Part shown: in pieces, positions 1-64,000 of the stretch | Position numbering within the stretch: the stretch's first letter is position 1 | Layout: each line of letters begins with the position of its first letter | NCBI RefSeq assembly: GCF_024298765.1 | Contig: NZ_CP101210.1 | Strand: one strand, 5' to 3' | DNA: 64,000 nt | Origin: Escherichia coli | Lineage (GTDB): Bacteria > Pseudomonadota > Gammaproteobacteria > Enterobacterales > Enterobacteriaceae | Made by a program: the position numbers and the translations under genes | Notes under the pieces: model-generated | Databases searched by the model: none | What the model was told of the DNA's origin: nothing | The model's input: the letters and a program-made list of their open reading frames with translations, nothing else

Positions 1-1308
<1,308 letters not shown>

Positions 1309-1312
1309 CCCT

Positions 1313-1334
1313 GACGGCCTCTGCGGAGGCCGTC
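1313..1334. terminator. Putative bidirectional hairpin between convergent pntB and tqsA
   Basis: Inverted repeat GACGGCCTC-tgcg-GAGGCCGTC immediately after the pntB stop, followed by a T-rich stretch. Confidence 0.45.
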
Positions 1335-2367
1335 ACTCTTTATTGAGATCGCTTAACAGAACGGCGATGCTTTGACCTCCCGCTGTTTGTTCAAGCGCAA
1401 TTTTGACAATAATTGTCAACGGCACGGAAAGCAGCATACCCACCGGTCCTAACAACCATCCCCAAAAAATCAACGACAAAAATACCACCAATGTCGAAAG
1501 CCCCAGCCCACGTCCCATGATGCGCGGCTCCAGAATATTGCCGAAGACCAGATTAATCAGCAGATATCCCGCCAGCACCAGCAACGCTTCGTAGAAGCCA
1601 TTAAACACCAGTACCTGAGCAATAGGGGGGATTGCCGCGAGAACTGAACCAATATTCGGGATGTAATTAAGCGCAAAGGCCAGCAATCCCCAGACAAAAG
1701 CGAAGCGAACATCGAGTGCGGCGAGCATCGCCCATGCGACCAGGCCGGTGATGATGCTGATGGCTGTTTTCAGCACCAGATAATGAGACACACTGTCAAT
1801 CGCACGCTGAATCGCCGCCATCCCTTCAACCGGACGCGCCATCATTTGCTGAAATTTCCCGGGCAATTGTGGCACTTCGAGCAGCATAAACAGCACCGTC
1901 AGCAGCAATAAAAAGATTGATGACATGGCATTAGATAACTGCGTCAATAAGTTGGTGAGCAACGTCATCGCCGCGTTCGGATCAATGTAATGCGCCAGTT
2001 GGTCAACTGAGACATCAATCCCTACGCGTTGCAACAACGGTTCAATCGCTTTCAGTGGCGTCATAATAGAGTTGCGATATTGCGGTAACGTCCGCGTCAA
2101 CTCATTGAGCGCGGAACCCAGATAAGCTAACAGCAACACCATCGCCATCACGATGATGGTCATCAAAATTGACACTGCCAGTACACGCGGCACACGCCAG
2201 CGGACCATGTGTTGCACCAGCGGGTTAAGAATAACAGCAATAAATAATGCGAGAATAAACGGCACGATGATCTCGGCGGCAAAACGGATACCGCAGAGAA
2301 TAATGACCAGCATTCCCAACATAATGACGATTTTTAGGCCATTGAGCGTGATGATCGGCTTTGCCAT
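1333..2367 (-). CDS. tqsA: AI-2 exporter family membrane protein (344 aa)
   Basis: 344-aa hydrophobic ORF; length and position next to pntB match recalled TqsA (YdgG). Confidence 0.88.
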
Positions 2368-2777
2368 GCTTGTCCCCGTTTTTTCTTCCTTGGCTAATAA
2401 TAATGTCTTTTTCGCTCCGTCATCATAACGAAAATCAAACCGCTCAGGTAAAGAAGTGAAAATATTTTGAGTTAATTCTTAAGCTATGATACAAATCAGG
2501 CGTGTTCAACTACCGAGGACAATTATCATCCGCGATGACGAGAAGCAACACTGCGGATAATTGTAATATTATGGACAATTTGTTCAGGACGTTATTTTCT
2601 ACATTTACCCATCTTCGTACCTCATCCACTATCTTGCTCGTAGGTGAGCAGCACTGGCGCAACGCGCTTTAGTCCTTTCTTCTGCCAAAACTTGCGCTAA
2701 GCGCGGGCTTGACCACTTTACTTTGGTTTCGCTGAATTAAGCGAAAATTAAAATAATTCTCTTGCAGGAGAAGGGCA

Positions 2778-3143
2778 ATGTATATTTATTGGATTTTATT
2801 AGGTCTGGCTATTGCTACAGAAATTACCGGTACGCTGTCCATGAAATGGGCGAGCGTCAGTGAGGGAAATGGCGGCTTTATTTTAATGCTGGTGATGATT
2901 TCTCTGTCGTATATATTTCTCTCTTTCGCCGTTAAAAAGATCGCCTTAGGCGTAGCTTATGCGCTGTGGGAAGGTATCGGTATTTTATTTATTACCTTGT
3001 TTAGCGTTTTGTTATTCGACGAAAGTTTATCTCTGATGAAAATTGCCGGGTTAACCACCCTGGTCGCCGGGATTGTGTTGATCAAATCAGGTACCCGTAA
3101 AGCGCGTAAACCTGAACTGGAGGTGAACCATGGCGCAGTTTGA
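2778..3143 (+). CDS. mdtJ: SMR-family spermidine exporter subunit (121 aa)
   Basis: 121-aa four-helix small multidrug resistance-like ORF; 14-nt overlap with the next SMR gene as expected for mdtJI. Confidence 0.9.
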
Positions 3144-3459
3144 ATGGGTTCACGCCGCCTGGCTGGCATTGGCAATCGTGCTGGAAATCGTTGCTAACGT
3201 CTTTTTGAAATTTTCTGACGGCTTTCGTCGCAAAATATTTGGCTTGCTCTCTCTGGCGGCGGTGCTGGCTGCCTTTAGTGCGCTTTCTCAGGCCGTTAAA
3301 GGGATCGACTTGTCTGTCGCTTATGCATTGTGGGGCGGATTTGGTATTGCCGCCACGTTAGCCGCAGGTTGGATCTTGTTTGGTCAACGGTTAAATCGTA
3401 AAGGCTGGATTGGCCTGGTGCTGCTGTTGGCTGGAATGATCATGGTGAAACTTGCCTGA
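3130..3459 (+). CDS. mdtI: SMR-family spermidine exporter subunit (109 aa)
   Basis: 109-aa SMR-like ORF translationally coupled to mdtJ. Confidence 0.9.
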
Positions 3460-3497
3460 TGAACACGCTGCCCGCGCTGTCGGGCAGCGTTTGAACA

Positions 3498-4319
3498 TTA
3501 TTTTTGCGACAGTTGATCCAGCTTGTCGCGAAAACCAGTAACAGAAATGGCCCGGTTATCGGCGCGCCAGCGATCTTTCGCGGCAGGAGCCGAACTTTGC
3601 ACCCCAATTAATTGCCAGCCGTCATCGGTATGCAACATCAGAGGCGAACCGCTGTCACCCGGCAAGGTATCGCACTGATGCGACATCACCGACGTTTGCG
3701 CCCAGCCAGTCACTTCACAGTTTTGATGACTGTACAACGTATCGAGATGATCTTCAGGGTATCCCGCCTGAGTCACTTTACGACCTGCCGCTTTTAATGC
3801 GGCGGTAAGCGTGGCTTTATCTCCCTCAAATAACGGCAATGGTGTAATGCCAGAAGGGGGATTACGTAGCACAATCAAACCGAAGTCCCACGGCGCAGCT
3901 GCGGGAGGAACAATCCAACCATCCCCATCTGCTTTTAACCGCTTTCCCAGTGTCGGATCAACGCGGCCTTCTATGTCGTGGATCTCATAGCGCCAAAGAC
4001 CTTTATTTGACACGAAACGCAGCGCTACCGCTTTATCGGCTTTACCCTTTGGCGGCGTCAATAAACAGTGTCCTGCCGTTAATGCCAGATTGGGTGCAAT
4101 CAGCGTCGCTGTACATAAATTGCCGCTGGCCGTTTCCAGTTGGCCAACCGCATCCCACGGTGATTGGGTCGTGTCATTCACTGGCACACGATCATCATGA
4201 CCAAAAAACAGGGTGCTGACCTCATCGTTTGCCGATTTGGCAACGTCTGGTTTATCTGCAAACACAAAAGCAGACGTCAAACTAATTGCACCCAACACTA
4301 CAGCAATGGTTCTACGCAT
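3498..4319 (-). CDS. ydgD: Secreted trypsin-like serine protease (273 aa)
   Basis: N-terminal signal peptide; TAGHC and GDSGSP motifs typical of the chymotrypsin fold. Confidence 0.85.
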
Positions 4320-4594
4320 ATCACACTCTGGTGGGTAATTATGATTATTAAAAGCAAACCCTCATAAATACTATAGACGGGACGGGATGAAAGTGGGAGT
4401 AAAATCAGATAACTACGATCAGGAAAGATAAAAACGGGCGGCAATCAGTGCGCATAAAATAAGGATGATAAGAATGAACTCAAAGCGATAACGGCCCACC
4501 ATACTACCCTCCGCTAAAGGCGGTGCTAAACGTTACCCGTTTAGCACCGTAATTTTCAGGCGCGAGGGGGCGCGCCAGCATTACTGTTGAAAAC

Positions 4595-4903
4595 TTACGC
4601 TGCGGGTTGTGCAGCAGGTTTTGCCGGTTGCTGATGGCTGTGTTTCTTGGCGTGTTTCTTCGCTGCCTGCGCTTTTTGTTCAGGAGCTTTCTGTTCAGCT
4701 TTGGCATTTTTATGATGCTTTTTAGCCGCCTGCGCTTTCTGGGCAGGTGCTGCTTTATGCTGTTTTTTATGATGTGTGGTTTTCGCAGGCGCTGCTTTGG
4801 TGGTCGTCGCAGTCGGAGCAGGTGTGGTCGCAGTCTCTGCAGCAAAGGCAGCAGAAGACAGACCCATAGCAGCGGCAACAACCAGAGCTAATACTTTTTT
4901 CAT
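4595..4903 (-). CDS. asr: Acid shock protein (102 aa from third in-frame Met)
   Basis: Signal peptide [21 protein letters not shown] followed by Lys/Ala/His-rich repeats; the ORF extends nine codons further upstream to 4930. Confidence 0.85.
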
Positions 4904-5327
4904 TGTCATACCCTCAATTTGTTTTTTCATTTAACCCCACTGCGGGGCCGTTGAAATAACTATATCCCTGGGAATGGCAGACTTCCGTGAGTGGTTGGTT
5001 TCAGCGTGTAACGATATGTACAAACGCTGAATAAATTACAGCGTTGATAATAACGTATTGTGACTTAAGGAAAATTCATCTACCAATAATAGTAGTCTTG
5101 ATCGTGTTAACTATTTTACTACTTACAAAGCGGTAGAATAACTGCGCATCAGTAATAAATGACACACAGCAAAATGAATCCGTTTATTTGGGTACTTATA
5201 ATCCTGATGACACTAGATGCGCTGCGGGAATTGGCTGGCGCTTCGTCTATTTTAGGATGGCTATTAACGTTGGTTTGAGCAGGCAATAAGTCCGGACGGG
5301 TATTTACCTCAGTCCGGACTTATTTTT

Positions 5328-6581
5328 TCAGGCGTGCAGACGATGATGCAAACGCGTCCCGACCAGCAGAGCAATGACCAGCATCAGAGCAATAAATGCG
5401 CCGACGCCGTTCCAGCCATAGTTATGCCAGAAAACACCACCCAGCGTCCCGGCAATACTCGACCCCAGATAGTAACTGAACAGATACAGCGAGGAGGCCT
5501 GGCCTTTAGCGCGTTTTGCGCGGGGGCCGATCCAGCTGCTGGCTACTGAGTGGGCTGCGAAGAATCCGGCTGAGAAGAGTAACATTCCGGCAAAGATCAG
5601 CCACAGCGAGCTAAATAAGGTCATCAGTAAACCAAACAGCATAACCCCCGTCGAAAACAACATCACCGGACCGCGCCCATAGCGGGTGGTCATGGTTCCG
5701 GCTTTGGGTGAGCTCCATGTACCGGTCAAATAAGCCAGCGATAATAAGCCAACCACGGCCTGGCTGACATGCCAGGGGGAGAGCATCAACCGATAGCCGA
5801 CGTAATTAAACAGCGTGACGAACGACCCCATCAGCAAAAAGCCTTCTGCGAACAATAACGGTAATCCCCGGTCACGCCAGTGCAGACGAAAGTTGATGAA
5901 TAACGTCTTAGGGCGCAGTGAAGTCGGGCGAAAATGGCGTGATTCAGGGAGGATTTTCCAGAACATTAACGCCGAGGCCAGCGCGAAACAACCGATTGCC
6001 GCCAGCGCAATTCGCCAGTTGAAAAAGTCCGTGAAGACACCGCTAATTAAGCGTCCGCTCATGCCGCCAATTGAGTTGCCGCTGATATACAACCCCATCG
6101 AAAAGGCCACGAAACTGGGGTGGATTTCCTCGCTAAGATAAGTCATGCCAACAGCTGCTACGCCACTTAACGAAAGCCCAATCAAGGCGCGCATAATCAA
6201 AATGCCGTGCCAGCTGGTCATCATTGTCGAAAGTAACGTACAAATGGAGGCCAACAGTAGCGCCGTGACCATCACTGGTTTGCGACCAATGGCATCGGAT
6301 AACGGGCCAGTAAACAGCAAACCGATAGCCAACATCGCCGTGGAAATGGACAGTGAAATACTACTGTTCGCGGGCGTTAAGCCAAACTCCTGCGAAAGCA
6401 CCGGAAGGATAGGTTGCACACAATAGAGAAGTGCGAAGGTTGCCAGTCCGGCAGAGAACAGCGCCAGGGTGACGCGCATAAATTGCGGCGTACCGCGTTT
6501 AATAAATTGATTTGGCTGAGAAATGCTTTGCTTGTCAGTGTCGCTTGCCGGAGCGCCATCAACAGTTGTAGTACGGCTCAC
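5328..6581 (-). CDS. ynfM: MFS transporter (417 aa)
   Basis: 417-aa multi-helix ORF; synteny with ynfL. Confidence 0.85.
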   Translation of the reverse strand: MSRTTTVDGAPASDTDKQSISQPNQFIKRGTPQFMRVTLALFSAGLATFALLYCVQPILPVLSQEFGLTPANSSISLSISTAMLAIGLLFTGPLSDAIGRKPVMVTALLLASICTLLSTMMTSWHGILIMRALIGLSLSGVAAVGMTYLSEEIHPSFVAFSMGLYISGNSIGGMSGRLISGVFTDFFNWRIALAAIGCFALASALMFWKILPESRHFRPTSLRPKTLFINFRLHWRDRGLPLLFAEGFLLMGSFVTLFNYVGYRLMLSPWHVSQAVVGLLSLAYLTGTWSSPKAGTMTTRYGRGPVMLFSTGVMLFGLLMTLFSSLWLIFAGMLLFSAGFFAAHSVASSWIGPRAKRAKGQASSLYLFSYYLGSSIAGTLGGVFWHNYGWNGVGAFIALMLVIALLVGTRLHHRLHA

Positions 6582-6687
6582 TTGAAATCCTTGCTAAATA
6601 TGCCTGTGGATCAGGCTTATGAATAGATTAGGAAAATCGAATTGTTCTGTCTAATATATTAATAATCTCAAATAAGATGTTTTAAAT

Positions 6688-7581
6688 ATGAATATTGAAC
6701 TTCGTCATCTGCGTTACTTTGTTGCTGTTGCAGAAGAGCTGCATTTCGGGCGCGCCGCTGCCCGCCTGAATATTTCGCAACCGCCGCTAAGTCAGCAGAT
6801 TCAGGCGCTGGAGCAACAAATTGGTGCCCGACTGCTGGCACGAACTAATCGCAGTGTATTGCTGACGGAAGCAGGAAAACAGTTTCTTGTAGATAGTCGG
6901 CAAATCCTGTCTATGGTGGATGATGCTGCCGCTCGCGCTGAAAGGCTGCATCAGGGCGAAGCGGGGGAGTTGCGCATTGGTTTTACTTCGTCCGCTCCTT
7001 TTATTCGGGCGGTGTCCGATACGTTATCGCTGTTTCGCCGTGATTATCCCGATGTCCATTTACAAACCCGCGAAATGAACACTCGCGAGCAAATCGCTCC
7101 GCTCATTGAAGGAACGCTGGATATGGGATTGCTGCGTAACACAGCGTTACCGGAGACGCTTGAACACGCAGTCATCGTCCATGAACCGCTTATGGCGATG
7201 ATCCCGCACGATCATCCCCTGGCAAATAACCCGAGTGTAACGCTGGCTGAACTGGCGAAAGAACCCTTTGTCTTTTTTGATCCGCACGTAGGGACAGGGC
7301 TGTATGACGATATTCTCGGGCTGATGCGACGTTACAATTTGACGCCCGTCATCACTCAGGAGGTGGGTGAGGCAATGACCATCATCGGTCTGGTTTCCGC
7401 TGGTCTGGGTGTTTCAATTTTGCCTGCGTCATTTAAACGTGTTCAGCTCAACGAAATGCGCTGGGTGCCGATTGCTGAAGAGGATGCGGTTTCTGAAATG
7501 TGGTTGGTCTGGCCGAAACACCATGAACAAAGTCCGGCTGCGCGTAACTTTCGTATTCATCTGCTGAATGCTCTCAGGTGA
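6688..7581 (+). CDS. ynfL: LysR-family transcriptional regulator (297 aa)
   Basis: N-terminal LysR HTH (MNIELRHLRYFVAVAEELHFGRAAARLNISQPPLSQQIQALE); divergent from ynfM. Confidence 0.88.
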   Translation: MNIELRHLRYFVAVAEELHFGRAAARLNISQPPLSQQIQALEQQIGARLLARTNRSVLLTEAGKQFLVDSRQILSMVDDAAARAERLHQGEAGELRIGFTSSAPFIRAVSDTLSLFRRDYPDVHLQTREMNTREQIAPLIEGTLDMGLLRNTALPETLEHAVIVHEPLMAMIPHDHPLANNPSVTLAELAKEPFVFFDPHVGTGLYDDILGLMRRYNLTPVITQEVGEAMTIIGLVSAGLGVSILPASFKRVQLNEMRWVPIAEEDAVSEMWLVWPKHHEQSPAARNFRIHLLNALR

Positions 7582-7715
7582 GGGAAATTTCAGCGAAAAA
7601 GCCCGAAAAATGTGCTGTTAATCACATGCCTAAGTAAAAATTTGACGACACGTATTGAAGTGCTTCACCATAGCCTACAGATTATTTCGGAGCGCGAAAA
7701 TATAGGGAGTATGCG

Positions 7716-8936
7716 GTGGTTGCTGAAAATCAGCCTGGGCACATTGATCAAATAAAGCAGACCAACGCGGGCGCGGTTTATCGCCTGATTGATCAGCTTG
7801 GTCCAGTCTCGCGTATCGATCTTTCCCGTCTGGCGCAGCTGGCTCCTGCCAGTATCACTAAAATTGTCCGTGAGATGCTCGAAGCACACCTGGTGCAAGA
7901 GCTGGAAATCAAAGAAGCGGGGAACCGTGGCCGTCCGGCAGTGGGGCTGGTGGTTGAAACTGAAGCCTGGCACTATCTTTCTCTGCGCATTAGTCGCGGG
8001 GAGATTTTCCTTGCTTTGCGCGATCTGAGCAGCAAACTGGTAGTGGAGGAGTCGCAGGAACTGGCGTTAAAAGATGACTCGCCATTGCTGGATCGTATCA
8101 TTTCCCATATCGATCAGTTTTTTATCCGCCACCAGAAAAAACTTGAGCGTCTGACTTCGATTGCCATAACCTTGCCGGGAATTATTGATACGGAAAATGG
8201 TATTGTACATCGCATGCCGTTCTACGAGGATGTAAAAGAGATGCCGCTCGGCGAGGCGCTGGAGCAGCATACCGGCGTACCGGTTTATATTCAGCATGAT
8301 ATCAGCGCATGGACGATGGCTGAGGCCTTGTTTGGTGCCTCACGCGGGGCGCGCGATGTGATTCAGGTGGTTATCGATCACAACGTGGGGGCGGGCGTCA
8401 TTACCGATGGTCATCTGCTACACGCAGGCAGCAGTAGCCTCGTGGAAATAGGTCACACGCAGGTCGACCCGTATGGGAAACGCTGTTATTGCGGGAATCA
8501 CGGCTGCCTCGAAACCATCGCCAGTGTGGACAGTATTCTTGAGCTGGCACAGCTGCGTCTCAATCAATCCATGAGCTCGATGTTACATGGACAGCCGTTA
8601 ACCGTGGATTCATTGTGTCAGGCGGCATTGCGCGGCGATCTACTGGCAAAAGACATCATTACCGGGGTGGGCGCGCATGTAGGGCGCATTCTTGCCATCA
8701 TGGTGAATTTATTTAACCCACAAAAAATACTGATTGGCTCACCGTTAAGTAAAGCGGCAGATATCCTCTTCCCGGTCATCTCGGACAGCATCCGTCAGCA
8801 GGCCCTTCCTGCGTATAGTCAGCACATTAGCGTTGAGAGTACTCAGTTTTCTAACCAGGGTTCGATGGCAGGGGCTGCGCTGGTAAAAGACGCGATGTAT
8901 AACGGTTCTTTGTTGATTCGTCTGTTGCAGGGTTAA
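7716..8936 (+). CDS. mlc: ROK-family global repressor Mlc (406 aa), GTG start
   Basis: 406-aa ROK-family ORF with the CxCGxxGC zinc motif (CYCGNHGCLE); GTG start at 7716. Confidence 0.93.
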   Translation: MVAENQPGHIDQIKQTNAGAVYRLIDQLGPVSRIDLSRLAQLAPASITKIVREMLEAHLVQELEIKEAGNRGRPAVGLVVETEAWHYLSLRISRGEIFLALRDLSSKLVVEESQELALKDDSPLLDRIISHIDQFFIRHQKKLERLTSIAITLPGIIDTENGIVHRMPFYEDVKEMPLGEALEQHTGVPVYIQHDISAWTMAEALFGASRGARDVIQVVIDHNVGAGVITDGHLLHAGSSSLVEIGHTQVDPYGKRCYCGNHGCLETIASVDSILELAQLRLNQSMSSMLHGQPLTVDSLCQAALRGDLLAKDIITGVGAHVGRILAIMVNLFNPQKILIGSPLSKAADILFPVISDSIRQQALPAYSQHISVESTQFSNQGSMAGAALVKDAMYNGSLLIRLLQG

Positions 8937-9060
8937 CATTTTTTAACTGTTCTACCAAAATTTGCGCTATCTCAATTTGGGCCAGGAAAGCATAACTTAG
9001 ACTTTCAAGGTTAATTATTTTCCTGGTTTATATTTGTGAAGCATAACGGTGGAGTTAGTG

Positions 9061-9756
9061 ATGCTGAAGCGTTTCTTTATTACCGGTACAGACACTTCTG
9101 TAGGGAAAACGGTGGTTTCCCGCGCATTGCTACAAGCGTTAGCCTCCCAGGGAAAAACGGTTGCGGGATATAAACCCGTAGCGAAGGGGAGCAAAGAGAC
9201 ACCCGAAGGGCTGCGTAATAAAGATGCCCTGGTGTTGCAGAGTGTTTCAACCATCGAACTGCCTTATGAAGCAGTTAATCCTATCGCGTTAAGCGAAGAA
9301 GAAAGTAGCGTGGCGCACAGTTGCCCAATCAATTACACCCTCATTTCAAACGGCCTGGCAAACCTGACCGATAAAGTCGATCATGTCGTGGTAGAAGGGA
9401 CTGGCGGCTGGCGCAGTCTGATGAATGATTTGCGTCCGCTCTCTGAATGGGTGGTGCAGGAACAACTGCCGGTATTGATGGTTGTCGGTATTCAGGAAGG
9501 TTGCATTAACCATGCACTACTAACAGCTCAGGCGATTGCCAACGACGGGCTGCCGCTCATTGGCTGGGTGGCTAACCGAATCAATCCAGGACTGGCGCAT
9601 TATGCGGAAATCATTGATGTGCTCGGTAAAAAACTTCCGGCACCGCTCATTGGTGAACTGCCTTATCTGCCGCGCGCCGAACAGCGTGAACTGGGGCAAT
9701 ACATCCGCTTAGCTATGCTTCGCAGTGTGCTGGCGGTAGATAGAGTCACGGTGTAA
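9061..9756 (+). CDS. ynfK: Dethiobiotin synthetase paralogue (231 aa)
   Basis: [18 protein letters not shown]-loop typical of BioD; ATG at 9061 preceded by GGAG; the ORF track begins at an upstream GTG. Confidence 0.85.
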
Positions 9757-10965
9757 CGTCCGCGAAATTACCGACGCAATTACGCAGGCAATCAATAAAC
9801 CGGGGAGTAGCTGATACTCCCCGGTCATTTCACATATCATCAACGTCGACATAATCGGCGCGTGCGTGGTTGCCGCCAACAGTGTCGCCATCCCGGTCAA
9901 TCCGAGTAAAAGCGTAATTTCTTCGCCATCAGGGAACCATAATCCCAGGCTACGACCATACAACATGCCAATGGCAAGACCGATAAATAGCGTCGGTGTA
10001 AAGACACCACCGGGCGCGCCAGAACCACTACTCGCCAGCACGGCAAACAGTTTACAGAGGAAGATCCCGGCAATGATCATTAACAGTGGCGGGGCGGTTA
10101 AAAAGGATTGTACGGTGCTATAGCCGTTGCCCCACACTGCAGGTGTGAACAGGGAAAGCAGACCCACGATCAACCCGCCCAGTGCCAGTTGCCAGGGCGG
10201 CGCAAGTTTGAGACTTACAAATCCACGATGACAGGCGTTCATCAACGTTAACAACAGTGGTCCGCACAGACCTGCCAGCACACCTGTACTGATAATCAGC
10301 GCATAGTCACGAGCCTGAACCGTCACTGAGAGTTGTACGCTGTAGAGTAACGCGTCGCTATGATTAATCAGATTGCTAACCAGCAACGCCACGACGGCGG
10401 AAATAATCACCGGGCCGAGAGAGGCCAACATCATAGTGCCAAACAGCACTTCGGCTATAAATAAACTGCCAGCAAGCGGGGCGCGATAGGCCGCAGCCAT
10501 TCCCGCCGCAGCTCCACAGGCGATCCATAATTTCCACTCCTGGCGTGGCGTAAAACGTTGCGCAAAACAGGAGGCGGCAAGGGCAGCTAAAAGAATCATC
10601 GCACCTTCGCGACCAATTGCACTGCCGCTGGTTACTACCAGCAGCGAGGCAAGGGATTTAACCAGGCTTGCTGCGTAATCAAACTGCCCATCGGTTTGCA
10701 ACGCTTCCATGTAATCGGTCGGCGCATGAGGGCGTTGCTGGGTAAATTTCTGCCAGCCCATCAGCAACAAACCCGCCGCCAGTCCGCCGAGCGCCGGAGT
10801 TAGCAGCCGTCGCCAGGGGGAAAGATTTGTCGCTGCATTGACCAGACTGCCGGAGTCATTATTGAGGAACAACCACTCCAGTAGCAGCATTGCATGACGA
10901 AACCCGGCAACGGCAAAGGCCGCAAGAATACCGACGACTGTTGCGATAAGCAGACGGCGGAACAT
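9709..10965 (-). CDS. clcB: ClC-family voltage-gated chloride channel (418 aa)
   Basis: Multi-helix ClC-like ORF; start placed at Met21 of the track ORF ([12 protein letters not shown]) to give the expected 418 aa. Confidence 0.83.
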
Positions 10966-11158
10966 AGTGCGCAGATCCGGATAGATGTGTAGATGATGCA
11001 TGAGCAGAAATGGGCAATGAAACACGGGCGACTATTTTGCGGCAAAAGAGGCCAGCCGCAAAAGCAGTGCGTGCTTTAAGAGATAAAAAACGTGACACTG
11101 TAACCTATTATTGCCGAATTGCGCGTAATCGCCACCATCCGGCAATATTACGGTGATC

Positions 11159-11773
11159 CTATCGAAAGAGTGGTTTAACCGCGACAGGAATCAACAGTTG
11201 TGATTGCCATTGCGCCAGCGTTAAGCGAGCCAGTTCCCCCAGTGCACGGTAGAAAGGGTGTTCTGCTTTTTCGATAAAAACGTCAAGAAATCGTGTTGAC
11301 CACGGAAAAAGGTGCCATGCCAGCAATTCTTCGCATTCTGTCTGGCGACCATTCTCCGCCAACCACGCAGCCATCAACAGCAGTGAACCAAAATGATCTT
11401 CCGGTTCGTTTTGCTTCATTTCAAACTGAATGCCTTTCTCGCGCATCCACTGACGAAGTGCCAATGTTGAATCGCCAAACAGCACAGATTCGCGATCCAG
11501 CCAGACCGATCCCCACGGCGGAGACGGCAGTGCCCACGGGCCGACAAACAAACGCTGCCAGGCCTGGGCGTGAGTCTCTTCACACTGTGTCTGAAAAGCC
11601 GTCACCAGCGGCGCTAATGACGCTTCTGGTAGAGGCCACTGAGTTTCCCAGCCGTCACGGGTGAGTACCGCAACCAGAGGTGCGGCTTCCGCACTCTCTG
11701 GAGCGTAATAAAACAGCGCGCCCAACACGCGCGCCGCGACAGAAAAATTATCTTGCTGTGAAAAATGGGTCAT
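11159..11773 (-). CDS. dmsD: Tat proofreading chaperone for DMSO reductase (204 aa)
   Basis: MTHFSQQDNFSVAARVLGALFYYAPES N-terminus; lies downstream of ynfEFGH. Confidence 0.9.
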   Translation of the reverse strand: MTHFSQQDNFSVAARVLGALFYYAPESAEAAPLVAVLTRDGWETQWPLPEASLAPLVTAFQTQCEETHAQAWQRLFVGPWALPSPPWGSVWLDRESVLFGDSTLALRQWMREKGIQFEMKQNEPEDHFGSLLLMAAWLAENGRQTECEELLAWHLFPWSTRFLDVFIEKAEHPFYRALGELARLTLAQWQSQLLIPVAVKPLFR

Positions 11774-11815
11774 TCCTAACATCCTGAAATGTGCGGGTTG
11801 CCCCGCACCAATTTG

Positions 11816-12670
11816 TTAACCTGCAATAGCCATTCCTACCGTCATGTGCAGGCCATAAAAGAGCACACGCCCGATCATCTCACCGCCAAGTATGAGGATT
11901 AGCCCCAGAATAAGTCCGGCAACGTGAGGTTCACGGCGACGAATGAGCGGACAAAGCCAGCATCCTAGACCTGTGCATAACAATACCACACGCCAGACCT
12001 GTAAGGAGGCGTAATCTGGTACCAGTGCGCTGGCTTGTTGTACGGATGAGTGAATAGACGCCAGAGACAAACCTTGCAGCACAATCACCCCGGCACAAGC
12101 GATCAGCGCCAGAACGCTAATGATGGCAAATGGTGTGGTATTAAATGTAACGCGGGCTGCCCGCAGAATTGTGGCAGCAAGTATTGGACCGCTCAACAAT
12201 ACTGTCAGGAAGAAAGCCAGCGTAGTGTAACCGTTATACCAGGTTGGCACTGTGTCGATTTGATACACGCAGGTCATCATCCAGACGAAAATGACGCCGA
12301 GCGCCATGCTGACAAGTAACCAGAGTTTCCCCAACGCTTGCGGCATTTTACCGATGACTGCCACCAGCCACCATAATCCGCCAACGGCAAAAAATATGGA
12401 ACCGGCAGCAATCTCGTTACTCAGACCAGAAGCTCCGATTCGATTCAGCGAGTTAAACGCTCGCAGTGGCGATCCCAGGTGCATGACAGAGGCAATAAAC
12501 CCGATGCCCATCAACAGCCAGAGGAAAAACATGCCACGGACAATACGCTGACGGTCTGCGTCATTATTGGCGGCGAACCAGCCAATTCCGCTAACAATCA
12601 GCGCGCCTACTACGCATTGACCCAATACGGTAAAGATAACCAGTGGCCATTCATGCCATCCATTTCCCAT
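11816..12670 (-). CDS. ynfH: DMSO reductase-type membrane anchor subunit (284 aa)
   Basis: Start at internal MGNGWHEWPLVIF; hydrophobic DmsC-like protein; abuts the ynfG stop. Confidence 0.85.
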   Translation of the reverse strand: MGNGWHEWPLVIFTVLGQCVVGALIVSGIGWFAANNDADRQRIVRGMFFLWLLMGIGFIASVMHLGSPLRAFNSLNRIGASGLSNEIAAGSIFFAVGGLWWLVAVIGKMPQALGKLWLLVSMALGVIFVWMMTCVYQIDTVPTWYNGYTTLAFFLTVLLSGPILAATILRAARVTFNTTPFAIISVLALIACAGVIVLQGLSLASIHSSVQQASALVPDYASLQVWRVVLLCTGLGCWLCPLIRRREPHVAGLILGLILILGGEMIGRVLFYGLHMTVGMAIAG

Positions 12671-12671
12671 T

Positions 12672-13289
12672 TTACACTTCCTCCGGATTAGCCAGATAAC
12701 CAGTGGTATCGCCGGTCGGGCGGCTGTTGGCGTTAGGTTTGATAACGATATTGGGTTTTGTGAAATGCGCGCGCGGTAGTGGCGCGACGGCAGCCAGAGT
12801 GCCGTGCTTCTGGCGCAGCTCTTCAATTGGACCGAACTCAAGTGCACGCAGCGGGCAGGATTCGACACATATGGGTTGTTTCCCCTCGGCGACGCGCGAA
12901 TAACAACCATCGCACTTCGTCATGTGTCCTTTTTCAGCATTGTACTGTGGCGCGCCGTACGGACAAGCCATGTGGCAGTAGCGGCAGCCGATACAAACAT
13001 CTTCATCAACCACCACAAAGCCATCTTCACGCTTATGCATTGCGCCGCTGGGGCAGACTTTTGTACATGCGGGGTCATCGCAATGGTTACAGGAGATGGA
13101 GAGATAATAAGCGAACACGTTCTGGTGCCAGACGCCATTATCTTCCTGCCAGTCGCCGCCAGCATATTCATAAATACGGCGGAAACTGACTTCCGGGCCA
13201 AGATCTTTAAAATCTTTGCACGCCAGTTCGCAGGTTTTACAGCCAGTACAGCGGCTGGAATCGATAAAAAATCCATATTGTGTGGTCAT
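12672..13289 (-). CDS. ynfG: DMSO reductase-type 4Fe-4S ferredoxin subunit (205 aa)
   Basis: Four CxxCxxCxxxCP ferredoxin motifs (CTGCKTCELAC, CNHCDDPACTKVCP, CIGCRYCHMACP, CDGCYSRV). Confidence 0.92.
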   Translation of the reverse strand: MTTQYGFFIDSSRCTGCKTCELACKDFKDLGPEVSFRRIYEYAGGDWQEDNGVWHQNVFAYYLSISCNHCDDPACTKVCPSGAMHKREDGFVVVDEDVCIGCRYCHMACPYGAPQYNAEKGHMTKCDGCYSRVAEGKQPICVESCPLRALEFGPIEELRQKHGTLAAVAPLPRAHFTKPNIVIKPNANSRPTGDTTGYLANPEEV

Positions 13290-13299
13290 GGGCTACTCC

Positions 13300-15723
13300 T
13301 TAAACCTTTTCGATCTGGACAAGATTGCTGTGCGACGGGTTTCCCTTTGCCAGCGGTGAAGGGCGGTGAGAGGTCAGAATATTGATACTGCCGCCGTGAT
13401 CGACCCGGTCACCAAACATATCCGCTTTAAGCCACGCACCTTGCCCGATGGCGGTAACGCCAGGCAGAATACGCGGAGTCACTTTTGCGGCAATCAGCAT
13501 TTCTCCATTATTGTTAAATACCCGCACGGTATCGCCATGACGGATACCGCGTGCCTGAGCATCAATAGGGTTGATCCACACCTCTTGTGGGCAGGCCTGC
13601 TGTAACACATCAATATTGCCGTAGCTGGAGTGGGTACGCGCTTTGTAGTGGAAGCCCGTTAGCTGCAGTGGATAGGTTTTCCGCAGGGGATCGTCCCAGC
13701 CATCAAAACCTGGGGTATACGCAGGAAGGGGATGAATAATTTCATCTTTTTTCAATTCCCAGGTATCCGCAATCGTCGCCAGTCGTTCAGAATAAATTTC
13801 GATTTTCCCCGAAGGTGTTTTCAACGGGTTTGCCTGTGGATCTTCACGGAATGCGCGGAAAGCGACGTAGTGTTCTTCAGGGCATTTTTTCTTAAAGATC
13901 CCGGTCGTTTTCATCTCCTCGTAGTCGGGCATCTCAGGGTTACGTTCCTTCGTTTTCGCATGGAGATATTTGATCCATTCGTGCTGACTGCGGCCTTCAG
14001 TAAAGGTTTGATAAACGTCTGGTCCTAAGCGTTTGGCAACTTCGCTCAGCATCCAGTAGATGGGTTTGCGTTCAAATTTTGCTGAGGTTGCGGGTTGGGC
14101 GAGGATCACATAGCCCATATTCCCGGCAGATTCATGAGAGATAAGGTCTTCTTGCTCTGTTGGCATCAGGTCGGGCAACAGGATATCGCAATACTTAGCC
14201 GAGGCAGTAATGAAGTGGTCAATGCCAACAATCATCTCGCACTTGCTGTCATCCTGAAGCACCTCATGGGTGTGATTGATGTCGCCATGTTGATTGATCA
14301 ATGTGTTACTGGCGTAGCACCATAAAAACTTGATGGGGACATCCAGTTTTTCTTTTCCACGAACACCATCACGGGTCGCGGTCATTTCCGTACCGTGGTC
14401 GATGGCATCTGTCCATGTAAAGACGGAAATCTGCGTTTTAACAGGATTCTCAAGCATCGGGAACCATTCTACCCCCAGATCCCAGCTACCTTCGCGTACA
14501 CCTGAGTTGCCGCCGTTTATGCCGACGTTACCGGTGAGAACGGAAAGCATGGCAATAGCGCGGGACGTTTGTTCGCCGTTGGAGTGTCGTTGTGGCCCCC
14601 AACCCTGACAAATATAAGCAGGTTTTGCTGAACCGATCTCTCGTGCCAACTGGATAATTTTTTCTGCCGGTATGCTGGTGATTTTTGCTGCCCATTCCGG
14701 CGTTTTAGCTATGCCGTCAGGCCCTTCGCCCAGAATATAGGCTTTATAATGCGCGTTACGTGGTGCGTTGGCGGGCAGCGTTTTTTCATCGTAACCAACA
14801 CAATATTTGTCGAGAAATGGCTGATCGACCATGTTTTCAGTAATCAGTACCCAGGCAATCGCACAGGCCAGTGCTCCATCGGTGCCAGGGCGAATGGGCA
14901 GCCATTCATCTTCACGTCCGGCAGCTGTGTCGTTATAACGTGGATCGATGACGATCATGCGTGCATTTGAACGTTCGCGGGCTTGCTCGACGTAGTAAGT
15001 GACACCACCGCCGCTCATCCGCGTTTCTGCCGGGTTATTTCCGAACATAACGACCAGTTTCGTATTGGCGATATCATCCGGGCTGTTGCCATCATTGGCA
15101 CCGAACATATAACTCATTGCGGCACTGATTTGAGCGGTACTGTAGCTGCCATAGCGACTGAGAAAACCACCGCAAGAGTTCATCAGACGGTACGGGACGT
15201 TCGAGTTGGTGATGTTTCCGCCATCTACGCCTGTTCCGTACAGGACATGTACAGCCTCATTGCCGTATTCTTTCAGGATCCGCCGAAGATTATCACTGAT
15301 GATATCCAGGGCTTCATCCCAACTTATCCGTTCAAATTTACCTTCACCGCGCTTGCCGACACGCTTCATGGGATATTTCAACCTATCAGGATGATTCATC
15401 CGTCGGCGGATAGAGCGCCCGCGTAAACACGCTCGAACCTGATGATTACCGTAGACGTCGTCACCTGTCGTATCAGACTCCACCCAGTACACGGTGTCAT
15501 CTTTCACATGCAAACGTAACAGACAGCGGCTCCCGCAGTTAACGGTGCAGGAACTCCAGACCGCTTTCTCTTCTACCGGTGCCTCTGCCGCTCGGACCAT
15601 TTGGGAAAATGGCAGAGTGAAAGCACTGCTTGCCAGCGCGAGACTGCCAAGTGCGGAGGTTTTCATCAGACTTCTACGGCTGATTTCAGCCTTCATGAGC
15701 GCCTCTGTGGTATGGATTTTCAT
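13300..15723 (-). CDS. ynfF: Molybdopterin oxidoreductase catalytic subunit, DmsA paralogue (807 aa)
   Basis: Twin-arginine signal (SRRSLMKTSALG) and Cys-cluster CTVNCGSRC; tandem paralogue of ynfE. Confidence 0.9.
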   Translation of the reverse strand: MKIHTTEALMKAEISRRSLMKTSALGSLALASSAFTLPFSQMVRAAEAPVEEKAVWSSCTVNCGSRCLLRLHVKDDTVYWVESDTTGDDVYGNHQVRACLRGRSIRRRMNHPDRLKYPMKRVGKRGEGKFERISWDEALDIISDNLRRILKEYGNEAVHVLYGTGVDGGNITNSNVPYRLMNSCGGFLSRYGSYSTAQISAAMSYMFGANDGNSPDDIANTKLVVMFGNNPAETRMSGGGVTYYVEQARERSNARMIVIDPRYNDTAAGREDEWLPIRPGTDGALACAIAWVLITENMVDQPFLDKYCVGYDEKTLPANAPRNAHYKAYILGEGPDGIAKTPEWAAKITSIPAEKIIQLAREIGSAKPAYICQGWGPQRHSNGEQTSRAIAMLSVLTGNVGINGGNSGVREGSWDLGVEWFPMLENPVKTQISVFTWTDAIDHGTEMTATRDGVRGKEKLDVPIKFLWCYASNTLINQHGDINHTHEVLQDDSKCEMIVGIDHFITASAKYCDILLPDLMPTEQEDLISHESAGNMGYVILAQPATSAKFERKPIYWMLSEVAKRLGPDVYQTFTEGRSQHEWIKYLHAKTKERNPEMPDYEEMKTTGIFKKKCPEEHYVAFRAFREDPQANPLKTPSGKIEIYSERLATIADTWELKKDEIIHPLPAYTPGFDGWDDPLRKTYPLQLTGFHYKARTHSSYGNIDVLQQACPQEVWINPIDAQARGIRHGDTVRVFNNNGEMLIAAKVTPRILPGVTAIGQGAWLKADMFGDRVDHGGSINILTSHRPSPLAKGNPSHSNLVQIEKV

Positions 15724-15783
15724 CATTACTCACTTATTGCTTTTCAAACAAAATGTCATGCCAGAATTTATGGTTGTAGTGGG

Positions 15784-18210
15784 TTATATTTTTTCGATCT
15801 CGACCAGATTAGTGTGCTGCGGGTTTCCCTTCGCCAGTGGTGAAGGGCGCAGAGTGGTTAGCGTATTCACACAGCCGCCATGGTCGATTTTATCGCCAGA
15901 CATATTGGCCTCGTGCCAGGCTCCCTGGCCCATAGCGCTAACCCCAGGGAGAATGCGTGGTGTCACTTTGGCTGGTAGCCGAACTTCGCCACGATGGTTA
16001 TACACCCGCACCATATCGCCGTTGGCAATCCCACGTTTCTGTGCGTCAATAGGGTTGATCCACACCTCCTGACGGCAGGCAGCCTTCAGGACATCAATGT
16101 TGCCGTAGGTCGAGTGAGTACGGGATTTGTAATGGAAACCAAACAGTTGCAGTGGAAAAGTACTACGTTCAGGGGAGTCCCAGCCTTCAAAGGTTGAGGC
16201 ATAAACCGGCAGTGGGCTTATCACTTCATCTTTTTCCAGTTCCCAGGTACGGGCAATTTCCGCCAGCTTGCTGGAATAAATTTCAATCTTACCGGAAGGC
16301 GTTTTAAGTGGATTTGCCTCGGGGTCGTCACGAAATGCTTTGTAGGCGACAAAATGACCATTGGGATCTTTACGCTTATAGATACCCATTTTTTTCAGTT
16401 CGTCGTAAGACGGTAACGCCGGATCTTTGGCAAGCATTTTGGCGTACAGATGTTGTAACCATTGTTCCTGCGTGCGACCTTCTGTGAACTTTTGATAGAC
16501 GTCAGGTCCAAGACGTTTCGCGACCTCACTCAGGATCCAGTAAATCGGTTTGCGTTCGAATTTTTCGCTGGTGACTGGCTGAAGGAAAATGAGATATCCC
16601 ATGTTACCGGCGTAGTCGTTAGGAATAATATCTTCCTGCTCAACGGTCATCAGGTCTGGCAGCAGAATGTCGGCATATTTTGCCGATGAGGTCATAAAGT
16701 TTTCGATGACCACAATCATTTCGCATTTCGATTCGTCCTGCAGAATTTCATGCGTTTTGTTGATGTCAGAATGCTGATTAACCAGGGTATTTCCCGCGTA
16801 GTTCCAGATGAACTTAATGGGCACATCCAGTTTATCTTTGCCCCGGACGCCGTCGCGGATTGCCGTCATTTGCGGGCCATGATCGATAGCATCCGTCCAG
16901 CTGAAGCAGGAGATTGACGTTTTGACCGGATTATCCAGCACCGGCAGGCGTTCTATGGTAATGGTATAGGTCGATTCACGCGCGCCACTATTCCCGCCGC
17001 TGATGCCGACATTGCCCGTCAGAATAGGCAACATCGCAATAGCGCGTGCAGTCAGCTCGCCGTTTGCCTGGCGTTGCGGTCCCCAGCCCTGGCAGATATA
17101 AGCGGGTTTTGCTGTGCCAATTTCACGCGCCAGTTTGATGATACGGTCCACCGGGATACCGGTAATTTGCGAAGCCCACTGCGGCGTTTTCGCTGTTTTG
17201 TCGTCTCCTTCACCAAGAATATAGGCTTTATAGTGACCATTTTTTGGTGCATCTGCGGGTAAGGTTTTTTCGTCATAGCCGACGCAGTATTTATCGAGAA
17301 AAGGTTGATCAACGAGATTTTCGTTAATCAATACCCAGGCAATACCCGCAACCAGCGCGGCATCGGTGCCCGGGCGAATAGGAAGCCATTCGTCTTCACG
17401 ACCGGCAGCCGTATCGGTATATCGCGGATCGATAACAATCATTTTTGCGTTCGATTTCTCGCGCGCTTTTTCAAGAAGATAAGTGATGCCACCACCGCTC
17501 ATGCGGGTTTCTGCCGGGTTGTTACCAAACATCACGACCAGCTTGCTGTTTTCAATATCCGTTGTGCTGTTGCCATCATTACTGCCGTAGGTGTAGGGCA
17601 TGGCACAGGAGATTTGCGCGGTGCTGTAGGAGCCATACTGGTTGAGTGAACCGCCGTAGCAGTTCATCAGGCGTTTGACCGCCGAGGCGGATGGCGAAGA
17701 GCGGGTCATATTGCCGCCAACAATCCCCGAAGAGTACTGAATATATACAGCCTCATTGCCATATTGTTCGACGGTTTTTTTCAGGCTACTGGCGATAGTA
17801 TCCAGGGCTTCATCCCAGCTAATCCGTTCGAATTTGCCTTCGCCGCGTTTGCCCACGCGTTTCATTGGGTAATTCAAGCGGTCGGGATGATTAATACGCC
17901 GACGGATGGAGCGACCGCGCAAACAGGCGCGTACTTGATGATTGCCATACTCATCGCTGCCGGTGTTGTCAGTTTCCACCCAGGTCACTTCATTATCTTT
18001 AACATGTAGACGAAGTGCACAGCGGCTACCACAGTTGACGGAACAGGCACCCCAGACCACTTTTTCGCTGGCTTGTTGTACCGCTGCCGCTGCACTGCGC
18101 AGGGTGAACGGTAAAGAAAAACCGCCTGCAGCCAGCGCCAGAGAACCTATCGCGGTAGATTTAACGAGTGTTCTGCGGCTGATGCCCACCATTTGTTCAT
18201 TTTTGGACAT
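15784..18210 (-). CDS. ynfE: Molybdopterin oxidoreductase catalytic subunit, DmsA paralogue (808 aa)
   Basis: Twin-arginine signal (SRRTLVKSTAIG) and CSVNCGSRC; highly similar to ynfF along its whole length. Confidence 0.9.
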   Translation of the reverse strand: MSKNEQMVGISRRTLVKSTAIGSLALAAGGFSLPFTLRSAAAAVQQASEKVVWGACSVNCGSRCALRLHVKDNEVTWVETDNTGSDEYGNHQVRACLRGRSIRRRINHPDRLNYPMKRVGKRGEGKFERISWDEALDTIASSLKKTVEQYGNEAVYIQYSSGIVGGNMTRSSPSASAVKRLMNCYGGSLNQYGSYSTAQISCAMPYTYGSNDGNSTTDIENSKLVVMFGNNPAETRMSGGGITYLLEKAREKSNAKMIVIDPRYTDTAAGREDEWLPIRPGTDAALVAGIAWVLINENLVDQPFLDKYCVGYDEKTLPADAPKNGHYKAYILGEGDDKTAKTPQWASQITGIPVDRIIKLAREIGTAKPAYICQGWGPQRQANGELTARAIAMLPILTGNVGISGGNSGARESTYTITIERLPVLDNPVKTSISCFSWTDAIDHGPQMTAIRDGVRGKDKLDVPIKFIWNYAGNTLVNQHSDINKTHEILQDESKCEMIVVIENFMTSSAKYADILLPDLMTVEQEDIIPNDYAGNMGYLIFLQPVTSEKFERKPIYWILSEVAKRLGPDVYQKFTEGRTQEQWLQHLYAKMLAKDPALPSYDELKKMGIYKRKDPNGHFVAYKAFRDDPEANPLKTPSGKIEIYSSKLAEIARTWELEKDEVISPLPVYASTFEGWDSPERSTFPLQLFGFHYKSRTHSTYGNIDVLKAACRQEVWINPIDAQKRGIANGDMVRVYNHRGEVRLPAKVTPRILPGVSAMGQGAWHEANMSGDKIDHGGCVNTLTTLRPSPLAKGNPQHTNLVEIEKI

Positions 18211-18408
18211 AACTCACTCCCTGTTCTTTATCGTTATATAAAAGTTTATATATTGAATATTTAGCGCGCTAACAATAGAGGGAGTCTACCTATTTTGGGT
18301 TAAGAATTATTAATCCATATCAATAGAAGGGTATGAGTAATAAGGTGGGATTATGTTGTATATTCAAATCGCCGGATGTGTCGTATCCGGCGTGCAGTCG
18401 ATAATGTA

Positions 18409-18714
18409 TTACTGCGGTTCGGCAGGCGCGCCATCCTGGGTAGACTGCGCGGGAGCAGAGACGTTACCGCTGGTGGTGCGGGTGTAGAGAATTTTATGCG
18501 TATCATTAGCGCAATGCCCGACGACCTGGGAATCAGGCTGATCAACCTGGTCATTGGGTACAATACTTAACGTGAAGCTGCTTTCGGGTACGCCATTATT
18601 GATAATGCGCTGTGATATATCGCTCTGTATGCGCTCACAGGATCCCGGCGCGGCGAGTACCGCGGGTGAGGCGAGGGCGAGCAGAAGCGCGGCACAGCAG
18701 GTTGAGCGTTTCAT
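18409..18714 (-). CDS. ynfD: Small secreted protein (101 aa)
   Basis: Signal peptide MKRSTCCAALLLALASPAVLA; start placed at Met15 of the track ORF. Confidence 0.78.
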   Translation of the reverse strand: MKRSTCCAALLLALASPAVLAAPGSCERIQSDISQRIINNGVPESSFTLSIVPNDQVDQPDSQVVGHCANDTHKILYTRTTSGNVSAPAQSTQDGAPAEPQ

Positions 18715-18821
18715 CATAAGCTCCTTACGCGAAGATAACTTCTTTAAGCATAGCATTTAACGTGTAAAGTACTGTATTTGCTACTATGATTGAGAATCAT
18801 CTCTACTCTCTGGTGACTGTT

Positions 18822-19532
18822 GTGAAATACAAATTACTGCCATGCTTACTCGCGATATTCCTCACAGGATGTGACCGCACAGAGGTAACACTTTCATTTA
18901 CCCCTGAGATGGCCAGTTTCTCTAATGAATTCGATTTTGATCCGCTGTGTGGTCCGGTAAAAGATTTCACTCAGACATTAATGGATGAGCAAGGTGAAGT
19001 GACGAAACGTGTTTCGGGGACTTTGTCGGAAGAAGGCTGTTTTGATTCACTCGAATTACTGGATCTGGAAAATAATACCGTGGTTGCCCTGGTACTGGAC
19101 GCCAATTATTACCGTGATGCCCAGACACTGGAGAAGAGAGTTCGTTTGCAGGGAAAATGCCAGCTAGCAGAATTACCTTCTGCCGGGGTGAGCTGGGAAA
19201 CCGATGATAATGGCTTTGTGATTAAAGCCAGCAGCAAACAGATGCAGATGGAATATCGCTATGATGATCAGGGGTATCCGCTGGGTAAAACCACGAAAAG
19301 TAACGACAAAACATTATCTGTCAGCGCTACGCCATCAACGGATCCGATCAAAAAATTAGATTACACAGCGGTTACTTTACTGAATAATCAAAGGGTTGGT
19401 AATGTAAAACAGAGCTGTGAATATGACAGTCACGCCAATCCGGTGGACTGTCAGCTAATCATTGTTGATGAAGGAGTAAAACCCGCCGTCGAACGGGTTT
19501 ACACCATCAAAAATACTATCGATTATTATTAA
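18822..19532 (+). CDS. ynfC: Lipoprotein (236 aa), probable GTG start
   Basis: Lipobox LTGC after a hydrophobic leader (KYKLLPCLLAIFLTGC); GTG at 18822 gives the recalled 236 aa. Confidence 0.72.
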   Translation: MKYKLLPCLLAIFLTGCDRTEVTLSFTPEMASFSNEFDFDPLCGPVKDFTQTLMDEQGEVTKRVSGTLSEEGCFDSLELLDLENNTVVALVLDANYYRDAQTLEKRVRLQGKCQLAELPSAGVSWETDDNGFVIKASSKQMQMEYRYDDQGYPLGKTTKSNDKTLSVSATPSTDPIKKLDYTAVTLLNNQRVGNVKQSCEYDSHANPVDCQLIIVDEGVKPAVERVYTIKNTIDYY

Positions 19533-19534
19533 TG

Positions 19535-20095
19535 CTATTGTGCGGTCGGCTTCAGGAGAGTCTGACCCGGTGTTTTGTGCTCTGCCAGATACTGATGCTG
19601 GAATATGCACATGCGAATGGCATTACGATATTGACCATTAATAAAGAACTCATGCATCAATTCACCTTCAACCGTAAAGCCAAGCTTGCGGTAAATGTGA
19701 ATCGCTTTTTCATTCTCTTTATCGACGATCAGATACAGCTTATAGAGATTGAGAACGGTGAAGCCATAGTCCATTGCTAATTTTGCGGCACGCGTTGCCA
19801 GACCTTTCCCCTGATATTCCGGGGAGATAATTATCTGAAATTCTGCGCGGCGATGAACATGGTTAATTTCCACCAGCTCCACCAGACCGGCTTTTTCGCC
19901 GTCACATTCCACCACAAAGCGCCGTTCGCTCTGATCGTGAATATGCTTATCGTACAGATCAGAGAGTTCAACAAAGGCTTCGTAGGGTTCCTCAAACCAG
20001 TAACGCATCACACTGGCGTTATTGTCGAGTTGATGTACATAGCGTAAATCTTCACGCTCCAGCGGGCGTAGCTTAACACTGTGGGCGCTTGGCAT
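19535..20095 (-). CDS. speG: Spermidine N1-acetyltransferase (186 aa)
   Basis: Full-length match to the recalled SpeG sequence ([41 protein letters not shown]...); GNAT fold. Confidence 0.95.
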
Positions 20096-20129
20096 AACGT
20101 GTCCTTACATTCCTTAAATCAATAACAGG

Positions 20130-20471
20130 TTAGGGGGTAATAACGCGGCCAGTTCGACGGTCCAGGCAGCGCAAAGTATTTGGCTCCCAGTAGGCATTGA
20201 TGTTGGCGCTTTGCTCACATTTATCGCGGTTATCAAAAGCAGCGTCGGCTTTATCCCACTCTTTTTCAGTGCGTTTATTCACTTTCTGGCGCAGATTACG
20301 CGTGTCATTCCATTGCTCTTTTTCCATAGCGGCGCGCTGGCGGCTTTGTGCACTGTCGCCAGACTCAATCACCAGTTTGTTATTTTCGGCATGAACAGTT
20401 GTGCTCAATGCCAGTGCGCAAGGCAGCAGAAAAGCGAGCAGGCCGATTCGTTTGCTGAGAGTGATTTTCAT
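20130..20471 (-). CDS. ynfB: Secreted protein of unknown function (113 aa)
   Basis: Signal peptide followed by a charged region; synteny with speG and ynfA. Confidence 0.8.
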
Positions 20472-20605
20472 AATTCATTCCCTGTATGAATGATTAAAGC
20501 TGATTCTACACCATCCACTGCGAACGCAAAACGTTCAAGGAGGGTGTTTATATTGATGATATTATGTCGCCCTATAACTATACGTGATGTCAATAAGTGA
20601 CAAAG

Positions 20606-20932
20606 ATGATTAAAACAACGTTACTATTTTTTGCTACTGCGCTGTGTGAAATTATTGGATGCTTTCTGCCCTGGTTGTGGTTAAAACGAAACGCCAGTAT
20701 CTGGCTGTTGCTTCCGGCGGGGATTTCACTGGCGCTGTTTGTCTGGTTGTTAACGTTGCATCCTGCGGCGAGTGGGCGTGTTTACGCCGCTTATGGTGGC
20801 GTTTATGTCTGCACGGCGTTGATGTGGCTGCGCGTTGTGGATGGCGTGAAACTGAGTCTTTATGACTGGACGGGGGCGTTGATTGCGCTTTGCGGCATGT
20901 TGATCATTGTTGCGGGCTGGGGGCGCACGTAG
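20606..20932 (+). CDS. ynfA: Small inner-membrane protein (108 aa)
   Basis: Four-helix hydrophobic ORF beginning [26 protein letters not shown]. Confidence 0.8.
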
Positions 20933-21137
20933 GAATATAAATCCCTTTTATCAATAAGATACGAGGATGTGTCAGCTGACAAAAGGTATTCTATTTCATC
21001 TTTTGTCAACCATTCACGGCGCAAATATACGCCTTTTTTTGTGATCACTCCGGCTTTTTTTGATCTTCATACTTGTATGGTAGTAGCTCAGTTGCGTAGA
21101 TTTCATGCATCACGACAAGCGATGCAAGGAATCGAAC

Positions 21138-22352
21138 ATGAAGATCGTAAAGGCTGAAGTTTTTGTTACCTGTCCGGGGCGTAATTTCGTCACATTAAAA
21201 ATCACCACTGAGGACGGTATTACGGGCCTTGGGGATGCCACCCTAAATGGACGTGAGCTTTCCGTGGCCTCTTATTTGCAGGATCACCTTTGTCCGCAGC
21301 TTATTGGTCGCGATGCACACCGTATCGAAGATATCTGGCAGTTTTTCTATAAAGGTGCTTACTGGCGTCGCGGCCCGGTGACGATGTCGGCCATTTCAGC
21401 GGTTGATATGGCGCTGTGGGATATTAAAGCCAAAGCTGCCAACATGCCGCTTTACCAGTTACTCGGCGGCGCGTCTCGTGAAGGGGTGATGGTTTATTGC
21501 CATACCACCGGTCACAGTATTGATGAAGCTCTGGATGATTATGCTCGTCATCAGGAGCTGGGATTCAAAGCCATCCGCGTGCAGTGCGGAATCCCTGGTA
21601 TGAAAACCACCTACGGCATGTCGAAAGGTAAAGGTCTGGCTTATGAACCCGCAACTAAAGGACAGTGGCCGGAAGAGCAGCTGTGGTCGACGGAGAAATA
21701 CCTCGATTTCATGCCGAAATTGTTTGACGCGGTACGTAACAAGTTTGGTTTTAATGAACATTTGCTGCATGACATGCACCATCGCTTAACGCCTATTGAA
21801 GCGGCGCGCTTTGGTAAAAGCATTGAAGATTATCGCATGTTCTGGATGGAAGACCCGACGCCTGCGGAAAACCAGGAATGCTTCCGTCTCATTCGCCAAC
21901 ATACCGTCACACCCATCGCGGTGGGTGAAGTCTTCAACAGCATCTGGGACTGCAAGCAACTGATTGAAGAGCAACTTATCGATTATATCCGTACCACGCT
22001 GACCCATGCAGGCGGAATTACCGGTATGCGCCGGATTGCCGATTTTGCTTCGCTGTATCAGGTACGTACTGGCTCACACGGTCCTTCCGATTTGTCACCA
22101 GTCTGCATGGCTGCGGCGCTGCACTTTGATCTGTGGGTCCCCAATTTCGGTGTCCAGGAGTACATGGGTTATTCCGAACAAATGCTTGAAGTCTTCCCGC
22201 ACAACTGGACTTTCGATAACGGCTATATGCATCCGGGAGACAAACCGGGTCTTGGCATCGAATTCGATGAAAAGCTGGCGGCGAAATATCCCTATGAACC
22301 TGCTTATCTGCCAGTCGCACGTCTGGAAGATGGCACGCTGTGGAACTGGTAA
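21138..22352 (+). CDS. rspA: Enolase-superfamily mannonate dehydratase-like starvation-sensing protein (404 aa)
   Basis: [41 protein letters not shown]-terminus; AAGGA RBS before the ATG at 21138. Confidence 0.9.
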
Positions 22353-22363
22353 GGAGTAAGATA

Positions 22364-23383
22364 ATGAAAAGCATTTTAATTGAAAAACCGAATCAACTGG
22401 CAATTATCGAACGCGAAATACCCACCCCGTCAGCGGGTGAAGTACGAGTAAAAGTGAAACTTGCCGGAATTTGTGGTTCAGATAGCCATATTTATCGTGG
22501 GCATAATCCTTTTGCGAAATATCCGCGCGTCATTGGTCATGAATTCTTTGGCGTCATTGATGCAGTGGGTGAAGGCGTGGAAAGCGCCAGAGTCGGTGAA
22601 CGCGTTGCTGTCGATCCGGTGGTCAGCTGTGGGCATTGCTATCCGTGCTCTATAGGTAAGCCGAACGTTTGTACGACACTGGCTGTATTAGGTGTGCACG
22701 CTGACGGTGGTTTCAGTGAATATGCCGTGGTTCCGGCAAAAAATGCGTGGAAAATTCCTGAAGCAGTGGCCGATCAATATGCGGTGATGATCGAACCTTT
22801 TACCATTGCGGCTAACGTTACCGGTCATGGTCAACCGACTGAAAATGATACCGTTCTGGTTTACGGTGCCGGTCCAATCGGCCTGACGATCGTTCAGGTA
22901 TTAAAAGGCGTCTATAACGTTAAAAATGTGATTGTTGCCGATCGCATTGATGAACGACTGGAAAAAGCGAAAGAGAGCGGGGCAGACTGGGCGATTAATA
23001 ACAGCCAGACACCGCTTGGCGAGAGTTTCGCTGAAAAAGGCATCAAGCCGACATTAATTATCGATGCGGCTTGTCATCCTTCTATCCTGAAAGAGGCTGT
23101 AACGCTGGCTTCTCCAGCGGCACGTATTGTATTGATGGGCTTCTCCAGTGAACCGTCTGAAGTGATTCAGCAAGGAATTACCGGAAAAGAACTCTCTATT
23201 TTCTCTTCACGCTTAAATGCAAATAAATTTCCGGTCGTTATCGACTGGTTAAGTAAAGGGTTAATTAAACCAGAAAAATTAATTACCCATACGTTTGATT
23301 TCCAGCATGTTGCTGATGCCATTAGTTTATTTGAACAGGATCAAAAACATTGCTGCAAAGTCTTACTCACTTTTTCTGAATAA
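22364..23383 (+). CDS. rspB: Zn-dependent alcohol dehydrogenase-family oxidoreductase (339 aa)
   Basis: GHEFFG zinc-binding motif and GAGPIG Rossmann motif; AAGGAG RBS. Confidence 0.9.
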   Translation: MKSILIEKPNQLAIIEREIPTPSAGEVRVKVKLAGICGSDSHIYRGHNPFAKYPRVIGHEFFGVIDAVGEGVESARVGERVAVDPVVSCGHCYPCSIGKPNVCTTLAVLGVHADGGFSEYAVVPAKNAWKIPEAVADQYAVMIEPFTIAANVTGHGQPTENDTVLVYGAGPIGLTIVQVLKGVYNVKNVIVADRIDERLEKAKESGADWAINNSQTPLGESFAEKGIKPTLIIDAACHPSILKEAVTLASPAARIVLMGFSSEPSEVIQQGITGKELSIFSSRLNANKFPVVIDWLSKGLIKPEKLITHTFDFQHVADAISLFEQDQKHCCKVLLTFSE

Positions 23384-23440
23384 TACCAATAACGGCGAGT
23401 AAGTAGTACGCATCTTACCTCTTTTTTAGAGATAACCATT

Positions 23441-23533
23441 ATGACAATAGAAAAACACGAAAGAAGCACTAAGGATTTGGTGAAAGCAGCAGTATCGGGA
23501 TGGCTGGGCACTGCGCTTGAATTTATGGATTTC
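23441..23533 (+). pseudogene. ydfJ: 5' fragment of an MFS transporter gene interrupted by prophage insertion
   Basis: Encodes MTIEKHERSTKDLVKAAVSGWLGTALEFMDF, recalled as the YdfJ N-terminus, then diverges into phage DNA and terminates within a few codons. Confidence 0.6.
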
Positions 23534-23570
23534 AAGAGTCATACGTGTCAACTATTTGATAAATATTAAA

Positions 23571-24866
23571 TTAATTTTTCATTGCTTCGTTATGGGGCAT
23601 GGTTGGGGCAAACTCGCTTAACTGTGTATTTAACAAAGCTACCTGTGCATTATTGTTTTCAGACATCCATTTTCCGTATACCTGAAATACCATTTGCGCA
23701 TCTGCATGGCCCATCTGGTTTGCTATAAATGCCGGGTTAGCACCAGCTGTCAGCGACCAGCAGGCATAAGTATGTCTCGACTGATATGATTTTCGATGGC
23801 GGAGTCCGGCACGTTTTATCGCTGCGTCCCACATCTGCCTTATTGAGTCAACGGTAAAATGGTCACCATAATTTTTTACTCTCGCTGACACTTCAGGTTG
23901 AAAAACAAAGGTGCATTTTTGTTTTTCTGTTCTGCCATACTCTCTGAGGTGAACATCAATGATATGCTCTTTGCTCAGTCTCGTTAATGTCATCTGACTC
24001 CGGAGAGCGTCGATTGCTGGCTTAATAAGATGAATGACCCGATTGGTTCCCGCCTGTGTTTTTGGTACCGTGAAACGGTCTTTTGCTAAATTTCTCCTGA
24101 TCATCATTGTTCCATTTTTCAGATCTATGTCCTCCCATCCAAGTGCACACAGCTCACCAGGGCGAACGCCAGTATAAACAGAAACACACCATAAATTTTT
24201 TGCTTGCTGATTTCTGCACGCATCGATAAGACGGATAAATTCCTCCCGCGAAAGAGGATCCGGAATGGTTCTTGATTCCTTTAATGGCGAGATCCCCTTA
24301 AACGGATTATCTGGCAGGTAACCGTTATCAACACCAAACTGGAACACGGCGTTAAGATTTGTCATGTAATTATTTACAGTTACAGCCGATCTCCCTGGTT
24401 GTGTAACAATATAGTTACTTTTGGGGATCTGGTATCCAGTCAGTAGCTCTTTACGAACCTCCAGTAATTTTTCTTTATTAATCGATGAGGCAAGATTTTT
24501 TTCACCGATTATGCTCAGGATATTTTTGATGACGGCACGGTATGTGTTGAGTGATGTTTTGGCGACTTCAGTTTCTTTCAGTGCCAGAAATTTTTCAGCC
24601 AGTTCTTTTATGGTTAAATCTTGTCGGGCCTCACCAAATTTTTCCAGATTGCGTGAGGAGGGAAACTGTTTTGCATAGTCGAAAACACCAGTTTTTATTG
24701 CGTAACAAACAGAGGAGCGTAGTTCACCTGCAACGCGCCTGTTTTTTGCTGTGTCAGGAACCCCCAGATTTTCCCTGACTCTTACGCCTTTATAAACAAA
24801 CCAGATACGTAATTTCCCTCCATGGTTTTCCACGCCTGTCGGATATTTCATTTCAACTTCTCTCAT
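23571..24866 (-). CDS. intQ: Phage tyrosine integrase (431 aa; possible alternative start at 24851)
   Basis: C-terminal catalytic region with RHTYACW...GH and tyrosine-recombinase R/H/Y spacing; gene ends at the host junction. Confidence 0.9.
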   Translation of the reverse strand: MREVEMKYPTGVENHGGKLRIWFVYKGVRVRENLGVPDTAKNRRVAGELRSSVCYAIKTGVFDYAKQFPSSRNLEKFGEARQDLTIKELAEKFLALKETEVAKTSLNTYRAVIKNILSIIGEKNLASSINKEKLLEVRKELLTGYQIPKSNYIVTQPGRSAVTVNNYMTNLNAVFQFGVDNGYLPDNPFKGISPLKESRTIPDPLSREEFIRLIDACRNQQAKNLWCVSVYTGVRPGELCALGWEDIDLKNGTMMIRRNLAKDRFTVPKTQAGTNRVIHLIKPAIDALRSQMTLTRLSKEHIIDVHLREYGRTEKQKCTFVFQPEVSARVKNYGDHFTVDSIRQMWDAAIKRAGLRHRKSYQSRHTYACWSLTAGANPAFIANQMGHADAQMVFQVYGKWMSENNNAQVALLNTQLSEFAPTMPHNEAMKN

Positions 24867-24885
24867 TAGTTAGTGTGGCTTTTAG

Positions 24886-25137
24886 TCAAGTAAGATGACG
24901 TCTTGGTCTCGCTGATGCCTGGCGCTCAATCCAGCGATCAATTTCTTCCAGGTTGTAAAAGCATGGACTGTTATCCCATGGCATACTGTCATGAGCGACA
25001 TGCTTATATTCCCTTCCTTCCATAAACGATTTTTCCCGGGCCTTTTTTAACGTACCTTTTTTTATTCCTTTCAGCGCAATTAACTGCTCTTCGGATACCC
25101 ATTTGCCGGGAGAGACAATCATGATTACTTCGCTCAT
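24886..25137 (-). CDS. Putative excisionase / small DNA-binding protein
   Basis: Small basic ORF immediately upstream of and co-directional with int; assigned from position and size only. Confidence 0.55.
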   Translation of the reverse strand: MSEVIMIVSPGKWVSEEQLIALKGIKKGTLKKAREKSFMEGREYKHVAHDSMPWDNSPCFYNLEEIDRWIERQASARPRRHLT

Positions 25138-25209
25138 CGATTTCTTTATCTCTTACATCAGACGAGCGCCGGTTGCAGAATACCAGTCACAACCGGCGAC
25201 AGTTGAACA

Positions 25210-27681
25210 TTAAGAATCAGCCTGACTCGGGATCAGTTTTTGCCAGATAACTGAAACGTATTTTGCCTGGTAACGGGCGTCATCAAGTGCATTATGGCGC
25301 TCACCTTCGAATGGAATAGCCGTTCTGGCATCGAAGTCTATGGCTTTCCCCAGCTCAACGATTGTGCGTACATCGCGATCGTTGTAGTAACGCCACGGGC
25401 AGGGGATCCCCTGCCGTTCGTATGAACGGCGCAAAATCGTGTTGTCGAAGTTGGCTCCATTTCCCCAAACCTGAACAAAAAATTCACTGGAGTTTTCGTC
25501 GATAAATTCCCGCAATTGTAACAGTGCATCATCTAACGGGATTTCATCGGTCATAATGGCAGATTGCGCTTCGCGTGATTGCTTAAGCCACCATTTAATG
25601 GTGTCCCGATCAATGACTCCGCCAGCAGTTTCCAGATCGATAGTCTTACTAAATTCCGGTCCCATATCTCCGGTTTGCGGATCGAAAAATATTGCACCTA
25701 TTGAGATGATCGGGGCATCAGGATTTTTTCCCATGGTTTCAAGGTCGATCATTAGATGGTCACACGTCCTGCTGGTGGATGTGATTTCGTGATGACCGTT
25801 CACCTTAATTGAGTGATCTGCCGTCTCGCCAGTTTCATTATCGCTATTGTGATGCTGATTGCCGCCAGTGTTCTCCTTGTGTGGATGTTCAGCGCCTTCC
25901 ATTTCCTCCGGATCATCTTCCTGAACTTCAACCTGATACTCTTCATCGAATGTTTCTTGGTATGTTGCGTCGCCCATCACCGCGCCACAATCAGGGCAGT
26001 TGCCGCCGCCGGTCTGACCGCAGGCGGTGCAGACTTTTTCCACTTCCTGTTGCGCCACTGGTTCAGGCTGTTTCGTTTCTGGCTCGTTTTGTAACGCATT
26101 TGTGCTGTTTTGTTCCGCTTTTTGGTAGTTCCGTTCCGATTCATGCTGGTTCTGGTTCACAGAATCGCGGGTCTGGATCCCCTTAACCCATTTCGGATCA
26201 TTCGGGTCACTAATCCCTTCAACAAATTCACCACGTGATGCAGCAAGCAACTTATCGGCGTCAGGCTGGCTGATATTGGCTGCCTGCATAATTTTGTTTA
26301 CTTCGTCAGCGGTAACTTTTATCGGCTCTGGTTGTTCTGAATCTTCAGCGGTATCTACATTTTGCGGTAAGCCCGTGTATGTGCCATTTTTTCGGGCAAA
26401 ATATTCTTCTTTTGTGATTTCAGTGGCGCCAGCAGCCAGTGCCTTATCCAGACCAGAAAGTTTGTTTGCGCGACCGTATTTTTCTCCGTCCTTATCTGCG
26501 AAGAGGAAATAGAACGGCCCCTCACGCTCTACAGATGGTTCAGCTTCCGGCGCGGTTTCATTTTTTGGGATATCAGATACCTCAGTTTCCACTGCATCAG
26601 TTTGTGTTTCTGATGACTGGAGAACATCAACAGTGCCCAGGTCTGTTTCTTCATTCTCAAACACGCCCTTTGTCGTCAGGTATTCGCAGATATATTTGTT
26701 CAGTGCTATGGGATCTTTGTGAATGTCGATCGGACGCTCACGGACAAGGCCAAAAATAGTCTGGCGGTCGTAGCGAAGGGCATCAGGCTGTTTGCGCATT
26801 GATGCCGAGATACGCTTCCAGTCTTCGCGGTCGTTGTCGATAACTTCTTTTTTTGCCCAGCGATGGATGCTGCCGTCAATGTTTCCGGCATCCACATCAC
26901 CAGGCCAGAGAGCGTAGGCCAGTTCGTCATCCAGTGTTTTCCATGTCTGCTTGTATTCGCGATGAATGGCAGCAATGACCGGGCTGATTTTTCCTGTTGA
27001 ATTTTCAGTGTACTGTTGATTGGCTCTGGCGCGGGCGAGATCAACAACAGACGTGTATTTTCCGGTTTCCTTGCGTTCACCTTCGCGACGTTTTTTCCAG
27101 ATGCGCATCTCTGCCTGAATTTCGGGCCATTTAGCACCAGGAATACATTTATGCTTAACCCACCCAATGGCGTGCAACTTAAGCTCCGGATACATGGCGT
27201 TAACTTCTGGCATTTTCATCAACGCTTCAACGATATGTCCGTCGAATGTTGCCATGTCTTCCTGCAACAATTCCTGTGCGCTAATAACCATATCAACGGT
27301 GATGTTTTCACATGTGTCGAACTTAACCATGACAGCGTTCTGTACTTCAGGGGCCAGCTTGTCAAAAGTGACGTTCATCGGATCGGATTCAGTCTCAACC
27401 GGGACAAAAGAAGCAGACTCCTCATCCCAGCGGTTTTCCTGCATATATTCAGCATCCCATGAATCGAGGGCAGGGCGGGGTATGCCAGGTTTATCCTCGC
27501 AGACAATAAATTTATAAGCGCAGTCCTGAGCAGCCGGATAATGTTCCAGGAACTGCCAGTGAAATTTTGCTCGAGCACGGCGTTCGTCGCCAGCTTCAAT
27601 GGCTGTGGCTACAGCCACAGCGCCTTCTTCCCTTGTTGCCAGTTCGTCAGGAATAGCGGCGCAAATAAAGACTTTACTCAT
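25210..27681 (-). CDS. Large prophage exonuclease-like protein (823 aa) with central zinc ribbon and C-terminal DnaQ-like 3'-5' exonuclease domain
   Basis: C-terminal motifs DLETMG, WGNGANFDNTIL and HNALDDARY fit the DEDDh exonuclease pattern; CTACGQTGGGNCPDCG zinc ribbon mid-protein; occupies the position of the decayed ydfE in K-12 Qin. Confidence 0.7.
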   Translation of the reverse strand: MSKVFICAAIPDELATREEGAVAVATAIEAGDERRARAKFHWQFLEHYPAAQDCAYKFIVCEDKPGIPRPALDSWDAEYMQENRWDEESASFVPVETESDPMNVTFDKLAPEVQNAVMVKFDTCENITVDMVISAQELLQEDMATFDGHIVEALMKMPEVNAMYPELKLHAIGWVKHKCIPGAKWPEIQAEMRIWKKRREGERKETGKYTSVVDLARARANQQYTENSTGKISPVIAAIHREYKQTWKTLDDELAYALWPGDVDAGNIDGSIHRWAKKEVIDNDREDWKRISASMRKQPDALRYDRQTIFGLVRERPIDIHKDPIALNKYICEYLTTKGVFENEETDLGTVDVLQSSETQTDAVETEVSDIPKNETAPEAEPSVEREGPFYFLFADKDGEKYGRANKLSGLDKALAAGATEITKEEYFARKNGTYTGLPQNVDTAEDSEQPEPIKVTADEVNKIMQAANISQPDADKLLAASRGEFVEGISDPNDPKWVKGIQTRDSVNQNQHESERNYQKAEQNSTNALQNEPETKQPEPVAQQEVEKVCTACGQTGGGNCPDCGAVMGDATYQETFDEEYQVEVQEDDPEEMEGAEHPHKENTGGNQHHNSDNETGETADHSIKVNGHHEITSTSRTCDHLMIDLETMGKNPDAPIISIGAIFFDPQTGDMGPEFSKTIDLETAGGVIDRDTIKWWLKQSREAQSAIMTDEIPLDDALLQLREFIDENSSEFFVQVWGNGANFDNTILRRSYERQGIPCPWRYYNDRDVRTIVELGKAIDFDARTAIPFEGERHNALDDARYQAKYVSVIWQKLIPSQADS

Positions 27682-27774
27682 TTTGTTTTAACCTCATGAC
27701 AGATTTAAGGATGAACAAATCCCTGCCATTGCTGGCATATAAGAATGAAACCGGATATTTATTACGGAACTGTT

Positions 27775-27966
27775 TTAAAGACCTGCCGGGATTTCGATAT
27801 TATCCTGGTGAATAACTTTATCGACCGGGTAACAGTTACCGGGAATTTTCTGTTCGGTTGCTGCTGTCATACACTCCTGCATTGTCCTGTGAACACTGAC
27901 TGCAATATCAACTGGCTCTCCGGAAACAAGAAAAACTGTCAGAACAAGCGCAAATGCTGAATTCAT
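27775..27966 (-). CDS. ydfD: Small membrane/secreted protein (63 aa)
   Basis: MNSAFALVLTVFLVSGEPVD hydrophobic N-terminus; directly downstream of dicB as in Qin. Confidence 0.7.
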   Translation of the reverse strand: MNSAFALVLTVFLVSGEPVDIAVSVHRTMQECMTAATEQKIPGNCYPVDKVIHQDNIEIPAGL

Positions 27967-28151
27967 TGTGCACATCCTTTTGGCATCAGACGTAAACGAG
28001 CCAGCATTGAAACAATGCATATTTTATTTAATAGCTCCCGTTCTTGTTTTCTCTTGTTAATGGCATCTTCAGTAAATACAGGGTTACTGATAGTGACACC
28101 AATTTCAAAACAACCTTCAGACGTATTAACGTTTGGTAATAACGTTTTCAT
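27963..28151 (-). CDS. dicB: Cell-division inhibitor DicB (62 aa)
   Basis: MKTLLPNVNTSEGCFEIGVTISNPVFTEDAINKRKQERELLNKICIVSMLARLRLMPKGCAQ matches recalled DicB; lies downstream of dicF. Confidence 0.85.
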   Translation of the reverse strand: MKTLLPNVNTSEGCFEIGVTISNPVFTEDAINKRKQERELLNKICIVSMLARLRLMPKGCAQ

Positions 28152-28320
28152 TATCGCGTCCTCAACAATGAATTTTGTGATGCAGTGCCTGGTGCCTCCA
28201 GGTGACGTTAACCAGTTAACAATTAACGCCGGATACAGAGAATCCACCCATAACACTGTTTTTGGTTTTAACTGTTCCGCGTGCGCTTAGCCGCATTCAC
28301 CGCATCACAAAATTCACTTT

Positions 28321-28378
28321 AAAAACGGCGGCAGAGCAGTCACGGAGTAAAACTGATACCGCCAAACGTCACCAGAAA
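28321..28378 (-). ncRNA. dicF: DicF small RNA
   Basis: Reverse complement of 28327-28378 reads TTTCTGGTGACGTTTGGCGGTATCAGTTTTACTCCGTGACTGCTCTGCCGCC, the recalled DicF sequence, ending in a GGCGG/CCGCC hairpin and U-tract. Confidence 0.85.
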
Positions 28379-28653
28379 ATTGATAACAGAGGGCGTTGCA
28401 GCGGGGTTGTCACTTAAGCGTATGGTCAACCTGACAACTCGGTGTCCTCAACGGGGAAGGAATAACCCTGCCATACTTACCGCCGCGCCATTTCGCGGGT
28501 TGCCACAACCGGAAGCGCACGGTCGAATTAAATTTAACGACACCGTACAGTGAGACGAACTTCGCCGTGCGCTTTCGTGTTGTGTGCCTGCTTTTAACCA
28601 CGTCAGGCGAGGTGGTATCCTTCTTATTCCGAATAACCAAGAAGGAAATCTAT

Positions 28654-28854
28654 ATGACTAAAGAAGAATTTGTCTCTTATATTTTTGATAAAACGGTTGA
28701 AATGTATGCCGCTACTTACGGGTCCTGTAATCCTCTGAATAAACCAGAGGGGAAAGATGATTTCGACAAAATTTACCGCTTCTTGGAGGACCGCTATATC
28801 AAAAGGTTAGAGGACGCAGGGATCAAATCCCCAGTGAAGTCACCATTGTCCTGA
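28654..28854 (+). CDS. Hypothetical 66-aa protein on the strand opposite the dicA operon
   Basis: ATG preceded by AAGGAAA RBS; lies in the spacer between ydfB/C and dicF; its 3' end overlaps the convergent ydfB/C-like ORF. Confidence 0.3.
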   Translation: MTKEEFVSYIFDKTVEMYAATYGSCNPLNKPEGKDDFDKIYRFLEDRYIKRLEDAGIKSPVKSPLS

Positions 28855-29200
28855 GAACTTGCAGGACGTCATGATCGTAACTTCCATCCAAACCGCGACG
28901 GCAAATTGCTTCTCGTATTACCGGAAGCAGTTCGCTGGAAATCTCGGTGCATATTTCACCTGATAATACGCCTGGCTCAAGTGAGAATATTGGTGAACTT
29001 ACGGTCTTGGTCTCGACAGTTTCAGAGTCAGTGCCAACATTATAAAGCTCAACGAAAGCGGTCTTGATTTTCCGGGCCAGATCTTTTGCTGGCTCGCTTG
29101 CAATATCTTTCCCGATTTCTCGCAGCACAGAATGCAATGTATGAGCTGCTGTTTTCTGTACATCAGACGGTAAATCTTTAAATTCCATCGTCAGCCTCAT
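28823..29200 (-). CDS. YdfB/YdfC-like protein, single unsplit ORF (125 aa)
   Basis: Start overlaps the ydfA stop by one base; sequence (MEFKDLPSDVQKTAAHTLHSVLREIG...) spans what are two short genes in K-12. Confidence 0.6.
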   Translation of the reverse strand: MRLTMEFKDLPSDVQKTAAHTLHSVLREIGKDIASEPAKDLARKIKTAFVELYNVGTDSETVETKTVSSPIFSLEPGVLSGEICTEISSELLPVIREAICRRGLDGSYDHDVLQVLRTMVTSLGI

Positions 29201-29352
29201 CAGTCAGTGTTTCTGGCTAACCAGCAACGCGCGCCAGATTCGGTTTTAAACGTTTTGCTTTTGGTATATGTCATCGCGGTGAACGTACCGTCCTGGTTGG
29301 GGAACACGCCACATACCAGAGATTCGCTGTTGCCAAGATCGATAGTATCCAT
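29200..29352 (-). CDS. ydfA: Small protein YdfA-like (50 aa)
   Basis: MDTIDLGNSESLVCGVFPNQDGTFTAMTYTKSKTFKTESGARCWLARNTD; first gene downstream of dicA. Confidence 0.65.
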   Translation of the reverse strand: MDTIDLGNSESLVCGVFPNQDGTFTAMTYTKSKTFKTESGARCWLARNTD

Positions 29353-29466
29353 GCTGACCTCATTTCCCCTTAACGCCGGGGTCGCGGAACTGTTTGCTGA
29401 GAACACCGTGCGGTGTCTTGATGGAAAGTAATTTAGAATAACCTAACATGAGAGGCAAGTGTTTTT

Positions 29467-29484
29467 TGTTAGATTGATCTAACA
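29467..29484. promoter_or_regulatory. Operator-like palindrome TGTTAGA-n4-TCTAACA downstream of dicA
   Basis: Perfect inverted repeat TGTTAGATTGATCTAACA; same half-sites as the palindrome in the dicA-dicC intergenic region. Confidence 0.45.
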
Positions 29485-29520
29485 AAAAGAGTGGGCGCAA
29501 CTAATCACTTGAAAAGAATG

Positions 29521-29928
29521 TTATTTTATTGATTTATTTTTACGCGCTTTAAGCATTTCTTCGAAGAGTTTGTTGAAGTTTTCTACTCTTGCGCGCATTT
29601 CAGACAGCAAGGCTTCCTGCTCGGAAGATGGAAGAGCATCGAATAATTCGATCAATTCTTTGTGGTTGGGAGTTAGCTCTGTTTCCACATGAAGTTCTTG
29701 TGCAGGCACTGGTGCCTTGTCTTCGTCACCAAACATTAGCCATGTAGGTGAGCACTTCAGAGCATCCGCTAAAGCAAACAATCGTTTTCCGACTGGCTGG
29801 GTTTCGTCTCTTTCCCATTGTGAAATTGTGACGTGAGCAACTCCAGCGAGGCGCGCAGCTTCTCGTTGTGTTAAGCGTAATTCTTTTCGTCGCGCCAGAA
29901 CTCGCTGGCCTAGGGTTCTTGTATCCAT
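29521..29928 (-). CDS. dicA: Prophage repressor DicA (HTH_XRE, 135 aa)
   Basis: HTH RLAGVAHVTISQWER and C-terminal ...EMRARVENFNKLFEEMLKARK match recalled DicA; divergent from dicC. Confidence 0.9.
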   Translation of the reverse strand: MDTRTLGQRVLARRKELRLTQREAARLAGVAHVTISQWERDETQPVGKRLFALADALKCSPTWLMFGDEDKAPVPAQELHVETELTPNHKELIELFDALPSSEQEALLSEMRARVENFNKLFEEMLKARKNKSIK

Positions 29929-29950
29929 AGTTAGGTAATTCTAATTTTTC

Positions 29951-29995
29951 TTGACTTAGGTATCCCGCGCACAATAATGTTAGAAAAGTCTAACA
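29951..29995 (+). promoter_or_regulatory. Putative dicC promoter with overlapping operator palindrome
   Basis: TTGACT, a 17-bp spacer, then ATAATG; the perfect palindrome TGTTAGAAAAGTCTAACA at 29978-29995 overlaps the -10 element. Confidence 0.5.
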
Positions 29996-30005
29996 AGAGG
30001 GGGCT

Positions 30006-30236
30006 TTGATGCTTAAAGTTGACGCAATTACTTTTTTTGGCAGCAAAACAAAGCTTGCCAATGCCGCAGGAGTGAGACTGGCAAGTGTTGCTGCTTGGGG
30101 GATACTGGTTCCTGAAGGTCGCGCGATGCGTCTACAGGAGGCATCTGGCGGGGAGCTTCAGTATGATCCCAAAGTTTATGACGAATATCGTAAGACGAAG
30201 CGGGCGGGGCGGTTGAACAATGAAAATCACTCCTGA
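30006..30236 (+). CDS. dicC: Cro-like regulator DicC (76 aa)
   Basis: ...GRAMRLQEASGGELQYDPKVYDEYRKTKRA matches recalled DicC; divergent from dicA. Confidence 0.85.
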   Translation: MMLKVDAITFFGSKTKLANAAGVRLASVAAWGILVPEGRAMRLQEASGGELQYDPKVYDEYRKTKRAGRLNNENHS

Positions 30237-30741
30237 ACAGGCTCGTGAGGCTCTGGATGCCTGGATATGTCGACCAGGAATGACACAGGAGCAGGCGACG
30301 ATATTAATCACTGAAGCATTCTGGGCTTTGAAAGAGCGCCCGAACATCGATGTTCAGCGTGTCACATATGAAGGTGGCGCGGTTGATCAGCGAGCGCTTA
30401 GCGTTAATCGAGTGAAGATATTCGAACGCTGGAAGGCTATCGACACCAGGGATAAGCGTGAAAAGTTCACAGCGCTAGTGCCTGCAATTATGGAGGCTAT
30501 CCGGATTAGTGATTTCAGGTTGTATCGTGAGATCAGTGATGGAAAAAGTATTACGTACATGATCGCCGGGTTAAATAAAGAATATGGCGATGTGGTGGAA
30601 TCCGGACTGCTTTTTGCAGATCCTGCCGTTGTAGATCGTGAAACTGACGAACTTATAGAAAAAGCAATTGCTTTCAAGCTTGCGTATCGACAGCAATACC
30701 AACAAAAAGCTGGATGGAATTATGAGTCTTCTTTTTGCTGA
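30220..30741 (+). CDS. Hypothetical early-region protein (173 aa)
   Basis: ORF overlapping the dicC 3' end and coupled to the replication gene; no family recognised. Confidence 0.5.
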   Translation: MKITPEQAREALDAWICRPGMTQEQATILITEAFWALKERPNIDVQRVTYEGGAVDQRALSVNRVKIFERWKAIDTRDKREKFTALVPAIMEAIRISDFRLYREISDGKSITYMIAGLNKEYGDVVESGLLFADPAVVDRETDELIEKAIAFKLAYRQQYQQKAGWNYESSFC

Positions 30742-31687
30742 ACGCCCACTGGTTATAAACACGCAGCTGGCAATGAAAATCGGCTTAAACGAAGCCATTG
30801 TTTTGCAACAACTGCACTACTGGTTGAGAGATACCAACTCCGGTATGGAATGTGATGGTGTTCGCTGGATTTATAACACAACGGAACAATGGCTGGAACA
30901 GTTCCCATTCTGGTCAGAGTCAACGTTAAAGCGCGCGTTTGCAAGTCTGAAAACGCTGGGGCTTTTGCGTTGTGAAAAGCTCAATAAATCAAAGCGCGAT
31001 ATGACCAATTTCTACACGATCAACTATGGGAGCGAGCTTTTAGATGGTGGCAAATTGAACGAATCCATCGGTTCAAAATGCGCCGCTCCATCAGGTCAAA
31101 ATGACACGATGGAAGAGGTCAAAATGAAACGCTCCATTGGTTCAAAACGACCCAATGTCATCGGGTCAAAATGGCCTGATGATCTTACAGAGAATACAAC
31201 AGAGATTACTACAGAGAATAAAAACACTTTTCGTCCGGAAGCTTCGCAACCGGACCCGCAGACGACTGAACAGGATTTTTTAACCCGGAACCCCGACGCG
31301 GTTGTGTTTAGTGTGAAAAAACGCCAGTGGGGTAGCAGGGAGGATCTGGCGTGTGCGCAGTGGATTTGGGGGCGGATCGTGAACCTTTACGAACAGGCTG
31401 CCAGCGACGATGGAGAGATCATGCGACCAAAAGAGCCTAACTGGACAGCCTGGGCCAATGACGTGCGCACAATGCGGATGCTGGATGGCAGAAGCCACAG
31501 ACAAATTTGCGAAATGTTTGGTCGGGTACAGCGGGATCCATTCTGGGTAAAAAACATCATGAGCCCGTCAAAACTCCGCGAAAAATGGGACGAACTGGTC
31601 ATCCGCCTGGGACGTTCACCTGTACAGCGTTGTGTGAATCATATTTCTGAACCGGATACAGAAATTCCGCCTGGTTTCAGGGGATAA
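30722..31687 (+). CDS. Putative phage replication initiation protein (321 aa)
   Basis: ATG at 30722 overlaps the upstream stop; N-terminal region (LKRAFASLKTLGLLRCEK) resembles phage replication-initiator winged-helix domains; assigned mainly by position. Confidence 0.55.
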   Translation: MSLLFAERPLVINTQLAMKIGLNEAIVLQQLHYWLRDTNSGMECDGVRWIYNTTEQWLEQFPFWSESTLKRAFASLKTLGLLRCEKLNKSKRDMTNFYTINYGSELLDGGKLNESIGSKCAAPSGQNDTMEEVKMKRSIGSKRPNVIGSKWPDDLTENTTEITTENKNTFRPEASQPDPQTTEQDFLTRNPDAVVFSVKKRQWGSREDLACAQWIWGRIVNLYEQAASDDGEIMRPKEPNWTAWANDVRTMRMLDGRSHRQICEMFGRVQRDPFWVKNIMSPSKLREKWDELVIRLGRSPVQRCVNHISEPDTEIPPGFRG

Positions 31688-31727
31688 GTGTTGATTTCAG
31701 GTCATGAGATAATTTTAAGGGGGACTT

Positions 31728-32129
31728 GTGGCAAAAGTTTTTACACAAGAAGAGCGGGAAAAAATTAAAGGGCAGGTTGTTGAACTCGTACGCCGGAGTG
31801 GGCGTGAGACGTTACGGCAACTGGAAGTCAAGACAGGTGCGACAAGATATCTGATGAGCGTTCTCGCAAGAGAGCTGGTTGCCAGCGGCGATGTATACAA
31901 CTCTGGTTACGGGTTATTCCCGTCTGAACAGGCGCGTAAGGACTGGCAAAATGCCCGTAAAAAGCTCTCAAGGGCAAAGCTGAAGAAACCATCTGCGGTT
32001 GATCCGGACCTTATCTGGTCATTACCTGACGGAGAAATACGTCGCTACGACAGGCGTCAGAACATAATCTGCCGCGAGTGCCGGAAGAGTGAAGTTATGC
32101 AGCGCATACTGGCATTTTATCAGGGATAA
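31728..32129 (+). CDS. Hypothetical basic protein (133 aa), GTG start
   Basis: GTG preceded by AAGGGGGA RBS; C-terminal CxxC; no family recognised. Confidence 0.45.
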   Translation: MAKVFTQEEREKIKGQVVELVRRSGRETLRQLEVKTGATRYLMSVLARELVASGDVYNSGYGLFPSEQARKDWQNARKKLSRAKLKKPSAVDPDLIWSLPDGEIRRYDRRQNIICRECRKSEVMQRILAFYQG

Positions 32130-32662
32130 TGTTAGATATTTTAGACGTTACTAGATTAAAAAGCATTAGTTCAGGAGTGAATTGACATTCTCATTTTTCA
32201 TGGCACAGGGTAGATCTGGCGTGGTTGTCCGCTTTGTGCCAACAGCGGACGTTACTAACGAAACTGTGAGTTAAAAACGGGAGCTGGTCACCTCCATCCC
32301 GCGAAATGGAATTCAAAAATGCCCTCATGTACGGTACTTCTAGTCTGATGTGAGCATTTTCGTGGATTTTTTCGAGCCACTCCAACGAATGATTACATTC
32401 AGTTTCGGGCACTAAAACGTCATAAATCCGCAAGTTGAGGAGTAGCGATCAGCCAATTGGTTAAAAAACAGCTTTAATTCCCTTTTTCAAGCAGGCTCCT
32501 TGTCGCACGTCTGGTGCATCCAATTCATTTCAGTTACCCTGATGCCATACTGGCACGGACTAGCTCTCTTAATTGGCGCTGGTTTGTTAACCTTGTCCGC
32601 TGTCGGGTCTTTGTAAGTTGTAATTCCTAAACTAGCATAATTTTATTATAAGGCCTCTTACT

Positions 32663-33688
32663 ATGCACATTTTATCTGTTTCAAAAAAGGAAGTTGGAAG
32701 AGCTGGGGATAGATTAGTTTCTCAGTTTGGTACAGGTGAAAAATATAAAGAGGAAGATGTACAAATTCTTCATGAGTGGAGGATGTTGCATTTATATCCT
32801 TTAAGTAAAATACAATTTTATATGGAAAGAGAGGCTATTTCCTTAAACAAAAATGCGTTACTATCCTCTAGAATTAAGAGGATGCCTTCCATTGTTACTA
32901 AGCTTTCTAGATTTCCTGATATGAAGTTAAATAAGATGCAGGATCTTGGTGGGTGCCGGGCTATTTTAAATAATCTGGATCAAGTGTATGATTTAGTTAA
33001 TAAAATAAAATCATCTAAATTCTCACATGAACTAGTTAGAATGGATGATTACATGATAGACGTGAAAGATTCTGGTTATAGAAGCTTTCATATGGTCTAT
33101 TCATTCCAAAATAAAAAATTTCCATCTTTAAATGGGTTGCGCATTGAAATGCAAATAAGAACAGCTATTCAACATAGCTGGGCTACAGCAGTTGAAATGG
33201 TTGGTTTGTTTCGAAAGGAATCATTGAAATCTGGTTTTGGTGATGCAAGATGGCTTAGGTTTTTTGAATTGGTATCAGAGCTTTTTTATAAACTTGAGTA
33301 TGAAAAAGAACCATCTGGGAGTTATATAAAAATATCAGAAGAATTAAGTTATTTATCCGTCGAGTTGAATGTTTTCGATATATTAGCTGCTTACAATGCC
33401 GTAGTTAGCCATATTGAGGGTAGCAAAAAATATGATAAAGGACTTTGCATAATTGTTGTTGATACCATAAAGCGGAATATAAATATAAAGAGCTTCGAAA
33501 ATCACAATCATGCGAAGGCGGCAGAAGCTTATGTCGAGTCTGAAAAATACTGCGCGGAAAATAAAGGCTGTGAAGTGGCTATGGTTTCTGTTAGTTCAAT
33601 TAGTGAATTAAAAAATGCATATCCTGCTTACTTTTTAGATACGAAAACTTTTTTAAATTATCTCAGTAGGTATGTTTTTATAAAATAA
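32663..33688 (+). CDS. RelA/SpoT-homologue synthetase-domain protein (341 aa); candidate fused toxSAS toxin-antitoxin
   Basis: All four synthetase motifs present: RIKRMPSIVTK (RxKxxxSxxxK), DLGGCR (DxxGxR), GYRSFH, EMQIRTAIQHSWA (ExQIRT...W). About 130-aa C-terminal extension, no adjacent partner ORF, and much lower GC than the flanks. Confidence 0.75.
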   Translation: MHILSVSKKEVGRAGDRLVSQFGTGEKYKEEDVQILHEWRMLHLYPLSKIQFYMEREAISLNKNALLSSRIKRMPSIVTKLSRFPDMKLNKMQDLGGCRAILNNLDQVYDLVNKIKSSKFSHELVRMDDYMIDVKDSGYRSFHMVYSFQNKKFPSLNGLRIEMQIRTAIQHSWATAVEMVGLFRKESLKSGFGDARWLRFFELVSELFYKLEYEKEPSGSYIKISEELSYLSVELNVFDILAAYNAVVSHIEGSKKYDKGLCIIVVDTIKRNINIKSFENHNHAKAAEAYVESEKYCAENKGCEVAMVSVSSISELKNAYPAYFLDTKTFLNYLSRYVFIK

Positions 33689-34121
33689 AAAATGTTATCT
33701 GGAGTGGTCTGAATTCTACTAACTTAGTTTTTTCAGACCGCTTCTGACCACAATGGCCTGTGAGGTTCTGCTGCTAGTCAACATAAAATAACAAAGCCGG
33801 CAGGTGGTGGTTGTTGTAAAGTTATTCAATGACATTCATGGAGGCTTAAGCGAATTATTTGTCCCTGGTCGGTATGGTGGCAACAGCTTGTTGCGAGAAT
33901 TTGGCTAATTTGGACTGACTTCCGCTCCTTGCTCAAAGCGGACTAGAAGGTTAGCTTGTGTCGGACTTTGCGTATTAAAAGAAGTGCTGGTGGTGACTAG
34001 TGGTTGAGCCCCATTTCCACAGAAAAAATCAGAGAAACTATACCCAATAGTTGTATTGAATCACTGACGAGACAGCCTCATATTCATCAGGACTGGTGTA
34101 CGTCCAATACAGGAGGTTGTG

Positions 34122-34211
34122 GTGCTGGTTCTCAAATGTGCGCTGGCTATTACGGCTGTAATGGCGATTTATTGTCTTGCTATTGTTCTTATGGATCGCC
34201 TTTCTGACTGA
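34122..34211 (+). CDS. Possible 29-aa hydrophobic micro-ORF
   Basis: AGGAGG five nt before a GTG; encodes VLVLKCALAITAVMAIYCLAIVLMDRLSD; may be spurious. Confidence 0.2.
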   Translation: MLVLKCALAITAVMAIYCLAIVLMDRLSD

Positions 34212-34422
34212 TTTCATATTGGCGAGGTAAAGGTAGTTAAGTAGAATGGCTGCGGGTGCTTGAGGCTATCTGCCTCGGGCATGAACACCAAAGGCAGATA
34301 GAGAAAAGCCCCAGTTAACATTACGCGTCCTGCAAGACGCTTAACATTAATCTGAGGCCAATTTCATGCTAGACACATGTAGGTTAGCCTCTTACGTGCC
34401 GGAAGGCAAGGAGAAGCAGGCT

Positions 34423-34578
34423 ATGAAGCAGCAAAAGGCGATGTTAATCGCCCTGATCGTCATCTGTTTAACCGTCATAGTGACGGCACTGGTAACGAGG
34501 AAAGACCTCTGCGAGGTACGAATCCGAACCGGCCAGACGGAGGTCGCTGTCTTCACAGCTTACGAACCTGAGGAGTAA
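34423..34578 (+). CDS. hokD: Hok-family type I toxin (51 aa) with overlapping mok-like frame starting at 34366
   Basis: MKQQKAMLIALIVICLTVIVTALVTRKDLCEVRIRTGQTEVAVFTAYEPEE matches recalled HokD; AAGGAGAAG RBS; upstream in-frame extension resembles mok. Confidence 0.85.
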   Translation: MKQQKAMLIALIVICLTVIVTALVTRKDLCEVRIRTGQTEVAVFTAYEPEE

Positions 34579-34648
34579 GAGACCCGGCGAGGGAGAAATC
34601 CCTCGCCACCTCTGATGTGGCAGGCATCCTCAACGCACCCGCACTTAA

Positions 34649-34670
34649 CCCGCTTCGGCGGGTTTTTGTT
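34649..34670 (+). terminator. Rho-independent terminator after hok
   Basis: CCCGC-ttcg-GCGGG hairpin followed by TTTTTGTTTTT. Confidence 0.6.
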
Positions 34671-34794
34671 TTTATTTTCAACGCGTTTGAAGTTCTGGAC
34701 GGTGCCGGAATAGAATCAAAAATACTTAAGTAGCGCGCAGGGATAAGAGGGATGGTCCCTTAAAGGGGAGAGCTAATTATCCGGAAGGATTCTG

Positions 34795-35046
34795 ATGATG
34801 AACATCGAAGAACTGCGTAAAATTTTTTGTGAAGATGGCCTCTATGCTGTGTGCGTTGAAAATGGAAATCTTGTTAGTCATTACCGCATTATGTGTTTGC
34901 GAAAGAATGGGGCTGCGTTAATTAATTTTGTGGATGGTCGAGTGACAGACGGATTTATCTTGCGCGAAGGTGAGTTTGTCACTTCATTACAGGCACTGAA
35001 AGAGATCGGAATAAAAGCAGGCTTTTCAGCTTTTGCAGAAGAATAA
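34795..35046 (+). CDS. rem: Rem-like prophage protein (83 aa)
   Basis: 83-aa ORF between hokD and ydfU, as in Qin; identity assigned by position and length. Confidence 0.7.
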   Translation: MMNIEELRKIFCEDGLYAVCVENGNLVSHYRIMCLRKNGAALINFVDGRVTDGFILREGEFVTSLQALKEIGIKAGFSAFAEE

Positions 35047-35112
35047 ACTCATCTACAATCTTGCGCGGGGCTGAACTCCCGCTGAGTAACACCGTGCCAC
35101 CGGAGAAAACCG

Positions 35113-35391
35113 ATGGCACGCAACGTAAAATATTACAATTCTGATAATTCGCCCGTTCTTGCCTGCACGCACGGGCGGTATTCTCACGCATTCAAGTCTG
35201 AATGGTTCCAGCACCCTCCATGCACTGCAGAACAGGCCGAATGGCTGATTCATTCTTACTGCAGGCGCGGGTTCGAGGTTAAGAAAGCTCTCAGTCTCGA
35301 CTATCGGCACTGGATAATCTCTGTCAGGCTGCCTTATTCCGAACGCCCACCACGTGCGTCCCGCACTTTCCAGCAACGGATCTGGAGGTAA
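35113..35391 (+). CDS. Hypothetical 92-aa protein
   Basis: GGAG RBS; its stop TAA sits immediately before the GTG start of ydfU, suggesting coupling. Confidence 0.35.
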   Translation: MARNVKYYNSDNSPVLACTHGRYSHAFKSEWFQHPPCTAEQAEWLIHSYCRRGFEVKKALSLDYRHWIISVRLPYSERPPRASRTFQQRIWR

Positions 35392-35392
35392 C

Positions 35393-36442
35393 GTGCGGGT
35401 ATTACTTAGACCTGTTCTGGTGCCTGAGCTTGGGCTGGTGGTCCTTAAGCCGGGCCGTGAATCCATACAGATATTTCATAATCCTCGAGTGCTGGTGGAA
35501 CCGGAACCAAAAAGCATGCGTAATCTGCCATCCGGAGTCGTTCCTGCCGTTCGCCAGCCGCTGGCGGAAGACAAAACATTGCTGCCGTTTTTTAGTAACG
35601 AACGGGTGATTCGTGCTGCTGGCGGCGTTGGCGCATTGTCTGACTGGCTATTACGTCATATTACATCCTGCCAGTGGCCTAATGGCGATTACCATCACAC
35701 TGAAACAGTCATTCACCGTTATGGTACCGGCGCAATGGTGTTGTGCTGGCACTGCGACAACCAACTGCGTGACCAGACATCGGAATCACTGGAGCTGCTT
35801 GCTCAACAAAATCTGACAGCATGGGTGATTGACGTCATCCGTCACGCAATAAGCGGTACGCAGGAGCGGGAATTATCTTTGGCTGAATTATCCTGGTGGG
35901 CGGTCTGCAATCAGGTGGTGGATGCACTACCTGAGGCTGTATCGCGTCGTTCGCTGGGATTACCAGCGGAAAAAATCTGCTCGGTGTACCGCGAAAGCGA
36001 CATCGTACCGGGAGAGCAGACCGCCACCAGCATATTGAAACAACGCACAAAAAATCTTGCACCGTTGCCTTACGCCCACCAGCAACAAAAACCACCACAG
36101 GAAAAGACGGTGGTAAGCATCAACGTTGATCCAGAGTCTCCGGAATCTTTCATGAAGCTGCCTAAACGTCGCCGCTGGGTTAAGGAGAAATACACTCGTT
36201 GGGTTAAGACACAGCCGTGTGCTTGCTGCGGTATGCCAGCCGACGATCCGCATCATCTGATTGGTCACGGGCAGGGCGGAATGGGAACAAAAGCACATGA
36301 TCTCTTTGTGTTGCCTTTGTGCAGAAAGCATCACAACGAGCTGCATACGGATACAGTGGCATTTGAAGAGAAGTATGGCTCCCAACTGGAGCTGATATTT
36401 CGTTTTATCGATCGCGCGCTGGCAACTGGCGTACTGGCGTAA
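35393..36442 (+). CDS. ydfU: DUF968-type prophage protein (349 aa), GTG start
   Basis: GGAGG RBS before GTG at 35393; C-terminal CACCGMPADDPHH...CRKHHNELH Cys/His cluster; position upstream of quuQ. Confidence 0.72.
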   Translation: MRVLLRPVLVPELGLVVLKPGRESIQIFHNPRVLVEPEPKSMRNLPSGVVPAVRQPLAEDKTLLPFFSNERVIRAAGGVGALSDWLLRHITSCQWPNGDYHHTETVIHRYGTGAMVLCWHCDNQLRDQTSESLELLAQQNLTAWVIDVIRHAISGTQERELSLAELSWWAVCNQVVDALPEAVSRRSLGLPAEKICSVYRESDIVPGEQTATSILKQRTKNLAPLPYAHQQQKPPQEKTVVSINVDPESPESFMKLPKRRRWVKEKYTRWVKTQPCACCGMPADDPHHLIGHGQGGMGTKAHDLFVLPLCRKHHNELHTDTVAFEEKYGSQLELIFRFIDRALATGVLA

Positions 36443-36455
36443 GTGGAGAACGAGC

Positions 36456-37208
36456 ATGAACCTTGAAGCCTTACCAAAATATTACTCCCCAAAATCTCCA
36501 AAATTGAGCGATGACGCTCCAGCGACAGGCACCGGTTGTTTAACAATTACGGATGTAATGGCAGCGCAGGGGATGGTGCAGTCGAAAGCACCACTTGGGT
36601 TGGCCTTATTTCTGGCAAAAGTTGGTGTTCAGGACCCTCAGTTTGCGATTGAAGGCCTGCTAAATTACGCGATGGCACTGGATAACCCGACATTGAACAA
36701 ATTGAGTGAAGAAATCCGGTTACAGATTATTCCTTACCTCGTGAATTTTGCCTTTGCTGATTACTCCAGGTCTGCGGCAAGTAAGGCTCGCTGTGAGCAT
36801 TGTTCAGGTACGGGATTTTATAATGTATTGCGCGAAGTGGTGAAACACTACAGACGCGGGGAATCTGTAATCAAGGAAGAATGGGTGAAGGAACTATGTC
36901 AGCATTGCCATGGTAAGGGCGAAGTCAGCACAGCGTGCAGAGGGTGTAAGGGTAAAGGGATTGTTCTGGATGAAAAAAGAACCCGGTTTCATGGCGTACC
37001 GGTATATAAGATTTGTGGGCGTTGTAATGGAAACCGATTTAGTCGTTTACCGACCACGCTGGCACGACGTCATGTCCAGAAGCTGGTACCAGACCTGACC
37101 GATTATCAGTGGTATAAGGGGTATGCGGACGTCATTGATAAACTGGTAACAAAGTGCTGGCAGGAAGAAGCATACGCGGAAGCGCAATTGAGGAAGGTGA
37201 CGAGATAA
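36456..37208 (+). CDS. quuQ: Late-gene antiterminator Q-like protein (250 aa)
   Basis: Cys-rich zinc-binding region (CEHCSGTGF...[21 protein letters not shown]...CGRCNG); followed by a terminator as in a pR'-tR' unit. Confidence 0.85.
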
Positions 37209-37315
37209 ATGATTTTTGCTGAAGATGGCGACATGATGTTTGCATTTTTCAAAAAACATGGATAAGATTCTCTCAACGATGGGCTTTGTGTATCCGACGT
37301 TTAGAAAAAAGTAGA

Positions 37316-37340
37316 AAACCCGCTTATAAGCGGGTTTTTG
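37316..37340 (+). terminator. Rho-independent terminator downstream of Q (tR'-like)
   Basis: AAACCCGC-ttataa-GCGGGTTT hairpin followed by TTTTG. Confidence 0.6.
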
Positions 37341-37382
37341 TGCTTTAAATGGGGCAATAGAGATATTGAATCTCATCCCGGG

Positions 37383-37573
37383 ATAAACATTGGCAGTTGA
37401 AGGTCCACGCGAACCATTTATCCGGCAAAATTCCACGCGTAATCCTGTGGTAATTTCTTCTGCATCTCGAAGATTGAGAGCTGAAACGTGAAGCTGGGCA
37501 TCGATACGCCATCGGATGGGAATATAAGACCTTTGCTGCTTTTGTAGTCAAAGTTTTTGACAATTCCTGTCAT
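37383..37573 (-). pseudogene. cspF: Cold-shock protein CspF-like gene with internal frameshift
   Basis: From the ATG at 37573 the frame reads [22 protein letters not shown]; the rest of the CspF-like sequence ([10 protein letters not shown]...[20 protein letters not shown]) continues in another frame and has no in-frame stop at the expected position. Confidence 0.55.
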
Positions 37574-37883
37574 TTTAGGGGACAGAAAAACTCCTTAATA
37601 CTGATAACCTGGTGCACCATACACACGTTCCTGGAGAAAACTACTTTTTTGATAGGGTTGAAGGTGGCTGGATGTCTAAAATAAACATTGCTTCATATGT
37701 TCAACTATGAGTTAATGACTGCGTCGGTTTGAAGAACAGACGATATACGAAGTAGTTTACTAAAGCAGTTCTCATTTCAGGTGTTATTCACTTATTCCTT
37801 CTTTGAGTCTCTCCAATTAAGTACGAAGTCGTTTCTGTTATGCAAACCATTTATGCCGAAAGGCTCAAGTTAAGGAATGTAGA

Positions 37884-38099
37884 ATGTCAAATAAAATGAC
37901 TGGTTTAGTAAAATGGTTTAACGCTGATAAAGGTTTCGGCTTTATTTCTCCTGTTGATGGTAGTAAAGATGTGTTTGTGCATTTTTCTGCGATTCAGAAT
38001 GATAATTATCGAACCTTATTTGAAGGTCAAAAGGTTACCTTCTCTATAGAGAGTGGTGCTAAAGGTCCTGCAGCAGTAAATGTCATCATTACTGATTAA
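37884..38099 (+). CDS. cspB: Cold-shock protein CspB (71 aa)
   Basis: [71 protein letters not shown]; long AT-rich 5' leader typical of csp genes. Confidence 0.95.
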
Positions 38100-38382
38100 A
38101 ATTCATCGCTCGTCTGTATACGATAACGAAGAAGGCTGATGCCTGAGTAGAGATACGGACAGAGTAGTGAATATTGGATCTCTTTAATAAAAAGTAAGGA
38201 GGTCCAATACATGAAACAATGGCCAGCATATTTGGCAAAATCTTAATCAGGAAAAGTATGCTAACCATTGTGGTGAAGTGCAGGTTTGCTGCATGAATAG
38301 TTTTACAGCAGAAGCTAACTGCTGGCATGGCAAAACAAAGTGCGTAAGTGGATGACTCCCACAAAAAGCACCACAATCTCAA

Positions 38383-38404
38383 ACCCGCTCAGGCGGGTTT
38401 TTTA
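38383..38404 (+). terminator. Rho-independent terminator after cspB
   Basis: CCCGC-tcag-GCGGG hairpin followed by TTTTTTATT. Confidence 0.65.
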
Positions 38405-38462
38405 TTATCTGCTTTAAATATATTATTAAAATATAAAAAATACTTGTTACTAATAAAATCAA

Positions 38463-38633
38463 TCAGGCTACAGCTTTAAGATTTGTCTGGAATACTTTGT
38501 TGCAATGAGGGCAGATCAAAAGGGCACCTTTTTGTACTCTTGAAAAACTGTGTTCTGACTCTTGGGTGCAGTTTGGGCAGGAACATTTAACGAGATAATT
38601 ACGGCGTGATTTTGAGTCTTTACGTTCTGACAT
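38463..38633 (-). CDS. Small zinc-ribbon protein, YdfK/YnaE-like (56 aa; family assignment tentative)
   Basis: MSERKDSKSRRNYLVKCSCPNCTQESEHSFSRVQKGALLICPHCNKVF with CxxC...CxxC. Confidence 0.5.
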   Translation of the reverse strand: MSERKDSKSRRNYLVKCSCPNCTQESEHSFSRVQKGALLICPHCNKVFQTNLKAVA

Positions 38634-38852
38634 AGGCTTTTCCTGTATAAATGGCCGTATACAGTACACTAAATATGAAAACATTTCTCGTATTATTATT
38701 TTATATATGACTTTCTTTCAAAATAATTACTCACATTTTTAATGTGTATGTTTCTTTAGCGCCGTTGAGAACAACGTGTGCTGTCAAAACTACCCCGTAG
38801 ACTCCGATCTTTTCAAACATATTGCACCATCCGTGTACATCGGGGTGAGGAT

Positions 38853-39068
38853 ATGAAATCAATGGATAAGTTAACAACAGGTGTTGCCTATGGCACATCG
38901 GCGGGTAATGCTGGTTTCTGGGCATTGCAGTTACTCGATAAAGTAACTCCGTCACAGTGGGCTGCAATCGGTGTGCTGGGTAGCCTGGTTTTTGGCCTGC
39001 TGACGTATCTGACAAATCTTTATTTCAAGATTAAAGAAGACAGGCGTAAGGCTGCGAGAGGAGAGTAA
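38853..39068 (+). CDS. essQ: Class II pinholin (phage 21 S-like), dual start giving 71 and 68 aa
   Basis: [71 protein letters not shown]; two in-frame Met three codons apart, as in the S21 antiholin/holin pair. Confidence 0.85.
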
Positions 39069-39072
39069 TCCA

Positions 39073-39380
39073 ATGACTCAAGACTATGAACTGGTTGTGA
39101 AAGGAGTCCGTAATTTTGAGAATAAAGTTACGGTAACTGTAGCCTTACAGGACAAAGAACGCTTTGACGGTGAAATTTTTGACCTGGATGTCGCCATGGA
39201 CCGTGTTGAAGGAGCTGCGCTGGAGTTTTATGAGGCAGCAGCCAGAAGGAGCGTCCGGCAAGTCTTCCTGGAAGTAGCAGAAAAATTGTCAGAAAAAGTT
39301 GAGTCTTATCTGCAGCATCAGTACTCCTTTAAGATTGAAAATCCTGCCAATAAGCACGAGCGTCCTCATCATAAATATCT

Positions 39381-39384
<4 letters not shown>
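39073..39384 (+). CDS. ydfR: Prophage protein YdfR (103 aa)
   Basis: 103-aa ORF between holin and endolysin, overlapping the endolysin start. Confidence 0.78.
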
Positions 39385-40408
<1,024 letters not shown>

Positions 40409-40771
40409 GGTAATATTAAATCGGAACATTTACATCGCGGAATGTAAAATTTAAATAAAAAGGACTCTTCCATGAGCCAAAATTCCTGAAATCTTAAGGG
40501 TAAGATAAAAGGTCTTAATCAGAATGACACGTTTTATTAATAAATAAAGCTATTCTTTCATTGCTGTGTTTTTCTTTACAAAAGTAATCCTTGCTATGGG
40601 TGGTTAATCATGCGTTAATGGTGTTCTGGTTTGTTACAAATTTATCTGAAGCAGTCATTTTTATAATTTTATTATTTGTACCTCTTGAGATTTCCTTGTT
40701 GGTTTTTCTCTCTGATATTTTTTTTTCGGACCATTCTGCCCAAGGGCTAATTTCTTCAAAAGGTAATAATT

Positions 40772-40984
40772 ATGTCTAACAAAATGACTGGTTTAGTGAA
40801 ATGGTTTAACCCTGAAAAAGGTTTTGGTTTCATCACGCCGAAAGATGGCAGCAAAGATGTGTTTGTCCATTTCTCAGCAATTCAGAGCAACGATTTCAAA
40901 ACATTAACTGAGAATCAGGAAGTTGAATTTGGTATTGAGAACGGACCTAAAGGTCCTGCCGCTGTTCATGTAGTGGCGCTTTGA
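40772..40984 (+). CDS. cspI: Cold-shock protein CspI (70 aa)
   Basis: [70 protein letters not shown]. Confidence 0.95.
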
Positions 40985-41190
40985 GGTAGACAATATTACA
41001 AACCATATTCACTTTAGATGCCCGTGTTGTCATGGTTCCCAGTATAGAACATCATCTTTTGATGTTTCTGACATGAATCCTTTCGGGGCAAAATGTATCT
41101 TTTGTAAATCAATGATGATTACATTTGATAATATTTCACAATACTTAAATGCCAGCCGTCTGTCGTTGGATTTAAAAAAGTGAAAATGAA

Positions 41191-41211
41191 GGCTCCTTCG
41201 GGAGCTTTTTT
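41191..41211 (+). terminator. Rho-independent terminator
   Basis: GGCTCC-ttcg-GGAGC hairpin followed by TTTTTT. Confidence 0.55.
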
Positions 41212-41255
41212 GCTTGGTGTCTATTCGATGGATACTCACATACTACGGTAACATC

Positions 41256-41486
41256 ATGAAAAAAATCATAGTTTTTTTTAACTCTGAACCAGCAGTGGTA
41301 GTGTCAGCGATGACTGGAGTTAACACCATCATGCGTGAATATCCAAATGGCGAAAAAACACACCTTACTGTAATGGCCGCAGGGTTTCCATCTCTGACCG
41401 GAGATCATAAAGTCATTTATGTAGCCGCGGATCGACATGTTACTTCAGAAGAAATTCTGGAAGCAGCAATAAGGCTCTTGAGTTGA
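41256..41486 (+). CDS. Hypothetical 76-aa protein
   Basis: ORF MKKIIVFFNSEPAVVVSAMTG...; weak RBS; no family recognised. Confidence 0.3.
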   Translation: MKKIIVFFNSEPAVVVSAMTGVNTIMREYPNGEKTHLTVMAAGFPSLTGDHKVIYVAADRHVTSEEILEAAIRLLS

Positions 41487-41657
41487 TTTGATGCTATTGC
41501 ATTGATAATTCAGGAAAATTCTCTTTGTCTGTTTGTGTAAAATTTAGACTATCGTATGTTGATTATTGCGATGTTTCATCTTATCTTTTACACGTTTGCA
41601 CCATATAATCGACTTACTGTGTAACTGGAAAGTCATAACAGACTAAAAGAGGAAATG

Positions 41658-41831
41658 ATGAATATTGAAGACTTAAAAACAAAAGCAGAAGCAGATATTT
41701 CTGAATATATAACAAAAAAAATTATTGAACTTAAGAAAAAGACCGGGAAAGAAGTTACCAGTATTCAGTTTACCGCACGGGAAAAAATGACGGGTCTTGA
41801 AAGCTATGATGTCAAGATTAATTTAATCTGA
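41658..41831 (+). CDS. gnsB: GnsA/GnsB-family protein (57 aa)
   Basis: MNIEDLKTKAEADISEYITKKIIELKKKTGKEVTSIQFTAREKMTGLESYDVKINLI; AAGAGGA RBS; below the 60-aa cutoff of the ORF track. Confidence 0.75.
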   Translation: MNIEDLKTKAEADISEYITKKIIELKKKTGKEVTSIQFTAREKMTGLESYDVKINLI

Positions 41832-41982
41832 TGTATTCAATAATAAAGTTTATCCATAAACCTCGTTTTTACGGGGTTTTGTTATATTTGAATGGTTCCG
41901 AATATCTAAATCACAATTGTTGATGGTTTTTATTAAACCAATGCAGTCCGGCTCAGGAGTGAGAGAAGCCGGACGTTATGGT

Positions 41983-42393
41983 TTAGCGTGGTAAGATCTG
42001 TGTAGTTTTCTGGATGCTTTCAGTAAATAGTAATGAGTTATCAAAGGCATAGTAATATCTTTGGTGTTCCTGGATATTTGTAACCCATCGGAAAACTCCT
42101 GCTTTAGCAAGATTTTCCCTGTATTGTTGAAATGTGATTTCTTTTGATTTCAACTTATTATAGGAGGTCTCTATAAGATGTTTGTTTCTGGAGAATTTAA
42201 CATTTACAACCTTTTTGAGTCCTTTTACTAACACTATGTTGTCGTTTTCTAACACAATGTGAATATTATCTGTGGCTAAATAGTAAATATAAAGTGAGAC
42301 ATTGTGACGTTTTAGCTCAGAATAAAATAATTCACAGTTTAAATCTTTACGCACTTGATCGAATATTTCTTTAAAAATGGCAGCCTGAGCCAT
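41983..42393 (-). CDS. ydfO: DUF1398/YdfO-like protein (136 aa from internal Met)
   Basis: GGAAGG RBS before the ATG at 42393; AT-rich gene; family assignment from memory, moderate. Confidence 0.55.
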
Positions 42394-42593
42394 TGGTAAA
42401 CCTTCCATGTGATACGATGGCGCGTAGTTTGCGTAACAAAGTTGAGCCTTGCTGGCATCCAGGAGGGATATGCAACCGACAGATGTATGTAAGGTCGATG
42501 TACTCAAACTTTCATACTTTTCCTCTTTTATGCAGAAAGATTTGAAGTAATATTTTAACCGCTAGATGACGAGCAAACGCATGGAGCGACAAA

Positions 42594-42800
42594 ATGAATA
42601 AAGAACAATCTGCTGATGAACTCTCGTTGGATCTGATTCGTGTAAAAAATATGCTTAATAGCACCATTTCTATGAGTTACCCGGATGTTGTAATCGCATG
42701 TATAGAACATCAGGTGTCTCTGGAAGCATTCAGGGCAATTGAGGCAGCGTTGGTGAAGCACGATAAGAATTCGAAGGATTATTCCCTGGTGGTTGACTGA
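42594..42800 (+). CDS. Hypothetical 68-aa protein
   Basis: GGAG RBS eight nt before the ATG; divergent from the ydfO-like gene. Confidence 0.4.
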
Positions 42801-43159
42801 GCACCATAACTGCTAATCATTCAAACTATTTAACCTGTGACAGAGTCAATGTCGCATTCTGTCACTGTCAGGCTAATACAGAGCTGCAATTCAACTACTG
42901 CAATGTCCTCGTAATTAGGTGAATTTACATATCGTCCTGTTCGGATGCCGGCTGCATTGCTGAAGATGAGGCATTTATGGTTCGCATATTTTCCCCTCAT
43001 GCTCGTCAGTCCTGTGCGTAGGAAGAAACAGGACACTCACACTAATTTGTGTGGGCATGCTGTGATGTCCTTCTGAATTATTCCTATGCCATTATGTAAA
43101 GCGCTGTATCAGATGCTCGTCACGGCTGTCAGGCTGTCGGGTCCTCCCGGTGGGGGCCC

Positions 43160-43200
43160 CTGCCACGGGGCGGGAGCGTCGCGGAAAAAGGCTAGTTTTT
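43160..43200. other. Putative cos site (cosN-cosB-like) upstream of terminase
   Basis: ACGGGGCGGGAGCGTCGCGG followed by an A/T-rich tract resembles the lambda cos junction (ACGGGGCGGCGACCTCGCGG), about 170 bp before the small terminase. Confidence 0.5.
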
Positions 43201-43353
43201 GAAATTTCATTCGTCATCACCACTACTGTAATAGATTGATATTACAGTGTTTTTATTTTTGTGGTGTCGATTTTGATTGTTTTTTGTTCATCACTAACAC
43301 CGTTTGCCTAAAGTTGTTCGCAAGATGCATGTTTAAAACATTCTGGAGCGGGT

Positions 43354-43848
43354 ATGGATCGAGAGTTAAAAAATCTGACGCTGAATATCAGTCAACTGGC
43401 GGCACTGTCAGGTGTACATCGCCAGACTGCTGCGGCAAGGCTGCAAAATCTACCCGTTGCAGGGGGGCATGAAAGCAACCTCAAGCTTTATCGGGTGGTT
43501 GATATTGTGTCGGCATTTCTGGCATTACCACCGCCGGTTGCAGAAAGCGAAATGGATGCGCATGAGCGCAAAGCCTGGTATCAGTCTGAACGTGAGCGTC
43601 TTAAGTTCGAACAGGAAACGGCACAACTCATTCCGGCCAGTGATGTCAGACGGGAGTTTGCCATCTGGGCAAAAGCGGTCGTGCAGGTGCTGGAGACATT
43701 ACCGGATATTCTTGAACGTGACTGCGGTCTGCAGCCTGCCGCTGTGAGCCGTGTTCAGTCCATTATTGATGATCTGCGCGATCAGATAGCCCTGCGGGTG
43801 ACTGAAGCAGGTGCGGATGATGAGGAGGAATTACAGCAGGAGGAGTAA
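43354..43848 (+). CDS. Terminase small subunit (Nu1-like, 164 aa)
   Basis: N-terminal HTH (LTLNISQLAALSGVHRQTAAARLQ), acidic C-terminus, overlaps the large-terminase start. Confidence 0.8.
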   Translation: MDRELKNLTLNISQLAALSGVHRQTAAARLQNLPVAGGHESNLKLYRVVDIVSAFLALPPPVAESEMDAHERKAWYQSERERLKFEQETAQLIPASDVRREFAIWAKAVVQVLETLPDILERDCGLQPAAVSRVQSIIDDLRDQIALRVTEAGADDEEELQQEE

Positions 43849-45950
43849 TGCTGAATCAGGAAACCGCAAAGGCAGCACGAACCGATTCAGGTTATATCCT
43901 TCGCGCACCGAGACGAATGCGGGTTGCTGATGCCGTTGCTCAGTATATGCGGGTGCCCCTGGGGGCAGGGAACTCAGTCCCGTGGGATCCGCTGGTGGCA
44001 CCGTATGTTATTGAGCCGATGAACTGCCTGGCCTCGCGTGAATACGACGCAGTGATATTTGTTGGCCCGGCACGAACCGGCAAGACTATCGGCCTGATTG
44101 ACGGCTGGGTGATTTACAACGTGATTTGCGATCCTGCTGATATGCTGATCATTCAGATGACGGAGGAAAAAGCCCGCGAACACTCCAAAAAACGACTCGC
44201 CAGAACGTTTCGCGTCAGCCCGGAAGTGGTCAGTCGCCTGAGTCCGAACAAAAATGACAACAACGTTTATGACAGAACATTCCTTGCTGGTAACTACCTG
44301 AAAATCGGCTGGCCGTCAGTCAATATCATGTCCTCATCAGATTATAAATGCGTCGCGCTGACGGATTATGACCGTTTTCCGGAAGATATTGATGGCGAGG
44401 GGGATGCTTTCTCTCTTGCCTCAAAACGTACCACAACATTTATGTCCAGTGGTATGACGCTGGTGGAGAGTTCCCCCGGCAGGGATGTGAAGGATGTGAA
44501 ATGGCGACGGACTTCACCGCATGAGGCTCCACCAACCACGGGGATACTGTCGCTCTATAACCGTGGTGATCGCCGTCGCTGGTACTGGCCCTGTCCATAC
44601 TGTGGTGAGTATTTTCAGCCCTGCGGCGATGTGGTTGCTGGTTTCCGTGATATTGCCGATCCCGTGCTGGCAAGTGAGGCGGCTTATATTCAGTGTCCTT
44701 CCTGTTCAGGACGGATTATGCCTGAACAAAAACGTGAGCTGAACGGACGTGGGGTCTGGTTGCGGGATGGTGAATCCATCAATGCGGATGGCAGTCGTTA
44801 TGGTGATCCCCGACGCTCACGTATTGCGTCATTCTGGATGGAGGGGCCGGCAGCTGCTTACCAGACACTCTCGCAACTCGTTTACAAACTGCTTACTGCA
44901 GAACAGGAATACGAGACAACCGGAAGTGAAGAAACACTCAAGACGGTTATCAATACCGACTGGGGATTACCTTATCTTCCCCGCGCCAGCATGGAGCAAC
45001 GAAAAAGTGAACTGCTTGAGCAGCGGGCAGAGCCAGTTCCTTCCCGCAGTGTGCCGGATGGCGTTAATTTCCTTGTGGCGACAGTGGATGTGCAGGCGGG
45101 ACGTCATCGCCGTTTTGTGGTTCAGGTAACGGGCTATGGCAGCCGTGGCGAACGCTGGATTATTGATCGTTACAACATCACGCAGTCATTGCGCGGTGAC
45201 AGCGACGGGGAGAGCCAGCGAATTGATCCGGCCAGCTATCCGGAAGACTGGGATGTCCTGCTGACGGATGTTTTTCATAAAAGCTGGCCGCTGGCCTCCG
45301 ATCCTTCTCAACAAATGCGACTGATGGCAATGGCGGTGGACTCCGGCGGTGAAGACGGGGTCACTGATAATGCCTATAAATTCTGGCGTCGTTGCCGTCG
45401 TGATGGCCTTGGTAAACGTATTTACCTGTTTAAGGGCGACAGCATCCGGCGCGCAAAACTGATCACCCGTACATTCCCTGATAACACCGGACGAACGGGC
45501 CGACGGGCGCAGGCCGCAGGTGATGTGCCGCTCTGGCTTCTTCAGACGGATGCACTGAAAGACCGGGTGAATAACGCGTTATGGCGTGACTCGCCAGGTC
45601 CCGGCTATGTGCATTTCCCTGACTGGCTGGGGAGCTGGTTTTACGACGAACTGACGTATGAAGAGCGGAGCAGTGACGGGAAATGGAGTAAGCCAGGTCG
45701 CGGTGCCAACGAAGCTTTTGACCTGATGGTGTATGCCGAGGCTCTGGTCATTCTGCATGGATACGAAAAGATCCGCTGGCCGGATGCACCGGAGTGGGCG
45801 AGCCGGGAAACCTGGCTGGAGTGTGTCCCGGACAGTACCGAACCGTCACCCACACCGGAACCGGTATCCACGCCTGTTAAAAAACAAAAACGGAAGAAAA
45901 CAGTAACTGACGATGTTAACCCCTGGCTGACTTCCGGAGGATGGTTATGA
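43848..45950 (+). CDS. Terminase large subunit (gpA-like, 700 aa)
   Basis: Walker A-like VGPARTGKT; size and position after Nu1. Confidence 0.9.
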   Translation: MLNQETAKAARTDSGYILRAPRRMRVADAVAQYMRVPLGAGNSVPWDPLVAPYVIEPMNCLASREYDAVIFVGPARTGKTIGLIDGWVIYNVICDPADMLIIQMTEEKAREHSKKRLARTFRVSPEVVSRLSPNKNDNNVYDRTFLAGNYLKIGWPSVNIMSSSDYKCVALTDYDRFPEDIDGEGDAFSLASKRTTTFMSSGMTLVESSPGRDVKDVKWRRTSPHEAPPTTGILSLYNRGDRRRWYWPCPYCGEYFQPCGDVVAGFRDIADPVLASEAAYIQCPSCSGRIMPEQKRELNGRGVWLRDGESINADGSRYGDPRRSRIASFWMEGPAAAYQTLSQLVYKLLTAEQEYETTGSEETLKTVINTDWGLPYLPRASMEQRKSELLEQRAEPVPSRSVPDGVNFLVATVDVQAGRHRRFVVQVTGYGSRGERWIIDRYNITQSLRGDSDGESQRIDPASYPEDWDVLLTDVFHKSWPLASDPSQQMRLMAMAVDSGGEDGVTDNAYKFWRRCRRDGLGKRIYLFKGDSIRRAKLITRTFPDNTGRTGRRAQAAGDVPLWLLQTDALKDRVNNALWRDSPGPGYVHFPDWLGSWFYDELTYEERSSDGKWSKPGRGANEAFDLMVYAEALVILHGYEKIRWPDAPEWASRETWLECVPDSTEPSPTPEPVSTPVKKQKRKKTVTDDVNPWLTSGGWL

Positions 45951-46159
45951 ATCAGAATGATATTGAAGCCATGATTCAGCGTTATACGGAAGCTGAAATG
46001 GCGGTGCTGGACGGAAAATCCGTCACTTTTAATGGTCAGCAGATGACCATGGAAAACTTATCTGAGATCCGGCAGGGGCGGCAGGAGTGGGAGCGCCGCC
46101 TTGCGGCTCTGATTACACGACGACGGGGGCATCCCGGGTACCGGCTGGCGAGGTTCTGA
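45941..46159 (+). CDS. Head-tail joining protein (gpW-like, 72 aa)
   Basis: Small ORF between terminase and portal, overlapping both. Confidence 0.6.
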   Translation: MVMNQNDIEAMIQRYTEAEMAVLDGKSVTFNGQQMTMENLSEIRQGRQEWERRLAALITRRRGHPGYRLARF

Positions 46160-47667
46160 TGGCAATTCTTGATGATGTGATTGGCGTTTTTTCACCAGGA
46201 TGGAAAGCGGCAAGGCTGCGTTCCCGAGCGGTGATCCAGGCTTATGAGGCCGTAAAAACGACGCGGACACACAAAGCCCGACGGGAGAACCGAACTGCCG
46301 ACCAGTTAAGCCAGTACGGGGCCGTGTCGTTACGTGAGCAGGCCCGTTACCTTGATAACAACCACGATCTGGTCATTGGTGTATTTGACAAGCTGGAAGA
46401 ACGGGTGGTGGGGAAAAACGGGATTATTGTCGAGCCACATCCGGTATTACGCAATGGTGCCATTGCCCGTGACTTGGCAGCGGAGATACGTACCCGATGG
46501 AGTGAATGGTCTGTCAGTCCGGAAGTCACCGGGCAGTTTACCCGTCCGATGCTGGAACGTCTGATGCTGCGTACCTGGCTGCGCGATGGTGAGGTGTTTG
46601 CCCAGATGGTTTCCGGGCGCATAAACAGCCTGACGCCTTCTGCCGGTGTTCATTTCTGGCTGGAGGCGCTCGAGCCGGACTTTATTCCCATGACCAGTGA
46701 TGAGAGCAACAGGCTGAATCAGGGCGTGTTTGTTGATGACTGGGGGCGTCCCGAAAAATATCTGGTGTATAAAAGTCGTCCTGTATCCGGACGGCAGATG
46801 GAAACCAAAGAAGTGGATGCAGAGCGAATGCTGCATCTTAAATTTGTTCGCCGTCTGCACCAGATGCGCGGGACGTCTTTATTGTCCGGTGTGCTGATCC
46901 GCCTCAGCGCCCTGAAAGAGTATGAAGATTCTGAGCTGACTGCAGCAAGGATCGCCGCTGCTCTGGGGATGTACATCCGGAAAGGCGACGGACAGAGCTA
47001 TGAAACGGATGGTAATGACAGCAAGGAGAATGAACGCGAGCTTACCATTCAGCCAGGCATTATTTACGACGATCTGAAACCCGGCGAAGAAATCGGAATG
47101 GTGAAGTCGGATCGTCCCAATCCTAACCTTGAAACTTTTCGTAATGGTCAGTTGCGTGCCGTGGCGGCGGGCAGTCGTCTGAGTTTTTCCAGTACGGCAC
47201 GCAACTATAACGGCACTTACAGCGCCCAGCGTCAGGAACTGGTTGAGTCTACTGATGGCTACCTGATCCTGCAGGACTGGTTTATTGGTGCCGTCACCCG
47301 CCCGATGTATCGTGCATGGCTGAAACAGGCTGTGGCATCCGGTGTTATCAGGCTACCCCGCGATCTTGACCGTTCTTCACTGTATACCGCGGTGTATTCC
47401 GGACCAGTGATGCCGTGGATTGACCCTGTTAAGGAGGCTGAGGCCTGGAAAATCCAGATTCGTGGTGGAGCGGCGACAGAATCAGACTGGGTACGTGCTG
47501 GTGGTCGTAATCCGGATGATGTCAAACGTCGGCGCAAGGCCGAAATTGATGAAAACCGCAAGCTGGATCTGGTATTTGATACCGATCCGGCCAGTGATAA
47601 AGGAGGCAGCAGTGCCGCAACGAAACGACAGGAGCCGCAGCACACCGACGACCAGTCCGAAGAATAA
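46159..47667 (+). CDS. Portal protein (gpB-like, 502 aa)
   Basis: ATG overlaps the gpW stop; size and position typical of a lambda-like portal. Confidence 0.85.
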   Translation: MAILDDVIGVFSPGWKAARLRSRAVIQAYEAVKTTRTHKARRENRTADQLSQYGAVSLREQARYLDNNHDLVIGVFDKLEERVVGKNGIIVEPHPVLRNGAIARDLAAEIRTRWSEWSVSPEVTGQFTRPMLERLMLRTWLRDGEVFAQMVSGRINSLTPSAGVHFWLEALEPDFIPMTSDESNRLNQGVFVDDWGRPEKYLVYKSRPVSGRQMETKEVDAERMLHLKFVRRLHQMRGTSLLSGVLIRLSALKEYEDSELTAARIAAALGMYIRKGDGQSYETDGNDSKENERELTIQPGIIYDDLKPGEEIGMVKSDRPNPNLETFRNGQLRAVAAGSRLSFSSTARNYNGTYSAQRQELVESTDGYLILQDWFIGAVTRPMYRAWLKQAVASGVIRLPRDLDRSSLYTAVYSGPVMPWIDPVKEAEAWKIQIRGGAATESDWVRAGGRNPDDVKRRRKAEIDENRKLDLVFDTDPASDKGGSSAATKRQEPQHTDDQSEE

Positions 47668-47680
47668 TTCCTGGTTCAGG

Positions 47681-49639
47681 ATGCAGGCTGGTCACCAGAG
47701 TGACGCGGATATTTATATTTATGACGAGATTGGTTTCTGGGGTGTTACAGCGAAGCAGTTTATCAGTGATCTGAATGCACTGGGCGATATCACCCACATT
47801 AATCTCCATATTAATTCACCGGGTGGCGATGTCTTTGAAGGCATCGCCATTTTTAATGCGCTGAAAACACATGGAGCGTCCATTACCGTTTATGTCGACG
47901 GTGTGGCGGCGTCAATGGCGTCGGTCATTGCGATGGTGGGAAACCCGGTCATTATGCCGGAAAACACTTTCATGATGATTCATAAACCATTTGGCTTTAC
48001 GGGCGGTGATGCGGAGGACATGCGCACCTATGCCGACCTGCTCGATAAAGTTGAGGCGGTTCTGTTACCCGCTTATGCACAGAAAACCGGGAAAACCACC
48101 GATGAAATTGCTGCCATGCTGGCGGATGAGACCTGGATGTCCGGTGCCGAATGTCTGGCACATGGATTTGCTGATCAGGTAACGCCAGCCGTTAAGGCAA
48201 TGGCATGTATTCAGTCAAAACGTACAGAGGAATTTAAAAAGATGCCGGAATCCATTCGAAACATGATTACTCCGCCACGCAACAGTGCTCCACGCGTACA
48301 GGATGATGAACCTGCAGCCTCCCGGACGCCAGTGCAGGCAGCAGCACCCGTGGTGGATGAAAACAGTATCCGTGCGCAGGTACTGGCAGAGCAAAAAGCG
48401 CGTGTAAACGGTATTAATGATCTGTTTGCCATGTTTGGCGGGCGTTATCAGACGCTGCAGGCTCAGTGTCTTGCCGATCCTGAATGTTCGCTGGAGCAGG
48501 CCCGCGAAAAGCTGTTGAACGAGATGGGGCGCGAGTCCACGCCATCCAATAAAAATACCCCGGCTCATATTTATGCCGGTAACGGTAATTTTGTGGGGGA
48601 CGGGATCCGCCAGGCGCTGATGGCGCGTGCCGGATTTGAAAAAACCGAACGTGATAATGTCTACAACGGGATGACCCTGCGTGAATATGCCCGTATGTCA
48701 CTGACTGAACGGGGTATTGGGGTTTCCAGTTATAACCCGATGCAGATGGTCGGTGCGGCGTTCACACACAGTACGTCTGACTTCGGTAATATTCTGCTGG
48801 ATGTTGCGAACAAAGCCATTCTGCAGGGCTGGGAAGATGCTCCTGAAACCTATGAACAGTGGACGCGGAAAGGTCAGTTGTCTGATTTTAAAATTGCCCA
48901 TCGTGTGGGTATGGGGGGCTTCAGTGCTCTGCGTCAGGTGCGTGAAGGGGCGGAATATAAATACGTCACCACCGGAGATAAACAGGCCACTATTGCACTG
49001 GCGACCTATGGCGAGCTGTTCAGTATCACCCGTCAGGCCATTATCAATGATGATCTGAATATGCTGACCGATGTCCCGATGAAGCTGGGCCGTGCGGCGA
49101 AATCCACCATTGCCGATCTGGTTTATGCCATTCTGACGTCTAACCCGAAAATCTCCACAGATAATGTAAGTCTGTTCGATAAAGCGAAACATGCAAACGT
49201 ACTGGAGAGCGCTGCAATGGACGTGGCATCGCTGGATAAAGCCCGCCAGTTGATGCGCGTTCAGAAAGAGGGGGAGCGTCATCTGAATATTCGTCCTGCG
49301 TTCGTACTGGTACCGACGGCGATGGAGTCTGTTGCTAACCAGGTCATTCGCTCCTCAAGTGTCAAGGGGGCTGACATTAACGCCGGTATTATTAACCCGG
49401 TGAAAGATTTTGCGACCGTTATTGCAGAGCCTCGTCTTGATGATAACAGCCAGACCACCTTCTACCTGGCTGCGTCCAAAGGCTCCGATACGATTGAAGT
49501 GGCTTATCTCAACGGTGTGGATACGCCATATATTGATCAGATGGAGGGCTTCAGTGTGGATGGCGTGACAACGAAAGTGCGTATTGACGCCGGTGTCGCG
49601 CCAGTTGATCACCGCGGTCTGGTGAAATGTACGGCGTAA
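47681..49639 (+). CDS. Fused prohead protease (ClpP/S49-like) and HK97-fold major capsid protein (652 aa)
   Basis: N-terminal third has ClpP-like features (INSPGGDVFEGIAIFNAL, MASVIAMVGNP); C-terminal two-thirds resembles a major capsid protein. Confidence 0.78.
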   Translation: MQAGHQSDADIYIYDEIGFWGVTAKQFISDLNALGDITHINLHINSPGGDVFEGIAIFNALKTHGASITVYVDGVAASMASVIAMVGNPVIMPENTFMMIHKPFGFTGGDAEDMRTYADLLDKVEAVLLPAYAQKTGKTTDEIAAMLADETWMSGAECLAHGFADQVTPAVKAMACIQSKRTEEFKKMPESIRNMITPPRNSAPRVQDDEPAASRTPVQAAAPVVDENSIRAQVLAEQKARVNGINDLFAMFGGRYQTLQAQCLADPECSLEQAREKLLNEMGRESTPSNKNTPAHIYAGNGNFVGDGIRQALMARAGFEKTERDNVYNGMTLREYARMSLTERGIGVSSYNPMQMVGAAFTHSTSDFGNILLDVANKAILQGWEDAPETYEQWTRKGQLSDFKIAHRVGMGGFSALRQVREGAEYKYVTTGDKQATIALATYGELFSITRQAIINDDLNMLTDVPMKLGRAAKSTIADLVYAILTSNPKISTDNVSLFDKAKHANVLESAAMDVASLDKARQLMRVQKEGERHLNIRPAFVLVPTAMESVANQVIRSSSVKGADINAGIINPVKDFATVIAEPRLDDNSQTTFYLAASKGSDTIEVAYLNGVDTPYIDQMEGFSVDGVTTKVRIDAGVAPVDHRGLVKCTA

Positions 49640-49725
49640 ACGTCGCAGACAACAACTCTGATGGCCCGTAAGGGCTTTTTTTGTACCTGAAATCAGCCTC
49701 TGAACGGGGCTGTGCGGAGACAGTT

Positions 49726-50049
49726 ATGGCAAAGAATTTTGTAGAAGAAGGAAAAACGGTGGCGATTGTTGCCAGTGCAGCCATCAGCAGCGGAGATCTG
49801 GTGCAGGTGGGTGATGTTTTTGCGGTGGCGCTGACCGATATTCCACAGGGTGAAACAGGCGACGGCATGACCGAAGGTGTGTTTATCCTGCCTAAACTGA
49901 AAACGGATGACATGAAAACGGGTAAGAAGGTTTATCTGAAGTCCGGAAAAGTTCAGCTGACTAACAGCGGCTCTGATCCGCTGGTCGGGGTTGTCTGGGC
50001 AGATGCCGGAACCAGTGCAGAAGAAGTGCCGGTAAAACTCAATGTCTGA
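49726..50049 (+). CDS. Small head protein (decoration or head-completion candidate, 107 aa)
   Basis: GGAG RBS; position after the capsid gene. Confidence 0.5.
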   Translation: MAKNFVEEGKTVAIVASAAISSGDLVQVGDVFAVALTDIPQGETGDGMTEGVFILPKLKTDDMKTGKKVYLKSGKVQLTNSGSDPLVGVVWADAGTSAEEVPVKLNV

Positions 50050-50317
50050 TCCCTTTTCCCGGCTGGCAGCGCGTATGGATGCGATCACGGTCAGAAAGAT
50101 GGGAAAGACAGCCTCGATTAATGATGTCGATATGGCTGTGATCCCGGACGAAACACTTGCAGAGCTGAATGCTCTGTCCGGACCTGCGGTCTCTCTGGTG
50201 GTGTTTTCTTCGGGATACCGCCCACGGCGCGGGGATCGCGTTGTTTATGACGGACAACAATGGACGGTCACACGGCATGAACGTTTTAACGGTAAGCCAA
50301 TGATCTTTATTGAGTAA
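50042..50317 (+). CDS. Head-tail joining protein candidate (FII-like, 91 aa)
   Basis: Position between the head genes and the gpZ-like gene. Confidence 0.45.
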   Translation: MSDPFSRLAARMDAITVRKMGKTASINDVDMAVIPDETLAELNALSGPAVSLVVFSSGYRPRRGDRVVYDGQQWTVTRHERFNGKPMIFIE

Positions 50318-50328
50318 AGAGGTGTGGG

Positions 50329-50907
50329 ATGAAGGGGCTTGAGAATGCCATCCGCAATCTGAACAGCCTTGATACCCGTATGGTGCCACAGGCCAGCGCA
50401 TGGGCGATAAACCGTGTGGCACAGAAAGCGGTCTCGGTTGCCACCCGGCAGGTTGCCGGGAATACCGTTGCGGGAGATAACCAGGTGAAAGGGATCCCCC
50501 TGAAACTGGTACGTCAGCGTGTCCGGGTGTTTAAAGCCAGTCCGTCAGGAAAAATGACGGCCAGGATCCGCGTTAACCGGGGCAATCTGCCCGCCATTAA
50601 GCTGGGGACAGCCCGGGTCAGACTGGCCCGGCGTGGTGGAAAACTGCAGTACCGTGGCAGTGTGCTGAAGGTGGGTAAATATCTTTTCCGGGATGCGTTT
50701 ATTCAGCAACTGGCGAATGGTCGCTGGCATGTGATGCGGCGTATTGATGGCAAAAATCGTTACCCCATTGATGTGGTGAAAATCCCGCTTTCCAGACCGC
50801 TGACACAGGCATTTGAAGATGCCCGCGACCGCATCATTGCTGCGGAAATGCCGAAACAGCTGGGGTATGCACTGAAACAACAACTGAGGTTATGGCTGAC
50901 CCGATGA
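50329..50907 (+). CDS. Tail completion protein (gpZ-like, 192 aa)
   Basis: Length equals lambda gpZ; position before gpU. Confidence 0.6.
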   Translation: MKGLENAIRNLNSLDTRMVPQASAWAINRVAQKAVSVATRQVAGNTVAGDNQVKGIPLKLVRQRVRVFKASPSGKMTARIRVNRGNLPAIKLGTARVRLARRGGKLQYRGSVLKVGKYLFRDAFIQQLANGRWHVMRRIDGKNRYPIDVVKIPLSRPLTQAFEDARDRIIAAEMPKQLGYALKQQLRLWLTR

Positions 50908-51305
50908 ACCGACATACACAAATCCGCCAGGCCGTACTGGCACGCCTTCGGGAACAGTGTGGAGACAGCGCCACGTTTTTTGACGGGCTTCCGGCATTTA
51001 TTGATGCGCAGGAACTGCCTGCCGTGGCGGTGTGGCTGAGTGATGCTCAGTACACCGGAAAAATGACGGATGAAGATGACTGGCAGGCTGTTCTGCATAT
51101 TGCTGTCTTCATCCGGGCACAGGCACCGGATTCAGAGCTGGATATGTGGATGGAGAGCACCATTTTCCCGGCCCTGAATGATATACCGGCACTTTCCGGA
51201 CTCATCGACACCCTGATCCCTCTCGGTTTTAACTATCAACGTGATAATGAGATGGCCACCTGGGCGATGGCGGAAATCACGTACCAGATCACGTACACGA
51301 ATTAA
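50904..51305 (+). CDS. Tail terminator protein (gpU-like, 133 aa)
   Basis: ...ATFFDGLPAFIDAQELPAVAVWLSDAQYTG...DSELDMWMES...IPALS resembles recalled lambda gpU; ATGA overlap with gpZ. Confidence 0.85.
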   Translation: MNRHTQIRQAVLARLREQCGDSATFFDGLPAFIDAQELPAVAVWLSDAQYTGKMTDEDDWQAVLHIAVFIRAQAPDSELDMWMESTIFPALNDIPALSGLIDTLIPLGFNYQRDNEMATWAMAEITYQITYTN

Positions 51306-51316
51306 AGGAGGTGGCA

Positions 51317-52060
51317 ATGACCACACCAAATCCACTGGCAAAAACGAAAGGTGCGGGAACGACGTTCTGGATGTACACCGGCAAGGGCGATGCGTTTGCG
51401 AACCCTTTATCGGACACTGACTGGCTGCGTCTTGCGATGGTGAAGGATCTGCAACCTGGCGAAATGACCGCTGATGCAGAAGATGACACTTATCTCGATG
51501 ATGAAGATGCAGACTGGAAAACGACAACCCAGGGGCAGAAATCCGTCGGTGATACTTCGGCGACGCTGGCCTGGCGTCCGGGTGACAGCGGGCAGAAAAA
51601 ACTGGTTCAGTTGTTCGACTCCGGTGAAGTCTGCGCGTTTCGTATCAAATATCCCAACGGCACTGTTGATGTTTTCCGTGGCTGGCTGAGCTCACTGGGT
51701 AAAACCATTGCCTCAAAAGACGTGATGACCCGCACAGTGAAAATCAGCGGTGTGGGGCGTCCGTATCTGGCAGAGGAAGGCACTGAAACAGTGAGCGTTA
51801 CCGGGCTGACGGTGGCACCGGCATCTGCCAGTGTAAAAGTGGGAGCAACCACCACGCTGACCTTTACAGTAAAACCTGACGGAGCCAGTGACAAAGCGAT
51901 CAGTGTGCATTCGACAGATCCACAGACTGCCACGGTGACCCTGAACGGGCTTGTGGCCACGGTGAAAGGCGTGAAGCAGGGCAGTGTCAGCATTGTGGGC
52001 ATGACTTCTGACGGCGATTTTGTGGCAGTGGCTGCGGTGGCTGTCAGCGCCGCAGGTTAA
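51317..52060 (+). CDS. Major tail protein (gpV-like, 247 aa)
   Basis: KGAGTTFWMYTGKGDAFANPLSDTDWLRLAMVKDLQPGEMTA...YLDDEDADW...NGTVDVFRGW matches recalled lambda gpV; AAGGAGG RBS. Confidence 0.92.
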   Translation: MTTPNPLAKTKGAGTTFWMYTGKGDAFANPLSDTDWLRLAMVKDLQPGEMTADAEDDTYLDDEDADWKTTTQGQKSVGDTSATLAWRPGDSGQKKLVQLFDSGEVCAFRIKYPNGTVDVFRGWLSSLGKTIASKDVMTRTVKISGVGRPYLAEEGTETVSVTGLTVAPASASVKVGATTTLTFTVKPDGASDKAISVHSTDPQTATVTLNGLVATVKGVKQGSVSIVGMTSDGDFVAVAAVAVSAAG

Positions 52061-52080
52061 CAGGACGATACTCATCATTT

Positions 52081-52105
52081 GCCCCGGTTATCCGGGGCTT
52101 TTTTG
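52081..52105 (+). terminator. Hairpin with U-tract after the major tail gene
   Basis: GCCCCGG-ttat-CCGGGGC followed by TTTTTT. Confidence 0.45.
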
Positions 52106-52120
52106 CAGGTGGAGAACATG

Positions 52121-52507
52121 ATGTTTCTGAAACAGGGCACGTTTAATTATGAAAAGCAGTCCGTGGTGCTCAGTGAGCTGTCCGGGCTGCAGAGAATTGA
52201 ATATCTGGCGTTTGTTCAGCAGCGAACGGCAAAGTTTGATGCCGAAGAGGGAGAACTGCCGGAGGCTGAACGACAGATTGCTTTTCTGCGGATGGGGATG
52301 GATATCAATGCCTGGCTGGTTTCCCGCTCACTGTGGAATGCGGAACAGTCTCAGGATGTTGAGACGCTTTGCGCATCCGTTATTACAACATGGTCGTATG
52401 ATGCCCTGGGAGCGGGGGCGGAGATGGTTCTGTCGCTGAGCGGTATGGGAGCCATTGAGAATGCCGGGGATTTGGAGCATGAGGTGCTGACGCCGGAAAA
52501 GTCCTGA
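52121..52507 (+). CDS. Tail assembly chaperone (gpG-like)
   Basis: MFLKQGTF... with ...LSELSGLQRIEYLAF resembles lambda gpG; GGTGGAG RBS. Confidence 0.8.
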   Translation: MFLKQGTFNYEKQSVVLSELSGLQRIEYLAFVQQRTAKFDAEEGELPEAERQIAFLRMGMDINAWLVSRSLWNAEQSQDVETLCASVITTWSYDALGAGAEMVLSLSGMGAIENAGDLEHEVLTPEKS

Positions 52508-52845
52508 CGCGGGAAATGCAGTTTGTCATGCGGCTTGCCCGGGAGTTCCGGCGGGCAGACTGGCGGCGGATGCTGTCGGAAATGTCGGCCACTGAGCTTG
52601 GTGAGTGGGGCGATTATTTCCGGATGCAGAGCTTCAGTGATGTGTGGATGGATGCGCAGTTTGCCTCGCTGAAGGCATTGATCGTGAGAATGGTGTCCGG
52701 TAGCAGTGATGCTGCGGTGGCTGATTTCAGCCTTTTACCGGAAGAGAACGGGATACCGGAGCGAACGGACGAAGAACTGATGCATCTTGGGGAAGGTATT
52801 TCCGGAGGTGTGCGTTATGGACCAGATAGCCAACCTGGTCATTGA
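52495..52845 (+). CDS. gpT-like portion of a G-T fusion reached by -1 frameshift
   Basis: Frame -1 relative to G is open from the A-AAG site at the end of G through to 52845; G/GT is a conserved arrangement in lambda-like tail modules. Confidence 0.6.
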   Translation, partial: GKVLTREMQFVMRLAREFRRADWRRMLSEMSATELGEWGDYFRMQSFSDVWMDAQFASLKALIVRMVSGSSDAAVADFSLLPEENGIPERTDEELMHLGEGISGGVRYGPDSQPGH

Positions 52846-55800
52846 TTTGGGGATTGATGCGGCAGAGTTTAAAAATGAAATTCCCCGTATCAAAAACCTT
52901 CTGAATGGTGCAGCCAGCGATGCAGAACGGTCTTCTGCCCGTATGCAGCGTTTTATGGAGCGTCAGACTCAGGCCGCCCGGCAGACAATGCAGGCGGCTT
53001 CTTCGGCTGCAACAGCCGCATCCGTCCATGCGCAGACGGTGGAGAAGAGCGCACAGGCTCATGAACGCATGGCCCGCGAGGTGGAGCAAACCCGCCAGCG
53101 TATGGAGGCACTGAGCCAGAAAATGCGCGAGGAACAGGCGCAGGCCATGGCTCTGGCGGAGGCTCAGGATAAAGCGGCTGCCGCGTTTTATCGTCAGATT
53201 GACAGTGTGAAACAGGCCAGTGCGGGGCTGCAGGAATTACAGCGTATTCAGCAGCAGATCCGACAGGCCAGAAACAGTGGCGGGATTGGTCAGCAGGATT
53301 ATCTGGCGCTGATTTCTGAGGTTACGGCGAAAACCCGTGTTCTTACGCAGGCTGAGGCAGAGGCTACCCGACAGAAAGTGGCGTTTATCCGTCAGCTTAA
53401 AGAGCAGGCAACCCGCCAGAATCTTTCTTCTTCTGAGTTGCTTCGTGCTAAGGCTGCCCAGCTGGGGGTAAGCAGTGCTGCAGAAGTGTATATCCGCAAA
53501 ATGGAGCAGGCAGGAAAAGCCACGCATTCGCTGGGTCTGAAAAGTGCAGCGGCCCGCCAGGAGATAGGCGTTCTGATAGGTGAACTGGCTCGCGGCAATT
53601 TAGGTGCGCTGAGGGGATCCGGGATAACGCTGGCTAACCGTGCCGGATGGATAGACACACTGATGTCACCGAAAGGCATGATGCTGGGCGGGGTTATTGG
53701 CGGTATTGCCGCGGCCGTCTATGGTCTGGGTAAAGCCTGGTATGATGGTCAGAAGGAGGGGGAAGAATTTAACCGCCAGTTGTCGCTGACGGGGCATTAT
53801 GCCGGAGTCACTGCCGGGCAGCTGTGGACGCTCAGTCGTGCTATTTCCGGGAATGGTATTACGCAACATGCTGCAGCCGGTGCGCTGGCTCAGGTGGTGG
53901 GGAGTGGTGCATTTCGTGGAAACGATATCGGTATGGTGGCGAGAGCTGCCGCACAGATGGAGCGATCGGTTGGCCAGTCGGTCAGCGATACCATAAATCA
54001 GTTTAAGCGGCTGAAGGATGATCCTGTAAATGCCGCGAAGGCTCTGGACAATGAGCTGCATTTTCTTACTGCCACTCAGCTTGAGCAGATACGCGTCCTT
54101 GGGGAACAGGGGCGGTCCAGTGATGCGGCACGGATAGCCATGTCTGCACTGGCAGAGGAAACCGGTCGGCGTACTGCGGATATTGATAATAACCTCAATG
54201 CGCTGGGCAGTACGCTGAAGTATCTGTCTGATTTATGGAGTAGTTTCTGGGATGCGGCCATGAATATTGGTCGTGAAGACTCGCTGGATGAACAGATTTC
54301 CGCTTTACAGGAGAAAGTGTCGCGGGCGAAAAGACTCCCCTGGACGGCATCATCTTCTCAGGTTGAGTACGATCAGCAGCGTCTTAACGAGCTTCAGGAG
54401 AAAAAACGCCAGAAGGATTTGCAGGATGCAAAAGAGCAGGCAGAGCGCAATTATCAGGAGCAACAGAAACGCCGTAATGCTGAAAATGCTGCACTGAACC
54501 GGATGAATGAAACGGAAGCAGCACGACATCAGCGTGAAATTGCGCGTATTAATGCCATGCAGTACGCCGATCAGGCTGTCAGGGATGCGGCGATACAACG
54601 TGAAAATGAACGTTACGAGAAAGCCCTGGCATCCGGTAAGAAAAAAACACGCGAACCCCGTAATGATGAGGCCACCCGGTTATTGCTGCAGTACAGTCAG
54701 CAACAGGCACAGGTGGAAGGACAGATTGCTGCTGCCAGACAGTCAGCAGGCATTGCCACGGAAAGGATAACAGAAGCGCATAAACAGCTTCTGGCTCTGC
54801 AGCAGCGCATCAGCGACCTGGACGGGAAAAAACTGACGGCAGATGAAAAGAGTGTGCTGGCCCGTAAAGATGAACTGATTCAGGCACTGACGCTGCTGGA
54901 TGTAAAACAGCAGGAGCTTCAGAAACAGACGGCACTCAACGAGCTGAAGAAAAAAACAATTCAGCTGACCAGTCAACTGGCTGAAGAAGAGCGCGCTCAG
55001 CGTCAGCAACATGACCTGGATATCGCCACGGTGGGTATGGGTGATCAGCAGCGGCAGCGATATCAGGTACAACTGAGTCTTCGCCAGAAATACCAGCAAC
55101 AGCTGGAGCAGTTGAGGCGGGATAGTGAGCAGAAAGGAACATATAACACGGATGACTACAGAAAGGCCGAGCAGGCGCTGACGGAGAGCCTGAACCGACA
55201 ACTGAATGAGAATCGCCGTTACTGGCAACAGCTTGAAGTTGTGCAGGGTAACTGGAAAAACGGAGTCCTGCGTGCATTTCAGGATTTTACCGTGGATGCA
55301 GATAATACGGCAGGAACAGCAGAACAGGTGTTCTCGTCAGCCTTCAGCAACATGGGAAATGGCCTGGCAACTTTTGTCACTACCGGCAAACTCAATTTCA
55401 AATCCTTCACCTCTTCTGTGCTGTCAGATATGGCGAAAATCCTGGCGCAGGCAACCATGATGAAATCGATAAAAGGGATTGGCAGTGTACTGGGATTTGA
55501 TCTCAGCAGCCTTTCCCTGAATGCCAATGGGGGGATTTATCAGTCTGCTGATTTGAGTCGTTACAGTGGCACGGTGGTTAACCGTCCGACGTTTTTTGCT
55601 TTTGCAAAAGGCGCGGGTGTGATGGGGGAAGCGGGGCCTGAAGCCATTCTGCCTCTGCGTCGTGGTGCTGACGGTAAGCTGGGGGTTGTGGCGGATATTG
55701 GCGGTTCAGGTATGGCGATGTTTGCCCCGCAGTACAACATCGAGATCAATAACGATGGCACGAACGGGCAGATAGGTCCGGCTGCCCTGAAGGTGGTTTA

Positions 55801-55882
55801 TGACCTTGGGAAAAAAGCGGCAGCGGACTTTATGCAACAGCAGGCCCGTGATGGTGGTCGGTTAAGTGGAGCATATCGGTAA
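52817..55882 (+). CDS. Tail tape measure protein (gpH-like, 1021 aa)
   Basis: Long coiled-coil-rich Ala/Gln/Glu/Arg protein; GGAGGTG RBS; position after G-T. Confidence 0.85.
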   Translation: MDQIANLVIDLGIDAAEFKNEIPRIKNLLNGAASDAERSSARMQRFMERQTQAARQTMQAASSAATAASVHAQTVEKSAQAHERMAREVEQTRQRMEALSQKMREEQAQAMALAEAQDKAAAAFYRQIDSVKQASAGLQELQRIQQQIRQARNSGGIGQQDYLALISEVTAKTRVLTQAEAEATRQKVAFIRQLKEQATRQNLSSSELLRAKAAQLGVSSAAEVYIRKMEQAGKATHSLGLKSAAARQEIGVLIGELARGNLGALRGSGITLANRAGWIDTLMSPKGMMLGGVIGGIAAAVYGLGKAWYDGQKEGEEFNRQLSLTGHYAGVTAGQLWTLSRAISGNGITQHAAAGALAQVVGSGAFRGNDIGMVARAAAQMERSVGQSVSDTINQFKRLKDDPVNAAKALDNELHFLTATQLEQIRVLGEQGRSSDAARIAMSALAEETGRRTADIDNNLNALGSTLKYLSDLWSSFWDAAMNIGREDSLDEQISALQEKVSRAKRLPWTASSSQVEYDQQRLNELQEKKRQKDLQDAKEQAERNYQEQQKRRNAENAALNRMNETEAARHQREIARINAMQYADQAVRDAAIQRENERYEKALASGKKKTREPRNDEATRLLLQYSQQQAQVEGQIAAARQSAGIATERITEAHKQLLALQQRISDLDGKKLTADEKSVLARKDELIQALTLLDVKQQELQKQTALNELKKKTIQLTSQLAEEERAQRQQHDLDIATVGMGDQQRQRYQVQLSLRQKYQQQLEQLRRDSEQKGTYNTDDYRKAEQALTESLNRQLNENRRYWQQLEVVQGNWKNGVLRAFQDFTVDADNTAGTAEQVFSSAFSNMGNGLATFVTTGKLNFKSFTSSVLSDMAKILAQATMMKSIKGIGSVLGFDLSSLSLNANGGIYQSADLSRYSGTVVNRPTFFAFAKGAGVMGEAGPEAILPLRRGADGKLGVVADIGGSGMAMFAPQYNIEINNDGTNGQIGPAALKVVYDLGKKAAADFMQQQARDGGRLSGAYR

Positions 55883-56211
55883 TGGAGACGTTTCACTGGA
55901 AAGTGCGCCCGGATATGAATGTGGTATCAGAGCCGAAAGTGGTGACAGTGAAGCTGGGCGATGGTTATGAACAGCGTCGTGCGGCGGGACTGAATAACCA
56001 GTTGTCGACTTACAGCGTGACGATACGTGTTCGTAAATGTGAACACCCATCTTTAAAAGCCTTTCTGGAACGGCACGGTGGCGTCCGCGCATTTCAGTGG
56101 ACGCCACCTTATGACTGGAAACCGATTAGGGTGGTTTGTCGTAAATGGTCGGCAAGCGTGGGGGCGCTGTGGGTAACCATAACGGCAGATTTTGAACAGG
56201 TCGTGGCATAG
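55882..56211 (+). CDS. Minor tail protein (gpM-like, 109 aa)
   Basis: Length equals lambda gpM; start overlaps the tape-measure stop. Confidence 0.85.
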   Translation: METFHWKVRPDMNVVSEPKVVTVKLGDGYEQRRAAGLNNQLSTYSVTIRVRKCEHPSLKAFLERHGGVRAFQWTPPYDWKPIRVVCRKWSASVGALWVTITADFEQVVA

Positions 56212-56220
56212 GAGGCTCTG

Positions 56221-56919
56221 ATGCAGGATATTCCACAGGAAACACATCATGAGACGACACGCCTCACTCAGTCAGCCCAGGTGGTGCTCTGGGAAATCGA
56301 TCTGACAGAGGTCGGTGGTGAACGTTATTTTTTCTGTAATGAGCAGAACGAAAAAGGTGAGCCGGTTACCTGGCAGGGGCGGCAGTATCAGGCATACCCC
56401 ATTCAGGGGACGGGATTTGAACTGAATGGCAAGGGCAGTGCTGCCCGTCCGACACTGACGGTTTCTAACCTGCACGGCATGGTCACCGGGATGGCGGAAG
56501 ACCTGCAGAGTCTGGTCGGCGGAACGGTGGTCAGGCGTAAGGTTTACGCCCGTTTTCTGGATGCGGTGAACTTCGTCAACGGAAACAGCGACGCCGATCC
56601 GGAGCAGGAGGTGATCAGCCGCTGGCGCATCGAGCAGTGCAGCGAACTGAGTGCGGTCAGTGCCTCCTTTGTACTGTCCACACCGACGGAAACGGATGGT
56701 GCCGTTTTTCCGGGGCGCATCATGCTGGCTAATACCTGCACCTGGACCTATCGCGGTGATGAGTGCGGTTATCACGGTCCGGCTGTCGCGGATGAATATG
56801 ATCAGCCGACGTCCGATATCACGAAGGATAAATGCAGCAAATGCCTGAATGGCTGTAAGTTTCGCAATAACGTCGGCAACTTTGGCGGCTTCCTTTCCAT
56901 TAACAAACTTTCGCAGTGA
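56221..56919 (+). CDS. Minor tail protein (gpL-like, 232 aa)
   Basis: Length equals lambda gpL; C-terminal Cys cluster (CSKCLNGCKF). Confidence 0.85.
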   Translation: MQDIPQETHHETTRLTQSAQVVLWEIDLTEVGGERYFFCNEQNEKGEPVTWQGRQYQAYPIQGTGFELNGKGSAARPTLTVSNLHGMVTGMAEDLQSLVGGTVVRRKVYARFLDAVNFVNGNSDADPEQEVISRWRIEQCSELSAVSASFVLSTPTETDGAVFPGRIMLANTCTWTYRGDECGYHGPAVADEYDQPTSDITKDKCSKCLNGCKFRNNVGNFGGFLSINKLSQ

Positions 56920-56924
56920 ATCCC

Positions 56925-57668
56925 ATGACAGAGACAGAATCAGCGATTCTGGCGCACGCCCGGCGATGTGCGCCAGCGGAGTCGTGCGGCTTCGTGGTGA
57001 GAACGCCGGAAGGGGAAAGATATTTTCCCTGCGTGAATATCTCCGGTGAGCCGGAGGCGTATTTCCGGATGTCGCCGGAGGACTGGCTGCGGGCAGAGAT
57101 GCAGGGTGAGATTGTGGCGCTGGTCCACAGCCACCCCGGTGGTCTGCCCTGGCTGAGTGAGGCCGACCGGCGGCTGCAGGTGCAGAGTGATTTGCCGTGG
57201 TGGCTGGTCTGCCGTGGGGAGATTCATAAATTCCGCTGTGTGCCGTATCTCACCGGGCGGCGCTTTGAGCACGGGGTGACGGACTGTTACACGCTGTTCC
57301 GGGATGCTTACCATCTGGCGGGGATTGAGATGCCGGATTTTCATCGCGAGGATGACTGGTGGCGTCACGGTCAGAATCTCTATCTGGATAATCTGGAGGC
57401 CACAGGGCTGTATCAGGTGCCGTTGTCAGCGGCGCAGCCGGGCGATGTGCTGCTGTGCTGTTTTGGTTCATCGGTGCCGAATCATGCCGCCATTTACTGT
57501 GGTGACGGCGAGCTGCTGCACCATATTCCTGAACAACTGAGCAAACGAGAGAGGTATACCGACAAATGGCAGCGACGCACACACTCCCTCTGGCGTCACC
57601 GGGCATGGCACGCATCTGCCTTTACGGGGATTTACAACGATTTGGCTGCCGCATCGACCTTCGTGTAA
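56925..57668 (+). CDS. Tail assembly protein (gpK-like, MPN/JAB plus NlpC/P60 domains)
   Basis: HSHP motif (JAB-like) and a Cys/His region typical of NlpC/P60. Confidence 0.8.
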   Translation: MTETESAILAHARRCAPAESCGFVVRTPEGERYFPCVNISGEPEAYFRMSPEDWLRAEMQGEIVALVHSHPGGLPWLSEADRRLQVQSDLPWWLVCRGEIHKFRCVPYLTGRRFEHGVTDCYTLFRDAYHLAGIEMPDFHREDDWWRHGQNLYLDNLEATGLYQVPLSAAQPGDVLLCCFGSSVPNHAAIYCGDGELLHHIPEQLSKRERYTDKWQRRTHSLWRHRAWHASAFTGIYNDLAAASTFV

Positions 57669-58213
57669 AAACGGGGGCTGAAGCCATCCGGGCGTTGTCC
57701 ACACAGCTCCCGGCGTTTCGTCAGAAACTGAATGACGGCTGGTATCAGGTGCGCATTGCTGGGCGTGATGCAGGTGAAACCGAATTATCTGCCCGTCTTA
57801 ATGAGCCGCTGGCAAATGGTGCCGTGATCCACATCGTGCCGCGTCTGGCGGGAGCTAAAAGTGGCGGTGTGTTTCAGGTGGTGCTGGGGGCGGCGCTGAT
57901 TGCTGTGGCATGGTGGAACCCTGTGGGCTGGCTGGGTGCCGCGGCTGTATCGGGCATGTATGCGGCAGGGGCCAGTATGATCCTGGGTGGTGTGGCCCAG
58001 ATGCTGGCACCGAAAGCCCGGACGCCCACAGCGACCAGCACGGATAACGGTAAGCAGAACACCTATTTTTCATCACTGGATAACATGGTTGCCCAGGGCA
58101 ATGTTCTGCCTGTTCTGTACGGTGAAATGCGTGTGGGGTCTCGTGTGGTTTCTCAGGAGATCAGCACGGCAGATGAAGGGGACGGTGGTCAGGTTGTGGT
58201 GATTGGCCGCTGA
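57566..58213 (+). CDS. Tail assembly protein (gpI-like, 215 aa)
   Basis: ...GAKSGGVFQVVLGAALIAV...NGKQNTYFSSLDNMVAQGNVLPVLYGEMRVGSRVVSQEI resembles recalled lambda gpI; overlaps the 3' end of K. Confidence 0.8.
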   Translation: MAATHTLPLASPGMARICLYGDLQRFGCRIDLRVKTGAEAIRALSTQLPAFRQKLNDGWYQVRIAGRDAGETELSARLNEPLANGAVIHIVPRLAGAKSGGVFQVVLGAALIAVAWWNPVGWLGAAAVSGMYAAGASMILGGVAQMLAPKARTPTATSTDNGKQNTYFSSLDNMVAQGNVLPVLYGEMRVGSRVVSQEISTADEGDGGQVVVIGR

Positions 58214-58273
58214 TGCAAAATGTTTTATGTGAAACCGCCTCCGGGCGGTTTTGTCGTTTATGGAGCATGACGA

Positions 58274-61200
58274 ATGGGCAAAGGCAGCAGTAAGGGGCAT
58301 ACCCCGCGCGAAGCGAAGGACAACCTGAAATCCACGCAGTTACTGAGTGTGATCGATGCCATCAGCGAAGGGCCGATTGAAGGTCCGGTGGATGGATTAA
58401 AAAGCGTGCTGCTGAACAGTACACCGGTGCTGGACAGTGAGGGGAATACCAACATCGCCGGTGTCACGGTGGTGTTCCGGGCAGGTGAACAGGAGCAGAC
58501 ACCGCCGGAGGGATTTGAATCCTCCGGATCCGAGACGGTGCTGGGTACGGAAGTGAAATACGACACGCCGATCACCCGGACCATCACGTCTGCAAACATC
58601 GACCGTCTGCGCTTTACCTTCGGTGTGCAGGCACTGGTGGAAACCACCTCAAAGGGGGACCGGAATCCATCGGAAGTCCGCCTGCTGGTTCAGATACAAC
58701 GTAACGGTGGCTGGGTGACGGAAAAAGACATCACCATTAAGGGCAAAACCACCTCGCAGTATCTGGCCTCGGTGGTGGTGGGTAACCTGCCGCCGCGCCC
58801 GTTTAATATCCGGATGCGCAGGATGACGCCGGACAGCACCACAGACCAGCTGCAGAACAAAACGCTCTGGTCGTCATACACCGAAATCATCGATGTGAAA
58901 CAGTGCTACCCGAACACGGCACTGGTCGGCGTGCAGGTGGACTCGGAGCAGTTCGGCAGCCAGCAGGTGAGCCGTAATTATCATCTTCGCGGACGCATTC
59001 TGCAGGTGCCGTCGAACTATAACCCGCAGACGCGGCAATACAGCGGTATCTGGGACGGAACGTTTAAGCCAGCATACAGCAACAACATGGCCTGGTGTCT
59101 GTGGGATATGCTGACCCATCCGCGCTACGGCATGGGGAAACGTCTTGGTGCGGCGGATGTGGACAAATGGGCGCTGTATGTCATCGGCCAGCATTGCGAG
59201 CAGTCGGTGCCGGACGGTTTTGGCGGCACGGAGCCGCGCATCACCTGTAATGCGTACCTGACCACACAGCGTAAGGCGTGGGATGTTCTCAGTGATTTCT
59301 GCTCGGCGATGCGCTGTATGCCGGTATGGAACGGGCAGACGCTGACGTTCGTGCAGGACCGACCGTCGGATAAGGTGTGGACCTATAACCGCAGTAATGT
59401 GGTGATGCCGGATGATGGCGCGCCGTTCCGCTACAGCTTCAGCGCCCTCAAGGACCGCCATAATGCCGTTGAGGTGAACTGGATTGACCCGAATAACGGC
59501 TGGGAGACGGCGACAGAGCTTGTGGAGGACACGCAGGCCATTGCCCGTTACGGTCGTAACGTCACGAAGATGGATGCTTTTGGCTGTACCAGCCGGGGGC
59601 AGGCACACCGCGCCGGGCTGTGGCTGATTAAAACGGAGCTGCTGGAAACGCAGACCGTGGACTTCAGCGTGGGCGCAGAAGGGCTTCGCCATGTACCGGG
59701 CGATGTCATTGAAATCTGCGATGATGACTATGCGGGCATCAGCATCGGCGGGCGCGTGCTGGCGGTGAACAGCCAGACGCGGACACTGACGCTCGACCGT
59801 GAAATCACGCTGCCATCCTCCGGTACCACGCTGATAAGCCTGGTTGACGGAAGTGGCAATCCGGTCAGCGTGGAGGTCCAGTCCGTCACCGACGGCGTGA
59901 AGGTAAAAGTGAGCCGTGTTCCTGACGGCGTTGCCGGATACAGCGTGTGGGGGCTGAAGCTGCCGACGCTGCGCCAGCGCCTGTTCCGCTGCGTGAGTAT
60001 CCGTGAGAACGACGACGGCACGTATGCCATCACCGCCGTGCAGCATGTACCGGAAAAAGAAGCCATCGTGGATAACGGGGCGCACTTTGACGGCGACCAG
60101 AGCGGCACGGTGAACGGGGTCACGCCGCCAGCGGTGCAGCACCTGACCGCAGAAGTCACCGCAGACAGCGGGGAATATCAGGTGCTGGCGCGCTGGGACA
60201 CGCCGAAGGTGGTGAAGGGGGTGAGTTTTATGCTTCGCCTGACCGTGGCCGCGGATGACGGCAGTGAGCGGCTGGTCAGCACGGCCCGGACGACGGAAAC
60301 CACATACCGCTTCACGCAACTGGCGCTGGGGAACTACAGGCTGACAGTCCGGGCGGTAAATGCGTGGGGACAGCAGGGCGATCCGGCATCGGTATCGTTC
60401 CGGATTGCCGCACCGGCAGCGCCGTCACAGATTGAGCTGACGCCGGGCTATTTTCAGATAACTGCCACGCCGCATCTTGCGGTTTATGATCCGACGGTAC
60501 AGTTTGAGTTCTGGTTCTCGGAAACGCGGATTACCGATATCAGGCAGGTTGAAACCACAGCCCGCTACCTTGGCACGGGGCTGTACTGGATAGCCGCCAG
60601 TATCAATATCAAACCGGGCCATGATTATTACTTTTATATCCGCAGTGTGAACACCGTTGGCAAATCGGCATTCGTGGAGGCCGTCGGTCGGGCGAGCGAT
60701 GATGCGGAAGGTTACCTGGATTTTTTCAAAGGCAAGATAACCGAATCCCATCTCGGCAAGGAGCTGCTGGAAAAAGTCGAGCTGACGGAGGATAACGCCA
60801 GCAAACTGGAGGAGTTTTCGAAAGAGTGGCAGGACGCTAACGATAAGTGGAATGCCATGTGGGGCGTCAAAATTGAGCAGACCAAAGACGGCAAACATTA
60901 TGTCGCGGGTATTGGCCTCAGCATGGAGGACACGGAAGAAGGCAAGCTGAGCCAGTTTCTGGTTGCCGCTAACCGTATCGCGTTTATTGACCCGGCAAAC
61001 GGGAATGAAACGCCGATGTTTGTGGCGCAGGGCAATCAGATATTTATGAACGACGTGTTCCTGAAGCGCCTGACGGCCCCGACCATTACCAGTGGTGGAA
61101 ATCCACCGGCATTTTCCCTGACGTCAGACGGAAAGCTGACCGCTAAAAATGCGGATATCAGTGGCAGTGTGAATGCGAACGCCGGGACGCTCAACAATGT

Positions 61201-61687
61201 CACGGTAAATGAAAACTGTACGATTAAGGGCATGCTGGAGGCGACTCAGGTCAGAGGTGACTTCGTTAAAGCTGTATCCAAATCATTCCCGAAACAGGCT
61301 GGTACGTGGGGTAATACGGAAACACCAAACGGGACGGTTACAGTCACCATCAGCGATGATCATAACTTTGACCGTCAAATCATTATTCCGCCCATTATCT
61401 TTAACGGAATAGCGTATAGCGATCCGGGAAGTGGTAATAACCCGGGAGGTACAAGATACACGGGTTATGGTTTTGAAGTTCGCAAAAACGGTGTATTAAT
61501 CGCATCCAGAGAAACTAAAGGGGCCATTCCCGGTAGCTACAGTGCGGTTATTGATATGCCGAGTGGCAGGGGAAGCGTCACTCTGGAGTTTAAGGTTTTC
61601 CATAAAGGCAATCAGTGGGCAGGTAATATCACCGACTGTACGGTGATTGTGACCAAAAAAGCCGCTTCCGGCATCAGTATTCGTTGA
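58274..61687 (+). CDS. Central tail fibre / host-specificity protein (gpJ-like, 1137 aa)
   Basis: Size and N-terminus ([26 protein letters not shown]...) match recalled lambda gpJ. Confidence 0.9.
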
Positions 61688-61756
61688 AATTGTTATAACC
61701 CATATAAGGGCACCAGAAATGGTGCCTTTTTTATTGCAGAAAAGCGAGAGGTAATT

Positions 61757-62356
61757 ATGCGTAAAGTTTGTGCAGCAATTTTGTCCGCAGCCATTTGTCT
61801 GGCCGTATCCGGTGCGCCTGCATGGGCATCTGAACATCAGTCCACGCTGAGCGCGGGGTATCTTCATGCCTCGACCAACGTTCCCGGCAGCGATGATCTG
61901 AACGGGATTAACGTGAAATACCGTTATGAGTTTACGGATACGCTGGGGATGGTGACGTCATTCAGCTATGCAGGAGACAAGAATCGCCAGCTGACCCGTT
62001 ACAGCGATACCCGCTGGCATGAAGATTCTGTGCGTAACCGCTGGTTCAGCGTGATGGCGGGGCCCTCTGTGCGCGTGAATGAATGGTTCAGTGCGTATGC
62101 GATGGCGGGCGTGGCTTACAGCCGTGTGTCGACTTTTTCCGGGGATTATCTCCGCGTAACTGACAACAAGGGGAAAACGCATGATGTGCTGACCGGAAGT
62201 GATGACGGTCGCCACAGCAACACGTCTCTGGCGTGGTGGGCTGGCGTGCAGTTTAACCCGACCGAATCCGTGGCCATTGATATTGCTTATGAAGGTTCCG
62301 GCAGTGGTGACTGGCGCACTGATGGTTTCATCGTGGGTGTCGGTTATAAGTTCTGA
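61757..62356 (+). CDS. lom: Lom/Ail-family outer-membrane beta-barrel protein (199 aa)
   Basis: Signal peptide, alternating beta-strand pattern, C-terminal ...GVGYKF; position after J. Confidence 0.85.
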   Translation: MRKVCAAILSAAICLAVSGAPAWASEHQSTLSAGYLHASTNVPGSDDLNGINVKYRYEFTDTLGMVTSFSYAGDKNRQLTRYSDTRWHEDSVRNRWFSVMAGPSVRVNEWFSAYAMAGVAYSRVSTFSGDYLRVTDNKGKTHDVLTGSDDGRHSNTSLAWWAGVQFNPTESVAIDIAYEGSGSGDWRTDGFIVGVGYKF

Positions 62357-62382
62357 TTAGCCAGGTAACACAGTGTTATGAC

Positions 62383-62410
62383 AGCCCGCCGTTTCAGGCG
62401 GGCTTTTTTG
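62383..62410 (+). terminator. Rho-independent terminator after lom
   Basis: AGCCCGCC-gtttca-GGCGGGCT hairpin followed by TTTTTTG. Confidence 0.6.
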
Positions 62411-62420
62411 TGGGGTGAAT

Positions 62421-64000
62421 ATGGCAGTAAAGATTTCAGGTGTACTGAAAGACGGCACAGGAAAACCGGTACAGAACTGCACAATCCAGCTGAAAGCAAA
62501 ACGTAACAGCACCACGGTGGTGGTGAACACGCTGGCATCTGAAAATCCGGATGAAGCCGGGCGTTACAGTATGGACGTTGAGTACGGTCAGTACAGCGTT
62601 ATTCTGTTGGTGGAGGGATTCCCGCCGTCACATGCCGGGACCATCACCGTGTATGAAGATTCTCAACCCGGTACGCTGAATGATTTTCTCGGTGCCATGA
62701 CGGAGGATGATGCCCGTCCGGAGGCACTGCGCCGTTTTGAGCTGATGGTGGAAGAGGTGGCGCGTAACGCGTCCGCAGTGGCACAGAACACGGCAGCCGC
62801 AAAGAAGTCAGCCAGCGATGCCGGCACATCTGCCCGTGAGGCGGCAACCCATGCGACTGATGCTGCAGACTCAGCACGCGCAGCCAGCACGTCAGCCGGA
62901 CAGGCCGCGTCGTCGGCTCAGTCAGCGTCTTCCAGCGCAGGAACGGCATCAGCAAAGGCCACTGAAGCGGAAAAAAGTGCTGCCGCTGCAGAGTCCTCAA
63001 AAAGCGCGGCAGCTACCAGTGCCGGTGCCGCGAAAACGTCTGAAACGAATGCTTCAGCGTCACAACAATCAGCCGCCACTTCTGCATCCACCGCGACCAC
63101 GAAAGCGTCAGAAGCAGCCACTTCAGCACGGGATGCGTCGGCCTCAAAAGAGGCAGCGAAATCATCAGAAACGAACGCAGCCTCGAGCGCCAGTAGTGCC
63201 GCTTCCTCGGCAACGGCGGCAGCAAATTCTGCGAAGGTGGCAAAAACGTCCGAGACGAACGCCAGGTCTTCTGAAACGGCAGCGGGACAGAGCGCCTCAG
63301 CTGCGGCAGGCTCAAAAACAGCGGCTGCATTATCTGCCAGTGCCGCGTCAACAAGTGCCGGGCAGGCCTCAGCCAGTGCCACCGCCGCCGGAAAATCGGC
63401 AGAAAGTGCTGCATCGTCTGCTTCAACAGCCACAACGAAGGCTGGCGAAGCCACTGAACAGGCCAGCGCAGCAGCGAGTTCTGCTTCCGCAGCGAAGACA
63501 TCCGAAACGAACGCGAAAGCGTCGGAAACCAGCGCAGAATCCTCAAAAACGGCTGCCGCATCGTCAGCCAGTTCGGCGGCGTCATCGGCATCATCTGCGT
63601 CTGCTTCAAAAGATGAGGCGACCAGACAGGCGTCAGCAGCAAAGGGCAGCGCCACGACGGCATCCACGAAGGCGACAGAGGCAGCTGGCAGTGCGACGGC
63701 GGCAGCTCAGAGCAAAAGTACGGCGGAATCCGCGGCAACGCGCGCCGAGACAGCGGCAAAACGGGCAGAGGATATTGCATCCGCCGTGGCGCTTGAGGAT
63801 GCGAGCACGACGAAAAAGGGGATAGTCCAGCTAAGCAGCGCGACCAACAGCACTTCCGAGTCACAGGCGGCAACGCCAAAAGCCGTTAAGGCCGCGTATG
63901 AGCTGGCTAACGGGAAATACACCGCACAGGATGCAACGACAGCACAGAAAGGGATAGTTCAGCTTAGCAACGCGACCAACAGCACATCTGAAATGCTGGC
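62421..64000 (+). CDS. Side tail fibre protein (Stf-like), 3' end outside window
   Basis: MAVKISGVLKDGTGKPVQNCTIQLKAKRNSTTVVVNT... matches recalled lambda Stf N-terminus; frame stays open through the Ala/Ser-rich repeat region to the window end. Confidence 0.85.
   Translation, partial: MAVKISGVLKDGTGKPVQNCTIQLKAKRNSTTVVVNTLASENPDEAGRYSMDVEYGQYSVILLVEGFPPSHAGTITVYEDSQPGTLNDFLGAMTEDDARPEALRRFELMVEEVARNASAVAQNTAAAKKSASDAGTSAREAATHATDAADSARAASTSAGQAASSAQSASSSAGTASAKATEAEKSAAAAESSKSAAATSAGAAKTSETNASASQQSAATSASTATTKASEAATSARDASASKEAAKSSETNAASSASSAASSATAAANSAKVAKTSETNARSSETAAGQSASAAAGSKTAAALSASAASTSAGQASASATAAGKSAESAASSASTATTKAGEATEQASAAASSASAAKTSETNAKASETSAESSKTAAASSASSAASSASSASASKDEATRQASAAKGSATTASTKATEAAGSATAAAQSKSTAESAATRAETAAKRAEDIASAVALEDASTTKKGIVQLSSATNSTSESQAATPKAVKAAYELANGKYTAQDATTAQKGIVQLSNATNSTSEML

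Follow-up and report, generated by a model that had tools for sequence, protein, structure and literature searches.

The early-right region of a lambdoid prophage in Escherichia coli specifies its replication through a single phage gene, an O-type initiator of 321 residues that lacks a recognisable helicase loader or helicase beside it and ends in a peptide closely resembling the C-terminus of host DnaT. This DnaT-like tail suggests a way in which loader-less phages may borrow the DnaB-DnaC loading machinery of the host. Modules of this 'O-only' type are found in 34 of 314 lambdoid phages, about one in nine, and their replication has been described as 'not yet understood' (PMC12315714). The handover from restart proteins to DnaB and DnaC in E. 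coli is also still unexplained (PMC11087952, PMC13377028), with the DnaT tail absent from the structures, and a motif of 7-20 residues common to DnaT and to loader-less initiators would provide a single peptide-level hypothesis for both systems. From the sequence, we infer that the DnaT-type tail links the initiator to the DnaB-DnaC pathway of the host.

Gene order and the flanking genes

The locus lies in a stretch of 64,000 nucleotides that was analysed as a whole (hereafter the window), in which the immunity and early-right genes of a lambdoid E. coli prophage of Qin/Rac-like type are found. Its genes follow the order repressor, PR, cro/dicC, ydaT (CII-like), O-type initiator and DUF977:

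29521..29928, minus strand: CI/DicA-like repressor (135 aa), transcribed away from the early rightward operon; Pfam HTH_3 1.5e-14
29951..29978, plus strand: candidate PR-like sigma-70 promoter ahead of cro/dicC, TTGACT-16-AATAAT, 10/12 consensus positions
30006..30236, plus strand: Cro/DicC (76 aa); Pfam P22_Cro 5e-12; RefSeq 'DicC' or 'Cro/CI family'
30220..30741, plus strand: YdaT-family CII-like regulator (173 aa); Pfam and PHROG matches
30722..31687, plus strand: O-type replication initiator (321 aa), ATG start; PHROG 391
31728..32129, plus strand: DUF977/LygF (133 aa), GTG start; Pfam and PHROG matches

These ORF positions agree with the RefSeq annotation of identical DNA, and the strong family matches of the 173-, 321- and 133-aa ORFs indicate that all three are real genes. 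The PR-like promoter is the sole promoter-like match in a consensus scan across 29400-32800. The 135-aa CI/DicA-like gene is labelled as an HTH protein or a repressor in identical genomes and in phages, and the cI-cro-cII-O-DUF977 order is also present in the deposited complete phage genomes PhiR42_1, mEp460_ev081 and Tritos. A first-pass annotation of this DNA had described three coupled genes of 173, 321 and 133 aa after dicC as a replication module. The three genes are present at the positions it gave, all on one strand. Coupling holds for the first pair, in which the 173-aa and 321-aa genes overlap by 20 nt (the 173-aa gene likewise begins inside cro/dicC, sharing its last 17 nt), but does not extend to the 133-aa gene, which starts 40 nt past the 321-aa stop with a strong AAGGGGG Shine-Dalgarno sequence and is thus near the initiator gene without overlapping it. 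An alternative TTG start at 30668 would yield an initiator of 339 aa. The grouping of all three into one replication module was not upheld, the initiator being the only replication gene among them.

The 173-aa product, encoded directly after cro, matches Pfam YdaT_toxin (PF06254; 27.6 bits against a cut-off of 21) and PHROG 163, 'CII-like transcriptional activator' (8.7e-41); YdaT has been described as a functional equivalent of CII (PMC9986795). Judged by these family matches, the gene is a YdaT/CII-like lysis-lysogeny regulator and no replication protein. Comparison of its product with solved structures, the solved YdaT included, gave no sequence match, and the CP-933P YdaT operator TTGATTN6AATCAA is not enriched within the 64-kb window.

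The 133-aa product matches Pfam DUF977 (PF06163) over its full length (residues 1-133; 3.8e-29, 101.9 bits) and PHROG 142, 'Ren-like exclusion protein' (6.5e-45), and its gene sits at the position of ren in lambda. It is basic (pI 10.0; 28 K+R against 17 D+E) with a C-terminal CxxC, as previously noticed, and this motif accounts for its only two cysteines, C115 and C118. Likeness to lambda Ren is limited to residues 112-131 (Ren 73-92; 55% identity) and full-length homology was not found; nor is the CxxC common to Ren, in which a Phe aligns with the first Cys. Comparison with solved structures gave no useful match, and literature searches on DUF977/LygF, like those on YdaU/DUF1376, brought up nothing relevant. 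Among 80 related loci, DUF977 follows the initiator in 72, and it is also found downstream of modules comprising an initiator and DnaC; because it accompanies modules that have DnaC-like loaders, it is no loader substitute. A zinc-protein or loader role for DUF977 was considered and rejected as unsupported, given only two cysteines, the first of them unconserved in Ren, and the co-occurrence with DnaC modules. As far as its homologies indicate, the 133-aa gene is a Ren-position accessory gene and no replication factor. For annotation, YdaT and DUF977 should thus not be taken for replication genes.

The initiator, its candidate origin and its tail

The initiator gene comprises the following parts, with the putative origin elements embedded in the stretch that encodes the interdomain linker:

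30722..31051, plus strand: N-terminal winged-helix, presumed origin-binding domain (aa 1-110)
31052..31234, plus strand: disordered inter-domain linker (aa 111-171), pLDDT 36-45, with the peptide repeat IGSK three times
31060..31181, plus strand: candidate origin iterons, five direct repeats from a repeat search, core GKTCAAAAYG
31181..31240, plus strand: A/T-rich patch, candidate unwinding region, 65% A+T (47-55% elsewhere in the gene)
31259..31612, plus strand: helical C-terminal domain (aa 180-297), pLDDT 87-98, homologous to the lambda O C-domain
31622..31684, plus strand: DnaT-type C-terminal tail (aa 301-321, VQRCVNHISEPDTEIPPGFRG), pLDDT 46-59, disordered
31664-31684, plus strand: tail core IPPGFRG (aa 315-321)

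The earlier view of the middle gene as a phage replication initiator is borne out by its match to PHROG 391, 'replication initiation O-like' (2.1e-92), by the homology of its C-domain to the lambda O C-domain and by iterons within the gene. The AF2 model (mean pLDDT 77.6) contains two folded domains. That of the N-terminus has a fold closest to plasmid RepA and DnaD-like initiators, of the DnaD/RepA_N kind, and gave no Pfam hit to Phage_rep_O (PF04492) at E<0.1, a family to which Pfam assigns lambda O at 6e-36 and Gifsy-1 O at 1.5e-30. Residues 170-294 align with residues 158-270 of lambda O at 37% identity (tblastn 2e-17; BLASTP 5e-24). Annotations of such initiators vary between 'hypothetical', 'replication protein O' and 'primosomal protein I'.

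Iteron cores are located at 31071, 31094, 31117, 31140 and 31164, spaced by 23/23/23/24 bp, and each iteron has partial dyad symmetry. The pattern occurs six times in the 64 kb against 0.97 expected, with five of the six in the array inside the initiator gene, and none of 100 shuffles reaches six occurrences. In relatives that have a different N-domain, the equivalent place is occupied by other repeats. The origin of lambda is laid out inside O as iterons followed by an A/T-rich region, and the iterons and A/T-rich patch described here probably constitute a lambda-style origin within the initiator gene.

The last residues of the initiator, VNHISEPDTEIPPGFRG, are nearly identical to the last ~17-20 residues of host DnaT. 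Using phmmer, the tail aligns with the DnaT chains 2ru8_A, 6aep_A and 9zbt_D, C-terminus end to end, and it matches positions 160-179 of 179 in the NCBIfam DnaT model. When the C-domain family was compared with DnaT by hhalign, the last 20 columns, those of the tail, were the only ones aligned; the initiator C-domain is thus not a detectable DnaT domain. Pfam likewise gave no hit in the initiator to the DnaT three-helix domain PF17948. The initiator tail as a peptide is RCVNHISEPDTEIPPGFRG. IPxGFRG-COOH is near-invariant among 105 DnaT orthologues and recurs at the end of six or more initiator bodies that are unrelated to one another; it is kept in diverged initiators in which the residues just preceding it vary, and the tail is retained in 79 of the 80 IMG/VR loci with the C-domain of this initiator. 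A literature search for the tail motif found no description of it; the cryo-EM models, in which DnaT 84-153 served as the C-terminal domain, omit the DnaT tail, and the DnaT residues beyond 161 have been linked to trimerisation (review PMC5778457). Neither the iterons nor the DnaT-like tail had been noticed in the first-pass annotation, whose suggestion that replication may rely on host factors gains a concrete clue in the tail.

Loader content, tail type and helicase recruitment

The annotation of the prophage in identical genomes contains no gene for DnaB, DnaC or a lambda-P-like protein. Profile searches of the three ORFs found no P-loop or loader family (Pfam, NCBIfam, PHROGs, PADLOC), no Walker A-bearing AAA+ domain (PF01695) and no DnaB_C or RecA-type domain (Pfam, NCBIfam, PHROGs). 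The cognate loader P (PF06992) is absent downstream of the initiator, where the next gene is DUF977, and none of the 80 IMG/VR loci with the initiator's C-domain has a Walker-A ORF directly downstream. The absence of a recognisable loader or helicase that had been reported from the sequence alone is in this way confirmed, and the profile searches then proposed for the three ORFs identify none as a loader and the 321-aa protein as replication-related. The locus has the composition by which 'O-only' lambdoid modules are defined (PMC12315714). Phages LLS and SPN1S have O-only modules without DUF977.

The type of tail varies with the type of loader. A W-rich tail of lambda type is followed by Phage_lambda_P in five of five cases (P0137, P0140, P0266, P0213 and lambda), whereas among IPxGFRG-tailed relatives of the same C-domain family P0130 is followed by a DnaC homologue, and P0238 and the window protein have no loader. 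In a census of IPxGFRG-tailed ORFs in IMG/VR, 24 of 93 informative loci had an adjacent DnaC homologue, 69 lacked DnaC, P and DnaB alike out to 3.5 kb, and P or DnaB was found in none of the 93; these counts come from a DNA pattern that fixed Ile as ATT and the stop as TAA and captures a subset of tail-bearing ORFs, and are dominated by redundant enterobacterial prophages, such that the loci are not phylogenetically independent. In the host, dnaC is the gene immediately downstream of dnaT. Phage LLS, which has been classed as O-only (PMC12315714) and can be grown on K-12, has an O protein that ends in DTKIPEGFRG. YdaU of Rac-SA53 has a lambda-type tail, yet precedes a ydaV-labelled gene (153 aa, 'putative replication protein'); should the latter be the DnaC homologue that its label suggests, DnaC-type modules would not strictly require the tail.

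In the mechanism that we propose, the initiator would oligomerise on the iterons and open the A/T-rich patch. In place of the handover from lambda O to its loader P, the DnaT-type tail may serve as a short docking motif, connecting the initiator to the DnaT-fed helicase-loading route of the host, that is, the DnaB6-DnaC6 complex. Contact could be direct, via DnaC or DnaB, or could proceed via the DnaT partners PriA, PriB or PriC, and tail-bearing phages with a DnaC homologue of their own would use that copy of the loader. We judge this explanation as a whole, an O-only initiator whose tail links it to the host DnaB-DnaC pathway, to have a little over an even chance of being correct. A more specific proposal, in which IPxGFRG-COOH is a portable short linear motif by which enterobacterial DnaT and many temperate-phage initiators dock onto the DnaB-DnaC complex, is advanced tentatively, at clearly less than an even chance. 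In an AF2 single-chain fusion (E. coli DnaC-(GGGGS)x6-initiator 172-321), built with a block-style alignment and monomeric DnaC, the tail pLDDT changed from 46/59/47 alone to 51/62/60; at 51-62 with DnaC versus 46-59 without it, the tail shows no confident docking on monomeric DnaC. Were the portable-motif proposal true, O-only phages would owe their replication to mimicry of the DnaT tail, the missing connection between the PriA-PriB-DnaT preprimosome and DnaB/DnaC, long sought, would lie in this same contact, and the C-termini of O-type initiators (W-rich with P, IPxGFRG with DnaC) would amount to exchangeable 'loader address tags'.

The tail could alternatively be a self-association or regulatory element (for oligomerisation or autoinhibition, or as a degradation signal) that the initiator shares with DnaT because both have to oligomerise on DNA. 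A part of the C-terminal tail in trimer formation is suggested by DnaT 1-161, which forms dimers and no trimers (PMC5778457). Delivery of the helicase would then fall to another surface, for example through direct contact of the lambda-O-like C-domain with host DnaB or DnaC, or to transcription- or recombination-driven restart, consistent with the enhancement of LLS growth by RecBCD-promoted recombination (PMC12315714) and with the DnaC fusion model, in which the tail does not dock confidently. This account appears unlikely: the unrelated tail-bearing bodies, at least six in number, have no DnaT three-helix domain for packing, the tail is disordered in the monomer model, and a clean switch of tail with loader type inside one C-domain family is not what an oligomerisation or degron role predicts. 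It is slightly less likely still that the tail recruits PriA-PriB (or PriC), making the initiator an origin-tethered DnaT mimic upon which the PriA-dependent primosome loads DnaB via DnaC. DnaT is known to interact only with PriA, PriB, PriC and ssDNA, binding of DnaC to DnaT has never been demonstrated in the literature, and such recruitment would also fit the association with DnaC-type, never P-type, loaders. However, in cryo-EM structures DnaT makes its contacts through the three-helix C-domain (to PriA) and the linker (to PriB), neither of which the initiator possesses, and the tail is absent from the modelled complexes.

Prophages of Qin/Rac type are often cryptic, and the module may be defective through deletion of a loader; equally, DUF977 or a small neighbour may be a loader or adaptor without a P-loop, like lambda P, as DUF977 is basic and follows the initiator in 72 of the 80 related loci. 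We regard this as very improbable. Against a defective module, the same gene order is found in the deposited complete phage genomes PhiR42_1, mEp460_ev081 and Tritos, and 34 of 314 lambdoid phages are O-only (PMC12315714). Against DUF977 as the loader, it is missing from the O-only modules of LLS and SPN1S, and it also follows complete modules of initiator and DnaC; in Rac-SA53 it comes after ydaU and the ydaV-labelled gene, the identity of the latter as DnaC being by label only.

Comparison with known systems

The locus is like lambda O and ori-lambda in its position in the PR operon after a cII analogue, in the iterons and subsequent A/T-rich stretch of the linker-coding part and in the homologous C-domain. 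It is unlike them in its N-domain, which has a DnaD/RepA_N-like fold and is not Phage_rep_O, in the lack of P as the next gene and in the DnaT-type tail that replaces the W-rich, acidic tail of lambda O (LDLTNTDWIYGVDL). The O-only phage LLS (Zheng, Casjens, Davidson, Amundsen and Smith 2025; PMC12315714) similarly encodes a single O homologue with no helicase or loader, and its O protein, too, has a DnaT-type end, IPEGFRG, but on a different body; the tail is not mentioned in that report on O-only phages.

E. coli DnaT (primosomal protein i) and the initiator have in common the near-invariant tail core IPxGFRG-COOH, although the initiator has neither the DnaT N-terminal domain nor PF17948, and whereas DnaT is recruited by PriA/PriB, the initiator would be targeted by sequence through its iterons. 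DnaT-derived C-terminal parts are likewise found in YdaU-type or 'primosomal protein I' initiators (Rac YdaU, SPN1S) and in DopC (Brezellec et al. 2017; PMC5509034). The replication protein of Salmonella phage SPN1S, also loader-less, combines a full DnaT domain with the tail, and YdaU of Rac-SA53 has the DnaT domain and lacks the DnaT-type tail. PF17948 is present in YdaU-type initiators and DopC, in contrast to the window protein, which has the tail only, on a C-domain of lambda O type.

The iteron plasmid initiators pSC101 RepA, R6K pi and RK2 TrfA recruit host DnaB-DnaC without a loader of their own. Together with the staphylococcal RepA_N initiators, they share with the locus described here the strategy of an initiator acting alone with host helicase and loader, but belong to different protein families, and none of them is known to carry a DnaT-type tail.

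Prophage setting and the genes after cro

The window represents a Qin/Rac-like lambdoid prophage of Escherichia coli; its 29500-32700 region is 100% identical in many avian and human E. coli chromosomes, and parts of it are present in 4629 of 5426 complete genomes. In the RefSeq annotation of identical DNA, from which gene order was taken, integrase, excisionase, an exonuclease, ydfD and dicB lie left of the repressor. These are followed by the repressor, Cro/DicC, a 'toxin YdaT family protein', the initiator (labelled 'hypothetical protein' or 'phage replication protein O') and a 'DUF977 family protein', then by a RelA/SpoT-domain protein, hokD, rem, ydfU, the antiterminator ydfT, lysis genes and lambda-like head and tail genes. 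The features around the initiator are:

29951-29978, PR-like promoter (TTGACT-16-AATAAT) 5' of cro
30220-30741, 173-aa ORF
30722-31687 (+), 321-aa ORF, the initiator (339 aa if an upstream TTG is used)
31728-32129, 133-aa ORF with a GTG start

All three ORFs are present as the first-pass annotation described. The first two overlap their preceding genes by 17 and 20 nt, respectively; the third begins 40 nt past the initiator stop and is preceded by the ribosome-binding site AAGGGGG. The proposal of a three-gene replication module survives for the initiator alone. The 173-aa protein scores above the Pfam YdaT gathering threshold and matches the PHROG 'CII-like transcriptional activator' (9e-41); YdaT of such prophages has been characterized as functionally equivalent to lambda CII (PMC9986795), and the 173-aa protein is part of the lysis-lysogeny switch, not of replication. 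The 133-aa product, basic (pI 10.0) and with its sole cysteines in a CxxC at residues 115-118, as noted earlier, belongs over its full length to Pfam DUF977, named LygF in phage records. Its gene occupies the place of lambda ren, and likeness to Ren is confined to the last 20 residues of the 133-aa protein, with a Ren Phe aligned to the first Cys of the CxxC.

Several neighbouring genes merit separate mention. A 341-aa RelA/SpoT-domain protein (32663-33688, +; PF04607, 4e-18) matches the PADLOC candidate defence family PDC-S33 at 5e-119, and its gene lies in a low-GC island (~32200-34000; 36-40% GC) that is inserted between DUF977 and hokD and looks like a defence moron. An 80-aa antisense ORF (32191-32433, -) between the DUF977 and RelA/SpoT genes has no PADLOC match, goes unannotated in RefSeq copies and is unlikely to be a gene. 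In the 823-aa 'exonuclease' of the leftward operon (25210-27681, -), the Rv2179c-like 3'-5' exonuclease domain (2e-67) is confined to the C-terminal aa 642-813, and the long acidic stretch of 640 N-terminal residues has no family match. YdfU (35354-36442, +), encoded directly 5' of the Q-type antiterminator gene ydfT, is a DUF968 protein (1e-76) with a weak HNH-nuclease match.

The initiator and its predicted origin

The reading of the middle gene as a phage replication initiator is borne out: no Pfam domain was found in the 321-aa protein, but it matches PHROG 391 'replication initiation O-like' (2e-92), each half separately matches several other initiator and 'DnaD-like' PHROGs, and residues 170-294 are 37% identical to the C-terminal domain of lambda O (158-270). 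An AlphaFold2 model from a 45-sequence alignment (mean pLDDT 77.6) has two confidently modelled domains, a winged-helix N-domain (residues 1-110) and a helical C-domain (180-297), with disorder in the linker between them (111-171) and in the tail (302-321).

A replication origin is predicted within the initiator gene from iterons and an adjoining A/T-rich patch. Five direct repeats with core GKTCAAAAYG lie at 31071, 31094, 31117, 31140 and 31164 (spacing 23, 23, 23 and 24 bp), each with partial dyad symmetry, and a 60-bp stretch of 65% A+T follows directly. Six copies of the core are present in the 64-kb window, where 0.97 would be expected, and five of them are within the initiator gene. The repeats lie in DNA coding for the disordered linker, and lambda likewise has its origin repeats in the linker-coding part of its initiator gene. 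Over 31052-31234 (aa 111-171), the iterons impose three copies of the peptide repeat (S)IGSK; the protein sequence of the linker is constrained by their DNA function.

Among IMG/VR relatives, a nearly identical C-domain with a different N-domain is accompanied by different repeats at the same place, and in Gifsy-1 O the repeats differ again; this fits co-specificity of N-domain and iterons. Two groups of IMG/VR loci (L031-L084 and L005-L030) share one lambda-O-type C-domain and tail (88-92% identical) and have two unrelated N-terminal domains, one of the MSLLFAERPLV type with GGTCAAAATG iterons and the other of the MSSKLHGLVWEG / HTH_36 type with TGACCCGT repeats, a module swap with a matching repeat change.

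A DnaT-type tail and the accompanying loader

The last 21 residues of the initiator (VQRCVNHISEPDTEIPPGFRG) and the C-terminus of E. coli DnaT can be aligned end to end. DnaT accounts for the only PDB sequence matches on the tail, the NCBIfam DnaT model likewise matches there, and alignment of the C-domain family profile with DnaT is limited to 20 tail columns; the similarity is one of tail, not domain. Across 105 full-length DnaT orthologues (70-100% identity), I-P-x-G-F-R-G hardly varies and lies at the C-terminus or adjacent to it. Initiator relatives as distant as ~42% identity keep the seven-residue end (IPPGFRG, IPAGFRG, IPEGFRG, IPKGFRG or IPSGFRG), while the preceding residues diverge freely. 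By sequence comparison, the tail is portable, ending at least six unrelated initiator bodies:

Initiator bodies bearing the IPxGFRG tail
Body 1, window type
Body 2, Phage_rep_O proteins of Gifsy-1, Gifsy-2 and SPN3UB
Body 3, 75/02 Stx / Tritos type
Body 4, Klebsiella ST11-OXA245phi3.2 type
Body 5, LLS type
Body 6, SPN1S and PAT1, with the whole DnaT DNA-binding domain plus tail

A tblastn search of a phage collection with the tail gave 46 matches; apart from a small number in bacterial dnaT genes from mis-filed records, all fall in replication-initiator genes.

The complete DnaT DNA-binding domain (PF17948, ~1e-18) is present in YdaU of Rac-SA53 (L085 1664-2734) and in the SPN1S replication protein (L088 1748-2563). 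The latter combines it with a DnaT tail and lacks a loader; YdaU has a lambda-type tail and is followed by a gene labelled ydaV and then DUF977. Domain and tail appear to be separate DnaT-derived units that are shuffled independently. If the ydaV-labelled gene encodes a DnaC homologue, DnaC-type modules can lack the DnaT-type tail, as YdaU does. Single ORFs joining the DnaT domain (PF17948) to a DnaC IstB/AAA+ domain (P0271, 425 aa; P0325, 409 aa) reflect either natural fusion by read-through from DnaT into DnaC or a sequencing error at the 3-nt junction of the two genes; real fusions would be Rosetta-stone support for DnaT-DnaC contact.

The noted lack of a DnaC/P-like loader or DnaB-like helicase held up: profile searches of all three ORFs matched no P-loop, DnaC/IstB, DnaB, lambda-P or DnaT-domain model, and neither a loader nor a helicase is annotated elsewhere in the prophage. 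Decay was rejected as the cause, since the cI-cro-cII-O-DUF977 arrangement recurs in the deposited phage genomes PhiR42_1 and mEp460_ev081, and in Tritos with another initiator body. Across 80 IMG/VR loci with the initiator's C-domain, 79 retain the same C-terminus, and in none of the 80 is the next ORF downstream a Walker-A one. DUF977 comes after the initiator in 72 of 80 related loci.

Within the lambda-O-type C-domain family, loader type is tracked by tail type. Lambda O and four relatives (P0137, P0140, P0266 and P0213; W-rich acidic lambda-type tails, C-domain 36-69% identical) are directly followed by a Phage_lambda_P gene. Of those ending IPxGFRG, P0130 has a DnaC/IstB gene next, and P0238 and the window initiator have no loader next. 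A pattern-based IMG/VR sample, redundant and confined to Enterobacteriaceae, contained 109 ORFs of at least 200 aa ending IPxGFRG in six body clusters, 93 with at least 1 kb of downstream sequence. A DnaC homologue starts within a few bases of the stop in 24 of these 93, and none of the 93 has lambda P or DnaB; for the other 69, no homologue of DnaC, lambda P or DnaB was found within 3.5 kb, and in 60 of them neither flank holds a Walker-A ORF within 4 kb. Named phages with the tail and an adjacent DnaC homologue are 75/02 Stx, Gifsy-1, Gifsy-2, SPN3UB, 683R6 and Rac 442/2, and those without a loader are PhiR42_1, mEp460, Tritos, SPN1S, ST11-OXA245phi3.2, PAT1 and LLS. In the host, 3 nt separate dnaT from dnaC downstream of it.

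Possible loading route and known systems

The initiator would bind its own iterons, open the A/T-rich patch and, without P, connect through its DnaT-type tail to a DnaC-dependent loading route, served here by host DnaB6-DnaC6 and in relatives with a phage DnaC copy by that copy. Alternatively, an unrecognized loader such as DUF977 could act; DUF977 is unlikely to substitute, because it also lies 3' of initiator plus DnaC-like modules in Shigella phage 75/02 Stx, vB_EcoS-683R6, Rac 442/2 and one metagenomic relative. The tail might instead recruit PriA, PriB or PriC, or have a self-association or regulatory role, the latter favoured by the finding that DnaT 1-161 forms dimers, not trimers. Modelling DnaC fused to C-domain and tail in AlphaFold2, with DnaC outside its hexameric DnaB complex, gave no confident tail docking (tail pLDDT 51-62 versus 46-59 without DnaC). 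The DnaC-dependent route is worth testing because recruitment of DnaB/DnaC by the PriA-PriB-DnaT preprimosome is explicitly open (PMC13377028, PMC11087952) and the DnaT tail is missing from cryo-EM models, DnaT 84-153 having been used for the C-terminal domain.

A literature search returned nothing that treats IPxGFRG as a portable motif or describes its switching with loader type, and the proposed link between tail and loader is testable and potentially important. O-only modules, single O-homologue genes lacking helicase and loader, are already known as a class, without explanation, and account for 34 of 314 lambdoid phages (Zheng et al., PMC12315714). It is also known that some of these initiators are annotated automatically as 'primosomal protein I', and that the domesticated O-like protein DopC has a DnaT C-terminal motif (PMC5509034).

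Follow-up and report, generated by a model that had tools for sequence, protein, structure and literature searches.

A Qin-like lambdoid prophage of Escherichia coli has a slot of variable content, with a DUF977 gene on one side and hok/sok on the other, in which lies a single gene for a protein with a RelA/SpoT-type synthetase domain. The question raised by this locus is whether the product is a fused toxin-antitoxin of the CapRel class of toxSAS, as the original prediction had it, and whether it belongs to a subfamily already described or to a new one, a point which that prediction had left undecided. The window referred to below is the whole stretch of 64,000 nucleotides that was analysed.

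The gene and its family

The gene (32663..33688, + strand) begins with ATG and encodes a 341 amino acid protein (WP_000547812.1), named 'RelA/SpoT domain-containing protein' in RefSeq, which annotates the same gene in a collinear genome. The four motifs from which the protein had been recognised are all present, RIKRMPSIVTK at residue 70, DLGGCR at residue 94, GYRSFH at residue 138 and EMQIRTAIQHSWA at residue 162. The ORF is far more AT-rich than its flanks, as had been noted, with a GC content of 32.6% against 46.1% and 43.8% in the two flanking 10 kb stretches of prophage and 49.7% for the window as a whole. The upstream gap, put at about 530 bp of non-coding DNA, measures 533 bp (32130-32662) and contains no RefSeq gene, and the small ORFs found there have no significant family match. 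The figure of about 430 bp for the downstream gap has to be corrected to 565 bp up to the sok/hok RNA locus and 734 bp up to the hokD ATG (34423).

In the Pfam search RelA_SpoT (PF04607; E 1.1e-17, residues 69-175) is the sole match, in agreement with the stated lack of hydrolase, TGS and ACT domains; the failure to match any RelA/SpoT profile, named beforehand as an outcome that would speak against the idea, did not occur. Matches to the CapRel family extend over nearly the whole chain. They include the PADLOC model PDC-S33 (E 5e-119, 395.7 bits, residues 4-338 of 341), on which CapRel-SJ46 itself scores 290.1 bits (E 7e-87), PHROG 4773 (E 5e-134), and CapRel-SJ46 both in a phmmer search of the PDB (7ZTB/9ERV, E 2.6e-34, residues 6-338) and by BLASTP (28% identity end to end, E 5e-40). 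PDC-S33 is in PADLOC a candidate system which already covers the fused-CapRel family. The protein is thus placed by its sequence in a described family, which settles the question of a described or a new subfamily. Within this family it falls in a clade whose identity to SJ46, Ebc and Kp, the three proteins characterised so far, is only 28-35%. These three are closely related among themselves, with 70% identity between SJ46 and Ebc (PMC13423816). Neither the RefSeq accession nor 'PDC-S33' turned up in a search of the literature.

Of 5,426 complete E. coli genomes, 40 carry the gene for WP_000547812.1, and poultry isolates account for many of these 40. With a profile of the C-terminal domain 3,231 clusters at 50% identity are recovered and, among the best 150 of these, most proteins have 340-375 aa with the domain at about residues 190-340, so that the fused architecture is the usual one for proteins with this domain. 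The family is conserved across phyla over its full length.

Domains, key residues and related systems

The N-terminal toxin (toxSYNTH) domain comprises residues 1-190 (32663..33232, + strand), with the RelA_SpoT match at 32867-33187. Used alone as a query it retrieves CapRel-SJ46 (residues 14-205, E 5e-27) and then, at about 1e-10, the SAS RelQ and RelP. It is basic, with a pI of 9.7 against 9.6 for the toxin domain of SJ46. In the pairwise alignment Arg70 (32870..32872, + strand) is the equivalent of the ATP-coordinating R79 of CapRel-SJ46 and Arg99 (32957-32959, + strand) that of R116, residues whose roles are described in PMC9712102. Tyr139 (33077..33079, + strand), the G-loop catalytic tyrosine, aligns with Y155 of CapRel-SJ46 and Y153 of CapRel-Ebc. 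All 42 family members compared have R70, R99 and Y139, and the exchange Y155A abolishes the function of CapRel-SJ46 (PMC9712102).

Residues 191-341 (33233..33685, + strand) form the C-terminal antitoxin/sensor domain, assigned by a profile match to CapRel-SJ46; the part beyond the catalytic domain is therefore about 150 aa long and not about 130 aa as first stated. It is laid out as anchor-1 helices (about residues 195-246), a pseudo-zinc-finger-like beta-beta-alpha-beta unit (about residues 260-310) and anchor-2 helices. A profile of these 150 or so residues, built without SJ46 and hence non-circular, has CapRel-SJ46 (residues 209-369, E 4e-17) as its only significant PDB match, and a single-sequence search of the PDB likewise retrieves CapRel alone (E 0.0027). 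The separate searches with the N- and C-terminal parts, which had been proposed as a check, both lead to CapRel-SJ46. Among distant relatives no other part of the protein is as poorly conserved as this domain, whose mean identity is 22% against 51% in the catalytic core. It is also acidic (pI 5.7), in distinction to the basic domain of SJ46 (pI 9.2), which points to a binding partner other than that of SJ46.

The YXXY autoinhibition motif, Y320-P-A-Y323 (33620..33631, + strand), corresponds to Y352/Y355 (Y352-P-N-Y355) of CapRel-SJ46 in the alignment of AYPAYF with AYPNYF, and is found, as expected of a family member, in the switch between two C-terminal helices. Y320 and P321 are invariant in the 42 family members; position 323 is Y in 38 of them and F in the remaining 4. 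Either of the exchanges Y352A and Y355A makes CapRel-SJ46 constitutively toxic (PMC9712102). Three conservative differences are seen at the interface, where V338, L339 and A341 of SJ46 are replaced by A, M and S. In these alignments all the residues functionally tested in CapRel-SJ46 (R79, R116, Y155 and the YXXY lock) are conserved.

The AlphaFold2 model of the 341 aa protein (pLDDT 89.6, pTM 0.87) has strands at 260-267 and 272-278, a helix at 283-299 and a strand at 303-310, i.e. a beta-beta-alpha-beta unit, and a short helix at 321-324 over the YXXY motif. The best Foldseek matches in the PDB are to CapRel, over the full length (TM 0.69, about 350 columns). At this TM the rmsd to the open crystal form of CapRel is about 10 Å, a value compatible with a model in the closed state, without proving closure. 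Full-length homology to CapRel-SJ46, the conserved residues and the best structural match together uphold the reading as a fused toxSAS of the CapRel class.

CapRel-SJ46 of Salmonella phage SJ46 (7ZTB, 9ERV; PMC9712102, PMC11578894) shares with the protein the single chain, the toxSYNTH domain, the anchor helices, the pseudo-zinc-finger and the YXXY switch, and both are prophage-borne and have no partner gene. Apart from the 28% identity, the differences are that the protein described here is 32 aa shorter, does not have the insertion of about 9 residues which precedes the second strand in SJ46, and differs also in its shorter pseudo-zinc-finger loop. SJ46 is moreover a P1-like (Punavirus) phage, whereas the present gene lies in a lambdoid prophage. 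The triggers of CapRel-SJ46 are the SECphi27-type major capsid protein and Bas11 Gp54 (PMC9712102, PMC11578894). CapRel-Ebc of Enterobacter chengduensis belongs to the same family and has the same catalytic tyrosine (Y153), but by its identity to SJ46 it is a member of the SJ46 clade and not of the one described here. It senses T7 Gp0.4 complexed with host FtsZ (PMC13423816); this trigger differs from those of SJ46, and triggers are therefore not transferable between homologues.

The bipartite pairs PhRel/ATphRel (mycobacteriophage Phrann gp29/gp30) and FaRel2/ATfaRel2 have the same toxSYNTH fold, the toxin domain matching Phrann gp29 with E 5e-6, and their ATP donor site is neutralised by a YXXY-bearing, zinc-finger-like antitoxin. 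These tRNA-targeting systems encode the antitoxin in a separate gene, whereas here it is fused; a bipartite toxSAS pair, be it FaRel2, PhRel or a split CapRel, was rejected for our locus as no separate antitoxin gene is adjacent. Type I PANGU, defined in bioRxiv 10.64898/2026.04.06.716658 and composed of the nucleoid protein Pag1A and the GRel toxSAS Pag1B, likewise combines a toxSAS bearing a C-terminal regulatory domain with phage defence. In distinction to the present gene it is a two-gene system in which the C-terminal domain is an acidic DNA mimic and not an antitoxin, the product is pppGpp and the partner is a required activator. An assignment to PANGU/GRel was rejected, since no gene for a nucleoid-associated protein is adjacent and the C-terminal domain is a homologue of the CapRel antitoxin and not a DNA mimic.

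With the housekeeping (p)ppGpp synthetases RelQ and RelP (YjbM/YwaC) the similarity is in the fold of the catalytic core (Foldseek TM about 0.4 when query-normalised and 0.65-0.75 when target-normalised). These enzymes are tetrameric, have about 200 aa and carry no antitoxin domain; the 57.6 bits on NCBIfam YjbM against a cut-off of 320 and the extra 150 aa domain exclude them as an assignment. A long housekeeping RelA/SpoT (RSH) was also rejected, as RelA_SpoT is the only domain, HD hydrolase, TGS, ACT and RIS are all missing, and NCBIfam PRK10872 gives 21.9 bits against a cut-off of 728.

The prophage slot and its cargo

To the left of the slot is the conserved DUF977 gene (31728..32129, + strand; ORF list and RefSeq annotation) and to the right a likewise conserved, complete hok/sok locus (34254..34578, + strand), composed of the sok/mok leader (Rfam RF01794, 117 bits, 34254-34428) and the hokD CDS (34423-34578). 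Between the DUF977 gene and hokD RefSeq has no gene besides the CapRel-type one. Similarity to prophages with other cargo ends at 32253-32259 and restarts at 33921, and these breakpoints define a cargo cassette (32251..33919) made up of the gene and the flanks which accompany it, about 410 bp on the upstream side and about 230 bp on the downstream side. The 409 bp upstream occur only in the same 40 E. coli genomes, at an identity of at least 99.3%. For K-12 Qin relBE had been placed immediately upstream of hokD, and relB-relE is indeed found there; the idea that one toxin-antitoxin cargo was swapped for another did not hold in its clean form. Similarity to K-12 does not restart until position 34409, which leaves just 14 nt to the start of hokD, and K-12 has neither the sok/mok leader nor the DUF977 gene, so that this is no one-for-one swap.

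At least 22 unrelated cargo types are found in the slot, placed exactly between the two hairpin elements described below, of which 12 have matches to PADLOC (defence model) profiles, while for the other 10 there was no PADLOC match among the cargo ORFs screened. Cargos other than the CapRel-type gene include PD-T7-1, PD-T7-3, an AbiH-like protein, a SIR2/ThsA-like protein with a deaminase, PDC-S06, PDC-S15, PDC-S39 and a DUF262/NsnA-like protein. A survey of hok gave no general enrichment of hok near defence systems, and a search of the literature for a description of a DUF977-hok hotspot found none.

The slot is bracketed by two conserved 24 nt hairpin elements. The left one is GTCCGCT-TTGTGCCAAC-AGCGGAC (32227..32250) and the right one TTCCGCT-CCTTGCTCAA-AGCGGAC (33920..33943), followed by the conserved TAGAAGGTTAGCTTG. 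Among the 22 cargo types at least 6 of the 7 stem pairs are kept in 18 left and 20 right elements, the inner arms having lain outside the search patterns used to find the elements, and the cargo ends tend towards a 10 bp inverted repeat (AGCGGAC-RTT ... AAY-GTCCGCT). In stability the hairpins do not stand out (-13.4 and -7.8 kcal/mol, z-scores -2.1 and -1.2). They do not qualify as intrinsic terminators, as neither is followed by a T-run. When an artificial junction of left and right sides was used as query, an empty slot with a single hairpin was found in none of the 5,426 E. coli genomes, the nearest case being a 224 bp filler between two hairpins; this absence argues against a simple insertion/excision model. 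That the hairpins are more than edges of the backbone and mark a dedicated site of cassette exchange, at which single defence genes are swapped among Qin/Rac-like lambdoid prophages, is a tentative and rather doubtful proposal. Were it true, the CapRel homologue would be one cassette of a structured, hairpin-delimited defence hotspot, and its clade would offer a sensor domain with a new trigger.

The forecast that no partner ORF or adjacent antitoxin gene would be found agrees with the data. The small flanking ORFs are without family match and no partner gene is present at the locus, nor is any neighbour shared across seven homologue families (from Serratia, Pectobacterium, Vibrio, another E. 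coli prophage and metagenomes). What the homologue loci of other species have in common is the coding sequence alone, without the flanks. An antitoxin ORF or RNA hidden in the flanks was looked for and rejected, since the small ORFs have no significant PHROG match and Rfam finds only sok, outside the cassette. The standard promoter scan upstream of the gene found no promoter-like site, and a relaxed scan gave one weak candidate (TTGTAA, 19 nt spacer, CATAAT; 32611..32641, + strand), which ends 22 nt before the ATG and is not evidence of function. As neither scan provides a convincing promoter, the CapRel-type gene may not be expressed in the lysogen.

Proposed function and significance

We consider it probable, at roughly 0.8, that the product is a toxin-antitoxin of the CapRel type, with both parts fused in a single chain, and that it acts as an abortive-infection defence protein of the lysogen. 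The low GC content and the moron-like position of the gene count in favour of this reading. The steps of the proposed mechanism (toxicity, autoinhibition, tRNA substrate, defence and trigger) are drawn from homology to CapRel-SJ46 and CapRel-Ebc. In the uninfected cell the C-terminal domain would be folded onto the N-terminal RelA/SpoT-type pyrophosphokinase domain, with the YXXY motif (Y320/Y323) placed between R70 and R99 and blocking the ATP (pyrophosphate-donor) site. Upon infection the pseudo-zinc-finger/anchor region would be bound, and the protein held open, by a protein of the phage, perhaps jointly with one of the host. The freed enzyme would then transfer pyrophosphate from ATP to the 3' CCA end of tRNAs, translation would halt and the cycle of the infecting phage would not be completed. 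Which protein serves as trigger is not predictable, given that conservation is lowest in the sensor region and that the proteins sensed are unrelated even between close homologues.

A fused toxSAS might also act without tRNA modification, by making a toxic alarmone, either (pp)pApp or (p)ppGpp, and so depleting ATP or GTP. FaRel and Tas1 do make (pp)pApp and GRel/Pag1B of PANGU makes pppGpp, the catalytic core is common to the (p)ppGpp-making SAS RelP and RelQ, and an identity of 28% leaves room for a change of acceptor specificity. However, tRNA pyrophosphokinases are by a wide margin the nearest characterised relatives (the toxin domain matches them with E 5e-27 and the SAS with about 1e-10) and the toxin domain is basic. 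The retained YXXY lock also speaks for tRNA as target, since neutralisation of the donor site by YXXY is reported to be specific to tRNA-targeting toxSAS, nucleotide-making ones being neutralised at the acceptor site (PMC11782079). We therefore regard alarmone synthesis as unlikely.

A role outside defence, either as an addiction-type module stabilising the prophage or as an unexpressed, inactive passenger, would fit the lack of a clear promoter in the scans and the neighbourhood of hok/sok, a classic maintenance module; the cassette is in addition near-clonal (at least 99.3% identity in 40 genomes), so that purifying selection within E. coli is not measurable. This is quite improbable in our view, as the functional residues are all intact in a family conserved over its full length across phyla, the slot elsewhere holds validated defence systems, and a single polypeptide should not allow post-segregational killing by differential stability. 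Control in trans by an overlooked partner, be it an antitoxin in the flanks, as a small ORF or an RNA, or a separate activator as in PANGU, is suggested by the 410 bp or so of unexplained upstream DNA which travels with the gene and contains small ORFs of 30-80 aa. With these ORFs lacking any significant family match, no Rfam match inside the cassette, and the coding sequence without flanks or conserved neighbour common to the homologue loci, this appears very improbable; a PANGU-like arrangement would further call for the gene of a nucleoid protein next to it and for a C-terminal domain that is an acidic DNA mimic and has no relation to the antitoxin domain of CapRel, to which the C-terminal domain here is homologous.

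For the fused CapRel-type defence protein favoured here, the architecture, the mechanism (published since 2022) and the concept of prophage-borne defence are already established, and defence-finding tools flag the family. On sequence grounds the gene is a divergent addition to the fused-CapRel family as already described, and does not represent a system of a new kind. Further single-gene defence systems of lambdoid prophages may practically be sought in the slot that separates the DUF977 gene from hok/sok.

CapRel is among the best-understood bacterial immune proteins which directly recognise a phage protein. Its study has so far been confined to one tight clade (SJ46, Ebc and Kp), which already has three unrelated triggers. 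The protein described here stands for the much larger part of the family outside this clade (more than 3,000 clusters at 50% identity) and occurs in E. coli, where phage panels and genetics are readily at hand. Discovery of its trigger would test both the generality of the open/closed YXXY switch and the recognition range of such sensor domains.

The window protein and CapRel-SJ46

The open reading frame at 32663-33688 (+) starts with ATG and encodes a 341 amino acid protein (WP_000547812.1), as in the original prediction, and the four synthetase motifs quoted there (RIKRMPSIVTK, DLGGCR, GYRSFH and a fourth one) are found at residues 70, 94, 138 and 162. The only Pfam domain is RelA_SpoT (residues 69-175, E 1.1e-17), in keeping with the proposed synthetase-only content, and the NCBIfam scores against RelA and the small synthetase YjbM are far under the curated cut-offs. 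The AT-richness of the gene is evident from its 32.6% GC, compared to 44-46% in the adjoining prophage DNA and 49.7% in the whole window. The upstream gap, predicted at about 530 bp, measures 533 bp; the downstream gap had been underestimated at about 430 bp, as the sok/hok RNA locus is 565 bp away and the start of hokD 734 bp. The claimed absence of a partner ORF agrees with RefSeq, which has no other gene between the DUF977 gene (31728-32129) and hokD. The flanking small ORFs gave no significant family match, and an Rfam scan within the cassette, i.e. the gene with the flanks that move with it, found nothing. At 99.5-99.98% identity, the window is collinear with the E. coli strain 104 chromosome (NZ_CP029164.1), where the gene bears only the label 'RelA/SpoT domain-containing protein' under the same accession.

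Among all PDB sequences the top matches are 7ZTB and 9ERV, the entries of CapRel-SJ46, the fused toxin-antitoxin of Salmonella phage SJ46 (E 2.6e-34, residues 6-338 of 341), with 28% identity over the full length (BLASTP). When the two parts were searched separately, as had been proposed, residues 1-190 matched CapRel-SJ46 (E 5e-27), followed by housekeeping small alarmone synthetases (about 1e-10), and residues 191-341 had CapRel-SJ46 as the sole, weak PDB match (E 0.0027). A profile made for the C-terminal domain from 20 relatives, SJ46 being left out, aligned end to end with SJ46 residues 209-369 (E 4e-17) and matched nothing else significantly in the PDB.

The functional residues described for CapRel-SJ46 are R79, R116, the G-loop Y155 and Y352/Y355 of the YXXY lock (PMC9712102). 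Their counterparts in the window protein are R70, R99, Y139 and Y320/Y323, the lock reading AYPAYF versus AYPNYF in SJ46. Across 42 aligned family members R70, R99, Y139 and Y320 are invariant, while 38 of them have Y and four have F at position 323. The scaffold positions V338, L339 and A341 of SJ46 are conservatively changed to A, M and S. A confident AlphaFold2 model computed from the 42-member alignment (pLDDT 89.6, pTM 0.87) has, after the catalytic domain, three helices, then a beta-beta-alpha-beta unit at 260-310 which fits the pseudo-zinc-finger domain as published, and a short helix directly on the YXXY motif. In Foldseek searches of the PDB with this model CapRel chains rank first (E about 1e-19, TM 0.69, about 350 columns), and the other matches span the catalytic domain only. 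The rmsd to the CapRel crystal form is about 10 Å, as would be expected for a closed model set against an open crystal form. Full-length homology, retained residues and model agree in supporting a fused toxSAS of the CapRel class with a C-terminal antitoxin domain.

Family placement and predicted activity

The PADLOC candidate system PDC-S33 matches the full length of the window protein (E 5e-119) and also matches CapRel-SJ46 (E 7e-87), which identifies PDC-S33 as the fused-CapRel family; the window protein would thus already be flagged by PADLOC. It also matches PHROG 4773, labelled 'unknown function'. Relatives sharing 57-97% identity come from Escherichia, Serratia, Pectobacterium, Yersinia, Klebsiella, Buttiauxella and Aeromonas; those from Vibrio share 44-48%, and those from Nostoc, Burkholderia, Achromobacter, Cupriavidus and many metagenomes 35-42%. 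All of these are 29-35% identical to SJ46, an outlier whose identity to CapRel-Ebc, the Enterobacter chengduensis homologue, is 70% (PMC13423816). The window protein therefore falls into a clade without a characterised member. As to whether it belongs to a described subfamily or a new one, which the original prediction had left undecided, the family is known and the clade is divergent.

The C-terminal-domain profile matched 3,231 clusters at 50% identity, 2,317 of them with E 1e-10 or better. Since most of the best 150 of these clusters are 340-375 amino acids long with the domain at about 190-340, the fused architecture is the norm, shorter matches being indistinguishable from fragments on short metagenomic contigs. 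Compared with the window protein, distant relatives have a mean identity of 51% over the catalytic core, 44% near the YXXY motif and 22% in the pseudo-zinc-finger region; conservation is lowest in the sensor region, as published for CapRel.

By homology, the C-terminal domain would dock onto the toxin domain and its YXXY motif would close off the ATP donor site between R70 and R99, a phage protein would bind the sensor region and hold the enzyme open, and the open enzyme would pyrophosphorylate tRNA 3' ends and stop translation. A nucleotide is the alternative substrate. In published work YXXY donor-site neutralisation is found in tRNA-targeting toxSAS, while nucleotide-making toxSAS are blocked at the acceptor site (PMC11782079). 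This rule, the basic toxin domain and the fact that the nearest characterised relatives are tRNA pyrophosphokinases lead us to favour tRNA. The known triggers are a capsid protein and the small protein Gp54 for SJ46 (PMC9712102, PMC11578894), and T7 Gp0.4 bound to FtsZ for Ebc (PMC13423816). The trigger of the window protein cannot be predicted; its sensor region is acidic, unlike the basic one of SJ46, and shares about 22% identity with those of distant relatives.

The prophage and the loci of homologues

The gene is carried by a Qin-like lambdoid prophage which spans from about 23571 to beyond 64000, with the integrase gene (23571-24851) located 188 bp past the rspB end. The order is integrase, xis, exo, dicB and DicF, repressor/cro-like genes, YdaT, replication genes and DUF977, then the CapRel gene, followed by hok/sok, rem, ydfU and the Q antiterminator, and finally lysis, terminase, portal, ClpP-capsid fusion and tail genes, J, Lom and a tail-fibre gene running past the window end. 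The prophage looks structurally complete. Its major capsid protein is the ClpP-protease/capsid fusion (about 47612-49639), by which the resident CapRel must not be triggered. DicF sRNA lies at 28326-28377 (-) with dicB nearby; the prophage bears its own division inhibitors, and the CapRel-Ebc trigger is a phage FtsZ inhibitor bound to FtsZ. Two cspA-type thermoregulator leaders are located at 37723-38146 (+) and 40625-41011 (+), upstream of the cold-shock genes cspB and cspI.

Forty of 5,426 complete E. coli genomes carry the gene, many of the carriers listed being chicken or turkey isolates, and the cassette is essentially identical in all forty. By comparison with flank-sharing prophages it measures about 1.67 kb (about 32251-33919). 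The carrier GPEC1258 (NZ_CM142782.1) has an IS903B inserted within the 32130-33720 interval. In K-12 Qin relBE does lie directly upstream of hokD, as stated in the original prediction, but similarity to K-12 begins only 14 nt before hokD. The hok/sok locus of the window is complete (34254-34578; Rfam sok 117 bits, mok leader, hokD), so that K-12 has lost the sok/mok leader, with relBE in its place.

The surroundings of the homologues are unrelated, and DNA similarity to the window is limited to the coding sequence. The Serratia homologue is in a chromosomal island, adjoining three tandem dCTP-deaminase-family (DCD) genes and a HxsD/radical-SAM pair (5202-7030 in comparison loci L009-L011), which may be a small defence island. 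A 65% identical E. coli paralogue (4001-5017, L012-L015) occupies, on the opposite strand, a moron slot between Q antiterminator and holin in other lambdoid prophages. The 45% identical Vibrio homologue (4001-5017, L016-L018) lies on a 1.39-Mb replicon in a series of short genes, all on one strand and with DUF645 proteins, which looks like an integron cassette array. The Pectobacterium homologue adjoins AbiEii in an integrative island, and two further ones are on metagenomic contigs.

The hairpin-flanked slot

A repeat scan detected a pair of related 24-nt elements located precisely at the junctions of the cassette, GTCCGCT-TTGTGCCAAC-AGCGGAC at 32227-32250 and TTCCGCT-CCTTGCTCAA-AGCGGAC at 33920-33943. 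They share the 7-bp stem (GTCCGCT/AGCGGAC) with 10-nt loops, are identical at 17 of 24 positions in direct register, and have no further copies at up to one mismatch in the 64-kb window. Both hairpins are moderately stable and without T-runs. The heptamer GTCCGCT of the 5' arm occurs a third time inside the cassette (32595-32601), about 60 nt upstream of the start codon, which may be chance.

The same pair flanks unrelated cargo in other E. coli prophages. In viral contigs the right element was found at 71 loci, 49 of them with the left element within 8 kb, and these 49 hold 22 distinct cargo types of 0.8-5.9 kb. The inner arms, which the search patterns did not contain, retain at least six of seven stem pairs in 18 of the left and 20 of the right elements, out of 22 each. 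An empty slot with a single hairpin was not found in the 5,426 E. coli genomes. On the simplest reading the hairpins belong to the backbone and are under selection, and whatever they enclose is exchanged by ordinary homologous recombination in the conserved flanks; a dedicated cassette-exchange mechanism at the hairpins is possible but unsupported.

PADLOC models recognise twelve of the 22 cargo types: PD-T7-1 (two versions) and PD-T7-3, both experimentally validated systems (bioRxiv 10.1101/2022.05.12.491691), an AbiH-like protein, a SIR2/ThsA-like protein with a deaminase, PDC-S06, PDC-S15 (FRG domain), PDC-S39 (two cargo types), Hp2/Hp3, a DUF262/NsnA-like protein and PDC-S33, the CapRel cassette itself. 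The other ten, which include a 269-aa Cys-rich protein, a 340-aa protein, a 417+379-aa pair and a HAD+NUDIX pair, gave no PADLOC match among the ORFs screened. The DUF977-hok/sok interval of Qin/Rac-like lambdoid prophages behaves as a defence hotspot, and this context gives independent support to a defence role of the CapRel-type gene. No description of the slot was found in the searchable literature, which does not prove novelty.

Judged from its sequence, the gene is a new, divergent member of a known, well-characterised and tool-recognised family, and not a new kind of system. The hairpin-flanked slot is worth closer study, and the window protein is a good experimental way into an unexplored CapRel clade.

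Follow-up and report, generated by a model that had tools for sequence, protein, structure and literature searches.

A predicted hok/mok/sok toxin-antitoxin locus and a conserved gene for a putative 29-residue membrane peptide at the edge of an Escherichia coli prophage cargo slot

The DNA analysed here (the window) is a stretch of 64,000 nucleotides from Escherichia coli contig NZ_CP101210.1. The region of interest belongs to the early-right part of a Rac/Qin-type lambdoid prophage and holds a toxSAS gene, a short open reading frame of 29 codons (the micro-ORF) and a hok locus, with the following features:

32663-33688, plus strand: CapRel-like fused toxSAS gene, 341 aa, from matches to PDB 7ZTB and 9ERV, PADLOC and Pfam.
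33926-34043, no strand assigned: far leader, a flanking stretch that E. coli prophages share and that is not conserved in plasmid pWR100 or in the divergent lineages L130 and L176.
34056-34084, plus strand: candidate promoter of the micro-ORF, -35 TTGAAT (34056-34061), 17-nt spacer, -10 CATATT (34079-34084), 8/12 in the promoter scan.
34122-34211, plus strand: micro-ORF, 29 codons and a TGA, with the Shine-Dalgarno (SD) sequence AGGAGG at 34111-34116, encoding a predicted single-pass membrane peptide; from comparative evidence.
34219-34247, plus strand: hok promoter, -35 TTGGCG (34219-34224), 17-nt spacer, -10 TAGAAT (34242-34247), 9/12 matches in the promoter scan.
34254-34674, plus strand: full-length hok mRNA, with ends predicted from sequence and supported by the Rfam leader match and the fold.
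34304-34374, minus strand: predicted Sok-like antisense RNA of about 71 nt, spanning the mok start codon and SD; coordinates transferred by alignment from the sokW annotation of phage 933W.
34366-34578, plus strand: mok frame, 70 aa, in frame with hok and overlapping it; its homologue in phage 933W carries the annotation mokW.
34381-34409, minus strand: Sok promoter, -35 TTGCCT (34409-34404), 17-nt spacer, -10 TAACCT (34386-34381), read from the sequence.
34423-34578, plus strand: hok (hokD allele), 51 aa, MKQQKAMLIALIVICLTVIVTALVTRKDLCEVRIRTGQTEVAVFTAYEPEE, from PHROG 251 and alignment with K-12 hokD.
34647-34674, plus strand: intrinsic terminator of hok, AACCCGC-TTCG-GCGGGTT (hairpin 34647-34664) and then a T run, from the terminator scan.

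A first-pass annotation of this DNA had placed a toxSAS gene directly upstream of the hok region, and the CapRel-like gene is indeed there. Its product aligns with PDB 7ZTB, which we take to be CapRel(SJ46), and with 9ERV (E 2.6e-34, query residues 6-338 to chain residues 15-370). It also matches PADLOC PDC-S33 at 5e-119 and Pfam RelA_SpoT at residues 69-175. The similarity is full-length, covering both the N-terminal RelA/SpoT toxin domain and the C-terminal domain. The gene is variable cargo of a prophage slot whose right border lies at 33926; at related loci the slot holds a CapRel-like gene, PD-T7-1, HigBA or RelBE.

The stretch 34219-34674 is, judging by its sequence, a complete hok/mok/sok type I toxin-antitoxin locus and the full-length form of hokD. 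The module is already known, being the ordinary Hok/Sok module of a Qin-like E. coli prophage. Its toxin frame has the expected length (about 50 aa) and a transmembrane helix at the N-terminus, and matches PHROG 251 ('MokW-like host killing') at 2.8e-33 and the NCBIfam Hok subfamily at 5.7e-13, the latter below the 73 bits set as the curated cutoff of that family. Near-identical Hok products are recorded as having PF01848, and the PGAP annotation in the 100%-identical strain 104 is hokD. A GAGG lies 9 nt upstream of the mok ATG. The hok leader (34254-34428), which includes the Sok target, matches Rfam RF01794 at 117.1 bits (E 3.3e-27, model positions 1-157; gathering score 59), and the whole mRNA has a predicted minimum free energy (MFE) fold of -176 kcal/mol (z = -7.8) with 5'-3' closure through pairing between tac at the 5' end (GGGUGCUUGAGG, 34254-34265) and fbi at the 3' end (CCUCAACGCACCC, 34628-34640). 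The Rfam score and the fold z score place the hok part far beyond chance. On the minus strand, a cis-encoded Sok gene appears to cover the mok start under a promoter of its own, which differs from that of 933W at one spacer base and scores under the promoter-scan threshold. The Hok frame, the overlapping mok-like frame, the strong terminator and the autonomy of the module had all been proposed in the first pass; all of them hold, the module having its own promoter, Sok gene and terminator. Two low-scoring Rfam matches were set aside: an isrK-like match at 34587-34668 (25.7 bits; gathering score 50), treated as a generic hairpin plus terminator, and a minus-strand 'sok' match of 20 bits, attributed to the hok leader hairpin and the only Rfam match in 33900-34250. 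No second copy of hok or of the micro-ORF peptide was found within the window.

The hokW-sokW locus of Stx phage 933W and Sakai prophage Sp5 occupies the same prophage position, between the replication genes and the Q antiterminator. Its DNA shares about 93% identity with the module of the window, and the similarity takes in the promoter and leader of hok, the start of mok, and Sok with its promoter. The 933W locus differs in the Hok C-terminus (...VFTAYEPEE in the window, ...VFVDYESEK as deduced from the aligned 933W DNA), in the terminator region and downstream genes, and in lacking the upstream micro-ORF. Experiments have established hokW-sokW as a type I system, with Hok toxicity and its repression by Sok both demonstrated, and it contributes to lysis upon mitomycin C treatment (Takada et al., 2021; PMC8621323). 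The hokD (relF) of the K-12 Qin prophage has a coding sequence identical to that of the window at every aligned base, a matching 3' UTR and the same downstream genes (rem, ydfU, ydfT). However, the homology begins only at about 34409, at the hok SD and directly after relE, so that the micro-ORF, the promoter and leader of hok, the start of mok and Sok are all missing from K-12, where hokD directly follows relBE. This agrees with the first-pass view that the locus in the window is not the distal gene of a relBE operon. Among 5426 complete E. coli genomes, 4725 carry the hok module and 3927 have at least 80% of it; the untruncated form is the common one, from which the relBE-hokD arrangement of K-12 derives by truncation. 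Otherwise the hok/sok part adds nothing new. The hok/sok (parB) locus of plasmid R1 shows the same mok/hok overlap, cis-antisense Sok over the mok start, tac/fbi closure and Rfam leader match, but it is a plasmid locus with a different Hok sequence, whereas ours is in a prophage.

The steps established for R1 hok/sok and Sp5 hokW-sokW provide a working model for the locus. The stable hok mRNA would initially be untranslatable, closed by pairing of its 5' tac and 3' fbi elements, until 3' trimming lets it refold and opens mok, and hok along with it, to translation. Sok, a short-lived RNA running from 34374 to 34304 on the minus strand, would pair with the mok translation start region, blocking translation and leading to RNase III cleavage. 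Should Sok not be replenished, because the locus is lost or the prophage is induced, Hok would enter the inner membrane and the cell would be killed or lysed. We infer that the module at 34219-34674 is expressed and that its Hok is toxic.

The -35 element of the hok promoter begins 7 nt past the stop codon of the micro-ORF, and homology to most hok-bearing phages starts at that promoter (34219). The first pass had described a perfect AGGAGG five nt before the GTG of a 29-codon hydrophobic ORF, and this description is accurate: the frame runs from GTG 34122 to TGA 34209-34211 and encodes the peptide VLVLKCALAITAVMAIYCLAIVLMDRLSD, with a GRAVY of 1.74 and a best 19-residue Kyte-Doolittle mean of 2.58. 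The ORF list starts one codon earlier, at GTG 34119, but that codon is GTC in most relatives, and 34122 is therefore the conserved start. The SD-plus-start motif by itself could arise by chance (the window has 6 where 4.2 would be expected, and 22 of 100 shuffles reach 6), so that the micro-ORF is credible only because of the comparative evidence. PGAP never calls it and the RefSeq annotation does not include it. Searches of Pfam (even at E 10), NCBIfam, PHROG and PADLOC gave no match, and hhalign against Hok gave a probability of 0.5%. A full-text literature search for the peptide sequence returned no match, and one for hokD with small proteins or ribosome profiling returned nothing relevant. 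In the searchable part of a preprint on Hok diversity, gene neighbourhood had no text match and 'upstream' occurred in its methods; the accessible part of a preprint on Pas sRNA concerns other loci and names hokW only in its references.

Lack of conservation among related prophages had been named in the first pass as an outcome that would refute the micro-ORF, and the frame is conserved, with coding-type constraint: it is intact, at the same 29-codon length, in 164 of 165 related loci. Parsimony infers 41 synonymous and 35 non-synonymous changes where 31% synonymous would be expected (p = 3e-5, dN/dS about 0.39), distributed 22/13/41 over codon positions 1/2/3, on a tree of a recombining 87-nt sequence in which homoplasy inflates both classes of change. 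Most non-synonymous changes are conservative (V/I, A/V, M/V, D/E). Divergent alleles from four further lineages keep (A/G)(I/V)YCL...L(M/W)(D/E)R..(D/N/E)-stop despite heavy synonymous divergence, a C-terminal motif also written in short as IYCL..LMDRLSD, and do so at a DNA identity of only about 65-75% (by eye). Start codon and SD are kept or improved: the copy on pWR100 has an ATG start (90997c), AGGAGG and an intact frame next to a decayed hok leader. In loci without hok, the block of homology stops just past the micro-ORF stop codon. Taken together, the comparison argues that the micro-ORF is a genuine protein-coding gene of an unnamed Escherichia/Shigella family. The family is narrow, and much of the conservation therefore reflects recent common descent. 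Two longer frames, 34004-34207 on the plus strand and 34038-34217 on the minus strand, were rejected as coding, as variation is greatest at the third codon positions of the micro-ORF frame; for an opposite-strand gene the excess would land on its first codon position.

We consider it very improbable that the reading frame is incidental and untranslated, and that conservation reflects an element in the DNA or RNA instead, for instance one belonging to the hok promoter region on its upstream side or a flank at which the cargo slot recombines. Such an element would fit the non-coding leader being about as conserved as the micro-ORF among E. coli prophages, as well as the chance-level SD-plus-start motif and the silence of PGAP. 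It does not fit the excess of third-position and synonymous changes, the amino-acid motifs held across divergent DNA, the retention of the start signals, or the lack of indels in 164 of 165 loci when the leader does have them.

The candidate promoter of the micro-ORF has a predicted start site at about 34091. Its hexamers and 17-nt spacing are kept in four lineages, the -35 being TTGAGT in pWR100 and TTGAAG in both L130 and L176, and the spacers of the other lineages are 47-59% identical or unrelated. In the alleles L173 and L174 the promoter is absent, and the micro-ORF closely follows the upstream gene. The dRNA-seq table of Shigella M90T (a single set; TSB, 37 C, OD 0.3) lists no start site matching the predicted one; near the plasmid copy it has only a sense 'novel transcript' start 321 nt upstream of the micro-ORF. 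The far leader showed no unusual RNA structure and no Rfam match, and folding of the whole 290-nt block on both strands gave nothing unusual (z +0.49 and +1.36). The micro-ORF is probably transcribed from its own sigma-70 promoter at 34056-34084, with a short open 5' UTR and a strong SD, and may additionally be read through from the phage early operon. We judge its product to be a moron-type small membrane protein that would act at the inner membrane, for example by binding a larger membrane protein. We infer that the micro-ORF is translated, that its product resides in the membrane, and that it is not toxic at its native expression level.

Our preferred reading, to which we assign a probability of roughly two in three, is that the region holds two independent adjacent genes, the full hok/mok/sok locus at 34219-34674 and a genuine gene for a 29-residue membrane peptide at 34122-34211. 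The first-pass annotation had likened the micro-ORF to type I toxin peptides, and as regards size and hydrophobicity the likeness stands: the peptide has 29 strongly hydrophobic residues and a charged tail, like Ibs, ZorO and TisB. Its surroundings also suit a toxin (the CapRel-like toxSAS, hok/sok, and HigBA or RelBE in relatives), its adjacency to hok is persistent, and a minus-strand promoter-like site (-10 TATAGT, 34042-34037) in the far leader diverges from its promoter. Small hydrophobic peptides are often toxic on overproduction. It is nevertheless unlikely that the micro-ORF adds a third toxin module in the form of a type I membrane toxin with an unrecognised RNA antitoxin. No minus-strand promoter reached the scan threshold in or 3' of the micro-ORF, in a scan that would miss short antisense RNAs made in cis from weak or non-sigma-70 promoters, and no direct or inverted repeats that could yield a trans-complementary sRNA were found. 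Near the plasmid copy, the M90T dRNA-seq table has no antisense start between 90219 and 91397. Duplex energies of the micro-ORF mRNA with Sok or with the candidate divergent RNA were no better than those of shuffles, and neither the divergent site nor the region it would transcribe is conserved in L130 or L176. The minimal conserved unit of about 170 bp occurs in three unrelated flank contexts, which leaves no room for a separate antitoxin gene. The mRNA is also unlike that of a type I toxin: fold z scores in four lineages are -0.76, +1.25, -1.18 and +0.33, as against -7.8 for hok mRNA, no shared structure hides the ribosome-binding site, and the micro-ORF has a strong SD behind a conserved sigma-70-like promoter of its own. 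Finally, neither Hok nor the type I toxin families of Pfam and NCBIfam are homologous to it. Of the two or three toxin modules proposed within 2 kb, toxSAS and hok stand and the third is not supported. The micro-ORF product is most likely a small single-pass membrane peptide and not a self-contained type I toxin.

Known small membrane proteins offer parallels on both sides, with Ibs, ShoB, TisB, ZorO, DinQ and Ldr among the type I toxins and MgrB, AcrZ, MgtS and KdpF among the membrane regulators. The micro-ORF product resembles all of these in its similar size, single predicted transmembrane helix and short charged tail, and in being routinely missed by annotation. It differs from the toxins, which have an RNA antitoxin and a structured mRNA, neither of which was found here, and from the regulators, which have known partner proteins.

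A functional coupling of the micro-ORF to Hok is also doubtful, whether the peptide were a partner, modulator or immunity factor of Hok, or whether its transcription and translation into the hok promoter tuned hok. In its favour, 148 of 166 informative loci have hok next to the micro-ORF, four divergent alleles (the window type, L173, L174 and L176) all lie 100-250 bp upstream of an intact hok/sok, the terminator scan found no terminator between the micro-ORF and the hok promoter, and hok-less loci and pWR100 retain remnants of the hok -35 region or leader. On the other hand, about 80% of hokD-type loci are without the micro-ORF (11047 places vs 2013), phage records include 79 with a hokD-type locus and 4 with the micro-ORF, and 18 loci and about 135 pINV plasmids have kept the micro-ORF with no hok beside it. 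The hok module is about 95% identical (by eye) beside micro-ORF alleles of 47-72% amino-acid identity, so that there is no co-divergence; the linkage is positional and not co-evolving. We hold equally tentatively a more speculative proposal, in which the two peptides would form a conserved membrane module of lambdoid prophages, the micro-peptide either being a toxin of a new type, kept in check with no RNA antitoxin, or modulating Hok or conferring immunity to it and so timing Hok permeabilisation at induction. If this were true, the orphaned copy on the Shigella virulence plasmid, which lies some 260 bp upstream of icsP, would be a functional, never-studied pINV small protein.

The micro-ORF is of modest importance, as a constrained small membrane-protein gene missing from the RefSeq annotation, Pfam, NCBIfam and PHROGs; naming and testing it would fill this annotation gap and could show whether the prophage Hok has a protein partner. 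The conserved block that carries it is present in 1758 of the 5426 complete E. coli genomes, and the gene also occurs in E. albertii and, next to icsP, on the virulence plasmids of Shigella and EIEC (about 135). When species-representative genomes were scanned with a degenerate motif, one match was true (E. albertii) and 16, in unrelated taxa, were judged to be chance, and tblastn of two divergent alleles against phages returned only the four phages already known, or none. Phages mEp460 and Tritos are among the carriers of the locus. The frequent adjacency to hok could reflect a functional link that a reading as independent genes underrates. The micro-ORF is usually the immediate upstream neighbour of a hokD-type locus where the defence-gene slot ends, and it marks the right border of this prophage cargo slot.

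The short open reading frame upstream of the hok module is conserved and probably a real gene, as judged from how its sequence varies among relatives. An AGGAGG (34111-34116) is followed after 5 nt by a GTG (34122) and 29 codons ending in a TGA (34209-34211), a Shine-Dalgarno (SD)-plus-start motif that by itself is within chance (6 matches in the window vs 4.2 expected). The first-pass annotation had described this micro-ORF together with hok, a mok frame and a terminator, all of which are present in the sequence, and conservation among related prophages, the lack of which it had named as a refutation, is seen: the frame is intact, at exactly 29 codons, in 164 of the 165 loci that cover it, opening with GTG, or with ATG in the Shigella virulence plasmid pWR100. 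The preceding codon is usually GTC among relatives, so the start is 34122 rather than 34119. Parsimony over 37 distinct haplotypes gave 41 synonymous and 35 non-synonymous changes, with 31% synonymous expected (p 3e-5), a dN/dS of about 0.39, and 22/13/41 changes at codon positions 1/2/3; replacements are mainly conservative (V/I, A/V, M/V, D/E, L/F). Overlapping frames on both strands were considered, and the pattern of change is inconsistent with them. One locus, L141, carries a 2-nt deletion that disrupts the frame.

When 1.84 billion representative proteins were searched with a profile, 17 were returned, every one a member of the micro-ORF family, and no family was found in Pfam, NCBIfam, PHROG or PADLOC. 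In scattered GenBank and Prokka entries the product goes by 'hypothetical protein' or 'membrane protein'. Species-representative genomes, scanned with a degenerate motif, yielded E. albertii alone, and the family appears restricted to Escherichia and Shigella. What is new here, and of moderate interest, is an unnamed, unannotated family of small, predicted membrane proteins.

Divergent micro-ORF alleles from the profile search
Locus L173: MLAALKGFVAILAVVAIYCLVVVLMDRLSD
Locus L174: ...MEGALAVVAVVGVYCLVVFLMDRLGN
Locus L176: ...LVLVLKGALAIAAVAVIYCLVIVLMDRIFE
A further allele: MLIIKGVLAIVIVVAIYCLVVTLWERLSD

Since hok-module homology in most phages starts at about 34219-34237, the micro-ORF lies outside that module. 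It sits in a separate conserved block (about 33926-34215) found in 1758 of 5426 complete E. coli genomes, with no annotated feature under it among the 40 matches listed. Only four sequenced phages carry the micro-ORF (mEp460_ev081, Evi, Tritos and HannyBb). The block occurs without hok in strain MB56 and 17 other loci, where homology ends just past the stop codon. In phage mEp460 (L001, about 2580), 14 nt of the far leader are deleted (window 33978-33991). In two IMG/VR loci the hok leader occupies the expected place of the micro-ORF, which we take to mean that roughly 190 bp were deleted, the micro-ORF and the hok promoter with them.

The micro-ORF has a candidate promoter of its own:

34056-34084, plus strand: TTGAAT (34056-34061), 17-nt spacer, CATATT (34079-34084); scan score 8/12

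In pWR100 (TTGAGT), L130 and L176 (both TTGAAG), which represent three other lineages, the hexamers and 17-nt spacing are kept, while the spacers are 47% identical in pWR100, 59% identical in L130 and unrelated in L176, a pattern that would be expected of a working sigma-70 promoter. From this site a transcription start (TSS) is predicted near 34091, which would leave about 31 nt of 5' UTR. Alleles L173 and L174 are without it, and there the micro-ORF follows closely behind an upstream gene. A divergent minus-strand promoter-like site (34037-34064; -35 GTGATT, 16 nt, -10 TATAGT; predicted TSS near 34030) overlaps the promoter and is conserved in pWR100 and not in L130 or L176. It may serve cargo genes on the minus strand, for example PD-T7-1 in mEp460.

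By tblastn, a 79%-identical copy, MLVLKGTLAIAAVMTIYCLIVVLMERFSD, is present on about 135 Shigella/EIEC virulence plasmids:

L171 (pWR100) 3998-4087 = NZ_CP037924.1 90908-90997, complement: intact micro-ORF homologue

This copy has an ATG start and an AGGAGG, lies about 260 bp upstream of icsP, adjoins a decayed, truncated hok leader, and is unannotated in RefSeq ('hypothetical protein' in Prokka). One experimental data set bears on it, the dRNA-seq TSS table for pWR100 of S. flexneri M90T (PMC7132871, Table S3). The table holds no TSS at the predicted 91028(-), leaving the promoter unconfirmed there; present in it are a sense TSS classed as 'novel transcript' at 91318(-), positioned 321 nt upstream of the micro-ORF, and icsP TSSs at 90709 and 90726 (PMC7132871).

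The first-pass annotation had also proposed the micro-ORF as a possible type I toxin. The size and hydrophobicity of the peptide do fit (GRAVY 1.74; best 19-residue mean 2.58), but the other defining features failed when checked, and the proposal is unsupported. No minus-strand promoter in or downstream of the micro-ORF reached the scan threshold, no direct or inverted repeats able to yield a partly complementary sRNA were found, and the M90T table has no antisense TSS from 90219 to 91397 (PMC7132871). Predicted pairing of the micro-ORF mRNA with Sok or the candidate divergent RNA is no stronger than that obtained for shuffled sequences. The predicted micro-ORF mRNAs of four lineages have z scores of -1.2 to +1.25 and no common structure over the SD, against -7.8 for hok mRNA, and the peptide has no homology to Hok (hhalign probability 0.5%). 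Moreover, the minimal conserved unit of about 170 bp (promoter, SD and ORF) is kept in three unrelated flank contexts, and a separate antitoxin gene would therefore not fit. We infer that a potent toxin would be unlikely to have a gene with a promoter of its own and an SD that is both strong and open.

The neighboring toxin locus consists of the following elements:

34219-34247, plus strand: hok promoter, -35 TTGGCG (34219-34224), 17 nt, -10 TAGAAT (34242-34247), from the promoter scan
34366, plus strand: start of the mok frame, from the ORF listing
34423-34578, plus strand: hok, from the ORF listing
34647-34664, plus strand: terminator hairpin, then a T run, from the terminator scan
34374 to 34304, minus strand: putative Sok, by transfer of sokW coordinates from phage 933W
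34409-34381, minus strand: Sok promoter, TTGCCT (34409-34404), 17-nt spacer, TAACCT (34386-34381), read from the sequence

In the alignment the Sok promoter differs from that of 933W by a single spacer base. Rfam RF01794 matches the plus strand at 34254-34428 (117 bits; gathering score 59); the model, though named 'sok', has a length of 157 nt and runs up to the hok AUG, and so represents the hok mRNA leader bearing the Sok target. The predicted 419-nt hok transcript (34254-34672) folds at -176 kcal/mol (z -7.8), its 5' end GGGUGCUUGAGG pairing with CCUCAACGCACCC at 34628-34640, which is the tac/fbi closure familiar from plasmid R1 hok mRNA. The Hok Tyr47 codon UAC is followed by G (34561-34564), a UACG motif common to the window and 933W. 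A weak isrK match over the 3' UTR hairpin and terminator (34587-34668; 25.7 bits vs a gathering score of 50) is probably a generic two-hairpin resemblance.

With its own promoter, predicted Sok and terminator, the locus agrees with the initial view of an autonomous hok/sok-type module unlike that of K-12. There, hokD lies directly 3' of relE and is alignable only from about 34409 (hok SD, coding sequence and 3' UTR); by this comparison K-12 carries a 5'-truncated copy and the window the complete locus. The module occurs at 11047 places in 4725 of 5426 complete E. coli genomes, 3927 of which hold at least 80% of it, and the complete form is the common one. This part of the initial reading holds and is not new. 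PGAP names the gene hokD, and the annotated hokW, mokW and sokW of 933W are about 93% identical to the module. The hokW-sokW pair is a type I toxin-antitoxin (TA) system, dependent on RNase III and Hfq, that aids Sp5 lysis after mitomycin C (PMC8621323).

A functional link between the micro-ORF and hok would be in keeping with their arrangement, as hok is directly downstream in 148 of 166 informative loci, all placeable divergent alleles (L173, L174, L176) lie just upstream of an intact hok/sok, and the hok -35 begins 7 nt past the micro-ORF stop with no terminator between. We nevertheless consider such a link an unlikely, though live, alternative. About four fifths of hokD-type loci are without the micro-ORF, which also persists without hok, and the hok module is nearly invariant beside micro-ORF alleles that share 47-72% amino-acid identity. 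The two thus appear to be linked by position rather than by co-evolution.

The queried stretch is 100% identical to E. coli strain 104 (NZ_CP029164), whose counterpart region is a Rac/Qin-type lambdoid prophage with the order ydaT-like, replication genes, DUF977, RelA/SpoT-domain protein, hokD, rem, ydfU (DUF968), ydfT (antiterminator) and lysis genes. Two genes lie to the left of the conserved block:

31728-32129: DUF977 gene, left neighbor of a variable interval
32663-33688: CapRel-like RelA/SpoT protein, 341 aa

The latter is a full-length match to the solved structures PDB 7ZTB and 9ERV (E 2.6e-34), also matches the PADLOC candidate system PDC-S33 (5e-119), and has a Pfam RelA_SpoT domain at residues 69-175. 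It is a CapRel-like fused toxSAS and probably a fused toxin-antitoxin protein of phage defence. From the DUF977 gene to 33926 (window about 32130-33925), the interval measures 1.6 to 6.7 kb across related prophages (loci L001, L005, L006, L172, L173, L174, L176 and L126 are named in this comparison). Its cargo is the CapRel-like gene in the window, PD-T7-1 in mEp460 and WCHEC035123, HigBA in L176, relBE in K-12, and ORF6N/Ead or DUF551 genes in L173 and L174. The interval looks like a defence/TA hotspot, and the micro-ORF and hok thus sit at the right border of a slot for such cargo. Directly past the hok terminator, a promoter-like site (TTGAAG, 18 nt, TAGAAT; 34687-34716) lies upstream of rem (34795-35046; 83 aa, PHROG 340).

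Follow-up and report, generated by a model that had tools for sequence, protein, structure and literature searches.

Loss of cspF by two deletions in the cold-shock cargo of a Qin-type prophage of Escherichia coli

The Cold-Shock Genes of Qin and Its Relatives

The cryptic prophage Qin of Escherichia coli K-12 carries, in the order ydfT (the Q gene), cspF, cspB, ynfU, a lysis cassette, and cspI, a set of cold-shock genes in which cspF (b1558) is accompanied by the small gene ynfS (b4750). The product of cspF and that of its relative cspH form a clade that is distant from other Csp proteins, is poor in aromatic residues, and is of unknown function (PMC6719143; PMC11648934). Intact cspF–ynfS of the K-12 type is also present in four isolated phages (2H10, PhiR42_1, HannyBb, and PhiR63_1). 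A further relative, Escherichia phage Tritos (OV696610; prophage 3 of AIEC LF82), is induced spontaneously, forms plaques on MG1655 hsdR-, and has been imaged as a siphovirus (PMC9928086). CspI, CspB, YnfN, and HokD have been reported as morons that are expressed in the Tritos lysogen, the expression data for CspB and CspI being for 37 °C only (PMC9928086). Thus, the cold-shock cargo of such phages has already been described.

A comparable pair exists on the chromosome. There, cspH and cspG are likewise divergent and likewise combine a gene of the CspF/H type with a cold-inducible gene of the CspA type; cspH is 81–83% identical in DNA sequence to cspF, has a match in 5,389 of the 5,426 complete E. 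coli genomes that served as our population set, and lies outside any prophage late operon. The prophage genes cspI–ynfQ–ynfR–ynfN–gnsB presumably parallel the genes that follow cspG (ymcF, ymcE, and gnsA). If so, the chromosomal csp cluster looks like the two cargo modules of the prophage without the lysis cassette between them.

We analyzed a stretch of 64,000 nucleotides of E. coli DNA (the window), which apparently contains a full-length lambdoid prophage of the Qin family. The gene order is Q, a divergent cspF/cspB pair, ynfU, the lysis cassette, and cspI (Table 1); the divergent pair, and the third paralogue following the spanin genes, had been recognized in an earlier, sequence-only reading of this DNA. 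The Q protein contains a DnaJ-type CXXCXGXG zinc motif, and genomes of identical sequence annotate its gene as ydfT ("antitermination protein"); ynfU lies on the strand opposite to that of the late operon, and the spanin gene rzpQ has an Rz1-like lipoprotein frame embedded within it. A 1.5-kb query around cspF was matched at 100% identity in at least 25 complete E. coli chromosomes. The annotation of strain 104 reads ydfT, cspF (pseudo), cspB, ynfU, essD, ydfR, rrrQ, rzpQ, and cspI, with cspF carrying the sole pseudogene flag in 45 kb, and the prophage of that strain runs from an integrase gene adjoining rspB through terminase, head, and tail genes to a tail fibre gene. The prophage occupies the ydfJ/rspB site, which it shares with the cryptic Qin of K-12.

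Relative to K-12 Qin, the window has suffered deletions of 1 base and of 258 bases, has CTG in place of TTG, and lacks ynfS. The window and phage Tritos are 99.7% identical over positions 37209–38460 (1,252 bases in a single aligned piece), they have Q, cspB, the lysis cassette, and cspI in the same order, and Tritos has both cspF lesions, although its database record leaves the cspF remnant unannotated. We conclude with high confidence that the window carries cargo of the Qin family in which cspB and cspI are intact and cspF has been inactivated by two deletions.

Table 1. Features of the Q–cspI region and of the cspF remnant (coordinates are those of the window)
Feature	Coordinates	Strand	Basis
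Q (ydfT/quuQ homologue), 250 aa	36456..37208	+	ORF; Pfam PF03589 Antiterm, E = 8e-55
Artefactual ORF, 129 codons, GTG start	37047..37436	-	ORF listing and three-frame translation
PR'-like late promoter and initial transcribed region (putative)	37240..37283	+	Alignment with lambda PR'
Mosaic patch	37262..37670	.	Segment identities versus K-12 Qin
Bidirectional intrinsic terminator hairpin	37315..37340	.	Terminator scan and folding
cspF pseudogene remnant	37383..37585	-	PGAP coordinates; alignment with K-12 Qin
258-base deletion junction	37383..37384	-	Alignments with K-12 Qin, four phages, and CP123276
Frameshifted ORF, 51 codons	37418..37573	-	Three-frame translation
1-base deletion in cspF	37508..37509	-	Alignment with K-12 Qin
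cspB 5' leader, 161 nt, cspA-type RNA thermosensor	37723..37883	+	Rfam RF01766
cspB, 71 aa, intact	37884..38099	+	Pfam CSD, E = 2e-31; annotated cspB
Intrinsic terminator ending the 307-nt cspB 3' region	38381..38406	+	-13.2 kcal/mol, z = -3.6
ynfU, zinc-ribbon small protein	38463..38633	-	Pfam PF23499 YnfU, E = 5e-31; PGAP
Lysis cassette: holin essD, ydfR, endolysin rrrQ, spanin rzpQ	38853..40408	+	ORFs and annotation
cspI, 70 aa, intact (40772-40984), with cspA-type leader	40625..40984	+	RF01766; Pfam CSD, E = 2e-31

Intact cspB and cspI and a Doubly Deleted cspF

Both cspB and cspI have leaders of the cspA type. The Rfam model of the cspA thermoregulator (RF01766, gathering score 78) matched positions 37723–38146 with 158.9 bits at cspB and positions 40625–41011 with 113.4 bits at cspI, and the leaders are AT-rich, with GC fractions of 0.37 (cspB) and 0.30 (cspI), as compared with 0.50 for the whole window. 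Because each of the two genes has a cspA-type leader of its own, the lysogen could express both without recourse to the late programme of the phage. The cspF gene does not belong to this class: the region upstream of it gave no match to RF01766 even at E <= 1, which accords with the published distance between the CspF/CspH clade and other Csp proteins. A generic σ70 scan of positions 37574–37720 listed no promoter for cspF. A permissive Rfam search of positions 37150–38900 otherwise returned only the rnk leader, the Trp leader, RsmY, isrK, and P9, all of them below threshold and driven by the terminators, and we dismissed these matches as chance.

The terminator at the end of the cspB 3' region is kept in K-12 and in phage 2H10. 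Within that 3' region we also observed, at positions 38195–38246 on the plus strand, a perfect Shine–Dalgarno sequence (TAAGGAGGT) followed after 7 nt by an 11-codon mini-ORF (MKQWPAYLAKS*). It is unannotated in every record inspected; its position is kept in K-12 Qin and 2H10, with non-synonymous differences (P/L and KS/IT).

That the remaining member of the trio descends from cspF is evident from its location at the same locus and from its 90.6% DNA identity to the K-12 gene. The TTG annotated as the start codon in K-12 is CTG here (positions 37585–37583), and an internal ATG is found at positions 37573–37571. The sequence-only reading had proposed that the gene is CspF-like for about 22 codons from its ATG and then continues in another frame as a result of a single-base deletion. 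This is what the alignment with K-12 Qin revealed: a T has been lost at 37509/37508, from the GGT that is codon 26 of K-12 CspF and codon 22 counted from the ATG, in the context GATGG[T]CGT, which is not a homopolymer. The resulting ORF encodes 22 CspF residues and then 29 out-of-frame residues before a stop at 37418, and the rest of the CspF sequence lies in another frame. The ORF does not provide what membership of the CspF/CspH clade of cold-shock-domain (CSD) proteins entails, namely, a continuous frame of about 70 codons encoding the whole five-stranded CSD. Indeed, the Pfam CSD model (PF00313) matched only an artificially frame-corrected product (E = 5e-17), and the actual 51-residue product had no Pfam match.

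The absence of a stop codon at the expected position had also been noticed correctly, but its cause is a separate, 258-base deletion that the sequence-only reading had missed. This deletion took the third base of codon 68, codons 69 and 70, the stop codon, the spacer, and the whole of ynfS and beyond. Inspection of the alignment with K-12 Qin revealed neither microhomology nor repeats at the junction, and we therefore assign no deletion mechanism. The gene had been taken to be a pseudogene, and in this the RefSeq annotation of identical sequence concurs, describing cspF as "frameshifted; incomplete; missing C-terminus." The lesions are real and disabling when compared with the intact homologues of K-12, the four phages, and contig CP123276 (discussed below).

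It is the 258-base deletion, and not the frameshift, that both removes the stop and creates the minus-strand ORF of 129 codons. This ORF begins in the frame of the CspF C-terminus, crosses the deletion junction, runs through the terminator hairpin, and continues in the antisense of Q to the first stop at 37047. The earlier suggestion that it is read-through rather than a gene thus holds. Might it instead be a new gene, in which the CspF C-terminus has been fused to an antisense-Q peptide? The GTG start and 129 open codons are what such a gene would offer. The product, however, matches no Pfam family and has no homologues, the intrinsic terminator within the ORF would end its transcript, the frame is made solely by the 258-base deletion and is therefore absent from the approximately 1,410 genomes with intact cspF, and PGAP did not call the ORF in any of the annotated genomes inspected. 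We regard a new gene as most improbable. The 51- and 129-codon ORFs are by-products of the cspF lesions and should stay uncalled; as a matter of annotation clean-up, cspF is a genuine pseudogene.

A Putative Late Promoter and Terminator Downstream of Q

The region downstream of Q resembles the PR'–qut–tR' region of phage lambda. The leader transcribed from PR' of lambda is about 194 nt long. Shared features are a Q of the lambda family (as judged by its match to PF03589), a −10-like TAAGAT followed by CTCAACGATGGG, and, next, an intrinsic terminator. In the window, TTGCAT (37240–37245) is separated by a 17-nt spacer from TAAGAT (37263–37268), and CTCAACGATGGG occupies positions 37272–37283. 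All four of the sequences compared (the window, K-12 Qin, SfV, and lambda) have this 12-mer, which contains AACGAT, without change; the window has a single copy of it. Unlike the 12-mer, the −35 region is not conserved; it matches the consensus at only three of six positions, and hence the PR'-like site was not listed in a generic consensus promoter scan.

The terminator lies about 40 nt past the PR'-like site. Its hairpin (37315–37338) is G+C-rich, has 10 pairs with T-runs on both strands, and forms a stable fold on either strand (approximately −27 kcal/mol, z = −4.3), and the homologous hairpin of phage SfV is annotated as a "putative rho-independent terminator." The sequence-only reading had correctly placed a terminator after Q. 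Since CTCAACGATGGG is identical to the initial transcribed region of lambda PR' and lies upstream of the hairpin, the hairpin is better read as tR' than as a terminator serving the Q gene. Thus, it is probably the late terminator controlled by Q, and probably also the place where transcription of cspF(–ynfS), which converges on it, comes to an end. The assignment of PR' and tR' draws on the homology with lambda and on the SfV annotation. A difference from lambda is the distance from putative start to terminator, which is approximately 40–70 nt here and so falls short of the longer lambda leader; the leader RNA predicted from the PR'-like site is approximately 65–70 nt long.

If these assignments are right, the csp genes would lie in a Q-dependent late transcript, in a slot for late-operon cargo. 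A similar slot is known from Stx phages, whose morons lie between Q and S, and here too the cargo is located between the late control element and the holin gene. In a lysogen, the hairpin would end the transcripts from PR', and cspB and cspI would depend on promoters of their own. Upon induction, polymerase modified by Q would pass the hairpin, the cspF remnant (in the antisense direction), and cspB with its terminator, and would proceed into the lysis genes and cspI. Meanwhile, the other strand of the hairpin would end any transcript still coming from the cspF promoter. Placement downstream of PR'–tR' would explain how cargo with cold-responsive leaders comes to lie inside a late operon, an architecture that is standard for lambdoid morons.

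Frequency, Origin, and Meaning of the Two-Lesion Allele

How common is the doubly deleted allele? In the population set of 5,426 genomes, a 60-mer spanning the frameshift matched 215 genomes (208 of them exactly), and a 60-mer spanning the 258-base junction matched 211. K-12-type intact cspF–ynfS was found in approximately 1,410 genomes, and genomes with neither type of cspF matched at cspH only. Thus, about 4% of complete E. coli genomes carry the two-lesion allele, as compared with about 26% that carry intact cspF. Wherever the divergent cspF allele occurred in this collection it had both lesions, and a 66-mer in which allele-specific SNPs were combined with a 3' end free of the deletion matched none of the 5,426 genomes at 99% identity or more. 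Its carriers come from poultry, humans, and water, and the elements that harbor it are full-length, decayed, or plaque-forming; in strain E24377A, for example, it resides in a decayed, IS66-rich Qin remnant at the same chromosomal site. The PGAP description of cspF as frameshifted, incomplete, and lacking its C-terminus recurs in strains 104, FCI56, and E24377A. The gene is therefore an already-annotated pseudogene (by PGAP, and in approximately 200 other genomes) in a described class of phage cargo, and is in that sense already known.

These counts also dispose of the idea that the frameshift is an error of sequencing or assembly and that cspF is really intact. Single-base indels are the commonest kind of assembly error, and the sequence-only reading had itself raised this concern, naming re-sequencing that restores one continuous CspF frame as the outcome that would overturn it. 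A 77-mer in which the T had been restored, however, matched 213 genomes, all with a 1-base gap and none exactly. With the T absent from all 213 allele-bearing genomes, a frame-restoring result upon re-sequencing is effectively excluded. Moreover, the frameshift 60-mer has exact matches in 208 complete genomes that were assembled independently, and also in phage Tritos; the site is not a homopolymer; and the 258-base lesion takes the stop codon regardless. The population data have already refuted sequencing error, to which we assign a negligible probability.

The allele itself is a divergent one. A patch that spans the PR' start, the terminator, cspF, and the region upstream of cspF is only about 89–91% identical to K-12 Qin, whereas its flanks are about 99% identical, a mosaic pattern that is typical of lambdoid phages. 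In the part of cspF that follows the frameshift, read in the old frame, the allele differs from the K-12 gene by 6.5 synonymous and 3.5 non-synonymous changes (dN/dS 0.17). This mostly synonymous divergence indicates that the allele evolved under selection while it was functional and was inactivated recently. In keeping with this, a protein search with the restored CspF sequence uncovered an intact protein (P0001, 98% identical) on contig CP123276. The gene on this contig has the same allele-specific SNPs but has kept both the T and the 258 bases that include ynfS, differs from the restored window allele by one base, and is the one intact copy of the divergent allele that we found, having come to light through the protein search. 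As judged from these comparisons, the window allele is a recent derivative of a CP123276-like gene. We also observed that the 258-base ynfS segment of CP123276 is identical to that of K-12, even though it lies between flanks that are about 10% divergent; CP123276 may thus itself have arisen by recombination and need not be the ancestor in a literal sense.

In our reading, a divergent and formerly functional cspF allele, of a lineage with CTG at the annotated TTG start, was hit by two deletions. The loss of one base in codon 26 leaves only 22 residues, counted from the ATG, of the cold-shock domain. The 258-base deletion eliminated the final two and one-third codons together with the stop codon and ynfS, and so brought the remnant against the bidirectional terminator.

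An alternative is that function was never lost and that recoding restores CspF, by way of a programmed −1 shift of the ribosome at GAT GGC GTA. The CspF frame is indeed open past this site, and the codons beyond it still have the look of selection. But the substitutions that create this appearance are common to the intact CP123276 allele and are therefore older than the lesion. In addition, the site (CCGATGGCGTA) lacks a slippery heptamer, the stop is gone so that a recoded protein would acquire approximately 110 extra residues from the terminator hairpin and antisense Q, and PGAP calls a pseudogene. We give recoding scarcely any credence, and return to the view that cspF has been inactivated.

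What, then, does the inactivation mean? It probably reflects neutral decay of dispensable cargo, and here phage Tritos is informative. Because Tritos forms plaques with the two-lesion allele, cspF–ynfS is dispensable for phage growth, and the loss of cspF has no visible cost to the phage. That CspF and YnfS can be dispensed with by a plaque-forming, Qin-like phage fits with the unknown function of the CspF/CspH clade. Selection for the loss, for example because it removed transcription running against the Q-dependent late operon toward the terminator that both share, or eliminated a product that burdened host or phage, strikes us as unlikely. It would account for two independent inactivating lesions being fixed together in every carrier and for the spread of the allele across hosts (poultry, humans, and water) and types of element, and it draws some latitude from the fact that the function of CspF is unknown (PMC6719143). 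A single ancestral haplotype, however, would link the two lesions in any case, and intact cspF–ynfS is approximately seven times commoner (1,410 versus 211 genomes) and persists in four isolated phages. Rather less probable still is a specific benefit to the Tritos lineage, whether an adaptive loss of cspF–ynfS that improved late or lysis gene expression or the acquisition of a function by the 51-residue peptide. Whichever force fixed it, the two-lesion allele is a dated natural knockout that can be compared with the genomes in which cspF is intact.

Finally, we note several features of the prophage outside the cargo region. Positions 23571–64000 contain integrase, excisionase, exonuclease, dicB, CI/Cro-like regulators, Q, and the lysis genes, as well as terminase, portal, a protease–capsid fusion, tail genes, J, Lom, and a tail fibre, so that the prophage looks complete, in contrast to the cryptic Qin of K-12. 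Rfam matches above the gathering score were obtained for the DicF small RNA (28326–28377, minus strand) and for the sok antitoxin RNA of the hokD locus (34254–34428, plus strand), which are the expected early-region RNAs of a Qin-type prophage. At the place upstream of hokD/sok that relBE occupies in K-12 Qin, the window has a 341-codon ORF (32663–33688, plus strand) with a RelA/SpoT domain (PF04607, E = 4e-18); the early region of Tritos differs in that it has an ImmA/IrrE gene, whereas the window has this RelA/SpoT-domain gene. The ORF matches the PADLOC candidate defence family PDC-S33 (E = 5e-119) and may be a prophage-borne anti-phage gene for a fused, toxic small-alarmone synthetase of the CapRel-like type.

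Follow-up and report, generated by a model that had tools for sequence, protein, structure and literature searches.

The DNA analysed here (the window) is a stretch of 64,000 nucleotides from Escherichia coli contig NZ_CP101210.1, and the locus of interest lies within the Qin prophage, where the essD-ydfR-rrrQ-rzpQ lysis genes directly precede it. Over positions 40760-41260 (501 bases), the sequence is 100% identical to that of E. coli K-12 MG1655 and of many other strains, and the MG1655 RefSeq gene order across this interval is cspI, ynfQ, ynfR and ynfN. RefSeq places ynfQ, whose product WP_071524604.1 is called 'cold-shock protein' or 'cold shock small protein YmcF', at 40995-41183 in this identical K-12 sequence, so the cysteine-rich reading frame that follows cspI is an annotated gene. 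We hold with high confidence that this frame corresponds to ynfQ, a known gene of the lambdoid Qin prophage, with a 62-residue YmcF-like product, and that it is neither decayed nor ynfN. The ynfQ stretch was found in 2144 of 5426 complete E. coli genomes, and the features of the locus are collected in Table 1.

Table 1 Features of the cspI-ynfQ locus, with positions in the window.
Feature	Position	Strand	Basis or remark
cspI mRNA element, Rfam cspA thermoregulator	40625-41011	+	5' UTR, cspI CDS and first ynfQ bases
cspI CDS, 70 aa, upstream cistron	40772-40984	+	ORF; RefSeq WP_000066495.1; CspA-family NCBIfam matches
Shine-Dalgarno GAGG of ynfQ	40983-40986	+	8 nt before ATT; overlaps cspI stop TGA 40982-40984
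ATT start codon of ynfQ	40995-40997	+	First codon of WP_071524604.1
ynfQ CDS, 62 aa, YmcF-like	40995-41183	+	PF23641; 132 homologue clusters; pN/pS 0.16-0.24
First Cys knuckle, C9-P-C11-C12	41019-41030	+	C9, P10 and C12 invariant, C11 at least 90% (30 diverse homologues)
Internal ATG, Met27, not the start	41073-41075	+	ATG in 1 of 84 unique homologous sequences, usually AAA (Lys)
Second Cys knuckle, C34-I-F-C37	41094-41105	+	C37 invariant, C34 at least 90% (30 homologues)
ynfR, 21 aa, next small gene	41186-41251	+	RefSeq; starts 3 nt after the ynfQ stop
Intrinsic terminator, UUCG-loop hairpin and U6 tract	41188-41211	+	Fold -14.9 kcal/mol, z -2.63

A sequence-only reading of this DNA had described a frame open from 40974 to 41183 behind cspI, and that description holds. 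TAG at 40971-40973 closes the frame upstream and TGA at 41181-41183 ends it; the two cysteine pairs, CPCC and CIFC, are 21 residues apart as read from the sequence; the sole in-frame ATG, at 41073, would give a 36-aa product, no other ATG, GTG or TTG being in frame; and a hairpin terminator with a UUCG loop and a U6 tract follows 4 nt from the stop codon. The same reading had offered a non-canonical start as one explanation, and this was borne out, as RefSeq begins ynfQ at ATT 40995 and half of the family has ATG at the corresponding codon. Its suggestion that the frame occupies the position equivalent to ynfN fails: ynfN is a separate downstream gene with ynfR in between, and its own position, 41256-41486, rules out that ynfQ is YnfN. 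Standard ORF finders miss ynfQ because of its ATT start, yet the gene can be recovered by reading the raw sequence.

The gene is thus already known, and only the association between ATT or ATC starts and an upstream csp stop, described below, may be new. Comparative proteomics at low temperature is said to have led D'Lima and colleagues to both YmcF and YnfQ in 2017; they reportedly mapped ATT starts for the two and presented them as cold-shock microproteins. The gene name needs some care, as 'ynfQ' in VanOrsdel et al. 2018 (PMC6001520) denotes a different, 37-aa ORF between ydfJ and ydfK; the short RefSeq gene in the ydfJ-ydfK interval, matched by position, is now labelled ynfT.

At 70 codons, the open frame is not significant by its length alone. 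Its significance comes from conservation, for which the sequence-only reading had looked to related prophages: all 84 homologous sequences keep the frame open, with stops interrupting the two alternative frames in 81 and in 84 of them, and sequenced lambdoid phage genomes carry this stretch as well. YnfQ matches the YmcF-like Pfam family PF23641 from end to end (residues 1-62 on profile positions 1-62, 111.8 bits with a cut-off of 27, E 1.7e-32), and a search of 5.8 billion proteins returned homologues in 132 clusters, all with PF23641, nearly all from Enterobacteriaceae and most of them 62 aa long. A profile search of 1.84 billion representatives for remote homologues yielded 41 proteins, none tying YnfQ to another family; with only these 41 proteins retrieved, the family is narrow and has no detectable distant relatives. 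The PADLOC and PHROG libraries gave no match to YnfQ, and the model of the ECs_2282 family putative zinc-binding protein (NF047912) scored 17.8 bits, under its cut-off of 37.

Among 30 diverse homologues, residues F7, C9, P10, C12, G14, S15, Q16, R18 and C37 are invariant, and the HFRCPCCHGSQYR block and the second C-x-x-C are present. The most conserved block, I5-H-F-R-C-P-C-C-H-G-S-Q-Y-R18, lies wholly upstream of ATG 41073, and Met27 is variable in the same 30 homologues; in the alignment of diverse homologues, the N-terminal block IHFRCPCCHGSQYR shows little or no variation. This distribution bears directly on the reading in which the real product is the 36-aa peptide from ATG 41073 and the upstream frame is open by chance. 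Although ATG 41073 is the sole canonical in-frame start, we judge this reading very improbable, since the codon is ATG in just one of the 84 homologous sequences and usually AAA, no Shine-Dalgarno-like motif precedes it, the 26 codons upstream hold the family's most conserved block together with the first cysteine pair, and the PF23641 model covers residues 1-62 rather than the 36-aa part. Codons 19-26, upstream of ATG 41073, have a pN/pS of 0.24, and codons 27-45 one of 0.17, while these bases give 1.4-2.1 when read in either of the other frames; codons 19-26 fall outside the search pattern, so that their pN/pS carries no ascertainment bias.

The same evidence weighs on the proposal, also made from the sequence, that the frame is what remains of a decayed gene whose start codon was lost. 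This allele does have no ATG, GTG or TTG before the first cysteine pair, as a lost start would leave it. Decay is nevertheless scarcely credible for a frame that is intact in all 84 sequences and under purifying selection, whose Shine-Dalgarno site and ATT or ATC codon are kept across genera, and which is present at an identity of at least 99% in 1574 complete E. coli genome records, is carried by lambdoid phage genomes and has a protein named in RefSeq. Family match, conservation, purifying selection and the comparison of start codons described next led us to reject both the 36-aa and the decayed-gene readings, leaving ynfQ as an intact gene for a 62-residue protein.

For the start-codon comparison, homologous loci were collected with a degenerate DNA pattern for HFRCPCCHGSQYR, which gave 87 stretches in one-genome-per-species contigs. 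Across about 85 Enterobacteriaceae loci, the codon aligned with 40995 is ATG in 38, ATT in 37 and ATC in 6, and four further loci have an ATG one to three codons from the aligned start position. TAAGG or TGAGG stands at the same spacing in all 23 aligned csp-adjacent sequences, and the Kluyvera loci show ATG, ATT or ATC at the same site, all behind the same AAGAGGTATAT context. The interchange of ATG, ATT and ATC, always 6-8 nt after a Shine-Dalgarno-like motif, is the comparative pattern expected of a start codon at 40995. Between TAG 40971 and the first cysteine pair, no in-frame ATG, GTG or TTG was found. With ATT at 40995, GAGG 8 nt upstream and the cspI stop 13 nt upstream, the ynfQ start appears to follow the YmcF-like pattern.

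Could translation begin instead at the second in-frame ATT (41007, Ile5), the only other near-cognate codon before the first cysteine? We give this very little credence, as ATT 41007 is 20 nt from GAGG and Ile5 is internal in those homologues whose ATG start sits four codons upstream. YnfQ and YmcF are among the few AUU-initiated E. coli proteins. Initiation at AUU is very weak in E. coli, so the yield of YnfQ per mRNA should be low. A start-stop pair, ATG followed at once by TAG (40968-40973, +), lies in the ynfQ frame within the 3' end of cspI. The corresponding ATG or TTG is open in Citrobacter, Salmonella and Trabulsiella, resulting in database entries of 70-71 aa that contain Ile at the true start.

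A further reading concerns the end of cspI, where a programmed +1 frameshift would produce a CspI-YnfQ fusion. The cspI gene ends CUU UGA G (40979-40985, +), containing the CUU UGA of the prfB site, and a +1 shift there would lead into the ynfQ frame, open from 40974; moreover, a Citrobacter sedlakii locus (L040) has csp joined in frame to the homologue. In prfB, a stimulatory Shine-Dalgarno sequence lies 3 nt upstream of CUU. Such a sequence is absent here, and CUU UGA is not conserved, most orthologues ending CTC TAA, CGC TAA or GTA TAA, which are unable to slip, while half of the family consists of stand-alone genes with ATG and AGGAG. CUU UGA is what the cspI end shares with the prfB-type +1 frameshift, but the Shine-Dalgarno sequence and the conservation among orthologues are both missing, so its occurrence here is probably coincidental. 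Frameshifting at this site is therefore highly unlikely in our view, and we retain separate initiation of ynfQ at ATT 40995.

The mRNA context of ynfQ points to a cold-shock transcript. The Rfam cspA thermoregulator model (RF01766) matches 40625-41011 with 113.4 bits (gathering score 78; E 6.8e-30), along the whole model (1-428 of 428). A gap of 10 nt separates cspI from ynfQ, with no terminator in between and the first terminator placed after ynfQ, which argues for a bicistronic unit of both genes after the cold-shock leader of cspI. The core stem of that terminator pairs 41192-41196 with 41201-41205 and runs into the U6 tract at 41206-41211; a pattern scan listed this stem on the - strand. 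In transcriptome studies, ynfQ mRNA changes together with cspI, as does ymcF with cspG (PMC11228462; PMC11728337), and ynfQ would on this model be co-transcribed with cspI on cold shock. We also considered a hairpin predicted for this sequence at 40978-41021, which would sequester the Shine-Dalgarno site and the AUU by pairing the cspI stop, Shine-Dalgarno site and AUU with ynfQ codons 6-9. RNAalifold returned no consensus pair for this hairpin, and it was rejected as a conserved element, the single-sequence folds of 28 orthologous segments ranging from -2.7 to -14.7 kcal/mol.

Downstream, the terminator hairpin of ynfQ coincides with codons 2-9 of ynfR. Detection of SPA-tagged YnfR, and its induction in the cold, have been reported (VanOrsdel et al. 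2018, PMC6001520). Given the position of the hairpin within codons 2-9 and this reported cold induction, translation of YnfR would need either terminator read-through or unfolding of the hairpin by the ribosome. The next gene, ynfN (41256-41486, +), has 76 codons open from ATG 41256 and matches phrog_3425 over positions 1-76 of 76 (E 3.9e-53). The 51-aa form that is usually annotated matches phrog_4911, which is shorter, and in K-12 the gene bears the PGAP flag 'frameshifted'; ynfN may be longer than annotated.

Comparison of the homologous loci revealed that the choice of start codon goes with the presence of an upstream csp gene. Of 44 ATT/ATC loci, 34 have a csp stop 12-13 nt ahead of the start codon, versus 0 of 40 ATG loci (Fisher test of start codon against csp adjacency, p ~9e-15, a value uncorrected for kinship, the loci being phylogenetically related and the independent events therefore far fewer than the locus counts). 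Seen from the other side, all 34 loci with a csp stop at this distance start at ATT or ATC, and all 40 ATG loci are without an intact adjacent csp. The ATG loci mostly combine a stronger AGGAG site with the absence of csp (Enterobacter, Lelliottia), and some retain only a decayed csp 3' remnant (Klebsiella, Raoultella). Ten ATT/ATC loci also lack an adjacent csp.

Three sets of loci are worth recording individually. Enterobacter sp. Bisph1 has two members of the family (L003 and L004), one with ATG and a truncated csp remnant some 226 nt upstream of it, the second with ATT 12 nt after an intact csp. In the fused locus of Citrobacter sedlakii NBRC 105722 (match at 2926-2963, -), a csp without a stop codon continues in frame into a YmcF homologue with ATG; either the product is a Csp-YmcF fusion protein, or csp is disrupted there. 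Finally, a record titled Chryseobacterium sp. 18061 (L070) contains an enterobacterial-type csp-ymcF pair that is nearly identical to that of Citrobacter sp. 18056 from the same study (L069), and its contig is probably contaminated or mislabelled.

These data suggest a model in which ribosomes ending at the cspI stop would re-engage at the overlapping Shine-Dalgarno site. The re-engaged ribosomes would then initiate at the weak AUU, so that YnfQ would be made in a small, fixed proportion to CspI, which is very abundant. That the weak AUU or AUC start is a selected feature, tied to translational coupling with the upstream csp, is a tentative proposal drawn from this correlation between sequences, which we regard as plausible while falling somewhat short of probable. 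If true, termination-reinitiation would set a fixed low ratio of YnfQ or YmcF to Csp, and the link between start codon and csp adjacency, if upheld, provides a testable handle on the dosage of YnfQ and YmcF relative to Csp proteins.

At the protein level, four cysteines of YnfQ make up two knuckles (C9/C12 and C34/C37); conservation extends to Cys11 and His13. An AlphaFold2 model of moderate confidence, computed with the family alignment (mean pLDDT 72.5), has short strands at residues 17-19 and 32-34 and a C-terminal helix. The top structural matches, which are weak and without statistical support, are zinc ribbons, among them the TFIIE-alpha zinc finger and the N-terminal domain of MqsA; like YnfQ, these have a pair of CxxC-type knuckles, spaced by about 20 residues, on short beta-strands. 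A search by sequence for relatives of solved structure gave none below E 0.05. With its two cysteine knuckles, YnfQ is probably a metal-binding zinc ribbon; a 2026 review models it as rubredoxin-like with a metal site (PMC13348028). The conservation of Cys11 and His13, beyond the four canonical ligands, suggests that this site may not be plain Cys4 zinc.

The segment CPCCHGS (41019-41039, +; residues 9-15) resembles CPCHGS, the C-x-x-H motif of Rieske box II. We examined YnfQ as a Rieske [2Fe-2S] protein and rejected this candidate: only CPC(C)HGS aligns with entries of the PDB (E 0.05-1.3), the C-x-H-x-G-C of box I is absent, and the second knuckle, C-I-F-C, is without His. Another small zinc-binding two-knuckle protein of Qin, YnfU (56 aa), is encoded at 38463-38633 (-), between cspB and the lysis genes. 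Kinship between YnfU and YnfQ was likewise discarded, as BLASTP gives no alignment between them and YnfU belongs to a different NCBIfam family, NF038384.

As to function, YnfQ probably takes part in the cold-shock response as a small partner that binds nucleic acids or proteins, as far as its gene context and residue composition can tell. Our best guess is a metal-stabilised binding module that would act alongside Csp proteins, a guess that takes its cue from conserved synteny and the many conserved aromatic and basic residues, and from these only.

The gene also travels with lambdoid phages. In Escherichia phage Tritos, cspI, a ynfQ homologue, ynfN and gnsB come right after the lysis cassette. 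The YnfQ homologue is unannotated in five of the nine phage genomes that encode it, a gap that likely arises since gene callers skip ATT starts, and the same ATT blind spot thus persists in phage annotation.

The closest known counterpart of YnfQ is its paralogue YmcF, encoded downstream of cspG in the E. coli core genome, which is likewise 62 aa long, is 65% identical and has the same cysteine knuckles, with divergence in the C-terminal tail. The resemblance extends to gene organisation, as ymcF (L018) has an ATT start, a TAAGG-type Shine-Dalgarno sequence overlapping the csp stop and the order csp-ymcF-gns. The two differ in their setting: the cspG-ymcF-gnsA module is chromosomal and present in 5416 of 5426 E. 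coli genomes, whereas ynfQ occurs in 2144 of the 5426, as cargo of a prophage or phage. Beyond this family, infC and pcnB are AUU-initiated genes of E. coli in which the rare AUU holds expression low, and the AUU of infC is part of IF3 autoregulation. While the infC AUU serves autoregulation, the AUU or AUC of ynfQ goes with a csp stop 10 nt upstream, and this comparison of sequence contexts suggests that the weak start of ynfQ would reflect coupling to csp rather than autoregulation.
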